Counted from the whole stretch's first letter, positions 1 to 57,105 are shown. The stretch: 57,105 nt of DNA, filler included, from Porpidia crustulata (GCA_964255105.1; 5 parts of 5 records of this genome joined end to end with filler, not necessarily neighbours in it), one strand, 5' to 3'. Translations and numbers: made by a program. The notes: generated by a model from the letters alone, not told the origin.

Positions 1-3000
1 ATCATGTTGAACACCGGTTCGTTCTCCTCGAAATCCTCCTTCAGCGGCAACAGGTCGATGAGGGCCGGTAGGACGGCGTCGATGGGGACGTGGTCGCGGT
101 GTCTCATGATCATTCGGCTCACGCAGCCGGCGGCGTTGTCCATGGCCCTGGCTTCGTGCGTGTGCAGCAGCGGTTCGAGCTTGCCGAGGATGGTATTGAA
201 GGATTTTAGAACCTCGGCGTCGTTGGTCGAATTCTCTTGGAGCAGGCCAATGGCGAAGGCGGCGTTAGACTTTGTTTCTGGATCCTCGTCGCTCATACGG
301 TGGAGTAGGACTTTGAGCAAAGTGCTAGTGTAGGGCGTTACGGCGCTACCCATGGCGCGAATACACTCTGCGACGACACCGATTGCTGTGCTTCGCTCAA
401 AATTCTCGCTTCCACTCGCAAACCTCATGATTGGTTTCTCAAAGATCTTCCACAGCTGACTGAGGCTTTCGCCGAGGGCAAACGCAAGGCTGGAAATGCA
501 GTCGAGGGCAGTGTCGATAACAAGCCAGTCATACTCGGAGGTTTCGTCGAGATCCTCCATGTCTTCAGTATCACCATAGTCTTGCTGGCAGCTGTGCTTC
601 TTGGTGATGATAGCAACGAGGATTTCCGTGACCGGCTTGAGGGTGGCTGGATCAGAGATGATCGAGGGGCCGGTCGCTTTGAAAACAGCGGCAACGTTGC
701 GGTTAATGTCTGTGACGGTTGTCCTTTACATGTCGAATTAGCTGTATGACACCGAGAATCCAAACAAAGCAGGGTAGCGATGGGGAATCATCAGAAAGTG
801 ATTCGTTTTCTCAGCAATTGTACAATAGTACATCTGAGTGAGCTGGGATAACGACAGTTGTGTCATCATACGAGGATGAAGCTGCATGAGTTTGCAATAT
901 AAGAAAACGTACCTGTCCTCTTCCTCCTGCCATACTGCAAGCAAAGCCGTTATTATGATGTCTCCAAGTTTCTTAATCTCATTCTTCGGTTGTTTCCGCA
1001 GCGGCAAGCCAGGCTCCCACTTTCCTTCCTCTTCCCCTTGTAGCTCCCAGACCGCAGTATATGTGCGACACAGAGAACTAAGTGCAGCTCTCCTGACTCC
1101 TTCGTATGAATGCTCAACAAGAGGTAGGATGACCTCGATCGTCTTCTCCAAGTACGGGAGACAGTCTTGAGTAGCGTGGGTTAAAATATCGCCAACAATC
1201 TCGACGGCAATCTCTTTCTCTTGCGCCACCGCGGTCACAGTATTGAAGTCGTCCCAGTCGTCATCATCTTCACCGTCCAGATCGCTCATGTCCTCGAGGT
1301 CACTTGCCGCAGCTAGTTCATCCTCGGTAAAAGCAGCGACCTTGACCTTTTTGCCGGAAATCGTCACCTCTTGCCCTTCTAGGTCCTTCGCCGTGTCTCC
1401 AAGATTGACCTCCAGGTCCGTCTCCTCAGCCTCTAAGCTCTCGAACAAGCCCTTTATTACACCCGACAAAAATGGTTTGAACTCTCCTCCGTATACCTTG
1501 GCCATGGTGCCCCAGAATAGAAAACTTGTCTCGCGTAATTTGGGATTATCCAGATGCAGGCCTTCCTCTGTGGCTTCCATCAAAGGCTGAACGTAGCGTT
1601 GAAACGCTTTCGGACCCACCGCTGTAGCCATATTGGCCATGGAGTCGCACGTTGTCGCTCGGAGGGTAAGATCATCTTCATCCTCCTTGATACGCACATA
1701 TTCGGATAAAGCGTTCATTGTTTGCTCAAAGTACGGCAAAAAGTCCCCCATTGCGCTTGCAGCAACTGAGCCCATAGCTCCAATCGCTGCTCCTTTGACC
1801 TTTTTCTCTGGATGCGAAAATAAGCGACTTAACCGGGGAATAAGTTCTGGGAGATACAGTTTGGTAGCACCCTCCTCAAATCCATCAACTAGTGTGTCAA
1901 TAGCGTTGCAACTGGCTTTGATAATATCCATGCTTTTTTGATCATCAGGACCGGTAAGGCCCTTCATTGCAATGTCCAAGTGTTTGACTATCGCTGGAAT
2001 CAACTTTTGATGTTCCTTGCCCATGTCTTCTGATATATCTTCAGACAATCGCATGACACCATCTAATGCAGCGCGACGAACTTTCGCCTCGGGATCTTCA
2101 AGGAGCCTTAGAATCAATGGTAATATTTCCTTCAGCTGCGTAGCAATAAAATCAGGTGCGCCTTCAACGCACATGCCTAGAGCCATAATACCTGCCTGCC
2201 GTCGATCAGGATCGTCACTATTGACGTATGGACCAAGCGCGTGTATCAAGGGGACAACGACTTGACTGGGCGGTAAACTGGACGCAAGGATATCGAGTAG
2301 ACCCAAAGCGGATCTTGGAGTCGTGAGATCTTCGTCTTCGGCTGAGGCATCGCCAAGCTCCGTTGCAATCTCCAAACAACTCAAGGTAAGCTGCTCTCCT
2401 ACCTTCAACCCTTGCATTTTCAATTTTCGAAAACTGACACATTGCGTTAGGAAATTTATGGCTTGGGTTCTAGCATCCTCATCAAAATCCTTCTGTGCAG
2501 CAATGTGTGTCATGAACTGAACTAAATCTTTGAAATGTTTGTTCAGTATTTGCGCATCACAGCCCAGTAGCGTCTGGAAAACCTCGAAGCTCTGCGTGGT
2601 TCGGTCTTCATCACCAGCATCGAGGGCTTGTTTCAGCACTCCCACCATTTGGGGTATTGAATCTTGGATACCACGGACAGACACATCATCGTTCTCAGTG
2701 TCAAGTACGATTGCCATTCTACTTAGGGCTAACATGGTATTTATTCGTACCTCCGAGCTCTCTGGATCTTGAATGGTCTTGCTGAATAGCTCCAGCATTT
2801 GATGAAATTTGAACATCACATTATCTCCGAAGGATTCCAAAGCTGTGAAAAGGATATATGTGCCGACCTCTCGAGAACGAGCATGATTACTTGCGCCGGC
2901 CTGGAGCAAGAGGTCCACTAACTCAGGCCATTCTTCATTTGCAGTATCTATTTTGGCTATAGCGGTAAGGACTCTGGATGCTGCATGCCGAACAAGCTGA

Positions 3001-3329
3001 TCATCTTCCTGCAGCGTACCGTGCAGCAGCCGCTGCCGAATTTGAGATTTTCCATCTAGAGAGTTCCAGTGTTTAGGGACAAGAGATCTGGCTTGAGATG
3101 CAGCAAGTTGTCGTAACGGGGAAGGCTCGCTGGATGTAAGGAGAAGTTGTAGAAGAATTTGAAGCGATTCCGGGAGTGGGTAGTAATCGGCTCGCAATTT
3201 GGCGGTGGCCGCCTTCACACGATTGGTGTCAGCTGATAAAGGTCAGTGGGATTTAGAGAGAGATGACTCTGGGGTATACTGACGTGCCAAGATCTCCTTG
3301 AATACCTGGTAGAATTTCTGGTTGTCCAT
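1..3329 (-). CDS. KAP123: Importin beta-4 / karyopherin Kap123-like (3' end truncated by window/contig start)
   Basis: Exons 3329-3284, 3232-913 and 723-<1 joined by GT-AG introns that keep the frame (MDNQKFYQVFKEILA-PDTNRVKAAT...EEEDR-TTVTDINRNVAA...SEYDWLVIDTALD). IBN_N-type start (LRQLAASQARSLV), HEAT repeats and an acidic loop. Confidence 0.9.
788..872 (-). ncRNA. Intronic box C/D snoRNA, snR71-like (predicted guide for 25S Am2946, yeast numbering)
   Basis: Lies inside the Kap123 intron 912-724. Box C ATGATGA (869-863), guide CCCAGCTCAC (847-838) antisense to conserved LSU GUGAGCUGGG, D' CAGA (836-833), hairpin TGTAC-TATT-GTACA, C' TGCTGA (816-811), box D CTGA (794-791). CAGCTCACTCAGA matches my recollection of yeast snR71. 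Confidence 0.85.
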
Positions 3330-3733
3330 AGAGAATCAGGTCTTAATTTGCAAATAGCTGAGGAAAGTATTTTTCTTCCATGGATAAGAAAAGTCGGCTA
3401 AAATGCGTGCTCCGTCATCCCGCGTAGACGCCAATCAGGTAGCACGGTAGGTATCCATTCGTCAATTAGCCGCTTTCATGAAGCTATACACCTTGGATGA
3501 GAACTTAAGATGTAGTGCCATTAGAATGATAACGTGATTTAGAAGGCCTCTTACTACACCTACAGGGCTTGTCTCCTATGTCCTGAATAATCAGTGCTGA
3601 TTGACTCATTTCTTGGTTTTGAGCGATGATAGGCTGAACTCCGTCAAGGATTTACCATCCCGTGATCCTTTGTTACAACATGACTGAATCTCGCAATTTC
3701 GGAGCGCCTCGGGAGCGTTCCATCGAGCTTGGT

Positions 3734-4619
3734 CTAGAGTGGAGTCTCGTCAGTTTCGAATCCTAATCGTTCGGTTGCTTGGCTCGCCGTCAGCCATCTC
3801 CAGGTTTCCAACTCGTCGACCAGGAGGTTCAAAGTACTTCGAACCTTTTCCAAGCCTTCTTTCGTAGTTGAGATCATGGCTGCTCCTCCATCCCACCTCC
3901 TGACAGCAACCCATAACCCCGCCGGCGCCTCCGTCATCGCCTTCTCTAGTTCCATCCCCCCTTTCTGCACCTTCGGTCCTATCTGTGCCGCCTTCTTAAT
4001 CCTATACTCCACTTTCGTCTTTGTTTCCTCCGTCCCGTAATCCCGGCAGACGAAACGTTCCCTTACATTTCTCCCAACGAAATATTGTTTAGTAAGTTAC
4101 TGACATTCTTCCCTGTGATTTCACGCCCAATTCCCGCAGAGTCTATACTATTGCAGGATGGCAGCATGGGATATTGCACTGGTACCGAATCGAGGGCAGA
4201 AGGAGGTGATCGATGTGTGTTGTATGTGGTACATAGAGGCGTGCAAAAGAGCCAGATCCCATTGGGTGGAGAAAATTAGTCGATCTCGTTCGTCATAATT
4301 GAGAGGGAGGTTTTGCTAGAAAGTAAAAAAGCATTGGAGACGATACAAGAAGTCAAGGGGATTTGATAGGTAGAGTACCATGTGACAAGACGAGAGTGAT
4401 GATAGTCTTGGCATCTCTTACTTGGGCGTGATTAGGCTCATGATCGGTCTCAGTGGCTTCATATTCAAAGGTAGTGTGACTAAATGGCCCAGTGTACGGC
4501 TCATGTCGAGAAATCGCAAACAGCTGGCATTTCTTTCGTTCGAAGTCATTTTGAGCTAGATACATTTGGCTTCCTAGGGCTTCCTTTCCTCTTCGTAATC
4601 CCAATTTCCACGTTATCAT
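3734..4619 (-). CDS. Hypothetical, possibly multi-exon small gene or remnant
   Basis: ORF 4619-4422 ends at a GTAAGA donor, an in-frame stretch follows a pyrimidine-rich TAG acceptor near 4317, and there is a 92-aa ORF at 4012-3734. I could not join the last part in frame and recognise no family. Confidence 0.25.
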
Positions 4620-4801
4620 CTTCGCTTCAAAGAGCTAGCTAAACCACTGAGCCCTGGAAAGATAGCAAAACCTTGCAAGGAGAGGCAAGCCCCAGGATCA
4701 TGAAATGACCATACAAGACGCCGCCAGACATTATTGCAGTACCTTTGTTCCCTTGTGCCCCCTAATTTCTAGTGTGTAGATGCTCATTACCCGACCGTGG
4801 A

Positions 4802-6894
4802 TCATGTAGACATCGTAAGGTAGTCTTTTTGATGTTCTGCGATTGGACCCAAGATATCGTCAACGTCCTTCTGCTCAATCACAGCGCCATTCCCAGAACA
4901 CTTGGCTTTCTGCTTCAGTTGCACGCAAAGATCGTTTATGTCGATCTCGCCGTTCTGTATTTTATCGTGAGCTGCTACACGGTCCCTAATGAACATATAT
5001 GTCAGAATGTATCAACCACTGAGGATACGGCTGATTGTAATACCATAATTTTTCGCATGGTAAATATTGCTTTGAAACTTTTCCAGAGACAGCCTCGTCT
5101 TTCTGTTCTCCGGTTTGCCGAATTTCAATTTCCTCCATCAAGCTTCGTTTGGGAGGAGGGCTTGCCAGCATTGTAGGGCCAGTATTGTATGGAGTACCAA
5201 AGTCATCCTGCAAGGGAAAGGCGTCGTTAAAAAATCCGTTGTTCAAGATATTATCTTGCGGGTCTCGATAGTCGCCAAAGAGCACAGGATCAAAAAGACC
5301 GCCGTTCTGTTGTGCCATCCAATCGATCCCGTTCGTCTCGTTGGTGGGCGACTTCATGACACTGGATGGGGCTGAAAAATCGTCAGAAAAAGTCCTCATC
5401 CGTGAAACAGGATCAATCATATTGTCGCATGCTCTCGCCCATTCTTGACAGAAGTCCTTCTTACCTGCTAAATGACCTGGGAAGCTACTCTCCTCATTGA
5501 TGGTGTTCAAGGTTCCTTCATTTGATTTGCAATTATCAGGTGACTCGGCAGATGCTTCTGGCGTTGTGCCACATGATGAGTCCAGTCCACCGCTATGTGA
5601 CATCGTTGAAGCAGGTGATGTAGTGAAGGAAGTAGATGATCCAGTCCTAGTAGCCTTTTGAACGTGGCTGTGTAAATTATCAATACTATTGTGCTTTGTC
5701 CCATTAAGAGCAGATGCGCCATCGTTGTATGAGATGTAATCAGTAGAATTGCTCCGACTAGCAGTCTCAAGAATTGAAGGACTGAATAGACCATTGAGCT
5801 CTTCGAACCCATTTGGTGCTGTTGTTGGGCTTTGGTAGGCAGATGGCGGATTCGATGCATTTTGGCTTGTCGGCGACATGGCATTCAGAGAACCTGAAGA
5901 TTCTCCCCTGGAGATGGCAGGCATGCTGGGGTACGATGAAGGCTGACCTACGCGATCAGGGGATCCCACTTTGGCGAGAGATCCATTGGTCATGAAGTGT
6001 GACCCAGGCAAGTCCCCAAACTTAGGAAACGCAAATTGGAAGTCGTTGTTACTACTGTTCAACGTATTACGAGGCTTTGATAGGGCGGCAGAGGGAGGAG
6101 ATCGACCAGCTGCTGTCGTGCCCAACGCAAGGCGTTTACGATATTCTTTTAATTCGGTATTAAGTTTTTCGACTTGCGCTCGAAGCCGACCATTTTCGTG
6201 ATTCGTATGTTCTGAAGCTTTCTCCAAATCCTCAACCTTGCTCTCGAGCTCCTTCAGGTGACGCTCCTTCCGTTCGCGGAATGCTCGTTGCGCTGCACGA
6301 TTTTGAGCTTTCCGTTTCTGAATTTTACTTTGTCAGTTTGTCGGGTGCGTATCGAAGTACATGTTGACTTACCGTAGTCGGCTCGGAGCTGTTCAAAGGC
6401 TTTCGTCCAGGCTTCTTGACAGATTTATCAATTCCTTCGTGTCGTTTGTTGTTGTCGCCCTCGCCGTCCTCTTCATCGCCCTCGGAATTCTTCCTCTTTG
6501 AGTGCTGGCCATTATTCTCTCGATCTTCGTCGCCCGGTAGGCTGCCAAACATCAAGTCTCCGTTGGCATCCCAATCAAAATTGCCATCATCTTCGAAATC
6601 TAAAAACGGACTCTCATCGTACCCGGCGTTTCCAAGGTTTTCCGAGCTCGGTGCTTCTTGAACAGGCGAATCAAGCATCCTGGTGTTGAGATTCGACGGG
6701 CTAGAATCTAGATTCTGTTTGGGATCGGGACTTGTATGAGGTTTATTGAGCTTTTTGGGGCTCGAACCGGGAGTAGGATATGGACGAGCTGTAGTGTTTG
6801 GGGGAGAGCGATTCGACGAAAGTGCAGTGCGAAGTAGCTGCTGTTGGTCTGCCGTAAGGGATAGATCAGGACCATATATTGTTTGATCTGCCAT
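4802..6894 (-). CDS. yap1: AP-1-like bZIP oxidative-stress transcription factor (Yap1/Pap1/NapA)
   Basis: Exons 6894-6373, 6317-5044 and 4985-4802. Basic region KKPGRKP...EPTT|KRKAQNRAAQRAFRERKE plus zipper, FQFAFPKFG motif, n-CRD (FCQEWARAC) and c-CRD (CEKLW|DR...DINDLCVQLKQKAKCS). Confidence 0.93.
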
Positions 6895-7739
6895 AATACC
6901 TTCTCTAGACTGTGGGAGTTGCTGTTGAAAACGAATCCGATCGAGTCCGCCGCTATCCGCGTAGGAGATGTATTCACTCCACAGCCCCACCAAAGATATT
7001 GGTGGAGCGATGAGACCCACGCTGATAAGATGTCGTGCAGACTTTGCTACCTTTGATTCGAATTAATGTCGATCACAAAGTAGATGATATCCGATGAATT
7101 AAACAAGCGGTGTAGACTACAAGGCCGGTTCTGTCGGATTTAATGATCGACGATGTGAGGTTTTTCACAGATAAATGTTGCTAACGCGATTGAGGGGATG
7201 GCACAGAACTTAAGTCCGTAGCCCGTAGATCTTGACGGCGCGTTGTCTATATTCCTTGTATAGACTTGTTGGGATTTTTGAATCTCGCAGCTCTATCGGC
7301 AGACTATGACTGACGAGTAATTGACGATGGAGACCACGAGGGATGATGACATAAAAGGGTGCGAACTGATGGAAGTAGAATTTATTCGCAGTGCCTATCA
7401 GGTGTCATAGGTTATGCGACTGCCAATCATACCGAGACTTTACCGTGCACCCGTGCAAGGCTGAGGTGGACCCCTGTATCATTACAAATACAAGTTGCAC
7501 TTCTGGCTGTTACCGCATACTGTAGATGTTACTCTAAGGCTTCCACGGCTTCTGTTCATTCAGTAGCATTTTGATAATGAGTACCTATTAAATGTGGTAG
7601 TCTAGGTTAATGCTATATTACTCCCTCGTTTCTTTATATCCTTGCATCGTTCTTTGAGGGAAAGTTTCTAACCGGAGCATAATTGTTACCAGTCTAACTT
7701 GTCGTGCAAAGTATCGATCACACTTGGGCTGCCACAAAT

Positions 7740-8740
7740 ATGAGCAACGAGGTTCAGGCATTGGAAGCGGAGAACAAGGAGTATCAATTGCAGGTATGGC
7801 TCACATCAATCGTATCTCCATTCTACCACTTACATGGTCATTAGCTTGAGACTGTCCAATCCAGTCTCCAAGCGGACCCAGAGAACACGGAGTTGCAGAA
7901 CCTAAAGACTGAGCTTGAAGAAGTCATTTCCCTCACCGACATCGCAATCGCAGAGCTAAAGCCAGCTTCAGCACCACTGCCTGCGAAGAAATCACTCCCA
8001 CCACCAGTCAAGGAGAAATGGTCCAAAGAGAACCATCCAGCTTTCCAGGCGGGCTACCGCAAGCCGTCTACCCCTCACAGTCCAATCGAAGAATCTCATG
8101 TCCCCGCTACCTTCTCGGTCAACGATAGCGTACTTGCGAAATGGGTATCGGGCGACAAGTCTTTTTACCCAGCGAGAATTACATCGATTACCGGATCGTC
8201 TAGCAAACCAGTGTACATCGTGACTTTCAAGTCCTATGCTACCACAGAAACACTATCCGCTCATGACATCAAACCAATATTGAATGAGTCGAAGAAGCGT
8301 AAAGCTGATGGTACCCCAGCAACTCTGACCACGCCAATAATTCCATCCAATTCCAATGTTATTTCCGCTGCAGCTGATATTAACCCTGCGCTGGCAAGCC
8401 AAGCGAAGAAAGAGCCTAGTAGAGTCAGTGATGGACCTTTAAGGCCGCCAAAGGTACCTCGAAAGGTCAAGGCAAATAAAGAATTAGAAGCTGGGAAAAA
8501 TAAATGGCAGGAGTTCTCGACAAAGGGAAAGACAGGAAAAGTGGCAAAGAAGGAAAGTATGTTCAGAACGCCTGACGGCGTGAACGCTAGAGGTAAGTTA
8601 GCTGTTCTTTGATATTTAATATCGAAGCGTGGCTGATCGAAACACTAGTTGGTTTCACGGGATCGGGGCAAGAGATGCGTAAAGATCCATCTCGAAGTCG
8701 TCACATTTATCAACAAGGTGCAGATGAGGAAGGGTATTGA
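7740..8740 (+). CDS. spf30: Splicing factor SPF30 / SMNDC1-like Tudor-domain protein
   Basis: Exons 7740-7793, 7845-8592 and 8649-8740. N-terminal coiled coil (EYQLQ|LETVQSSLQADPENTEL), Tudor domain (VLAKWVSGDKSFYPARITSITG), C-terminal WQEF...KKESMFRTPDGVNARVGFTGSG. Confidence 0.88.
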
Positions 8741-9507
8741 CAACATTGGAGAAGGCTTATTTAACACAAGGCCTGCTTCACGGGTCGTCCTCAAATGGTG
8801 GCGCATACGCTGACTTAAGCTTTGCTTGGTCTTTCTAGTATTTAGACCGGCAATCAATGAACGTGTCATGAAGGTGTTATATCAAGGGCGATATCAGGAA
8901 CGCTCAATTTTCATCTCGGTTTGCCTATATCCACGCACTGTCCACAGGCTAAGATTACGAGCAGCAGATTCCATATCACACGTCAAACGTCAGCTACCAA
9001 CTGTAGTCTGCTCCTTCTATGAGTTCAGGGTGAGCAAGGGGCCACTCAACTTGGTCTAATTTTCCTTTGTCTGCGATCCTCTACTTTTGGTAGCTTTTAC
9101 ATGTAAAGATGACTATTAGATTCCCTACGTTATTTTCTCTAGTATAGGAGTAATCATACCCTGATAAATATTCTAAAAGAGGGGAAGCTTTTACAAAATC
9201 GACATTGAATTAAGGAGTGTGTACAATAGTAAACACCGAACTAAACCCTGGTTTATTCCCTCGAACCATTTCAGGTCGTACCTAACGTATCTATCCCACC
9301 AATGAGTCACAAGGAGCTGGACTTCTAGTCATGATATTTTAAAATTGAATTGAGTATTGGAAGCTTCGTTTCTTGCGTTTACTAAAAGTTTGTTCATTAT
9401 CGCTTCATTCAGATACACATGGAACTTCCGTGTTTGACATAGCAAATGATCCATATGCTCTGCCTGTCCTCAACGCTTCGGCCGCGGACGATCAATACAT
9501 CGTTGAA

Positions 9508-10734
9508 CTAGAAGCAAAGCTGGCCACCGTCAATCTTTTGTGGATTTGAAGTCAGCAGCTTTTCGACGGCTTGTAAATTTAAGATTTATGACAGATTGAG
9601 AAAAAGAAAAGACGACCCAACATTCAATATACTCCCAGAATGTTTTCGCAAATTTAGAAGTTAGGGGATTTGGGGTAACGAAGGAATGGGTCCATAGAAC
9701 ACATACTATCAAGTCGGCACCGGTGATGTAGCTCCCAGCTTCGCTGCACAACAATACTACTGGGCCTGCCAGCTCCTCAGGATTTCCCATTCGGCCTGTT
9801 GGATTACGCTCTAGCCATGTTCTACGGGCTTCCTCCAATCCGTCGCCTTCGTTCAGGATAGTGTCCATATAGCCTGGTGATATTGTATTGACCCTGATGC
9901 CATAGCGAGCCCACTCCGCTGCCAAAGAACTTTTCAAAGAGATGAGAGCAGCTTTGGAAGCATTGTAGGCAGCTTGAGGCTGTGGGTAATTGGTACTATG
10001 CGCGGATATTGAAGCAACAAAGAGGATAGCGCCGGGTACCTTCAAATCGATCATCTGTCTAGGTGAATTTAATCGAGTTGACTGGTACGCGCATGGAGTT
10101 TAGTAAAGGTCGCTTACTTTGCAGTCGCCTGAGCGCAGAGAAACGCGCCAGACGTATTGACGTCAAGGGTTCGCTTCCACTCGCCAGGAGTCATGTCGAT
10201 CGCATGGGTGCAGCCAACCACGCCGGCGAAACAGCAGAGTATCCTCACGGCTCCGAGCTCTCGAAGGGCCGATTCCACCGCACGATCGACCTGTGCGGCA
10301 TCGGTAACATCGACTCGGATCCTCAAGATTCGTGCTTTCGGGAAAGCCTTGCTCATCTCATCTACCTTTTCATCGGACGTAGTAAAGTCGAGGTCAAAGA
10401 GGGCAAGCCCTGAGAGACCGTGTTCTAGCAGAGCACGAGCGTTCACTAAAGCCAAAGATCCGCCACCGCCCGTTACTGTCGTGATATCTCATTAATATTT
10501 TGGACGCACAGGTTGTGGAAGGGGAACAACCCGGCATAGCATCCCGGCAAAGCTCAACATACTAATAGCGTTTCCGTTGATGGCAAATCTCTTTGCGGCA
10601 CGGGCATCATGGGACAGATATGAGGGCATAGGCGATGGCGGTCTACTCATGGACGAATCATCACCAGTAGAAAGGATCATGTGCGGGATCGACCTGGCTT
10701 TGAGAGCATTTGCATTACTTGTTGGCTCGGGCAT
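9508..10734 (-). CDS. Short-chain dehydrogenase/reductase, D-arabinitol 2-dehydrogenase-like
   Basis: Exons 10734-10563, 10475-10118, 10058-9707 and 9534-9508. Rossmann ITGGGGSLA, CFAGVVGC, catalytic YNASK, VNTISPGYMDT, YITGADLI|IDGG. Confidence 0.85.
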
Positions 10735-11387
10735 CTTGCACTGAGGAAGCTGGAAACGTTGAAGACAGAAAGTCAAGCAAGGGACTGGATGGCCGAAAGG
10801 AGAGCCTGACCTCGTCTAATCTATGGTTAATCTATGATTATGTGGAGTGAATATCGATATCACTTATCCAGTAGTTTACTTGAGCAGAGTCGCAAACGAC
10901 AGATATATACATGGGACATCATACTTTGTGTGTTAGTGGAGAAAGCGGGGAGGCGGGAAGGTGGGACGGGAGGACCTGAATGAGGGATATCTAATCCTGG
11001 GCACCTACTGGAGCACGCGGAGTAGGTCGAGGGGTGCCCACGATTAGATAGCCGAGAAGGATTCCAGGCTTCCATCCTTTAGATTGGATCCTCCAAACAG
11101 CTACAGATAGCAGTACATGGCACCATGGGAACCCAGTGAACTTTGTCCTTTCATAGTCGTCAAACAACAGATCTCTGCTAGAATGACATATCATAGGTGC
11201 TTTTGTAGTAGTCGCATGCGAGTCATGTGTCTCTAGCATGCTGTTGGCCGTGGTAGCAAAATTCCTTCCTTGCTCTAAAGCAAGTACGGCGATAATTCTC
11301 CAAGGTCCAATCAATGCTAACGAGAACAAGCTCATATCGCTGTGTGCAAATTGGTATGGCCGATTTTTGAATTTAGCGAAAACGAAA

Positions 11388-11487
11388 NNNNNNNNNNNNN
11401 NNNNNNNNNNNNNNNNNNNNNNNNNNNNNNNTTAATTAATTAANNNNNNNNNNNNNNNNNNNNNNNNNNNNNNNNNNNNNNNNNNNN
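11388..11487. other. Artificial contig spacer (44 N + TTAATTAATTAA + 44 N)
   Basis: Six-frame stop linker flanked by N runs, exactly 100 nt. Confidence 0.98.
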
Positions 11488-11704
11488 GAAATAGATAAGT
11501 CACGATGCACGGAACGAGTGAAACCGGAAATCCACCACGTTTATCACCGAGATCAAGAAGCCAAGACAGCTCCACGTAGCCCCGGTATATTATCCGCTCT
11601 ATGCTTCACTACAGCACTTCTATCTGTATACATACAAAAGCCGCAACGACGTGGCTGCTGCGTCAAAAACCCTCGCAACAATTGCTCATCAAACCCGACA
11701 ATTC

Positions 11705-14676
11705 TTACGACGAACCTTCTTCCCACGCCGGGTTCTACATTAGTGTTAGCTGTGGTGGCACCTTCTCACGCGCATGATGATTGGAGAGCTCATACCTTTC
11801 TCAAAATCACCAGGCCTTCCAGATTACTCGCCAGACTGATGTACTGCTCATCCTCCAACTCCGCCCTCTCGCCGTACGCCAACAGAACGGGTGTGCTCTG
11901 CGTCTGCCACCCGGTGATGGTCTTGGGCCGCCCGGCCTGGCCGACCACGTCGACGGCCTGTCCGACCCTGACGTTGACCTGCAAGGGTTTCAGGTCTTCG
12001 TCGAGGGTGACAAGGAAGCGCGGGTGCATGGCGGTGACGATGAAGTAGAGGAGATAGTGGGATTCGCCGAGGATGAATTGCTTGGCGTCGATCATGGCGA
12101 CGAGGACGGTGAGGAGGCCGGCGGCTGCGACACGGGAGAGGATTTGCCGATCGGTGTGGAAAGGGTTGATGGACATGGTGCCCTTGCCCATGTGTAGGAG
12201 ACCTTGGGCGATGCGCACCATGAAGAGGGAGTTCTGGTCGCGGTGGTAGTAGCTCGCGAGCTGGCGGAGGAGTTGGGCCAGACGAGCGTTGTTGGTGCCG
12301 GCGCCAAGGAGACCCATGGCGAAGATGGCGTTGATTGCAACATCGTTATCGTTGTCGTGGCTGTAGCGGGACAAGGTGTCGTAGACTTTCATCTGGGGGT
12401 TGCTGGGGCTGATCAAGCCCATGGCGAGGGGTACTGCTTTACGAATGTTGGGTTCGCCGTAATGCATCAAGTGCCCGAATTGACGAAGGACCATTTCTTG
12501 GCCTACTTCTTCGCCCATAGAGATGAGCGACAAGCCGAGAACGGCGTAGGTTTGGAGAAGCTCGTCTCCTTTCTTATCTTCGCTGTCTTCGATATGATCA
12601 TTGCATATATGTAAGAGATCCTGTAATTTTAATACCGTTCCGGTGCCAGCCCAGGCGCAAACTTCCGCGAGGACAGCGGCGGGCTTTGCCATTGGATGAT
12701 CGATGACCTTCAGAGTCTCCAGGATGACCTCCACCTCTTCTTGCCGACCGAAGAACAGCAGAGCGAGACCCAACGACATGAAGCGAGTCCACTTATCCTT
12801 GAGTTGCTTTTGTCGCTCTTCGTCCAGTAGAGTTGTGATGATGGCTTCGCTAACACGGTCATTCGACGACCCAACAAATATCATACCCAAGGAAAGCGCA
12901 GCCATAGCGGAAAGTTGCATGTCCAACGACGTGTCCTCGACGATTGGGAGTAACAGCTCGAGGAGGTCCTCTTTATTAGTTCCAGCACATGCTAACCCAA
13001 GACCCATAATAGAGGCCATCCTCATTACCACATGCTTGCTATTGAGATTGTCCTCGGTACTGAGGAGCGCTAGGGCTGGCTCCGAGTCCATACGTACTCC
13101 AGAATTGAGGATGCCAATTGCCAGTAACGCGCCAGCTTTAATCTCTTTCTCATCCGCATAGGAAAATTTATCAATATGATCAAGGCCCGACTCAATGTCC
13201 CATCGTAATAGCATGCCCATCGATGCAGTCGTTGACACCATGCCATCGTCTTTTGTTTTCCAAACCCAGCTTGTCTTCTCGCCTTCGACAAGCATCATCT
13301 TGTCATTACCAAACCCCGCATTGACAAAGGCATTGACGAAAGCGCTTGCGAGGTTGTGTCTCGCGGAATCTACATTGGTGAGACCAGCTGTTCGACTGCT
13401 CTCAAGATGACTTTTATAAATATCCTCTGGCATTTTAGGGTCGAGAATATTCAATTCTTTTCCTAGTGACTTGAAGTGATCCGCTAGTTTAGTATTACTC
13501 AGACATTCAAAGAGCTCTGTATCTGGTTCCTGGTCTTCCGAAATGTCCTCAGGGAGCTCCAGCCATATTTGTTGCCGTGCGACTAACAAAGCCATTTGCT
13601 TCTTGAGGGCCAGGTCTTGTGTAGAGTCGAAGTCTTTGTGAATGAGTTCAAGATTATTAAGTCGTATTGCAAGTACCATAGCCTGAGGGAGTTTTTCGTA
13701 TCGTTTGTATATATCGTGCGCACAAACTAGAAACTGATAATCGTCGGGATAGGTAAGAAGGTTCACCATGCTAACCATGTAAAGGCACACTCGCTGATAG
13801 GTATTCTCGTCCACGTATTTATGTATCTCGTGTATCCTCTCCAACTCGCTCAACAGATCCACGGCATCTGCTTCGGCGTTGTGACTTAGGAAATAGGGAA
13901 CGAGCGTGCTTGCGAGCTCAATAAGTGCTGTTGGATCGCCATCGTCTGTCATTACCGTCTGGAAGTCTATACCAATCTCAAGCGCCAAATGTCGTACGTA
14001 CTCGTGGCCCCAGGAACCCAGATCCTCGGAGGGTGAAAGCATGCGGTAGTTGAGCGTTGCTAATTTGGTTTCGTCACCTAGGGTCATACCAAGGACTGAT
14101 AAAACATCTGCAAGGGATTTCTGTGACGTGGTTTAGCAGGTGAAGAGACCTCGTGGTGGCACTTCGCACCTTTTCTTTTCCATCTGACCAACTTTCGTAG
14201 CGTTTTTCTAGTTCTTCAAAATGCGGCCGCAGAAATTTGAGAGGTTTCGGTACGGCAGTCATGGACGACGTGGAGGTTTTAATGAAATTCTTGATAGCAT
14301 CAAGGGCTGGTAGGTAGAGGCTGGTATCTGACTCCTGTTCGTTGCAATTATAAGCATCATGGCCGTAGTGTAGATCTTGCAACTGTGCGTACCTGTAGAC
14401 GCGAGACAAGCATCTCAAGCTCCGTCTTTAGCTGCTGATCTTCCTCATTGAGTTCCTCTAGAGCATGATGAGCCCTCGTCATGGCACCATACCACACGGA
14501 ACATAGGATTACATACCATCCTGAGGCTCATCTCCCTTCTTGCCGTTGACTATAGGCTTACCATCCTTGTCCTTCATTACATCTTCTTTGGTTTTCCCAC
14601 TTTCTGCGAGCTCCTCATCTCCTGCATTACCCTTTCCCTTCTCTGCTGCAGTCGGCTCTCCGCTCTCCTTTGCCAT
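11705..14676 (-). CDS. RPN1: 26S proteasome regulatory subunit Rpn1
   Basis: Exons 14676-14517, 14457-14393, 14334-14170, 14120-11796 and 11734-11705. Motifs TSSMTAVPKPLKFLRPH, WGHEYVRHL, NLASAFVNAFVNAGFG, PC repeats and VRVGQAVDVVGQAGRPKTITGWQT. Confidence 0.96.
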
Positions 14677-15007
14677 TCTGGCCGCAGACCGAATCTGCAC
14701 TATGGTAGATTAGTGGGGCCGTCGAATGTGCCAGGAACAGTTCTTAGACAAAGATGGAAGTGGGGAAGATGGCGATGAGCTGCGGGTGGAAGTTTTCGGG
14801 AAATATGTGCGTTTGGAGTAGCTGGTCGATAGGTCGAGTTAATGAATGCGCGTGAAGCTTAGAGCTTGATCGATGGCGTTGATTCGCCGCAGAGCCGCAA
14901 CGATCCCTGACCGCACACCTCTCGAACTTCATTTTGATCATTAATTCTGCCCACTACTAAACCTCACAAACTTTTACTAGGGAATTGAAAACATTCGGGC
15001 TTCGATA
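14677..15007. promoter_or_regulatory. Short divergent (bidirectional) promoter region, RPN1/RIO2
   Basis: 331 bp between the head-to-head start codons; inferred from gene geometry only. Confidence 0.5.
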
Positions 15008-16416
15008 ATGAAGCTCGATACCAAGCATCTACGCTACCTCACCAACGAGGACTGGCGAGTCCTTACCGCAGTATGTTCTGCCCGCGCCGAATCTCTCACC
15101 ACCCCCCCAACGGTCCAGACTGACAGCTGACCAGACCCCCCGCAGGTTGAGAATGGCAGCAAAAACCACGAAGTTGTCCCTACACCCCTAATTACCCAGC
15201 TCTCAGGCCTTCGCGGAGGTAGCGGCGTTCACAAATGCATTTCCACTCTCGCTAAAGCCAACCTAATCGCCCGGGTAAAGAATGCCTCATGTAAAGTTAC
15301 TCCTCTTCCTCCCATGCTTCCAGAAGCTCGCACGCTGATATTTCCTGCCCAGATGACGGCTACCGCCTTACCTATGGTGGCCTCGACTACCTCTCACTCC
15401 ACACCCACCTCAAGCGCAAAACCCTCTACAGCACTGGCAATCAAGTCGGCGTGGGCAAAGAATCCGACATTTTCGTCGTCGCTTCTCCCTCTGGCACCCA
15501 GCATGTTTTGAAAATACACCGTCTCGGCCGCATATCCTTCCGCACCATCAAGAACAACAGAGACTACCTCCGACACAGGAGTTCCGCATCATGGATGTAC
15601 ATGAGCAGACTGGCTGCGCTGAAGGAGTTCACGTTCATGAAAGCGCTTAAAGAGAATGGATTCCTCGTGCCGGAGCCAATCGCCAACAGCAGACACACGA
15701 TCGTAATGGAACTAATCGACGCCTTCCCCCTGCGACAAATCACCGAAGTCCCGGACCCCGCAGGACTCTACAACGAACTCATCGAAATAATCCTCCGACT
15801 CGCCCAACACGGCCTCATCCACGGCGACTTCAACGAATTCAACATCTTAATCAAAGAAGAAGAAGAAAACAACCACCCCCCCAAACCCACAGAAACAGAC
15901 CAAAACCCCGTCCGCTCCCTGAAACTAACCCCCGTGCTCATCGATTTCCCCCAAATGGTGTCCATCGACCACACCAACGCGGAAATGTACTTTGACCGCG
16001 ATGTCAACTGCGTCAAACGCTTCTTCGAGCGACGCTTCCACTTCACTAGCGACGAGCCGGGTCCGTACTTCGCAGATGCAAAGAAGCGGGTGGGTAAGAG
16101 CGGAGGGAAGCGCCTGGATGTCGAGGTCGAGGCATCCGGGTTCTCCAAGAAGATGGCGAAGGACCTGGAGAAGTATATGAAGGATGTCGGTGTAGACGGG
16201 GACGGTGGTAATGGTCGAGATGACGGCATGTCGGAGGATGGTGATGATACCGAAGAAGCGGAAGCTGAAGCTGAAGGGCTCGATAGCACTTTACAGGGGA
16301 TGAACGAGCCAAACGCCATGAAACATGCTGAGGAAGAAGGAACATACCCGAGATTCTGTGGTAAATCCAACGTACCGATCTCAGCCGTATCCATCTTATC
16401 GATAGCAGACACATGA
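15008..16416 (+). CDS. RIO2: Atypical protein kinase Rio2
   Basis: Exons 15008-15070, 15146-15290 and 15353-16416. MKLD...EDWRVLTA|VENGSKNHEVVP, YDGYRLTYGGLDYL, GVGKESDI, KIHRLGRISF, IHGDFNEFNI, IDFPQM. Confidence 0.96.
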
Positions 16417-17013
16417 ACCAATAAGTCTTGGAATACCACTATTGATACACGGTTCGCTCCGTATGTTGAATGGAGGACGAATTACAAATTCATTGATGCT
16501 AAATCTAAGCTATGGTGATGACAGCTGAAGCGATTGGTAGCTAAGATGAAAAAGGACTTGTGCCTTACCCTTGAAATTCCATGTGACTGACCCGCATCTT
16601 CTACAAATTGATGCCTAAAGAATATGTCGCTAAGCTGCTCCGAAACAGTCATCCACCCTATGAGTGATATGCTCATGATCTCCGCCCATGCCATATTAGA
16701 TACTAGTGCTGTGCATTGGAGAGGATGTTTGAAGATCAAGGTAGTAACGTGAGGCCATATGGTCCTAACGATACGATCTGTGAGGTGCAAGAAGCATTGT
16801 GAACGTTGGTTGACCTGGATATTGATGTCCTCCTTACGGATATATGTAGATGCTCGTAAGATATGGGAACTGCGAGGTCCGAAGTTGCAAATATCGATAG
16901 AATGACCCATCCGTAAATTGATGATGGTCGAACTAGGAAGCGATCATTCACGATGGCTGTATAAAATAGAATTGAGCCCCCATAGCATACAGGCCGAGGG
17001 ATGTATGTCCAAT

Positions 17014-19126
17014 CTAAAGTTTAGACTTGGCAGGCGACAAGCCTGGCTCTAGATGCGTAGAGATTCCACTGGGGCATAATTTGTCGTCACCAGAGTCTGT
17101 AGGTGTGCTTGGGGCGTTGAGAGAGTCGCCACCAGCCGCTCCAGCAGTACTTGTAGATTTCTTGGCAGCATCCACACATGGGCTCTCAATCTTTATTCGA
17201 GATGACTGGCGAGCCTGGGACGGAGCAACGTTAAGCTGCGGTCTGGGTCCGGCTACTGCAGCGACTTGCATTTGCTGCTGATAGGCAATCAAGCTACACT
17301 AGTCAGTGGTGGTCCGATTGTACATACCAGGGAGCCTACCTTGGATCTGGCGAAACCGGTGATCGACCCACCCAGTTCCCATCAGAACCCGGTACACGGG
17401 ATTGAAACGGACTCGCAAATGCTGCTGGTGTAGGGGAATAACGCCATGCCACCCCGTGGCTATACTCACTCGCTTTGTACTGGCGACGCTCCGCTGTGCT
17501 GGTCTTGAGTTTCTTTTGATCCTCGGTGTCTGCAAAGCGAATTTGGAGAACTTTGCTACTTTCCCCTTCGCCGATCTGCTTGCCGTGGAATTCATTTATG
17601 ATTTTTGAGCAAATCTCAGGAGTCTCAAATCTGTATAGGATATTCACTGTAAGAAACACAACCAATGGTCTCAGGAGCTTCTTACATACCTAATGAAACC
17701 CACCCCGCGGCTTGTACCAATAGTGTCTTTCAAGACCGTGTGACCTTTCGTTACGATGTCTGGATACACCGCTGTGAAGATCGCTTTCAAGTCCTGCTCA
17801 GATTCAGCCAGTGCCCCTCATTAATGGAGTGACAAAATAGGTTATACTAACAGGATCAGTCATCGTCATTGGTAGATTCGAAACGTATAGATTATTATTA
17901 CTTGGATCACTCAAGGTCTTCAGTCGAGAGTTGTGCGAGGGCTATCTCGGGATCAGCACATTTTGATAAACGGATTGGAAATAGTGTCGTACCCTTGCGT
18001 ATTTCGCCTCGTAGCCCAGGAAGTAGAAGACACGAATACAATTCTCGGCGTCAAGAAAATTGAAGAACTTGATAAACCCGAAGCTGTAATCAGGGTCAGT
18101 GGAAGTATGAACTTTGTTTTCTTGACAATGTCCCTACCCTTTGCATTCTCCGGTGGCAAGGTCAATCATTGCTTTGGCGCTATCGACCGCTCCAAAGCGT
18201 TGCCCGTACTCCAATATCAATTCGTCGGTTGTGGTGGGTGGGAATCCTCGAATATAGACATTGGTAGTTGACTCGGTGTTGTTCAGAATCTTGTCGAGGG
18301 TACCACGGCCACCTTCAGGGCTCCAGAGTGCCGGTATGGCTACAGGAATTTCTGGGACGATCTTAATTATCTCGTTGAAGTCTACATGGCAATATTGATT
18401 GCTGGGGTCAGGATTGAGTGTTTTCCAGATTTGAGGTCCCGTGTAAGTAGGAATGGTCTGCTTCGGGGACGGTGTGCTCCAGGTATTGGGTGAATAGTAT
18501 GATGATGGGTATCCACCATTGATGGTGCCTGGAAACAGTGGAGTCTGCGGGCTTGATCCGTCGTTGGATGACCAAGAGGTGCGACGAGGCGCTGCGAGTT
18601 CAGGCACTTCCTGTGGAATCTGCTGAGAAGACATCCAACTTTGACCGCGGGGGGTATTGGGAAGGTTACGATGTACCGAAGAAGACATCGTGTTATAAGA
18701 TGCGTGCTGCACGTAGGGTGCCTGCAGCGCAGCCAAGTGGTAGTTTCCAGGATACTGCTGATAGGGGCCGTGGGCGGCAGGCATGCCGGAGAAAATCATG
18801 TTATTGTCAGCACCAAGCTGATACAGCATCTGACCCTGGCCGTGAGTGGCGGGAATACCATTCATATTGACCATGCTGGCGGGGAAGGTATTGCTATTCG
18901 ACTTGACCGGTCCACCATAACCAACATTACGAATATTCACCCCTTCGAAAGCGTTGGCAAGGCTATCCATCGAAAGGCCGATATTATCATTGTAGTTTGT
19001 GGACGGGTTTGTGGCCGGATACACCTGTCCTTGGGGTTGATACTGGCTGTAATGAGCGCTGTAGCCATAAGAATTAGGGTTCGTAGATTGGATGGCACCG
19101 CGGCCCTCTGTCACAGAAGACTGCAT
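17014..19126 (-). CDS. Two-RRM RNA-binding protein with Q/N/Y/S-rich low-complexity N-terminus (MSSP2/RBMS or Spo5-like)
   Basis: Six predicted exons (first 19126-18138, second 18083-17993). RRM1: TNVYIRGFPP...AMIDLATGECKG|FGFIKF. RRM2: NNLYVSNLP...TSRGVGFIR|FET...LQIRFAD. Stop at 17014. Confidence 0.8.
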
Positions 19127-22100
19127 CGTACTTAATGTACAATTACCTGGGAATGGAACCCGTAAGCTTTGATCGCAGGTGTGGAGGTAGAAGGATATAA
19201 AATTTGTGCGTAGCCTTCTAAGGGAAATCAATAGAGATCGGGTAGATTGCAAGTGTAGTGCCAGGAATGGCTGCGATATCTAACAATGATACATCTGACG
19301 AGAATGAACCATGAACCATGAATAATTAAGACCAGTAGATCCAGCTACTTTGTGACAGCATTACGATTGCCATGGGATGGAATCAGACATGATGATTTGG
19401 ACTTGCTTATACACTTACGAGTAAGGTGCTTCTGCCTCCCAGGACGGTATGGTTGCTTGTGTTGCTTATAGCAAACGACTGTCTATAGCTGCGTCAGCGA
19501 ATTCTGTGCATAGAAAATGTTGGATGGGAAAACGGACCAACCAAGTTCTAGTGATGTCCCCGGAATAGTGCAGCGAGTATTGATGGTCCAAAGCCTAGCG
19601 ACTGCCACTGTGAAGTGCATTTTAGGCCCGGAGAAACACTGATGTGTTGGGTGCAGGGATTTGAGCTTACCAAAAGACTTTAGTACTGATCAGAGACTGA
19701 AGCGAGCTCGATATGATACGAGCAAGAGGTAGAATGAATAAGAGTGCCTATGTGAGCAAGGAATTCACTAACGATTGTCGAATCTGCAAATAGCTGAAGG
19801 GAGAAGTGAGAGGATGTTGGAGGATATTGGGAAGAGAAACAGAAAGTCTGGATAAAAGTTGGGAGTAAATAAGCATTAGCTTACAATGTTAGGATAAAAT
19901 TATGGATTAGGAAGCGTCGAGGATGTCAACGTTTGTATCCACGTCATGCTCCAGCGATTGCTGGAATCAGAAGGAGCATCTGCTGCAAGAATGGTGTGAT
20001 TTTGTACAGAGCATAGAAAGAACGCAATAAGATTCTTCGAGCAGAAGCAGGAGGCATCTTGGGGACGTAGTGGTATATGAAATATAAGCAAGCACAAGAT
20101 GAATTGTAGCCGATTTGGGAGTCCACAAAATCTGGTAGTCTGCATACTGCAGCATCATCGTCATCTCAATGCCTCATGCTCACTCTTAGCGAACTTGATA
20201 GCTGAAAGCTCTTTCAGGTCATCCTCAGTGCATTTGTCGTGTGGAAAAGGCGACTTGAATTGACTAGGGTTACAAGGACACACTGCTGAGCTACCCTAGG
20301 TACGAGGGTGCGACATAGGAAGATCTCAGGCTTACCCTTATCGTATTGTGATATTAGCAATACAGAAGCCACGACCACCACTCAAAGGTACCATATCTGC
20401 CAGACTCGGACTTTCCCACACTATTTCAGTAACACGCTTCCATCCTCTTCAAAGGTGGCGGCATGATCAGAGCTTCACTCAAGTAAGGTATGCTTCTCCT
20501 CGAGAATGTTGTACCTAATCTTCCGCTGGAAAGCTCATGGCTATGATAATTCACTTATTGCTCAAATCGTATCACTACTGCCATTGTCAAGTCACTGGAG
20601 AGTGATCAGGCTTACGCATCCCTAGCCTGATCGTGCCTCCCTTGCGGTCCAGGGAACTAGGTATCACAGGAGCACAATGAAAGAGCTGTAGTGGCTTTGG
20701 AAGGGCATACTAATGCTTGAAGATGGAAGAGTGCATTTATTTACTGGAAGATAAGGTAATGGAATAAGACGGCGGTCCCTGCGCTATGATAAACGCGCGG
20801 AGACGAGACGGAAGTGAGCCATTGGCCCTTGGGTTCTTCCCGCAAACCCTTGCACGCCTTGCGCCATCCATCATCATCTATGATTCTGACCGGACCCATA
20901 GGAATCGGGGAAACAGAATGGTTAAGTCCAAAAGCTCCGATCGCAAGTCTGACAGCTGTCTTGTGCAAAGCTAGGCCTGCGCGCAAGTCTTGGGCCCATG
21001 TCATTCTGTCGCCTCAGCATCCCACACCCCAACGCCTGATACCACCTCCGAGGCTCAAGAGCGCAAGACTGGAGTCACTCCCGCCGTCGAAAGGGGTGTC
21101 TCACCGCAAACTTTCGTATTGTGTCTCAGAACCGGACCGGGCTTTCCTTGCAGCGCCTTGATCGTCATAGTGGACAATCTTGTATCCGATCTGTATGGCT
21201 CGAGGTGCTAGACCTATGGCTGTGCCAGACTCAGTGCTTCCAAGATGCCATGCATATCTACCAGCTGTCTAATGAGTGTCACGTCTCCTGGTTGGTCGAA
21301 GGAAGACTTCCCCACATCTTTACACAATTCTCAACAATTGTGCCTTGCTGCGGTACATGCCGATCTGCATGGCGGTACCCCGTCCTTCTAATTCTTAGAT
21401 CTTGCATGCGAAAGCCATGGGAGTCAATTATAGCTCACTTCAGTATCTTTTACGCGCCAAGAGAGCAATATTATTACACGGCAAAATTCCCATACTCCTC
21501 TACAAGGACTTTCCTAAATTTCAGCATTGTTGATCCCTTGCGACACAGTGCTCTCTAGCCCTCACCCTGAGACTTTGTTCTTATTGACGCCCGCCACTAA
21601 ACGTTAAGGATTAGCGCTCAGCCAAGCGTAGATTCTGCACTTCGATTCAAGCCTAAAGGTTCTCACTGTAAGTCTGCCGCCGTGGAAATATGAGATATCA
21701 TATATCACGCCGGCTAAATTCAACTATTCGCTCGCATTATGTCTTCAATCATCAGGGGACAAAGACCGAGCTTCGTTCAGCCAGACACGATATCTTTCTT
21801 GTCATGTCGTTCTACTGTCTCTATACAGAGCCTATTCAGAGACGCCATACCTCTTCGTGCCGCAAGATACAAAAATCAGCATACCCTCAACCCCATCGAG
21901 GAGCTGGTGTAAAGCTCGCTAACGAGTCATTGATACCCCCAAGCTTGCACAGCAGAAAATGCGAGATAGCTTGCAACAATTTGATCCACCAACTACGCAA
22001 AATATTGTTCCTTTCCCACACGGTTCAATCGACGTAGTGTATCAACCGACCGAGTCAACACATATGATCAACCAACCCCACATTTATGCTTCGAATAGCC

Positions 22101-22509
22101 GCCAATTCTATGCATCCAGGAGCAAGTGATATCTCAGCCGGAAGTCCCCGGAATGGCGCAAAGGATTTCAACCGCGCAACGGTACCAGCGCTAGGTTGCT
22201 TCGAGCCTAATAAGGTAGATATGATGGGGTTTGGGGCTTCTATTGTGCGAATGAAATACATCAGTCCGTGTCGTCTGTTGAAGAAATCGCATTCGAGAAT
22301 GCTATACCGTAGAGTAGATACGACCATGTGACGCGAACTGTATCGAGCTATAAAACGAGCACTCTGGAAATAAATCATATCGAAAAGCAAGTCTATTATA
22401 TCCTGCGCCTCCAGGTCTTACGCTGTCATCGCCGTCTCCCGTCCCATCTACATCCCCTTTTCCCAAGCACATCCTTGCTTATCCTGCCATCACCTCGTCC
22501 GCCGGGACC

Positions 22510-22803
22510 CTATGACCACACATCCTCCTGGTACTGCCCGCTGCTCCGCATGCCCTTGACGACCTCCTCGCCCTTCTCGGCGCTCAGCCCGCGCTGCTCG
22601 GCGATGATCTTGCCTAGCACGACGCTGACCTCGCGCGCCATGTTGCTCGCGTCGCCGCAGACGTAGAAGTTTGCTTTTTGCTCGAGCAGGTCGTTGACGA
22701 GGGCGGCGTTCTCTTGGATGCGATGCTGGACGTAGATTTTCTTCGCGGTGGCGCGGGAGAAGGCAGTGATGAGCTGGAAGTTTGGGAGGGTGGAGGTGAA
22801 GGA
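22510..22803 (-). CDS. NADPH-cytochrome P450 reductase, last exon only (gene truncated by contig end)
   Basis: Not in the ORF track. After a CAG acceptor it reads ...LITAFSRATAKKIYVQHRI...ANFYVCGDASNMAREV...RSSGQYQEDVWS*, the canonical CPR C-terminus. Confidence 0.9.
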   Translation of the reverse strand, partial: SFTSTLPNFQLITAFSRATAKKIYVQHRIQENAALVNDLLEQKANFYVCGDASNMAREVSVVLGKIIAEQRGLSAEKGEEVVKGMRSSGQYQEDVWS

Positions 22804-22835
22804 CTGGTGGTGGGAAGGTCAGTTGGATGCGTGGT

Positions 22836-22935
22836 NNNNNNNNNNNNNNNNNNNNNNNNNNNNNNNNNNNNNNNNNNNNTTAATTAATTAANNNNNNNNN
22901 NNNNNNNNNNNNNNNNNNNNNNNNNNNNNNNNNNN
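22836..22935. other. Artificial contig spacer
   Basis: N44-TTAATTAATTAA-N44. Confidence 0.98.
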
Positions 22936-23009
22936 TAGACACGTAGCTAGACCGACTCAATCCACAACCCTTTTCACCCTAAGTCAGCCCGTCATATATC
23001 TCAACAGAT

Positions 23010-23225
23010 TGTTGATTTTAATTTATTTTAATGATTTTGATTTTTGTATATTTTTTTGCTTTTTTAATATATTTTTCATATCCTCTTTGATTCTTTCTTT
23101 CGTTCTCTTCTCTTTTTTTTCCCTTCTTTCTCATCTTTTTTTTCATCTCTTTTGTCATCTCTTTTTTCATCCTTTTTTCATTCTTCTTTTCCTTCCCCTT
23201 CCCCCTTCTTCCTCCTATTTCTCAG
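23010..23225. repeat. T-rich low-complexity tract with imperfect TCATCT(T)n units
   Basis: Poly-T/CT runs with several TCATCTCTTTT-like copies at about 23130-23185. Confidence 0.7.
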
Positions 23226-23664
23226 ATTTAAACATATCATCTTCCTTACACTAGAACATTAAAACATTTCAATCGAGTCGCCACACTAAAAGAAAGTAGT
23301 AAAACAGCAATTTTCATCTCATCTGTATCTCATCTTTCTCCCCTTTCGTTCTCTCGACCTTCTAATGCCTTCATCCGCACTTTGCTCCTTTCCTGAATGC
23401 CGTGGATCGAGCGAGTGAGACGGTAACCAGCAGTGTCGGTGAAGCGCTTAGGAACAAAAAGATGATTGCAAAGATTTCAGATGGTAGGGATGCGAGTGAA
23501 TATCATTCTATGTACCACGAACAACTTAATCGCTGAGATTCGCTCACGTGTATATGCATCTCCCATCATCCAGCCATCAGCTATCTACAACGAAGCAAAA
23601 CTCAAAACTCAAACCCAAGCACACGCTCAACGCCCAACGCTCGTACAAACAACACTTCCTCAAT

Positions 23665-26600
23665 CTACCCCTTGGCATTATACTTATCATTAAACGCATT
23701 CACCGCCACCGCAATCTGCCGATACAGCCAATTCCGCGCGCTCTCCTCCTGCACCGGGATAAACGGCCCGTTCGTGCCCCCCTTGAGCGTCACGCCCATG
23801 CCCGTGCGCTCCTTGCTGATTGTCTGGATGTCGCTGAGCTTAATGTCCCACTCCGTCTTGAGCTTCTTGGTCCGTACCAGCATGATCCGGTTATACGTCA
23901 GCATGACCAACATGTCCTTGCCGGGTAGCTCGAGGTGCGCAATGTAGTCCTCGTTGAAGAATTTGCCGTCGTCCATGGTTTTGAGCCAAAACTGGCCGAG
24001 GGCTTCGCGTTGGGCGTATGGGCGGACGATGCCGTCGAGACCAATGAAGCGCGTGAGGCGGACACGGTCGAGGCCTTCGGCGTCGAAGACTGTGGTCGTG
24101 TTACGGACACCTTCGGCCATGTCTACAAGGTGTTAGCTTATATCATCCCGACTGAAGTGGTTACTACTTACTCGATGCAAGATCGAAAGCTCCAATCGCA
24201 GGCTTCGTTGCCAACCCAAGGAAGCCTTTCCCAACACCTTTCATAAAGCCAACAGCTCCCTCCTTCTCAGCACCTTCCATAGGATGCCTAGCTAGGCCAC
24301 CTATACCGCTAGCCATACTCGTCGCAAACGCATTACCACCGGCTGTGACACCATACAATGCATGCTTTGGCCTATTCCTCGACTTGGACATCCGGCGCTG
24401 ATCTTGGTATTCCTTGTCAAGCGTCGCAGCTGCTAGACCTTTTGACATACTGCCAGTAAACTTGGCCATGCTGTCCGAAAAGCCAAAGACGGATTTCTTG
24501 ACGAAGCTAGAGGCACCCTTTGCAATGCCTATACCAAGTTCTTGCGGCCTATCTGTCATGACAAGACCTTGATATGGCTCGTAGAAGATATCGGCAACCC
24601 CAGAACTGACGTTATTGAAAAGACCCACGGGGTTTCCGAGGAAATCAGCAGAGCCAAGTATGATATGTACTTGTCGGATACACTCCTGGGTGTAGTGATG
24701 TTGGATGTTTGCGATGAGTGCAGGGACTGACACTCGAGCGTTCTCTAACATCAAAGCGTTCAACTTCAGTGGTGCATCGTTAACGTTACCAATAGACATC
24801 GTCATAATGTTGACGAAGAACATTAGAGGGTTGGACGAGGTCATGGTGTCTTCTGCATTGATACGCTCCGTACGAACAAACGACAAGTCCAGTTGCATTG
24901 GTTGCAGATGCAATAGCTCGAAATAAACATCTTGCCCTTGTTGTTCTTTCTGCGGCTCAGGGATATCCAAGTCCTCATCGCATAGCTTTCCCTCATGCTC
25001 TTCAGACCACGACGCACCAGGCACTTTGGTAAAGTCAAGTAGTGCAAAGATAAAGTCCTCGTCAATCTCCAATGTCATTTGTTGAATCAAAAGCGTAGCG
25101 TATTTGATATACAAAACACCGTAAGAGTCGTCCTTGACACGTGTGACCATCGCATGGAAAATTGGGTGAGCTTCCATTTCCTTCCCTGTCTTTGGGACGA
25201 CGCTAGGGTAGAAGAGTATAGGGAAAATCCCACCATAGAGCTGGTTGTCGATCTGAATCCATTTGATAGTAGACTGGAGAGTCTGATATAATTTGGAGTC
25301 ACTGTACTTCAATTCGATCTCGCGGAATGTCAGATACAGAAGTTCCCTCAATTTCCTGTTCACCAGAGATATTCCAATACCAGCAAAGCGCACTTGGGCT
25401 TTGAATGTGACATCTGTTTCCATTTCTTTCACTTCAAATCCAGTAGCCACGCTGCCTTGCGATGCTTGGCCAGCCCTTTGTCTGTATAAAGACTTCGACG
25501 GTTTGTAAGGTGAGAGCACCATGGTTTGTGTAGGGCCATCGGCTGCAATATTGATGTCAATGATCTTTTGCTGCTTAGAACCTTGAGCTGCCGGTATCTT
25601 CATGGGGACGAGATTCCCGAGCTCTGCGAGCTTAATGTGCCTCTCTTTGCCGTTCGCAGTAATAACAAGTTCCTTATTCTTGGCGGCTGGATAATCCCAC
25701 GCGTATGGCATGATACTCCGGGGCGGTAAACGGTAGCGAATAGGTTTCCACCCAGAACTTCTGTCCTCTTCGCCCTCGGATATACTGGGATTCGTCTGGT
25801 AAAACATGAACTCCACATCGCTTTCATTCCGCATGGAAAATGGCCAGTGTTTGGTCTCGATACTTAGGTGTAGGAAGATTGTAGCATCTTCCATAATTAT
25901 CTCAACCCGTACAAGCTTCTGGCGTTGGTTCGCTTTTGCAAGCTTGACGTGGACTGTTCCAACATTACCTATATTGAAAGCCGATGACCACTGGTTATTG
26001 ACGCCGGGGAAACACAAGCATAGCTGCTTCTCCCGACTCTGCCTCGTGAAATGTAAAGGTAAGAGTTGGCCCTGTCCCAAGGAAACGACATTTGAAGACC
26101 CAGGTTCTCTTATATTGATCTCCTCATTGACCTTATTCTTAAGTACAAAACGAGGAGCTATTGTGACGACTTTAGTCAGCTTGTATTTACCTTCGCCTTC
26201 GGTGACAGAGACTCCAACATCGATCTCTGTTTTCTCCTTTTCTGAGGGTATAACAACATCAAAAGAACTGCCGATGGCGTCGAAACTCTGCGGCTTACTC
26301 CATGCTGAATCTCCTACTTTGATCATCGCGCGATTTTTCCGGTCGTCACTAGGGTATGAAAACATGTACGGCAGAGCCTTCTGGCTTCCATGATCGGTGT
26401 CCATGCGTCTGCCTTGGCCAGCCGCCGACTTTGCCGCTGAGAACATGGTCTTGCTTTGGATGTTGATATCCAGGCCAGTCTTGTTTAACACAAGATATGG
26501 ACTGTAAACTGCGACTTTGAAAGCTCCGCCACTATCCGGAATATTGCTACGTAGACGTTAGTAGTATTACCATGTCTGCCGGCTTACACTTACAAGTAGT

Positions 26601-29600
26601 GGAGCTTCAAGCTCAGGGCTGCGCCCTGCTTATCCTTGACCGATATTGTAGACTCGCGACGAAAATCCTCTCGAGTGTTAGTATTGATCACAGCAAACTC
26701 ACTCTGCTTGAAAACAGTATCTTGCATATCAATGCTCAATAGCAGCAGATGAGATAATTCTACAACATGTACAGGGCTAACTCCTCCCTTTCTCAGAAAA
26801 TTCGTCCAGTCTTTCTTCGTGTCTTTGTCGTATATACGATACTTGAAATCATAAGGCAATAAATTTTGCAACTCAATCGGCGCGGCGAGCCGTATTCGCA
26901 TGTAAGGGTATATGCTAGTCATTGGATCATTTTTGTCGTAAGAAGCATTCATCTGGAAATAGAATGGGGGAGATTGTTCGTTGCTCTCGCCCTTGCAAGT
27001 AATGGTGCGCGTCGATCGCTTGAGAAGATCTTTCCAGAAAAGCCTTTCGTTAGACCATGAGTATCCGAACCCTTGATCGGGTCGAATGACCAGGGAATGC
27101 ATGAATGCAGCACCGACTGGAGCTGGTCTGGCCTCACCAGGAGGAATTTTCTCTATCTTGAGCAGGTGACCTTCTTCTGGGCTGTATACACCAAGCTCTA
27201 CGGGTATCTGAGTGTTGTTCTCAATCACAAGAGGAGATCGGAAAGTGATGTACTTGACGTTGTCAGTACCGAGCTTTACCTCGGCCAGCAGCCGATGCAG
27301 GACCTTGTCCTGCCTTGGCTTGAGGTTGTACAGCGTTTCTCCCTCACGGTTTACCGGAATTTTGTCAATGGAATCGAAGCCGCTACCTTCAAGTTTGATA
27401 CCTACAACGCCTGTACTACCCTCTGGAGAGAGATTCTCACGCATTGTCGTTGGATCCTCGAAGCGCCAAGGATACTCTTCCCCATCAGTAAGCTTTGCAG
27501 CCGACCCTTGGTCTTCTTCTCTATTGGCAGCCCAAACATTCAGGTCAAATCCTGTGTAGTTTCGTATCCTATATGGCGCGTCTGCCGTTCTTGGCTTGGA
27601 TAGAACATCTTCATCGGTGGATAGGAAGTCCGCGGATTTGGATGCCAATGCTATGGTGGCTGACGTGACGGTTAACTCCATCACCTTGTGGGAATAGAGC
27701 TCAACAGATAGCATATCCGGATTCTGATTCTTCGCCACATGGAAGCCCATTTGCCACGGCTCTATCAAAGGCTCCCAAGCGGATTTCGAGAAATTGTAGA
27801 CATTAATGTACGTATCAAAGCTTGTGTCGCCTGTCATGGCGCTTGACCAATCGCGAACGTCTACGTTGAACTTCTTTACACTCCAATCGAGTAAAGGCAA
27901 TTCATGGAGATCTCCAATTAGAATCACTCTGATACCATCAATAGTAGCGGTCATCTCCTCCCTCTTCATGATAATGGAGCTTTGCGTCGCCACTTTCCCA
28001 CCATCATCAGGCTTCCTCCTGCCCGTAGTTCTGCCTGATTTTTTTGCAATGGTAGTGACAGGCCTTCCAGCGATGGATTTACGCTTGGTAGAGGCTGCGG
28101 CAGTGCCTCGGATCTCTTTGATCTTCTGTGGCTCAGTGTCTTCGACCTTTTCGCTGCTTTCACTATTCATCACGGACGCTTTATTGATGATCTGCAATGC
28201 TAAAAGAATATCTCGCAGTGAGAGTCGAAGGACAAGGGGCTCGATCTCTACCGATATACTTGTCAAGGATGACTTTTTACCCTGTGAGCGACTATCCATA
28301 GACATTTGGATTGTAAAATCGTCAAGGATTCTGAGACGGCTGGTGTCGAATTTATCCATACGACACAGGAACATGCCGATCTTCGTGACTTGTAGGGTTG
28401 AGGCGTTCTGTTGAGATAGCAGAACCTGCTTGGTGCCAAGGACTATAGCCTCAGAATTCGAAATTGCGGGATTGGCGATAAGGATAATCTGTGGATCGAC
28501 GATATTGATGCGGAAAGACATGCTCATTGAGGTTTCATTGGCCTCTTTAACGTCCACCTTGCCACGCGACCTTTCTTCTTGACTCTCGACAGGCGTGCTA
28601 ACGCCGCTGTCGGACTCTTCAGCCGGAAGTATGCCCTCCTGCACGCTATCCTCCACCTGGATTGGCTCTTCGGTCGAAAGCGCTGTGTTCGCAAACGTTT
28701 GCAAGGCAAATAGGTAATCAAAGGCAAGGATGATCCGAGGGCTGTCGATTGTAAGCATAGCTATAAGATGTCGCTCTTCACCACCAGATATTGATACGCT
28801 CGCCATGAATTGCTGTTTGACGTCGTCGTTGATCAAAGACATGACCTTTCGGAATTTGTTTGTTTCCTTCGTCCGACTATCTTTGATGGTGAAAGAGTTT
28901 ATAAGGAGCTCCGATTCGAGTGAGCTGTCGCTCTTCAAGCGAAGCTTGACCTTGGTATCATTAAAAGCAAAGGTGGACAGGCTAGCCGCCTCCATATCCC
29001 CAACAGGCTCATCTTCTTTGGCCAAGGTTAGTTCCAATCCAATCTTTCCTGCATTAAACACAAAATCAAGCGTTGCCCAACTATCAGGATTGGATGCTAA
29101 TTCAGGTCCTTGATGTGTAGGAGACTCAGAGGCCTTCACTTCTCCAGTAGCTTTCTCGCTGACCTTCTTTGCTGGTTCGGCAGTAGATTTAGGGAGTTCC
29201 TCCAAGATATCCTCTTCATCTTCTTCGGGTCCAGCAGCAAATGCATTTGGTACCGTTTTGGACAGTTCCAGGAGGAACCTTAACTGAGTTTGACTTATAC
29301 GCAGATTGACTGGTGACATGTTGCCTTCAATTTCCATGTCGGGCCGCATAGAGTTCTTCTGATGTTCCGCCTGGGTCACCTTGAAGTCAAGATCAACCTG
29401 GTCAATCATCTCTAGTTCTTCAGATCTGTCTTCATCATAGTGAAAGTCAGAAGTCAGGCGTACGTGTCGGATTCCAGCAGATAGCTTGTTCGCAGTGATC
29501 TTGCCCGCGGGCCCGTCGATTGGCACAAAGCTATTACTCGCGTAGATTTCGCCCAGATAAGCAGTCAGTAAGTCTCGAGACTTTCCTGCTTCCATCACAC

Positions 29601-32600
29601 GAGGGAACACTACGATGGGAGTCTGAATAAGAACGTCAAACTGCATATTACCGGCAGTTTCTTGCATTTGGCTGGCCTGGTTTGCTGCCGCCTGCCTCGC
29701 AGCATTGAAAATGGCCTGCATCTTACCAAATTTGACAGCAAACTGGATGATCTTCCGGAAAGGCTCTTCCAGGAAAGTGACTTTAATGGACCCGGACCTG
29801 AGAAATACCTTCGACGCGTAACCCGGATAGGAATCGGCCTTGGGATCGTAGGTTTGATAGCGGAAATCAGCAAGCTCATCGCCTTGAATTGCAATGAGCT
29901 GTCGAAGAGGTGACTCTGCTGAAGCCCCTTGATTGATGTCGTCCAGCAAAGATAAGCTGCCGAGTCGAGCTGTTATACGCATAGATGCTCCACTCAAGAA
30001 GATGCCAACGTCCGCTGTGTTCAAGCTTAAGGTCGCTAGCCGTATGCCATCGTTATTGAGAATCAATGCAATCTTCTGAAGGTCGACCTTGATTCTGATT
30101 TGGTCTGCGACATCAGACTGATCTGACTCGGTGTCTATCTTTTGAATTGCATCGTCTCCAGTCTTGGCGATCTGTTGGGTCTCCTTGTCGCCATCGGGAC
30201 TGGCGAAGGTGATCAAGACAAAATCAAGAAGCGTCAATAATGTCTTTCGGGTTACAACCAAATTTAAAGTTGAAATTGAGACATCGAGATTTGTGGTAAT
30301 GCTCTCATAGGTGGACACAAGTTCTGGCGAGTCTTTGTTAACCTTGACAAATTTGACATTGAAGAGGTCTTTTCCATCTTTTGTACCATACTCTTGACTC
30401 GATACGATTTGCTTGAATTCTGGGCTTGGATCTTCATCAATGTAATCCTCAACATATAAAGACTTCAGAAGAACCTCTGCGACCATATCATACGGACGAA
30501 GATAGAAATCCAGATGGAAATGCTCGGCTACGAGCTCCACCAGTAGCTGATCTGACTTGCCATCTTCAGGGTCTGATCGGTATAACGAGCCTTGCAACTT
30601 GTTCACTGTGAATTTGAATTCGAATTCCCTCTGATGCAGGTTCACACCTTCATCTTCTGCACGTTTTGTGTGAGTCTGGTTTCTATGCACTTCCTCGTCA
30701 CTCTCATCATCCATTACAAGGTCATGTTGGGCCTGAACCGATAAAGACTTAGATCTGGGTCTCCCCAGAGCTTCGTCCGCTCTGGACTTTGGAGCAACAC
30801 TACTCTTTCTTTGCTTCACAGGTGCTTTGGTCTTGCCATCTAATGGCTCATCACTGTCAAATTTGGGTATGGCTATATCGATCAGCCTCATCAGATTCTT
30901 ATACTTTTTGTCAGATATGGAAGCATGCAAGACTGGTAAGTGGCCAGAAATGCGAGTCTTGGTAAGATCCGTGGTCTTGGGAATAATCGAGGTTTCCAGG
31001 ACAAAATCCATGTTGATCCGATCGATAATGTGAAGGTTCATGGAATCGTCCTTCGCCTGTAGTTGATCCTTGGTAGCTTGAATGCCAGGGCCTATAAGGA
31101 CCTGCGTGGAGTCCAGCTTCAACAAAAACTTATCGTACATTAGACCCTCAAGTTGCTTGAAGTCCTCCTGGCTGTATTGCCTTTTCTGCTTTGATTGAAT
31201 GTCTCGCATGGTCTCTTTGTCAACAAGTTCACTGTTCAGGCTTACATGTCCAGCATCAAGTATCAAGCAGAGCGTACTCTTCTTTATTATACTTTCAGGG
31301 ATGATTATTAATGGGGCTTGTATATCGAGATGGGCGTTTACGGTCTTGTGCTCTTCAAGAGCGAACTCAAGACCGGCTCGCGTCTGCTGCCTGATACCCT
31401 CTACCGTTGCGCCTGCAGTCTCAAGTAATGCGCCGATTGACTCCATGTGTCTTTCCGGAGGCTTGAAGAACTTGGCCACTTCTACAACGAATTGTGGGTT
31501 GTAGATAACCTCGATACTCTTCAGCTTCATTGTGACAGCAGAGTCTGCACTTCCGTCGAGGGGGTTCTGTTCGAACACCAGATGGAAGAGAGAGTCCTCA
31601 GCTACTTTTCGTTGAACCTCCTCACTATCTTCGCCACTCTTGAGACTTTCCATAGACTTCGTGTCGGACATTGAAGACCTGTCTTTGACGTTCACAATTT
31701 GAGGAAATAGACTACCTTCAGTCGTACCGTCATAGACGCGCATTCCACCTAGACTCAGATCGGCCAAGAAGGAGTCAGGTCTCTGCAGTCCCTTCGCCTT
31801 GAAGTTGTCGAACATCAAGCTCAAAATTTCTGAGCCTTTGCCATGCGGATCACGCTTGAGAGTAAAGCTACCAGTACGAAGAGATGACTCAACATGGAGC
31901 TTCACGCTATCGCGAGGCAGGTCAACGCTTTCCGTGATTGCCTTTTTCTCGTCCCAATCGATTGCATCATAAAGCTCTTTCCTCTGTTCCTCGGTCATCT
32001 CCGTAGTCTCCTCGCCTACATTTGGTTCTTCCGCCTTCTTACCGGTGCCCCATGCCCACTGAACCCAACCTTGTTTCTGAGGTTGCTTTTTGACCCCGAC
32101 GTTTTCTTTGCGGAGCTGATTGTGCGCAAGGGACCGCCAGAAGCGGAGGTCTTCGTAACTGAGTTTCTTCTCGAGCTTGGTGATCTCGTCCATCTCAGCA
32201 GGCGTCAGCTTCTCTTCCTTCTTTTTCTTCTTGAATAAATAAATATATCGTAATCGATCGGCTCGCCTTTCTTTGATGTAATCCCAAGTCCAACGTCGAT
32301 TACGTTCTTGAATCTTTACGTGGACTGCCCGGAAAGCAAAACCAAGCCACGCTTTAGGATCTTCCTTTGGGGTCACAGTAGGCTGAAGCTTTTTGTACTC
32401 TTGATGCCGAATGAAGTAGTGAAAGAGGTCTACCATCATCAAAGCATCCCGATATTGCTCGTCGTCAAGTACAAAGCCAAGTTCGTTGAAGATTAATCGT
32501 GCCTTAATCTTCGGCTTTTCAACCTTGCCAGACTTGTCCAATTCCACGGCAGCGCGACCACTGACCGGTTTCAACATATATTGCTGCTTCTCGTTAGTAT

Positions 32601-33354
32601 CCAGAGCTTGGCGAAATTTCGAAATCATGTCGCCATGGTCTGTGCCTTGTGCTTCTGCACCAACCTGGGCGCCTCTACCTGTTCCGAAAAGCTCTGTGTC
32701 TGTATTCCAGTAAAAAGCCAATTCATTAAGAACGGTCAATTTATTCGTGGTCCCTTGGGAAGATTGGATAAAGCTTGGTCTCCAGTCAGAGTCAGTGCTC
32801 ACTGCACTGAACTCCTTCAAAGTCAAACCAAGAGCAAAAGGGTGTCCAGGGGCTGAGATGGAGTCCTCGTAGCGAATGTGAATGCCTTTGATGCTAACTT
32901 GGAGGTTGTCGATAATGGCGTTGGTCATACTCTCCGTGAAACTTTGGCTTTTCTGCTGTTCTTCGCTGCTCTGACCATTGACGTTCCTTTGCTTGAGCAA
33001 TTCAGCATTTTCCAGCTTCTCCATCTTAACCGCGTGCTCTCTCTGGACCTCTTCCTCTTCATTATAGTCTGAATCTTCTTTCGGAGCTGCAAGGAGAAAA
33101 ATATCTTCAATTGTGATCCTGACTGGCTTCCCGCGCAGATTCGTCCACGGTATTGACATTGTAAGCTGCCCGAGGTGGCCTTCAACAACATTGACAGGTA
33201 AATGAAGTTGGTCGAGAGCTTCTCTCCGAAGCTCGAGGTTGCGTAGCTTGACATCGCCATTCCATATACCCACGTTCAACTGATTGGCATCGAAGTTTTT
33301 CACGTACATGCCCAAGAACCTGTTGAGCAGGCCCGCGACTAGACCTTCGAGCAT
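23665..33354 (-). CDS. VPS13: Vacuolar protein sorting 13 bridge-like lipid transfer protein (~3197 aa)
   Basis: Exons 33354-26594, 26546-24172 and 24122-23665. Chorein_N start MLEGLVAGLLNRFLGMYV, WEPLIEPW, VAB repeats, IQIDNQL, LGSADFLGNPVGLF (ATG_C) and a C-terminal PH-like domain. Confidence 0.97.
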
Positions 33355-34262
33355 GGCAGCTGGCGAGTGCCGTGACCCGGGCAGGGGTTGCGAGCGCGAA
33401 CGAGTATTCGGTGTAGTAGGACGATAGATTCCCAAAATCTACCGTGTTTTCTCCAGGATCATAGTGACTGCGGTGAGGCAGGTGATGCTGGTAGTATACA
33501 ATGCTCTTGCCAGTTTTAACCTTGGGCGCACAGTCTAGGTAGGATTTGATGGGCGCGACCGGGCAGCTAGCTATTATTGAGTGCTTTGTAGGGTCAAAAC
33601 GGCGAGCCCAGTTTCCACATGAGTTTGGGAGAATTTTATTTCAGTGGAAGGATCATCAAAACCTGAGATTGTGGCAATATCGTAGGTGGGGCAGCCAGCA
33701 TTACACGTAGGGTCTGTACTAGAGAAATCTCTATTGATAGTGGTTGTAGATTGTATACAGGCGACTTAGCTGTCTAAAACGCGTAGTTTCTTCGTACAGT
33801 CGCAGATATCATAATACTCATGAGGTTGCTGGATATATTCTGACGTGACAGGCAGTAACTTGGAATCAGCCACAGTTTGTGGCTTGCTAGGTAGGTAGTC
33901 ACCAATGACGTCCGAGGGCAGCTTACGTAATGCGCCCTGTCCCGCTCGTGAGCTTTCAAGGTTATAATGTAATTAGGCCCGATTTTCAATGGCGCTGGTA
34001 CAATGGTGTAGTGGTTATTCTTTTCTCCGCCGTAAAAGTGAGCACGAATCTTTCACAGCCTATCAAACACCCTCTCAGGATTGTCCGGGATTTCCGAGCT
34101 GTCCACTACGGATTAGACCATCACGCGGGTGACAAAAAAAACTGATAGTTCGGAGGATTCTATCCGCCCCCGAGATCCTCATCAAATTTGTTAGCAAATC
34201 TTAAATAAGGGAAAGTATAACGGTACACCCCCTTTGTTTACACGTACACCCCCCTCCCACTA

Positions 34263-34362
34263 NNNNNNNNNNNNNNNNNNNNNNNNNNNNNNNNNNNNNN
34301 NNNNNNTTAATTAATTAANNNNNNNNNNNNNNNNNNNNNNNNNNNNNNNNNNNNNNNNNNNN
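34263..34362. other. Artificial contig spacer
   Basis: N44-TTAATTAATTAA-N44. Confidence 0.98.
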
Positions 34363-35598
34363 GGGTTGGGGTGAGGATGGTGAGGTGGGGTTTTTGTATT
34401 GGAATAGGGTGGGGTTTGTGTTGTGTTTAAGGGATATGGGGGAATAGGTGGATAGCAAGTACAATTGTTGGATTTGGGTTTTTGTTTGGGATGGTGGTTA
34501 GTATGGTGGAGTGGGTTTGATATACTTTATTCATAAGACGGGAGATCGTTAGGAATTTGGATAAAGAGCGAGCGGTAGTGGATTATTACTGAGAGGTTGC
34601 AAATACTATAGCATTTGAATCGAAGATCTTCATTTTGCTTAATGAATTCTGTCATTGCCTTATCAGAAACCCGTGCCTACTTACGGCTATCTCTTAGACA
34701 TATCGGTGACGACTTTCTGTGGAAACGCTCGAAGAAAAACTTCTGCGATGTCTACATACCTGGGTCAGGTACTGAGACTAAGCAAATTAGACCAAGTGTG
34801 TAAATGAATATATCTCGCGCGGAGAAACCTTATCTGCATCGCCGTTTCCGATGCCTTGCCATCAGATCACAGCTTTTGATTATGGTGCGGGGTTTGGTAG
34901 TGACTTTCTTGTATACTGATCCTTCTAGAAATTGACCTTGCAACATTAGGTGTAATGTTGGTGCTGGAATAGTCTTTCATCATGCCCTGCCAACCAAACC
35001 CCGGGTCCTTCGCAAACATGTTTCATCCTTGAGAGCTCATGCAAGTCAGCCCACGTCGACATGGACATTTATATCGGGAACAGCTCGGAGTCAATTGCAC
35101 GATGAAGCACTGACCACCGGAATCTCCTGAGCGCGATAGAGTTTCCCTCTGCGATACTTGCCAGTCGGAGGTACGAGATGGAGATTTTCGTCTGGGCTAC
35201 TGATGATGCCAATGCTCTCCGTCTGGTCGAGGCAAAGGATAAAGGGCTGAAGTCGGCTACAACCGTCAGTGCTGAAGCTCTGGTAGCATGTTCGCCGGGT
35301 GGTGGGCCGTTCTAGGGGGTTCAAGCTCTTGAAACAAATCTGCTTGGCCTTTTTGAGAGCTAAAATGCGGCTCGTAGGTATGGAGATTCGGTAAACTGTC
35401 TTGCCAGGGTGGTTGAAGATGAAGCTGTGGCTCTGTCTAGCGATAGAGTGAGCGAATATGGATGTAAGAAATCGTGATTTATGACTCAGTGCTCAGGAAT
35501 CTCACGACCTCAAGTGGCGATTCTTTGCGGCTGACGGATGAGATAATGTAAGTGACCATCTAACGGACTTGTTCCTTCGAATGCGTGGAGACTTAGTC

Positions 35599-38500
35599 TC
35601 AGGTAAGTTCCATGATGCGATCTTGCGGTGGCTGCGAGTAGAGCTCGGATCTGAGGGATGTAAATGGTAAATCGGGTCTTGCGGGAGCCAATGCGGTGGG
35701 TTGGGTCAGAATCGGCACAACTTCCGCCTTGGTTTTCTTCTCTTCCGTTGCAGCGGCGGGCATATTGGTTGGTGGGGACTTTAGCCGGACAAGACGTAGC
35801 ATATTGAGCGCATTTCGCAACGCAGAAGGTCGCTGGCCCTCTGAAACAATGCTGGCTTTCTTGAACAGAGTCTTCCGCTGTCCTAGATTCTCCGCTTGTT
35901 GCTTCTCTGGATCTTGCATACGACCACCGCCTTGCGGGAGCTCTAGTTTGGGTTCGTTGAAGTTATTTGAGGCTATCTGTATGTCTTCGGTCAAGGGTTT
36001 CGTTTTCGCGCCCTTCTTGGCGCTGTTCTGGCTCGAGTCTTTCTTAATTACGACAGGGTCAGCAACGTCTGCGACCTGGTCTCCCAAACTCTTCCTGGCC
36101 TTTGATGTTCGATCAAGTATGGACTCTCCTTGCCTTTGGTCAACAGCTAGAGCCAATTCAATCGCTTGAAATTTGTCAGTCAAGTAGGAATCTGAGCCTT
36201 CGAAAAGGTCCTTGAGAACTGGAATACTGTTGAGACGCATCTGTATTATGATTTGCCGGGCTGGTATGTATTGTTCAACGCTGATCAGTCTGTTGACACA
36301 GACGAATAGCTCCTGAACGGTCCACTCAATAATGTCTGGATCCAGTGCAAAGGTGCCAGGATCGCTGATTTCCCGCGAAAGTAAAAGAGCTGTGTGTAGA
36401 ATGTCTCCTGGGAGAGGAAGTTGTAGCTGTATATTGAGTAAACGTGATTCGATTGTTAGACGCGTTGTTCGGATATAATCATCACGCATACCTATGATGC
36501 TATAGAGGTGCCCGCGCAAGAGAAGCTCTGCTTCATTGAAGGATCCTTTCGCTACATAACAGTCCGCCAATAGGCAGGCAGTAGTCAGCGCATACTCGCC
36601 ATAGTCACCCATCACTATTGGCGGATCTAAAGCATTCACGGGCCGGCAATCTTGCCGAAACATCGCGATCAAATGACCTTGCGCTTCCGACCATCGCCCG
36701 GATCTCATGATTACGGTCAGTAATTCATGGTTATACCTCCAATAGGCACGCCGAAGCTTCGACCTGTTGGGTATGGTTTGGGTCCTGGAATGTCCAAGCC
36801 CCGATCGGAGGAATTGCTCGGCCTGATCTAGGACACCGGCACGCGAAAGGTAATATCCGCACGAGAGATGACCTTCTTCTGGTATCAGCTTCAGCTGATT
36901 CCAGCACTTGAGTTTTACCAGAACGCAGCTGAGCGCTGAATGCTCAGGCAAGACCGCCCACTCCAAGGCCTGTTGACACCATGCCTCAGAAGTTTCAACG
37001 CTGGCACGGAGTAACTCTGAGCTCTGCGAGATTTCCGCTATATCTATCAGCTCGACCAAGACATAGCCGGCGGCGTCCCTAGCATCCGCCGTTGTCGAGC
37101 GATTTTTCAACAGATTCTGCATGTCTGCCAGAATAACACTTGACATCGATTTTTCCGTGCTCCTTAAACATCTGTATTTTTGTGAATGAGCGAAGCCTTT
37201 CAACTTGGCGAGTCGAAGAAGAACCCATTCGTAGGAGTAGACCGCAGACTCTGACGAAAGATCAAAAGCCGTATAGAGCAAAGCCATGTCATTATCCTGA
37301 TGTCGATGTGTCAAGGTTTTTAATAGAAGGCTGAGATGCAGTTGCTCAAATAAATTCCAGTCAGGCGTCCTTACGCGGTCTAATGATCCTATACGCGTCA
37401 AGAACACATGCCCATGATTGTAGTACACTTCTCGGTAGCGCTCGGCTAAGGGGTGGGAGGTCTTATCAGGCATGCCGTCAAACACGTCAAATAAGCTTTG
37501 AAGCGTAGAGTATCTGCGGTCATCATCAATGTCCTCAGCCACATCTTGAGATTTCCATATCCGGCAGTCGACCGTCCACGAGCCCTGCTTCTGACCTTGG
37601 TCTTTCACATTCCTATCAGGAACAATTCGAATTATACCAGACGCCATAAGATCCTGCTCCAACCTATGTAAGTTCTCCGGCTCTGCTACTGCTTGCAGAA
37701 ATGCAGAGATTGAGGACGGTGTGACATCGTCACGAAACGGGGACTCCGTGATTCGAGAACAGGGTGGATAACCGAAGCAAGGCTCTTTGGCTCGAGACAA
37801 AGCGTAGCGCGCGTGGATGAGCTCCACCAACTCGCGCAGGGGCACACCTTTGGCGCCAAAGAGACACAGGAGGCAGAAAATAATGCTGTTCTTGAAGTCC
37901 CTAATGAAGCCAACAGTGCCCGGCTGTTCTACTGTAAGTCCACCTGAAGTGGTTGTTCCCTCGAAGTCAGTTTCAGCCTTAGTGTGTGGCTCCGTCGGAG
38001 TGATTTCACCTGGTGTCGATGGGCTGATTTGACCCGGATGGGGCCAGGAACAATGCCTACGTATACAAAGGAAACTCAACAAGCCGGCCAAAAGAGAGAC
38101 TGATAAAACGCTACCAACCGCAATGCCGGCTATTTGACCGGTGTTGAGACGATGAGATGGATTACTACTGAGTGTAGGGGTTGCCAAAGTTGTAGGGGCA
38201 GAAGTACTAATCTGGCTACTAGACGGGAAAGATGAATATAAACTAATCAGAGGTGTCCGCTCAAGGTGCTCGGTAAGGGGTACATTTCCGCATACGTAAT
38301 CGGTGTACACCTGGATAGCTCCCAGGTACTCCAATACTCGACAACTCGGGAAAGCTTCTGGGCTTCAAAATAGTCAGCAATAGAAGATGTATAGCAGGAG
38401 CACAGATTACCAAGATCTTATCAGACCGTTTGAAGGTCCAACAGACGTCGATTGATAGTTACTACAGGCGGTGTGGAAAACACACTGGACATAAGTAAAG

Positions 38501-38869
38501 CTAGATGGCCCGGCTGATGCTGTATTGCAGCAGCCTATCGCGCTCAAAGCTCGATCTGTTATGCATGTGAAAGACGGATTGAGGCAGGTAAGTGCGTTCG
38601 CTATCAGACATCAGCGTGAGACCACAGCGAGTCATTAGTACCAACCGGAGGTCCTCACCTATTTCACCATTGATATAGCCACAAGTGTTATGCCCAACAG
38701 CTTGTCGCTTCTGCAGAAGTGCAGTCGCCGGTGTAGGCATGGGATGCCATCCCAGCCCATTTGCCGGATTATCGAGGAAAACTGTTTGGCGTGCGACCTG
38801 CCCGGGAGCAGCTATCGCCCGCGCCAGAAATAAGTTACCTAGCCATAGCTTCAATGCAAACGACATCAT
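35599..38869 (-). CDS. Type I membrane protein (~1054 aa): signal peptide, Cys-rich ectodomain, Ser/Thr stalk, TM helix, cytoplasmic NLR-like winged-helix + TPR-like region
   Basis: Exons 38869-38659, 38600-38411 and 38362-35599 splice in frame. Signal peptide MMSFALKLWLGNLFLARAIA, KR site, 10 Cys (TCGY...LTC...FTC...GCC...QC...AC...SC...SC...VC), S/T stalk, TM IAGIAVGSVLSVSLLAGLLSFLCI-RR (~38133-38062). TPR-like units CGYYLSRAGVLDQAEQFLRSGL and LADCYVAKGSFNEAELLLRGHL. Confidence 0.8.
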
Positions 38870-39304
38870 GTTGTGTCGATATGTCGAAGCTTCACTAGAG
38901 CGGTCACTGGATTTCGAGACGTCAGGTTGAACATGTGCGTTTTCGTTTGTTCAGCAACTCGTCTGTTATGCATCGTTCCATAATTCCGTCCTTTGTTAGT
39001 ATCCTGAGAAGAGGGACTGGGGAAAGTTCCAATACTCATCCTCTATCTTGCTCTTCGATTTGTGATTCAAAACACACAGTCAAATTGTTAACTCTTGTGA
39101 TCTCAATCAATTACATCTGGCGCCGGGCAAGCTAAGAAGCTAAACAATCATTTCATCCATACGTACTCAGTCTGGTTTTCAATAAGTAGGCAGCCCGAGC
39201 GCTCTTCAGCTTACCCAGTCCCGTCGAAGTGTCCACTCATTGGAAACCAGCCTGGGTAGATGACTAGAGTAGCATTCATTCATTTACGGAACGCGTACAC
39301 TACA

Positions 39305-39401
39305 CACTGGGACTCACCCCTCAATGGGCCACCTTGGTCTGGGGTTAGGGTTTGATTAGTGTTGAAATACTAATTGGCCCGTTGAGGGGTGAGTACGAGT
39401 A
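39305..39401. mobile_element. MITE-like inverted-repeat element A containing GGGTTAGGG
   Basis: ACTCACCCCTCAATGGGCCA (39312-39331) and TGGCCCGTTGAGGGGTGAGT (39375-39394) form a 20-bp inverted repeat with 1 mismatch; right end ...GAGTA. Confidence 0.65.
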
Positions 39402-39406
39402 CACAC

Positions 39407-39536
39407 TACTCGTTCTCACCCAACGGTCCGCCCCACCTAGGGTTAGGGTGATATCATAGGGTTAGGGTTAAATAGACTAATTTTCACTAGCGCGGACCGC
39501 TGGGGGGTGCGGACCGTTGGGGGGTGTGAATGAGTA
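39407..39536. mobile_element. MITE-like element B with TA ends, pogo/Fot1-style TIR and internal TTAGGG units
   Basis: Left end TA-CTCGTTCTCACCCAACGGTCCGC; right end GCGGACCGCTGGGGGGT-GCGGACCGTTGGGGGGTGTGAATGAG-TA (TIR with two internal direct repeats). TAGGGTTAGGG occurs twice inside. Confidence 0.7.
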
Positions 39537-39884
39537 GTATGCAAGTAGCAGATTCTAATCTCTTTCTGGTGCTCGTGTCAGCCATGTCGCTCTGTTCAGA
39601 ACCGCCCAGTGACGCCCAACTCTGCAGTTTTAAGCGAGCCATGTCGATCTAAATGGCCGATGATTATCCCAAAAAAGGATGTTAGCTTGGACGTAGGGAC
39701 GCCTTGGTGGGGTACAGGGGGCCGGCTTTTTCAGCTGCTCCTCCAGATTCTTACGTTCTACATCGTTGCTTTGCTTTGGTTCTGGAGTCGCGGTGCTTTG
39801 AATGGGTGACCCAACTCAAGAAAATCCTTGTTTGGCGTTATTGTAGATCAACATATCCCTGTGTAACTATCCAAGCCAGCTTCA

Positions 39885-42381
39885 ATGGTGGTAAGTCTCG
39901 TCAGTTGGCTCAATTAGCGGCCATGAGCATTGGGAAGCTGATCGCAGCTTGCGTCGTGTAGGGACGCACCGAGATAATTGCTAGCCCAGAGACATCCGAG
40001 GCGACACTTGAGTCAGCTGCCTCGAACCCCCAATTAAGCGATACTATTGTATTGACAGTATCATCTCAGCATTGTCTTCGTCCATGGTCTGAACCCCACG
40101 GGGGACCAGGACCACGCGCGTAAAACATGGACACACAAAGACGGCACTTTCTGGCCAAAAGACCTCCTCCCCGAGCTCTTACCTTCTGCAAGAATTCTTC
40201 TGTTCGAGTACAATTCTAGTGTGCTACATAATGCCTCAACTGCATCAGTCGCGGCTCACGCGCAGTCATTGCTTAATGATGTCAAGAATAAGCGTCTGCA
40301 AGAGAACGAGAAGCATCGTCCTCTAATATTCGTTGCGCACTCTTTGGGCGGCGTACTGGTCAAGCAGGCGCTGATCGAAGCGACGATAAACCGGACATAC
40401 GAGTGTTTGCATGCCTCGACCTATGGCCTCGTCTTCTTTGCGACACCTCACCTGGGTGGCAATAGGGCTGGAGCCGCAGATGTTGCAGCTAAGATAGGCA
40501 GTATGATATCCGGCGAGCCGGTGAACTCACTGCTCGCGACCTTGGAAAAGGGCTCTCTCGTGAATGAGATCTCATCGGATCAGTTCAGTCATCAAGTCAA
40601 CAAATATGTAATTCTTACTTTTTTCGAGACGAAGCCGATGAGCCTGAAAGTCAAGGGGCGCCGATTCCTTCCACAGATCACCAGCATGGTAAGATCCTCA
40701 ACGGGTCATAGATTATTGCTGACTAGGAACAGGAGATTGTGAGCAGGGAATCTGCAAAGCTGAGAGTCGAAAGGGAGACTCCCTTGGAGCTTGACCGCAA
40801 CCACTCGGACATATGCAAATTCGCTCGGTCTGGTGACAATGCATACGTGAGAGTAGGAGATAACCTCAGGGTTCTGGCAGGCGAAGCTCAGAATTATCAA
40901 GTTGAATGTAGTCATGCTCCACCGAGAATTTGTACGTGGTATTCACGTCTCTTCATCGTCAAGACTTCCCACTACCAGAATGGCTAATCTCTAAGGCCAT
41001 AGCAGAATTCGGTAATTTCCGATCGAATTATTTCTCAAACAACATTCCTGGAGCGATACCTACACATCTGGGTATTCGCGAGCGAGAGCATCGCATTAAC
41101 CTTCCGAAGCAATGCGATCCCTTTATTGGCCGGAACTCGTTAGTGGGTCACATAGATGAAGCTTGGAGGACTTGGGACGGCCCAAGACAGCGTCGACTGT
41201 GCTTGTCAGGTCTTGGTGGTGTAGGTAAGACAGAGCTGAGTCGGTTCATTGTGGATAGGCTTGGGCCAAGACGTCACATCCTGTGGTTGCGGGCTACTGA
41301 CTACATGACGCTGCAACGGGATATGTACGATGCTGCCATCGATTTGAGAAATGAACTTGTGCGGTTTGATTCACCGAACGCTAGCACTAGCAAATTAGAG
41401 GAACACCAAGCCTTTTACTTCTCCGCTCCAAATTCCGAGTTTCTCATGAAGAGTCTAGAAATATGGTTAAAGACGCCTCGAGATGAGGACTCTCGGATCC
41501 TGCTAGTATTGGACGACCTTGACGGGCTCGAAGCTGAAGAACGCCAGAAATTTTCTCACAGCCTCACTGGAGACTCCATCGATCTTATCTTCACTACCCG
41601 AGACCCTCTCATAGCTGAACTTGGTATGTCTTGGGACGCCGCCCAAATACACGTTCCCCCGTTGCAGGTCGATGATGCCATTGACTTGCTTCTGTTCCAC
41701 ATGAAGCGGAACCGCGCCGCAAAGACCCCAATCTTTAAGCATCCGTTAGACAGACAACGTGGGGAAGAGTTGGTGACATGCTTAGGGCCTTTGCCTTTCG
41801 CCATTATCAACAGTTCCCATTACCTTAAAGATCAACTAGCAGCAAATACGGATGATCTCGGCCTCGATCAGTTCCTTGTCCAATGGAGTCTCGATGAAAG
41901 TCGGAGCGCAGTACTTAGCAGCCGCCGGACAGATATCAACTACCAATACACCATGAAGGAGTCTTTCGCGGTTTCCATCTCGCGGCTCCGGAGAAATACC
42001 AGGAATAGTGATACCGCGGAACTATATAATCTATGTCTCTGTATGATACGTCTGCTCAGTGTGATGGGTATCTCGGAAATTCATCGAACACACATCCACA
42101 GATTTTTCTCCAAGCATTTACGTGCACGGGCACATCCACCGACACTTTTCATAGACAAACCTATGGAGAAACCTGATATCTACCTCTGGAGACTTGCAAA
42201 TGATTCCAGTTTAATCAACTCGTGTCTGGTGGAACTGAAACGGGTTTCTCTATTATCAGAACCTGGCGAGGATAGTATCGTGGTTCTTAACGCGCTGGTA
42301 AGGGATTTGGTATTACTTCTCCCAGCGAACATCAGCTTTGAAGAAAAGGCCGCCTTGCAAAGGGTGGTAGACATGCTGTAG
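39885..42381 (+). CDS. Fungal NLR-like protein (~750 aa): SesB-like alpha/beta-hydrolase + NB-ARC, no C-terminal repeat domain
   Basis: Exons 39885-39890, 39962-40011, 40070-40688, 40733-40931 and 41003-42381 (the first two are less certain). Hydrolase motifs DIVFVHGL, FWPKDLLP, RPLIFVAHSLGGVLVKQAL, FFATPHLG, NHSDICKF. NB-ARC motifs FIGR, Walker A GLGGVGKT, Walker B LLVLDDLD, IFTTRD, LGPLPFAI. WHD end LKRVSLL...LNALVRD, then stop. Confidence 0.88.
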
Positions 42382-43119
42382 TTTGTCGCCATCTTGGAAT
42401 GTTCCGCAAACCCCCCGAAGCCGTTCGATCGGATTCACGGCTGGCCTGGAGCCATCATGGAGTACAGAAACGATGGGTCTAGATATCAATGTCTTGTGAG
42501 GTGATCTCCGAAAGCTGCGCGGAAGATTTTACGAAATTTGTGTTCAACCAAAGTCGATCAAGATTATATACCACACGTCGCCCGAACAAGCAACTGTTCC
42601 AGGGAATCATCAACATCATTACTCAGCTTCGCCCGACCGATCGAATCCTCGTTACCATTCTTGACGCCTCCACAGTATTCAAATTATGCCCAAGCATGCT
42701 GGTCGTCGCTCCTTTAGACGAGACGTGAAGGTATTCGGTTGGAATTGGCCCTTTTCGTTAGCAGTAACGAGCGAGAGAACCGGAGTGGCCGCTTTACCGA
42801 GCAGGAGGCGCAAGTCTGGAGCGGGAGAGAGCAGGGGGAGCAGCGCGGAAAGAACGCCGCGATCGCTTAGCCGGGCTGAGAAGGTGTTAGTATAGTGGTA
42901 TAGAGTGGTATAGTATGGTGCTAAGATTGGGCGAAACCGAGGGAGTCCAGATAGGCGCAAAACAACGATGCGGGGTTGCAACGATATATAAGGTAGATGT
43001 GTGAATACCTATGTAGATATATATCAGGAGTATGGAACTGTGTTTAATCATCTACATGGCGAAGAATAAACAGACAAAGCACCACGGACGTCCCTCTGCA
43101 AATTAATCGCACCCAAATC

Positions 43120-44915
43120 ATGGTCGTCAAATCACCGTATCATCTATCCATCCCCTCCACTGACATCCTCACCTACCTTTTCAACTCCGGGTCTCCTTCC
43201 GATGAACCAGTATGGATTGACGCCGTTGAACCATCGAAGTTCCTGACGCCTTGTACGCTGCTGCAATGGGTCAAGAGGCTTGCGGTGGGACTGGATACGC
43301 TGGGTTTGAAGCCGGGGGACGTGGTGTTGATCTTCTCGCCCAATCATATCTTCGTGCCAGTGGCGTACCTGGGGATTGTCGGATCGGGAAGGGTCTTCAG
43401 TGGTGCCAACCCTGGATATGGCGTGGAAGGTAGGTTTTCTGAGAGGGCGCGATGTGAGCATTCGCCAGTGGCCTTCCTAATTTTTGTCAATCTAGAGCTG
43501 GCTTATCAGATTCGAGATTTATCACCTCGCGTGCTTCTTGTTCATCCGGGTTTGCTCAAGACTGCACGATCCGCTGCGAGAGTCGCTGGTTTGCCGCAGG
43601 AGTATCTCTATGTCTTTAATGATGAGGAGACTGTGCCAGTGGATGGGGTCAAGGACTGGCGCTCCTTTATTGGCTCCGAGCAAGAAGCCGAACTGTATCA
43701 GTGGACGAAGCTCGGTGCGGGATCATCAGAATCGACGCCAGCGACTGTAAACTTCTCCAGTGGTACCACTGGGTTGCCGAAAGGCGTAATGATTACCCAT
43801 CAGAACCTGATTGCCAATGTTGAACAGTCAATTTTTATGAGAGATGTCGGTAAAGATGAAGCAAATGATCCCCCACAGCGTTGGATAGGATTGCTACCAT
43901 TATATCATGCATACGGCCAGCTGTATACCATCTTGATGGCTGCAAAGCTGTCCATTCCGGTCTTTATCATGAAAGGTTTTGTTTTCGAAGAATTCCTACG
44001 CGTTATTCAAACGCATCAAATCACGCATTTACACTTGGTACCTCCGATACTGATTATGCTCAGCAAACGACCCGAAACTGCCAAGTACGATCTCAGCAGT
44101 GTCGTCAGCCTTGGCTCTGGGGCTGCACCAATGTCATCGGACTTGCAGGATGACTGTGCCAAGCGTTTTAAAACGACAGTTGGCCAAGGCTGGGGAATGA
44201 CTGAAATCACATGTGCAGGTATGACGCCTCCAGGTGTCCCTGAAGACTCCAACGGGAGTGTGGGTATGCTTCTACCAAATTGCGAGGCTAAGATACTTGA
44301 CGAGAAGGGCCAGGAAGTGGGACCGAACGAGAGTGGTGAGCTGTACTTTCGAGGACCCAATGTCAGCCCAGGTTACTGGATGAATGAGGAGGCAACCAAG
44401 AAGTCGATGCTACCAGGAGGTTGGCTCAGGACCGGCGATGTGGCTGTGCATGACGAGGGAGGATGGTTCTGGATTGTGGATCGATTGAAGGTAAGAGTGT
44501 GAACAATTTGACTGGAACCGATTCGAGTTGGAGTAGTAGATCCGCTAACATTGGTCTCCGGCAGGAACTCATCAAAGTCAACGGACTTCAGGTAGCTCCG
44601 GCAGAATTGGAGGCTTTGCTGCTTCAGCACGACCAAATCGCTGACGTCGCAGTGGCGGGCATCATGATCGACGGCCAAGAGTGGCCGCGAGCTTATGTAG
44701 TGCTGCAAAACACAGCAACAGCTCAGACCAGCTCTGAAAATATTCAAAAATGGGTGGAGACTCGCGCCGCGAAGCACAAGTGGCTACAGGGAGGTGTTGC
44801 TTTCATCGAAGTAGTACCGAAACTCGCAAGTGGGAAAATTCAAAGGAAGATTCTGCGACAATGGACCGAGAACGATGCGAAAAACTTGAGTATTAAAACC
44901 AAGGCTCGATTATGA
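43120..44915 (+). CDS. 4-coumarate-CoA ligase-like acyl-CoA synthetase, peroxisomal (PTS1 -ARL)
   Basis: Exons 43120-43429, 43496-44490 and 44565-44915. Motifs FSSGTTGLPKGV, QGWGMTE, WLRTGD, DRLK|ELIKVNGLQVAPAELE, PKLASGKI; ends KTKARL*. Confidence 0.93.
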
Positions 44916-45684
44916 TACGCTATGATTTCAGCCTTGGACTTTGGTGAAATGTACGATATAAGCATTAAGGGCGGAAAAATGGGGTAAGCCTGGTATTTCA
45001 AAGGCCTTTACTTCACCCTAAGCTCTTGACGCAGCAGCCTTCAATGAGGATACAGCTATTCATTATGCCGGCCATACCATCAAGGTTTGTCTGGCCATAC
45101 CAAATCGTACCTCCCACCAGGAGCACCGGATCAACAATGCTTACGCGTGCTCTATCCGATAAGGTCCTTGTGGCGTAAGTGCAGTTGACAGAAGCATCCA
45201 CTCGCCGTATATCGTTGCAAGTCGAATTGCAACTACAGGAACTGGACGGAGTTCGCGTGGCATACATGGTAGTGGAATTTCTTTATAGGGGCTTTGTAAA
45301 GACGGTGGAGGTATTTAGGCCCTCGCAGTTAACATGCAACTCAGGCAATTTAGTGACTTAGGTGGCGGTTTGATGACCACCCGGGTGCTTTAAGCATGCT
45401 GTCTAAGTCATCGGAATGATGGCTCGGTACTGCTTGACATCCTCATGTGCAGATTCGACGAGTTTGACCCCTGTAAGCGAGGATTTAGCGCGGGTCTGGG
45501 TGTCTGGTTTGACAGCGGGCCGAGGCTCCGTCAATTTTGCTCCAAAGCCTTGCGGACTCAGAGTCTGGACTCTACGGGGTACCGCTACAAATACTCCGTA
45601 TTCCAGCGGGTCTGATAGATCCCTGTCAACCATCCGTGATCGCAAAAGTGGTGATGCATTGACTTCGATCGCCTACCTTGGCTG

Positions 45685-45784
45685 NNNNNNNNNNNNNNNN
45701 NNNNNNNNNNNNNNNNNNNNNNNNNNNNTTAATTAATTAANNNNNNNNNNNNNNNNNNNNNNNNNNNNNNNNNNNNNNNNNNNN
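45685..45784. other. Artificial contig spacer
   Basis: N44-TTAATTAATTAA-N44. Confidence 0.98.
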
Positions 45785-47728
45785 TGGCGGACGAGGGAGT
45801 CGCGGGGGGTTTGGGGGCTGAGAAGGGCGGCGGCGTCGATGTCGATGCGGGTCCATTTTTTGGCGGGTTTGGAGTGGGTTATTATTGTTGTTGTGAGGGG
45901 GGATTTGTCGGCGGTTTGGCTTGAGAAGGTGGGGGTTTTGAGATATTCGAATTTGGTGTATTTTGGGGTTATGCTGCGGATAAGTTCGAAGCGGATCTCT
46001 AGCTGGGCGAAAATCATGTCGAGGGTGGATCTCTGATCGAGTACATGTTAGCATCCATATTGTTCGGAGCGGCTGAGGCAGTTACTTTAATGTCCCATTC
46101 TTTGGAATCGTCCAGCAGGTGACGTTCGATAATATCTCCAGGCTTGGAATGCTTATAGAGTTCAATCAACTCTCCTAATAATCCTTTGACGCTCCTTAAA
46201 CTCGGAACGTCGCCGGAAGACCATTGTTCCATTATGGCAATGTCTTCAGGGCATAGATATACTATACAGGTACTGTCTAAATCGTCACGGCCGGCACGAC
46301 CAATCTCTTGACTATAACCTTCCAAACTCTTCGGTATGGCGTAATGAACAATATTTCTTATGTCTGCCTTGTCAATTCCCATGCCAAAGGCTATAGTAGC
46401 AACGATCTATGAATATATGAGATGATGACGCATTCTCGAGGCTCAGGATGAAAGGGACACATACTATAACCTCCTTTTCCACCATGAACTTATCTTGAAC
46501 GGATGTCCGTGTGTCATTAGACATTCCCGCGTGGTAGCCATAAGCTTTGAATCCTTCTTTTTGCAGCGCCGTACTGACGCTATCTGTTTGCTGATTTCGT
46601 TGTTAGTCGAAATTAATTGATCCATATAAGTAACCTACATCATGCGTTTGTACATAGACGATAGAAGAACCTTTGTGTTGACGTAGAAATTTGATCAACT
46701 CGGGTAGCTTTTCGTCAGCGGTACGAAAAGACTGAGCCAGTAGACGAAGGCTTTGCTTGAATAAGTATGGATGTTCCGAATTCTTCCTAGAGCAGAATAG
46801 AAGTGTCTTACTTTGATCGATACGTGGTAGTCCGGAACAAGCCATCGGTACCAATTTCGAAAGCTTTGCATATATCACTCGCGACAATAGGACTTGCCTG
46901 CATGGAGTTAATACTTCAAATCATGGCAAACGAATAGGAGGATCAACCGTTGCGGTCAAGCAAAGAACACGCTCTGCGTTGCTCTCCTTTACAAATCTTG
47001 CGACTGGATATCGTTGTCAGAATAGCCCTTAGATGGAGAATTGATCACAAAATAGTACTCTTGAGGTAGTCGGGTCGGAAAGCTTGGCCCCATTCGGAAA
47101 TGCAGTGAGCTTCGTCGATGGCGACCATCCGAATTTTGACCGCTTTGATCATCTCGACGAAGCCTTCGTTGTTGAGGCGTTCAGGAGCAACATACAGCAG
47201 CTTCAATTGACCCCTTCTTAGCTTCTCACATGTGTCCAACCATGCTTCACGTGTCTGGCTGGAGTCCATCGCAGCCGCTGCGACTCCTTTTCTCTTCAAA
47301 GCATCTACTTGGTCTTTCATCAGAGCAATGAGAGGGCTAATAATAAGAGTAACCCCTTCGCCTCTTGCTTTCCCGCAAAGTTCATCGTGATCGTCGAATG
47401 CCAGCGCTGGAACTTGATAAACCAGACTTTTCCCACCTCCAGTGGGGAACACAACAGCAGCATTACCGCCAGTGATTAAGCGTGCTATGGCAATTTCTTG
47501 CTTGAGCTTGAATGCTGGGAAACCCCAAGTTTTCTTCAGGATAGATCTGGCCAACTGGACCACAGGATCATCACTCCTCAATTTAGTTCTCTTGGGCTCA
47601 TTTGACTTCTCTGCTGTATAAGGGTTCTTCCGCTTCAGATCATTTGTCTTTTCCGCATTTTCAGCTAAGAGGGCTAATTCTTCATCGTCAATTTCACCGA
47701 ACTCATCATCGCTATCGCTGACTGCCAT
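45785..47728 (-). CDS. RecQ-family DNA helicase with short N-terminus (RecQ2-like rather than Sgs1), 3' truncated
   Basis: Multi-exon gene from [10 protein letters not shown]. Motifs [78 protein letters not shown]. Confidence 0.92.
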
Positions 47729-48343
47729 TATCTTCAATCAACTCCAATCGTTCGTACATGAATCAGTCTAGGTGCAATCGGCTCGCTACAAAGCGCGGCG
47801 ATTTTTGTTAGAGTGACGTTCGTGACAGATGAAGTCGCAGAGGTTGCTGGGATTTGCGATACTGAAATATTCCGCGGTAGCAGGTGTAAGTGGCGAATGT
47901 ATGGTCTATCACAAAATGCAGTCTAGATGAAAGTATTATGCTTGTTTCACATGATTCTATGGAATAAGTCATTGCTTGGATGTTTATTTGCCTGTTCAAC
48001 TACCCAGGGAAGTACTTTTTCTGGAGACAGGCTATACCCTTCCACCAGTGTGTACATGACCAAAGCCATCCCCATGAAGGCAGTTATTGCCGTCTCGAGC
48101 ATCGTTACGTAGTATTACGCATGAAAAAACCTGAGGCAATGTTTCAACTGCCATGATCAATTACGCGCGCTCAAGTCAAGACCTGACTACATGGGTGATA
48201 AAGTACAATGTAAATTAAATAGCTTCGCCCCTCTCGAAACCCATGCTAGGATCCACCTTCACACATCCATCTCAGAAGTAAAGCTTCGAATATCAGAGGC
48301 GACATACCTTCTATAGGTGTTGGAATTCTTGCAAATTCCACCT

Positions 48344-48981
48344 TTACAGAAGTGCCGCCATTCCCAACGCTCCGGCAGCGACAGCCATAAAAGTGCCTGG
48401 ATGTTGAGCAACGGCATCATTGCTAGCCTTGGCGGATGCAGAGCTGGAAGTTGAGGAGGACGATGAGCTCGACGGTTGAGACGAAGTAGCCGTTGTACCA
48501 GATCCACCCGAGGAGCTGGCCGACGATGGAGAACCTGCCGGTGCGATGATACTAGCAGCTCCAGCGTAGTACGAAGAGGCTGCGCCCTGCGCTGACGAGG
48601 GTAGCCCAGTTATGTAGGCGGGTAGAGGAGCGTTGGTTGCGGTGGCGGCGTTGGCGAGGAAACTTTGCTCTTGCGAGATGATAGCGCCATCGGTGGCACT
48701 GACAGCACTAGCAGCCGCGACGAAGGCGGAGTTCGTTTGAGCACTTGCAAGATATGCAGTCAAGGAGTCCAGCTACAGCCTGTCAGAACGAGAGATGCAA
48801 GAATGTTGCGCAATATTTAACGTCTCCTAGAACATACCTTTTGAGGCGATACGTTGGTAAGCGCACTCACGTAACCGTCAATGATGCTAACGATGGATGA
48901 GGAAGCAACATCTCCGCTGCTTTGCGCAGAAACGATTGAAGCAACGGAAAGGGCAGACACGAGGAGAGATTTGGGCTGCAT
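48344..48981 (-). CDS. Ser/Ala-rich secreted, probably GPI-anchored cell-wall protein (~190 aa)
   Basis: Exons 48981-48838 and 48772-48344. Signal peptide MQPKSLLVSALSVASIVSA, poly-Ser stalk, omega-like SNDA and hydrophobic tail FMAVAAGALGMAALL*. Confidence 0.85.
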
Positions 48982-49789
48982 TGCAACGTATGAGCAATGT
49001 AATTGCAAACTGTGTATGATCGGATAATGTGGTCAAAAGATGAAACGACTGAGTGTGATAGTGGGCGTTCGGAAGAGTGCAGGACAGCAAAGCTTATGAG
49101 CTTTTGTCCAAAGACTAAAAACTCTTTAGCGCTTGAAGATTACTTTTCAGCTCTGCAAATTGATGGTAATGAAGAAAGGCCTGACCAGCATGCGCCTCAC
49201 TGACTTGGCCAATGAGAGCTCTCATAGTCTGACTCGAGAATGTTGGAGGAGCGATGCCGAGCGCACGAGAATTTGAGAAGCTGTATCTATCCGCAAACAT
49301 GGAAGGCCTGAAACCTTGAAGGAATGAAAAAGATAGGACGAAAGAGCCCTTTCGGCAGGATCATATTATTGATGGCCAGCTGGTAGGACGCCTTGAAACG
49401 CCCCCATGGGAGGAGCGGTAGGAACCATACCCTCGCCGGGACGAGGGCTATTCCTACACGTCCTGCTACTGCTGGATGCCTTCAGAAGTTAATACTTGGA
49501 GATCGCGGTATCCTCCCTGGGAGCATCAGGATCAATCAACACTGTAGCTGTTAAGCGTACGCAGACAGAGACAGTAAGGTAATTTTGATAAACAGGCAAG
49601 ACAGGGCACAGTGGGTAGGCACTAGGGAAGCGACACAGCCTTGAGACGGTACCTTAGACTTAATCGAGCGTTAGCGTCAGCCTTGTACGTCGGATGCACG
49701 CGGCGCTTTCCCGCGCTTTGTCCACTGGGCTTTGCGGGGTGAGTTCAGCAAGCTTCAATCCTTCTATCTACTGGCCTCGGGTGCCTCAA

Positions 49790-51096
49790 ATGCCCTTCCT
49801 TCGCCGTCTCTCTCAATGCTGTACGCTCGCATCCGCTTCATGCCGCTTTCCTGTGCGAATCACTCTGCCAGCTCCGCAATGTCGTCTTTTATCCGCTACC
49901 CCGCTAACAACAGCTGTTCCCATATCCCCACGCTGGCTTTCCGAGCTCAAAGCCCGGATTGGCAGATGCCTGTCGTTCGGGCTGAAACCCGCTCAAATTG
50001 ATGAGGCCGGTGGAGTCTTGAGCATAATAGCGCAGGATTGGAGGGAGCTGCTTGCTGGGAGTGAAGGGTTCTTGGTCGGAAAAGGTAGAGCAGGCCTTGA
50101 GGGCCAAGAAGTGGTCTGGGGGGAAATGGTAGGCTTTCAGAAAAGCCCTCATCAATCATGCAGTCTGGGCTAAAGATCGCTTCGAATTGGTGATTCAGGA
50201 TGTAATGGTACAGTCAAATTCATTCTCTATTTCTTTTCTCATAATTCTATGACTTAGGGAATAATGGCTCATCTGATCTAAATCACAGGGTAAACCGGGA
50301 AACTCCTCGCTGAGTATTTTATACTAGCCCTAATGACCACCTGAAGGCCATATCAATAATGTCACTTATTTTCGCTACGCCGAGTCTGCTCGAATCAACT
50401 GGGCGCAGAACTTCGCTACGCACATTGATCCTACTCACAAGACAGAGTGGTCGGAGCTTTGGACACCAAAGGGTGATGGGCTGATACTGCGGAGCATAAA
50501 GACAGATTTCAAGTTTGTACGACGAAACTTTCTCTGCCATCTGTATTAAGAACGCGTGATATCATAGAGATTGGTCTTGGAAACTAACAGTATATATACT
50601 GAACCCATTAGCCCATGGCTTGGCCCGATCGCATCTCTGTATATCACAAGCTCCGATCACTACCTACGTCCTCGACAGATTCCTTCGTTCTCGACGTGCT
50701 GATAATCTCGGAGCGGCATCAACGGCCGGCGGCGCGCTGTGTCGGTACGCAAGTTTCCACATCAATCTTCCCTGCTCGATATGATCGTGATCTATGATAT
50801 GAATTCGTGGAGCATCCATTTCTTATAAATGTCTATGTTTTGTAGACCGGCCATGGAATAATCATGCTAATTTGGTATTTCTTGTAGAGGATATAGTTGT
50901 GTACGACTACCTGAAAGGCAAGAAGACACCGCTGAGGCCCTTCATGCTCGAAAAGTTCCAGGAAACTTGGGAGGCACAAGAGGAGACGAAAGGAAGGAAC
51001 GTAGGTAGAGTGAGGAGTCTACTGGACAAAGTAGAAAACTTAGAGAAAGAAAGCTGGAATAAAGAGGGTGCCGTGGAGGATTTAGGAGGCCATTGA
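49790..51096 (+). CDS. Hotdog-fold (4HBT-like) thioesterase with probable mitochondrial presequence
   Basis: Exons 49790-50128, 50199-50207, 50289 (1 nt), 50347-50516, 50612-50744 and 50888-51096 give VVWGEM-DVM-G-HINNVTYFRYAESARINW...GLILRSIKTDFKF-PMAWPD...EDIVVYDY. The N-terminus is Arg/Ser/Leu-rich. Confidence 0.85.
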
Positions 51097-52051
51097 AGGA
51101 CTATAATTGCTACATCGAAATAAGTATTGCAGCATATTCAATTAGAGTTGTGGACTGCTGCACAGACAAGGATTATCCACTTTGGACTGTCCTAAGTGGA
51201 TGAGGATGCTCCGCGTGGATCCGCTTCATGTACTATGTATGATGTGGCATCAGAATGCCCGGGGGATAGACACATGAATTTTCCAAGTGGAGTAATCTCC
51301 ACGAGCACAACAGTTATGCCATCGAGCAGCCACTGCTGTCCGCGCATATCAGTCATATAGGTCACGCTGAGTATGGATGGGGATGGTATATCTTCACATC
51401 CTAGCCGTATGCACCTCGCGGTCGCAAACTCGCAGACTCGCAGTGGGGTCATGTAATAGACAGGCTAAAACATGCAGTTTTCAACATACCCCAATTATTC
51501 GAGTGCCGAGTTTGATCGACGACACAGATGCTCTAAAGAATGGCTAGGTCGATGCTTCCTGAGGTGTAAATATTTGTGACGAAACTTGTAATTGGGCACT
51601 ACATCAGAGTATGCACCGTGGCACCCTCGGCTGTTGACCATGGCATTGTTTTCTCTGGAGTAGTACCTAATGGCTCCTCATATTAGAAACAAGACATCAG
51701 GTGGTCCAAAAGAGATATAATCCATTTTGTGCCCTCCCGATTGTTCAGTAAAGCCGTCCGTGTTTTGCTGTAAATGACTGATTACACATGCTGAAGTGAG
51801 AAATCCCAACTGCGTTGTGAAACTTTCCAAAATACGGCGGGCGTAAATTCAGGTACCGCGGTAGAGACTACCTTTCAAGTAATCCCCCACAACGCAAATC
51901 CCGGCCGTCTCCACGGTTTGCTACATCTTGACCAGCAGAGTGGTCCATGTCAGAAACGTCAAAGCTGCCTGCCTTACCACATTACGACGCCGTATTTTGA
52001 GGTACCGAAGAGCGCGCTGGCTGGTACCACGCGGATCAAATTTGCGGCTTC

Positions 52052-54952
52052 ATGCCACGAGGTGCGAAGAAGACCACCGCACACCAGCACAATAGCCGTC
52101 ACGAGAATGGCGTAGTCGCTCCAGGCAAAAGAGTAGCTAAGCAAAAATCTAACGGTCATCTGAACGAGACCATCGATGGGTCCTACCAGTCCAGCTCCCC
52201 ACCTTCTCCCTCGCCCTCCAGGCAACCAGCAACGCAGATGCTGGATAGCACCACCAATGGCATATCTACAGGATGGAGGAACGGTATCGAGATGGAGAAG
52301 TCGGACGCAGGAGTCGGATCAAAGGTGTCAGAAGAATTGTCAGAGGATTTAGAGCCATCAAACACCGCAGCCGCCTACATTAATGGATCCTTGGATAATC
52401 ATCACCGCAAAATCGATGTGAACGCTGCGAGGAACCCAAAAGTCCATGAGAACAACATCTTCAATCTAGCGCTTACAATTTTAAGATCTTGTCCACTGGG
52501 CGACACTATCTCAATCCTCATTTTCCTGCTTTCGCTACCCCCAACCTTGCTCACACTTACGAACGCCCTATTTGCCGTATTGACATTCATGCCTCCTGCT
52601 GGATCATTCGCTCTTCCAACTACCCTCAGCGACGTGTTCCAGGGCTCCGGAGGCACACCCTCACTAGCCACGGTTGTTCTCACAGACATAATCGGCTTAG
52701 TGCTATGGCTCCTACTTTGGACCCGTGTGCAAGGTTTAGGTCTTGAATTGGCCCAAGCCGTGGTTGCAACCACCCTCGGAGGAGGCAGCTCTAATAAAAA
52801 CGGTGGATCTGACAATACTTTATTTTGCATGTCAATAGTCTTAGTCACGCACGTCGTCCGTCACAAATGGATTCCAAAACGCATATATGGATTCGACTGG
52901 TCTACAAAAATATCTCTGGTATCGTATATTCCTAGGGGCCTTCCATCATTTTCTGGCGACGACTTCATATCCACACGCTCACCAGCGAGCTGGTTCCGAA
53001 TACTGGTGGCTCTGCATATTGTGATACAAGGACTCGTCCATGTAGCTAGGCGGTGGTATACAAAGCGAGAGTACTCTCAGGCAGTGTCTATCAAGAAGAA
53101 GTCGGATCCAGAGGCCGTTGTCGGCTCGCTTATTCACCCAGAAGTAGCTTCATCAACGGACCTAGGCTCCCTTTTTTCCCGCACATCATCAGAACTGATC
53201 ACAAAATCGTCTCTGTCGAATCTGAAAGATCCACGCGACAAAGTTGCAAATGGCAAGAAGAAGCGAAAACAGGGTACCTACGTTAGAAGCCAGCAGCCAT
53301 TATGGGCTGCATTTGCCGCAACTAAAGTCACAGTCCTTCGAGAAATGGAACAATCGCAAGCACTGTCAGAAGCTCTTGGGTCCAACGCGATAGACACTAA
53401 GAATCTTGGAAGCGCCCCGTTCGTAAGTGAAGAAGGCCGGATTTGGATTACGCGTGTGCAAACTACCAGCTTTAACTTTAACGCAAGCTACTTTTCAGGC
53501 AATGCATCCGAGACGATTGGCCGTGTAGGTGTTGATCGGACTAAACCATTTTACGTGCGCCTCAATGGCGCAGATTGGACATCGACTAAGATTGTTCCAT
53601 CACGTAAATTCGAAACGACGGGCGAGAGCGCAGTTCAGCAGTGGACTGGTGAAGTCTTCGGACTTTCGCCCTCTTCTAGCTATAATTGCAGCTTCGTCCG
53701 GAGCGAGGATGGTGTGGCTGTATACTCAGCGATTGTCTCCACACCATCCCCGCCCACGGACGAAACAGGTACTTGACAATATATCGGTAGAAACTGGACC
53801 CACTGGCTGATACCATGTATAGAATATTTAGTCTCATCGACTCCTCCTCACCAGCCGCTCCGCCCATCGTCACCAACAACACCTACAACCACACTCAAAA
53901 ATTCCATCGCGGCTTTGGAAGCCAGTCTTAGCGAGTCTCAAACGCGGCAGAAGCGCGCTAAGAAAGAGAATAAAGCTACTTCTACAGCCCTTAAGAAGGA
54001 AGTCGATATCCTACAGGCGAAAATCTCAAAGATTGCTAGTGAAGATAAAGCGCACCTCAACCGCCATTTGCAGTGGAATCAGCATTTTCGTCAAGCAGAT
54101 GATGCGGTCGCCTCCATTTCAAACGAAATTGACGCGATGGGCTGTGTTCCGGAAGCCGATTCTAAGCAATGGAAAGCCAGCAAAGCTAGTTGGGATAAGG
54201 CAAGGGACCAACAGTCGAGAAGCCGCGAGGAGCTGTTCCGCTGCAAAGAATCTGCTTACCAGGAGAAATTTTCGGTGCAAGCCGAAGCTACGGCTACCCA
54301 GCAGAAACGCGAGCGACTACAAGCTCGCGGTGCAAAACTCAACGATCAGCGTGACAGACTTCAATCAGCCACAGCGCAGGGTCTCGGCGAAAAGGAACGT
54401 AAGGAGTCCGAGCAGGCTGCAAAGACAATGGAACGCCAGCAATTCGAGGGTAAAATTAATGAGCAGATTGGCGCCTATCATCGGTCGTTACAGGAAATCC
54501 AGTACCAGGGCCAGCAGTCTTGGCAGCAATCGCGAGTAATCGAGAACGCTTTCCATCAGCAGCAAATGATGGGCATGTCCGGCGACATCAACCCAGTGAC
54601 CCCAGAAGGCGATCTTCCAGGAACAAACCGCCTTGCTTCTGGTACCTCTGGCTTCCGCTTTCCTCCAATTGGCTCTCCAGATCCTTTCCGCCACGCATCT
54701 CTTCGTAACGAAGCGCGTCCTCGCTCGACGTCCATGCTGTCTGGTAACAGCCATTACACGGATTTCTCGGATCCAGATCCTGCACCACCCATGCCGGTAA
54801 GAAGTGTACCTCTAATTGACCAGCAGCAGAACGGAAGTTATGACAGTGAACGTGATAGTCGGGGAAGTCAACGGGGCTCAACAAGTCCAGTCATCCCTAC
54901 CGGCACCAGGATAAGTCCTCTAGGCAAAGGTGGCAGTCCCGTTTGGAATTAG
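52052..54952 (+). CDS. acrB: Ubiquitination-network signalling protein AcrB-like (TM segments + coiled coil)
   Basis: Exons 52052-53768 and 53823 (or 53832)-54952. N-terminus HENGVVAPGKRVAKQKSNGHLN, CPLGDTISILIFLLSLPP, VRSQQPLWAAFAATK, VRLNGADW, long C-terminal coiled coil. Confidence 0.8.
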
Positions 54953-56005
54953 GCATGTTGGCTAAATCGTTGAGGCGGCTATAGGACTACGAGGTGAATT
55001 CAAGCATTGATCAATTCATCACTATTCCCTGCCTCGGCGTGATATCTCCATTTCGTGAATGCCTAAGCCCTTGGTGATACATACCAGCTCTGTGAAGCAC
55101 CAAAACAAAACTCCATTGCTGGCCGCGATCGATCTCCTGTGCAACTTAGTATCGATCTGTTGTCATGACTGCACAGAAAATCCCTGTAAGATATGCTTCA
55201 TACGAACTTGTCAAGTAATTCCATTCTTCTCCCTCTCTACTCTCCTCTCTGCCATGTCTCCTATCAAACACTGGCATGAGCGTGCTCACGATTCTGCTTT
55301 TGGTAGTCGCAACCCATCAATGTATGCCTGCACTTTCTCAAAGTTTGTCGTTAATGCAGCGCAGTCAATTTACGTCAATGTAGATCCCGCGTTGGAATAT
55401 TTACTTTACCATCGCCGAGCAAACAGGTAACGGCATGTTGTGCTGGCTGTTACATACCGCCGGATCGGAGACTCACAACTCTACTCAACCTCAAGCTTAC
55501 GAGCTCGTACTACAAGCTGCTTTCAGATCGATGACAACTAGTTACCAGCCGCGCATTACTCAAGCTCTTTCAAGAGACTTACCTTGATCGAACAGCCTAA
55601 TCTTCCACCGGCGTACCAGCGCAAATATCGCGAAGGACTCAGGTCCACACCTGCCAGCCCATCCAGACGGTCAGTAAGCATTGCCAGACTTGTTCTTCCG
55701 GTGCAGGACAGGATTTTCAATACCAACCAAGTCGCGAGTCGCTCGGAGCGAATCTCTCATCGCATCGGTTACACTTCTGGCCCCAAGACCTCCCTGCGCA
55801 ACCATAATATCCAAATCAGAATTCTTCATTCACAACACCAAAACCTTGGTCCACCAGAAGTGCCACCGCTGACGAGCCACTGCACAAAGACAAGAGCGGT
55901 GAATTAGGTATATGGGCACCTGCATATTATCAGCGCAGAACTTCTACAACAAGCGTCGCATCGTCCCTGCGTTAGGAGGAGACGTCTTGTTTTTTGAGCT
56001 TGAAT

Positions 56006-56974
56006 ATGGGCAATAAATCTTCAACTGAGCTCAAGAGCTCATTGAAAGACAAGCTACATCAAATAAATGCTTCCTCAAAATATCTTCCACTTCGACCAGG
56101 TCACCCTCCAAAACAACCGCTGACGACTTCTTCCCTTCGCTTCATCCATCCAAAAGAACCCAGGACAAGACCCCAATCCAGTTCCACATTGCCGTCGCGA
56201 CTCGAGCATGCGCCTGCACCTGCCCTTTCAACGCCACCGGCGTCTGCACCCGAAGTCGCTCCCTCCCTTACCCAAGTTTCAAGTCCAGACACTCCGGAAT
56301 CCGAGGAAGGCGACGAGCGCTCACACTCATTCATTCCTTCAATCAAAGCATCGCCATTTGCTCCATCTCCATTTGCTACCTCTCTGCCAAAGTCCGAAAG
56401 CAGTACCATTACTCCCGGGAAACTACCAAACGCCTCTCCCCCAATATTTACGTTATCACCTCCTCCGTCGTCAGGATCAACCGTTTCCGACCAGCAAATA
56501 CTCTCCCCACGTACTTCTTCACACTCTTCAACTAATGGTTTTCCTATCATCCTTCCAATACTTCCCGTTGTAGCACCCCCTGTCACAGACAGGCATTATA
56601 AGTGTTACCAGTCGCATCGGAAACTGCTGTTCTCGAAGAATGAATCCTGTCCTGTACCATGCATGATATGCCATGTCGGGGATAAGAAAGGCAGATGGAC
56701 GTGTTCATGGTGCTCGTTGAGGGTTTGCGCGGCTTGCCGGAGCCGCGTGAAAGAAATCCTCGTGAAACAAGAGACTGGACTGGGCCAACACGACGCAAGG
56801 AAGGGCAAAGAAAGGGAGGTAGAAGATAATAGTAGGCCAACAATAATCAATGCCATCAACAAGGCCCCACCGCAAGCGCAGACACGCACAGCTGAAGGCG
56901 CAAAGGCGGATACGAGGAACGAACGGCACAAACCCGCAAACGAGGAGGAAGATCTGACGCTGGGACACTGGTAA
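56006..56974 (+). CDS. Hypothetical Pro/Ser-rich protein with C-terminal Cys/His zinc-finger-like motif (may have upstream exons)
   Basis: HYKCYQSH...CPVPCMICH...WTCSWCSLRVCAAC. The first in-frame ATG gives MGNKSS. Confidence 0.6.
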   Translation: MGNKSSTELKSSLKDKLHQINASSKYLPLRPGHPPKQPLTTSSLRFIHPKEPRTRPQSSSTLPSRLEHAPAPALSTPPASAPEVAPSLTQVSSPDTPESEEGDERSHSFIPSIKASPFAPSPFATSLPKSESSTITPGKLPNASPPIFTLSPPPSSGSTVSDQQILSPRTSSHSSTNGFPIILPILPVVAPPVTDRHYKCYQSHRKLLFSKNESCPVPCMICHVGDKKGRWTCSWCSLRVCAACRSRVKEILVKQETGLGQHDARKGKEREVEDNSRPTIINAINKAPPQAQTRTAEGAKADTRNERHKPANEEEDLTLGHW

Positions 56975-57105
56975 AATAGATTTCGGGGATTATCATGCAG
57001 GGGGCATTGCAAGCCTTCCGCGTTGTTTGTGTGTTTTGGGGGGTGGAATTGGCGATATGCTGTACTTACAGGAACGAGAATGGGTACATGTTGGCCGGGG
57101 GCGGG

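Follow-up and report, generated by a model that had tools for sequence, protein, structure and literature searches.

In fungi, NLR genes have been described side by side with a partner gene that acts in the same pathway, i.e., in the NWD2/HET-S, FNT1/HELLF, sigma and PP motif systems (PMC9815663 and PMC10197012), and the Pfam models applied to NLR N-termini include DUF676 (PMC9815663). Sensor/helper NLR pairs in plants (e.g., RGA4/RGA5 and RRS1/RPS4) are arranged head-to-head, and the account that summarises them reports, for the Sordariales, 13 head-to-head pairs among 225 two-NLR clusters, all of which it gives as NLR-NLR pairs (PMC12258605).

The window analyzed here, i.e., a stretch of 57,105 nucleotides of Porpidia crustulata DNA (GCA_964255105.1, filler included), contains on one contig two divergent genes (35599-42381), flanked by a VPS13 gene and an AMP-binding enzyme gene (Table 1). 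As both genes have many homologues, we regard them as real genes rather than chance ORFs. The original prediction for this DNA was partly confirmed: the domains and the layout hold (a head-to-head pair about 1.0 kb apart on the same contig was proposed, and the starts are 1015 bp apart), while the description of both genes as uninterrupted was wrong, since the minus-strand gene has two introns and the plus-strand gene at least two. A k-mer test of the intergenic region, in which shared k-mers were sought, gave nothing clear.

Table 1. Features of the divergent gene pair, with positions counted from the first base of the window
Feature	Position	Strand	Details
Membrane-protein gene	35599..38869	-	exons 38869-38659, 38600-38411, 38362-35599 (stop included); product 1054 aa
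Hydrophobic N-terminus, ~aa 1-21	38807..38869	-	putative signal peptide, read off translation
Cys-rich ectodomain, 10 Cys, aa 63-158	38290..38683	-	Cys positions in translation; both introns inside span
Ser/Thr-rich extracellular stalk, ~aa 170-210	38134..38256	-	Ser+Thr fraction 0.29 over 70 aa preceding the TM segment
Single transmembrane (TM) helix, aa 211-234, then RRH	38062..38133	-	top Kyte-Doolittle window, 2.26
Cytoplasmic winged-helix-like module	37540..37917	-	AF2 model of 136 aa, pLDDT 79.7, five helices plus beta hairpin
TPR-like alpha-solenoid, ~460 aa	36139..37524	-	AF2 pLDDT 73, pTM 0.68
Low-complexity C-terminal tail with conserved PPT motif	35602..36138	-	L..P-P-T..P block nearly invariant (family alignment)
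Intergenic region, common to both starts	38870..39884	.	1015 bp, between minus-strand ATG (38869) and modelled first coding base of plus-strand gene (39885)
Repeat-less NLR gene	39885..42381	+	exons 39885-39890 (uncertain), 40059-40688, 40733-40931, 41003-42381; product 737 aa
SesB-type/DUF676 alpha/beta-hydrolase domain (predicted)	40059..40931	+	Pfam DUF676 E 1.4e-6, 28.4 bits vs cut-off 20.3
NB-ARC core	41209..41805	+	Walker A (41209-41232) through GPLP (41785-41805)
Winged-helix domain of NB-ARC module	42031..42309	+	block kept in 10/10 family members

The splice model of the minus-strand gene, which starts with an ATG at 38869, includes two GT..AG introns (38658-38601, 58 nt; 38410-38363, 48 nt) across which the frame stays open, and its third exon is covered by the homologues P0002 (73%) and P0003 (65%). 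The hydrophobic N-terminus of the product is probably a signal peptide, and its TM segment was aligned with the TM segments of other family members. Pfam searches found no match for the ectodomain, no WSC domain and no NOD in the protein, and the P-loop pattern G....GK[ST] is absent from all 1054 aa. Overall, these results bear out the predicted succession of signal peptide (still putative), Cys-rich ectodomain, TM helix and a cytoplasmic region with winged-helix-like and TPR-like parts (the latter by structure only) and without a P-loop.

In AlphaFold2 (AF2) models, the cytoplasmic part folds into a winged-helix module and, beyond it, an alpha-solenoid, the C-terminal tail (35602..36138) being outside the solenoid model. 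In VIA, the winged-helix module matched generic winged helices with Z of 5-6.1 (best Z 6.1, rmsd 2.5, 71 aligned), i.e., those of LOTUS, MarR, O-methyltransferase N-terminal, ESCRT-II and cullin domains, with no NLR among 50 rows; Foldseek gave no match at E<=1e-3, and chains of the NRG1A and ADR1 complexes matched solely at E of 1.5-2.2. For the solenoid, Foldseek found six matches at E<=1e-3 (4.7e-4 to 7.8e-4), including the TPR domains of APC, OGT and LGN. VIA Z scores for the solenoid were in the range below ~13 that can be generic for helical repeats, with 12.5 for LGN (rmsd 6.5, 305 aligned), ~11 for Rap/PlcR/NprR and other TPR proteins, and 10.7, level with many other TPR proteins, for the TPR domain of a Podospora protein (4y6w). 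No Pfam TPR model reached its cut-off in the protein (best TPR_12, E 0.042, 14.5 bits vs 30.1); TPR_19 was found in 9 of 32 family members (best E 0.001) and TPR_MalT in 5 of 32 (best E 0.0028), in all cases below the cut-off. We thus class the solenoid as TPR-like by its predicted structure only; NLRs use folds of this kind as sensors.

A profile-profile comparison (hhalign) between the families of the two genes gave a probability of 0.04%, and comparison of the minus-strand family with Pfam and PDB returned no NLR family, with no Pfam family at threshold and no PDB relative. The domain-by-domain check suggested with the original prediction yielded the expected TPR-like solenoid and winged-helix fold, and the proposed NLR origin of the cytoplasmic region is unsupported, as its folds match generic examples only and the profile comparison gave nothing.

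In splice models that keep the frame open, the plus-strand gene has at least two introns (40689-40732, 40932-41002), and a third one near the 5' end is probable (39891-40058). An in-frame TGA occupies the position at which a related locus (L001, see below) has its ATG, and the model, which has no obvious start codon, needs an uncertain first exon of 6 nt. Homologues include P0017 (80%), P0018 (78%) and P0019 (42%; 762 aa, DUF676 plus NB-ARC). From its Pfam match and motifs, i.e., GxSxG (AHSLGG, 40335-40352) and a His motif (DRNHSDICKF, 40793-40822), the N-terminal domain is predicted to be a SesB-type/DUF676 serine hydrolase; it is 55-56% identical to the corresponding domain in L001-L006. The region that follows matches Pfam NB-ARC (E 6.9e-6, 25.9 bits, cut-off 23.5; 31.4 bits for the L001 orthologue) as well as AAA_16 and NPHP3_N, and comparison with PDB profiles gave weak matches to Roq1 and MLA13. 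With GLGGVGKT (Walker A), LLVLDDLDG (Walker B), IFTTRD (TTR, sensor 1) and GPLPFAI (GLPL-type) all kept in the family alignment, Pfam score and motif set together assign the predicted protein to the NB-ARC STAND NTPases.

The plus-strand protein ends 23 aa past the VVLNALVRDL winged-helix motif, in agreement with the predicted SesB hydrolase and NB-ARC protein that stops about 20 aa after the winged helix. All 10 aligned family members likewise end soon after the winged-helix block and have no repeats. No repeat-like ORF was found in the 740 bp between this gene and the next one (AMP-binding enzyme), and in L001, where the ORF stops at 11593, the two ORFs beyond it have no Pfam match. A canonical tripartite fungal NLR was thus rejected, as C-terminal TPR, ANK or WD40 repeats are absent from the protein, the family and the downstream ORFs.

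Six loci with the plus-strand family were found (L001-L006), which are mutually 85-99% identical and were counted as one lineage; compared to the window, identity is 28% for the membrane protein and 35-37% for NB-ARC. A gene of the minus-strand family lies upstream, on the opposite strand, in L001, L003, L005 and L006, i.e., the head-to-head layout, with a spacing of about 1 kb, is present in 4/4 loci that hold enough upstream DNA (L004 has only 828 bp, and L002 shows exon 2 of the minus-strand gene at the contig edge), and the gene starts in L001 are ~1.0 kb apart, as in the window. As the Cys-rich exon 2 is kept in L001-L006 with 39-49% identity, and as the TM segment and the cytoplasmic domain (28%) are present, the minus-strand gene of this lineage is, judging by sequence, a true orthologue of that in the window. 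None of 10 proteins flanking the pair in the window matched the six loci, and the flanks in L001 are HVSL and DUF3659 genes; linkage of the homologues, named in the original prediction as a test, was thus observed with different neighbors.

Moreover, in each of three further assemblies, the contigs bearing homologues of the two genes are equal in size (12232, P0002/P0017; 40916, P0003/P0018; 40668, P0041/P0022), which places both on one contig by size alone. P0041/P0022 represents a third deep lineage (P0022 is 53% identical to P0021, and P0041 ~40% to the minus-strand gene of L001). In a partial comparison against ~45 known contig sizes of the minus-strand family, P0020, the Logan contig of P0021 and P0023 each lacked a partner. 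Both genes are intact in L001. The NB-ARC ORF in L004, L005 and L006 matches just the first 147 of 458 residues, and the ORFs of the minus-strand gene are broken in L005 and L006, with indels that shift the frame. Both genes are thus broken together in one sub-lineage, a single event in metagenome assemblies that possibly contain errors. Given this joint decay, the equal-sized contigs and a layout kept in a distant lineage with changed flanks, the two genes look like a conserved pair rather than accidental neighbors, and the pairing in distant relatives suggests that the two proteins work together.

The minus-strand family comprises 76 clusters at E<=1e-10, including named members from Cladonia borealis, Bacidia gigantensis and Xanthocarpia lactea, and the plus-strand family has 10 members, with no NCBI-sourced member returned by the search. 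As 41 of the 42 minus-strand family members scanned have no NOD, and as named members are known for this family and no NCBI-sourced member for the other, most of these membrane proteins probably work without this NLR. In the remaining member, P0070, one product of 2123 codons contains the family domain as a fusion with NACHT and ankyrin repeats, the domain lying N-terminal to the NOD and outside the sensor position; one other observation on domain content is an SH3 domain in one family member.

Taking the domain make-up, the repeat-less architecture, the head-to-head linkage and the joint decay as observed, we favor, at a probability of roughly 45%, the reading that the two genes make up an NLR module which the membrane protein serves in trans, as a sensor or a bait. 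The pair would represent a conserved, divergently transcribed module of lichen-type (Lecanoromycetes) fungi, with one product being a NOD-effector protein (i.e., an NB-ARC switch with a SesB/DUF676 serine hydrolase fused to it, without sensor repeats of its own) and the other a type I membrane protein with the Cys-rich ectodomain outside and the winged-helix plus TPR-like solenoid inside the cell. What C-terminal repeats contribute in single-chain NLRs, i.e., a surface for ligand sensing, as bait or for auto-inhibition, would most likely come in trans from the membrane protein. Once this protein changes state, the NB-ARC protein would be released or recruited and would oligomerise, thereby turning on the hydrolase at the membrane; the physical contact of the two proteins, the direction of signalling and the output are what we infer here. 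The module need not have originated by splitting of one NLR gene.

One possible explanation for the linkage is that the two proteins are neighbors without direct functional contact, i.e., a lineage-specific cell-surface scaffold or sensor and an independent repeat-less NLR, kept together because they share a bidirectional promoter or because local rearrangement is slow. The much larger size of the minus-strand family, mostly without an NLR link, fits this explanation, as does a linkage observed in only three deep lineages (two via contig size alone) between proteins for which no homology, common motif or other sequence link was found. Conservation of pair, orientation and spacing at 28%/36% protein identity, with 0/10 flank genes kept, is hard to reconcile with it, however, as are the joint decay in one sub-lineage and the fusion of one such domain to a NACHT NLR (P0070), and we consider it rather unlikely. 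Linkage and joint decay are compatible with any obligate partnership, including one in which the membrane protein acts downstream, as a docking platform or substrate-presenting anchor through which the SesB hydrolase, once activated, would reach the plasma membrane, the NB-ARC protein being triggered otherwise. In such an arrangement the NB-ARC protein would lack any sensor, and an input role accounts more readily for the conserved Cys-rich ectodomain; this reading therefore appears improbable, even though the domain occupies an N-terminal (effector or adaptor) position in P0070 and the SH3 domain suggests a scaffold role.

Under gene fission, the cytoplasmic region would descend from the half of an ancestral SesB/NB-ARC/TPR receptor that reaches from winged helix to TPR, now membrane-anchored. 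This would account for the observation that exactly the repeat part is missing from the plus-strand family and that the other protein has a winged helix plus TPR-like region. The SesB-like/NB-ARC/TPR architecture is known from fungi (Dyrka 2014, PMC4986451), and both the sub-threshold TPR_MalT matches and the match to 4y6w, the latter level with many TPR proteins, would be consistent with fission. However, the plus-strand protein retains its own winged helix, so that the second one would be a duplicate and the parts do not strictly complement each other; the hhalign comparison of both families came up empty, the P0070 domain lies outside the sensor position, and no full-length relative bridging both genes was found in searches limited by word index and length. 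Fission thus seems quite improbable, and nothing backs the original proposal that the two genes are complementary halves of a single ancestral NLR.

The module that we favor resembles the fungal amyloid-signalling pairs in that an NLR gene adjoins a partner gene. In those pairs, the NLR has repeats and no effector, the effector comes from the neighbor and both share a short amyloid motif, whereas in the window the NLR has the effector and no repeats and the neighbor encodes a membrane protein that carries a TPR-like domain; a pair of this type was rejected, as BLASTP between the two proteins showed no shared motif (best E 3.9). Plant sensor/helper pairs, as described in the source cited above, are likewise divergent with a short common intergenic region, and they divide sensing from execution, as proposed for the window. 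Both plant partners are full NLRs, whereas the proposed sensor in the window is NOD-less and membrane-spanning, and plant-type paired NLRs were rejected given the lack of a P-loop pattern or NOD match in this protein. Single-chain SesB-like/NB-ARC/TPR NLRs of fungi (e.g., Podospora Pa_2_10340) have the same effector type (alpha/beta hydrolase) and NOD type, and they carry the TPR region that the window protein and its 10/10 aligned family members lack.

In the Wsc/Mid2 cell-wall stress sensors of yeast, a signal peptide and a Ser/Thr-rich stalk are combined with one TM helix and a tail that signals in the cytoplasm, and the membrane protein in the window shares this organization (its signal peptide being putative); it differs by the lack of a detected WSC domain and by a folded cytoplasmic domain of ~600 aa instead of a short tail. 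Plant ZAR1, unlike the proposed module, keeps its LRR and uses soluble kinases, encoded away from ZAR1, as adaptors. Common to both would be recognition specificity supplied in trans by a non-NLR protein, i.e., RLCK pseudokinases for ZAR1 and the membrane protein for the module.

The gene pair in the window comprises a repeat-less NLR gene (+ strand, 737 aa) and a membrane-protein gene (- strand), which we interpret, with a probability of about 45%, as a two-gene NLR module with the membrane protein acting in trans for the repeat-less NOD-effector. In such a module, the membrane protein would supply a sensing, bait or inhibitory surface in trans, and activation would render the serine hydrolase active close to the membrane. 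The window is fungal in character (short GT..AG introns and housekeeping neighbours), with genes for an importin, a PAP1-type bZIP factor, RPN1, RIO1 and VPS13 on one side of the pair and, on the opposite side, genes for an AMP-binding enzyme and a DEAD helicase. VPS13, an ordinary housekeeping neighbour located 2 kb beyond the 3' end of the membrane-protein gene, is missing from the related loci.

The closest homologues of the membrane protein (P0002 and P0003; 73% and 65% identical) and of the NLR protein (P0017 and P0018; 80% and 78% identical) come from contigs that match exactly in size (12232 and 40916), and the distant membrane-protein relative P0041 and the NLR relative P0022 (35% identical to the window) are both on a contig sized 40668. 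By our own estimate, chance would not be expected to produce three exact size coincidences among about 9 x 45 comparisons. When metagenome contigs were scanned with the NLR gene family, six loci (L001-L006) were obtained, which were counted as one lineage given their mutual identity of 85-99%. Compared to the window, this lineage is 35-37% identical in the NB-ARC domain, 55-56% in the hydrolase, 28% in the cytoplasmic region of the membrane protein and 39-49% in its Cys-rich exon. An opposite-strand membrane-protein gene was found upstream of the NLR gene in L001, L003, L005 and L006; in L002, exon 2 of this gene is at the very edge of the locus, and in L004 the upstream DNA is too short for a linkage test. 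The two gene starts are about 1.0 kb apart in L001, as in the window. None of the 10 flanking proteins of the window was found in L001-L006, and the neighbours in L001 are HVSL and DUF3659 genes. As the pairing recurs in a lineage that shares none of these flanks, the two-gene block has been kept while its surroundings changed. Four kb downstream of the NLR gene in L001, a 1595-codon ORF contains at least 14 DUF3659 repeats (E 5e-302).

In a FastTree phylogeny of 38 membrane-protein family rows, the window clade stands alone on a long branch, and P0041 is placed in a well-supported 11-row clade with P0047 and P0028, which are the best tblastn matches of the membrane-protein gene of the metagenome lineage (itself absent from the tree). 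Since P0041 groups with these two proteins, apart from the window clade, the linkage spans deep splits of the family. The two intergenic regions share 13 nine-mers as compared to 3.5 expected under a simple shuffle, with nothing convincing among them.

Within the metagenome lineage, both genes are intact in L001 and the NLR gene is intact in L002 and L003, with one 1-nt insertion in the membrane-protein gene of L003. In L004, L005 and L006, only residues 1-147 of 458 are matched by the NB-ARC ORF, with approx. 1.9 kb of the L001 sequence absent, and the hydrolase ORF of L006 is interrupted as well. The membrane-protein gene carries frame-shifting indels in L005 (+5 and -13) and L006 (+5 and +7) and is broken into 3-4 ORFs in both; the protein pieces are 65-87% identical to L001 (77.5% over the longest L005 stretch), compared to 93-95% in the hydrolase domain and about 98% in one flanking gene. 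As the truncation of the NLR gene is common to L005 and L006, these two loci represent one decay event. Joint decay is what an obligate partnership predicts, and assembly errors are possible.

In Pfam searches, the NLR protein scored above the curated cut-offs for DUF676 (E 1.4e-6) and for NB-ARC (E 6.9e-6), and it carries all five motifs (GxSxG, Walker A, Walker B, TTR and GPLP). The protein ends 23 aa past the winged-helix motif, and the 740 bp between this gene and the next contain no repeat-like ORF. All 10 aligned family members end 17 to about 125 aa past the winged-helix block, and P0019 (762 aa) has the complete DUF676 and NB-ARC architecture without repeats; lack of the sensor is thus a stable trait of the family and not a recent truncation. 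Only 5 members, all of them already known, came from a word-index search based on the family profile. The hydrolase exon has no in-frame ATG ahead of the catalytic serine; an intact gene model requires a 6-nt first exon and a 168-nt intron, and a 71-nt intron starting at the same donor, although more canonical, would lead to a stop. Upstream of the IVFVHGL codons, the DNA of the window and of L001 is too poorly alignable to fix the start, and the window gene may either use the 6-nt upstream exon or be damaged. An in-frame TGA directly precedes QY in the window, and QY follows an ATG (MQY...) in the L001 orthologue; as compared to L001, the window gene has about 10 codons fewer after the TGA.

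Coordinates of features in the window and in metagenome locus L001
Feature	Sequence	Position	Strand	Detail
NLR gene, coding blocks	window	40059-40688, 40733-40931, 41003-42381	+	
NLR gene, first exon required by intact model	window	39885-39890		ATGGTG
In-frame TGA before QY	window	40053-40058		
MQY... start compared with the TGA region	L001	8872-8880		
Membrane-protein gene	window	ATG 38869 to stop 35599	-	exons 38869-38659, 38600-38411, 38362-35599; 1054 aa
10-Cys ectodomain	window	38290-38683		
10-Cys ectodomain	L001	7441-7975		
Most conserved family block, FCLLCLFGAKGVPLRELVELI	window	37870-37900		
Tail with proline-rich block	window	35602-36138		
VPS13 gene	window	24164-33640	-	two long ORFs, 2282 and 797 codons
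DUF3659-repeat ORF	L001	15873-20657	-	

The membrane protein has a hydrophobic N-terminus, 10 cysteines within aa 63-158, a stalk rich in Ser/Thr and a single strongly hydrophobic segment (aa 211-234) followed by RRH; its approx. 820 cytoplasmic residues contain no P-loop pattern. The 10-Cys ectodomain (pattern TCGY/F-I-x-G ... GCC ...) matches no Pfam family and is kept in distant orthologues; in more distant family members (e.g., the Cladonia group), the ectodomain is short and Ser/Thr-rich only. A nearly invariant proline-rich block (P-P-T..P) is found in the disordered tail of most family members, including that of the window, and P0030 carries a C-terminal SH3 domain (residues 846-897, E 1.5e-14), which together hint at SH3-type scaffolding. 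Residues 1-320 of P0069, a Bacidia gigantensis gene model, contain several hydrophobic helices ahead of the family domain with a weak MFS_1 match (E 0.019), which would be a membrane anchor of another kind or else the product of a fused gene model.

AlphaFold2 modelling of the cytoplasmic region with 15 family sequences (pLDDT 73, pTM 0.68) predicted a solenoid of approx. 20 helices, preceded by a helical module that includes a beta hairpin, and the first module alone (36 sequences, 136 aa) was predicted as a winged helix (pLDDT 79.7). The best solved-structure matches of this module (LOTUS, MarR, PadR, O-methyltransferase N-termini, ESCRT-II and cullin; Z 5-6.1) indicate a generic winged helix in the model, and Foldseek returned no match for it at E<=1e-3. 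For the solenoid, Foldseek identified APC subunits, OGT and LGN (E about 5e-4), and VIA identified LGN (Z 12.5) and Rap, PlcR, NprR and KLC (Z about 11), with a Podospora TPR domain at Z 10.7, level with many others. Pfam TPR models were below threshold in all 32 family members scanned, and for homologue P0014 the ESM Atlas listed clusters of the TPR_12 type (0.79-0.83), which serve as leads only. The original prediction of a winged-helix-like and TPR-like region without a P-loop was therefore borne out as a statement about fold, with TPR applying to the fold only. The other domains and the layout of the pair were confirmed as well, except that the genes are not uninterrupted, as both contain introns.

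We found no evidence that the cytoplasmic region is derived from an NLR. A profile-profile comparison of the membrane-protein family (32 sequences) with the NLR family (10 sequences) gave a probability of 0.04%; the only hhalign pairing, between FCLLCLFGAKGVPLRELVELI, the most conserved motif of the membrane-protein family, and the P-loop block LSLSGLGGVGKTELS (E 0.89), is probably due to chance. A PDB profile search with the family alignment returned nothing at E<=10, a second family alignment returned only designer PPR proteins, via summed short repeats, and BLASTP of the two window proteins against each other found no shared signalling motif. An exhaustive family profile search of 1.84 billion cluster representatives identified 121 proteins (76 at E<=1e-10), and a metagenome scan gave 35 pattern matches and zero relatives. 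Among 42 family members scanned with Pfam, 40 had no family, one had the C-terminal SH3 domain and one (P0070, 2123 aa) combined a complete domain of this type (about residues 1-700) with a P-loop NACHT (NPHP3_N) and ankyrin repeats. The N-terminus of P0070 falls inside the conserved domain, as in ORF-fragment records of the window (P0001), and P0070 probably represents a single uninterrupted ORF as predicted by a prokaryote-style gene caller. This protein is a second connection between the domain family and NLRs and, as the domain is N-terminal there, a bait or adaptor role fits better than a canonical C-terminal sensor. A complex prediction for cytoplasmic residues 18-616 of the modelled piece and NB-ARC region 60-458, run without alignments or controls, scored 0.00, which speaks neither for nor against an interaction.

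That the two genes are unrelated neighbours is a minority possibility, though one of real weight. The membrane-protein family far exceeds the NLR family in size and has named members in Cladonia borealis, Bacidia gigantensis and Xanthocarpia lactea, and homologue searches returned no NCBI-sourced NLR homologue; these observations count against obligate coupling of any kind. On the other side stand the recurrent linkage and the joint decay. A further reading is a dedicated transmembrane receptor hard-wired to the NLR, passing an ectodomain cue through a detachable sensor to the hydrolase, which we consider rather unlikely as a whole. Here a cue from the cell wall or the extracellular space, possibly of photobiont or microbial origin, would be read by the Cys-rich ectodomain, the winged-helix/TPR-like domain would be the detachable sensor of the repeat-less SesB-NB-ARC executor, and surface perception would be coupled directly to NOD-driven hydrolase activation.

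A membrane protein that acts downstream, as anchor or scaffold, would also be compatible with the pairing and seems quite improbable. Literal fission of one NLR is more improbable still: it would account for a repeat-less protein beside one with a TPR-like solenoid, but since the NLR protein has its own winged-helix domain, the two products do not simply complement each other as halves. The original prediction had read them as such halves of one receptor; conservation of the pair, its main test, was upheld by the head-to-head arrangement with different flanks in the metagenome lineage, and profile and PDB searches gave no support to the proposed split-NLR origin.

To our knowledge, fungal NLRs are numerous and a trigger is known for almost none of them. 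The two-gene module proposed here, a repeat-less NOD-effector plus a membrane protein with an exposed ectodomain, is a testable candidate for feeding an NLR from outside the cell and offers a function for a lineage-restricted protein family without annotation. As it is found in lichen-forming fungi, the pair is also a candidate system for recognising partners or microbes in symbiosis.

In the full texts covered by our literature searches, we found no membrane-protein partner of a fungal NLR and no link to surface sensing. The word "transmembrane" is missing from the main texts of PMC4986451, PMC12258605 and PMC9815663, whose supplementary tables could list repeat-less or unusual architectures, and in the portions consulted of a fungal-immunity review (PMC10197012) it is used for effector helices only; as far as these sources go, a transmembrane receptor with a repeat-less NLR is not a layout described for fungal NLRs. 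The components have known counterparts in the sections of these papers considered here: sesB-like/NB-ARC/TPR NLRs were described by Dyrka 2014 (PMC4986451), where Pfam annotated only 52% of the regions located C-terminal to the NOD, and DUF676 is among the NLR N-terminal profiles of Wojciechowski 2022 (PMC9815663). Paired arrangements are represented by 13 head-to-head pairs among 225 two-NLR clusters in a Sordariales survey, which termed them rare (PMC12258605), and by NLR/effector neighbours joined by amyloid motifs (Wojciechowski 2022, PMC9815663).
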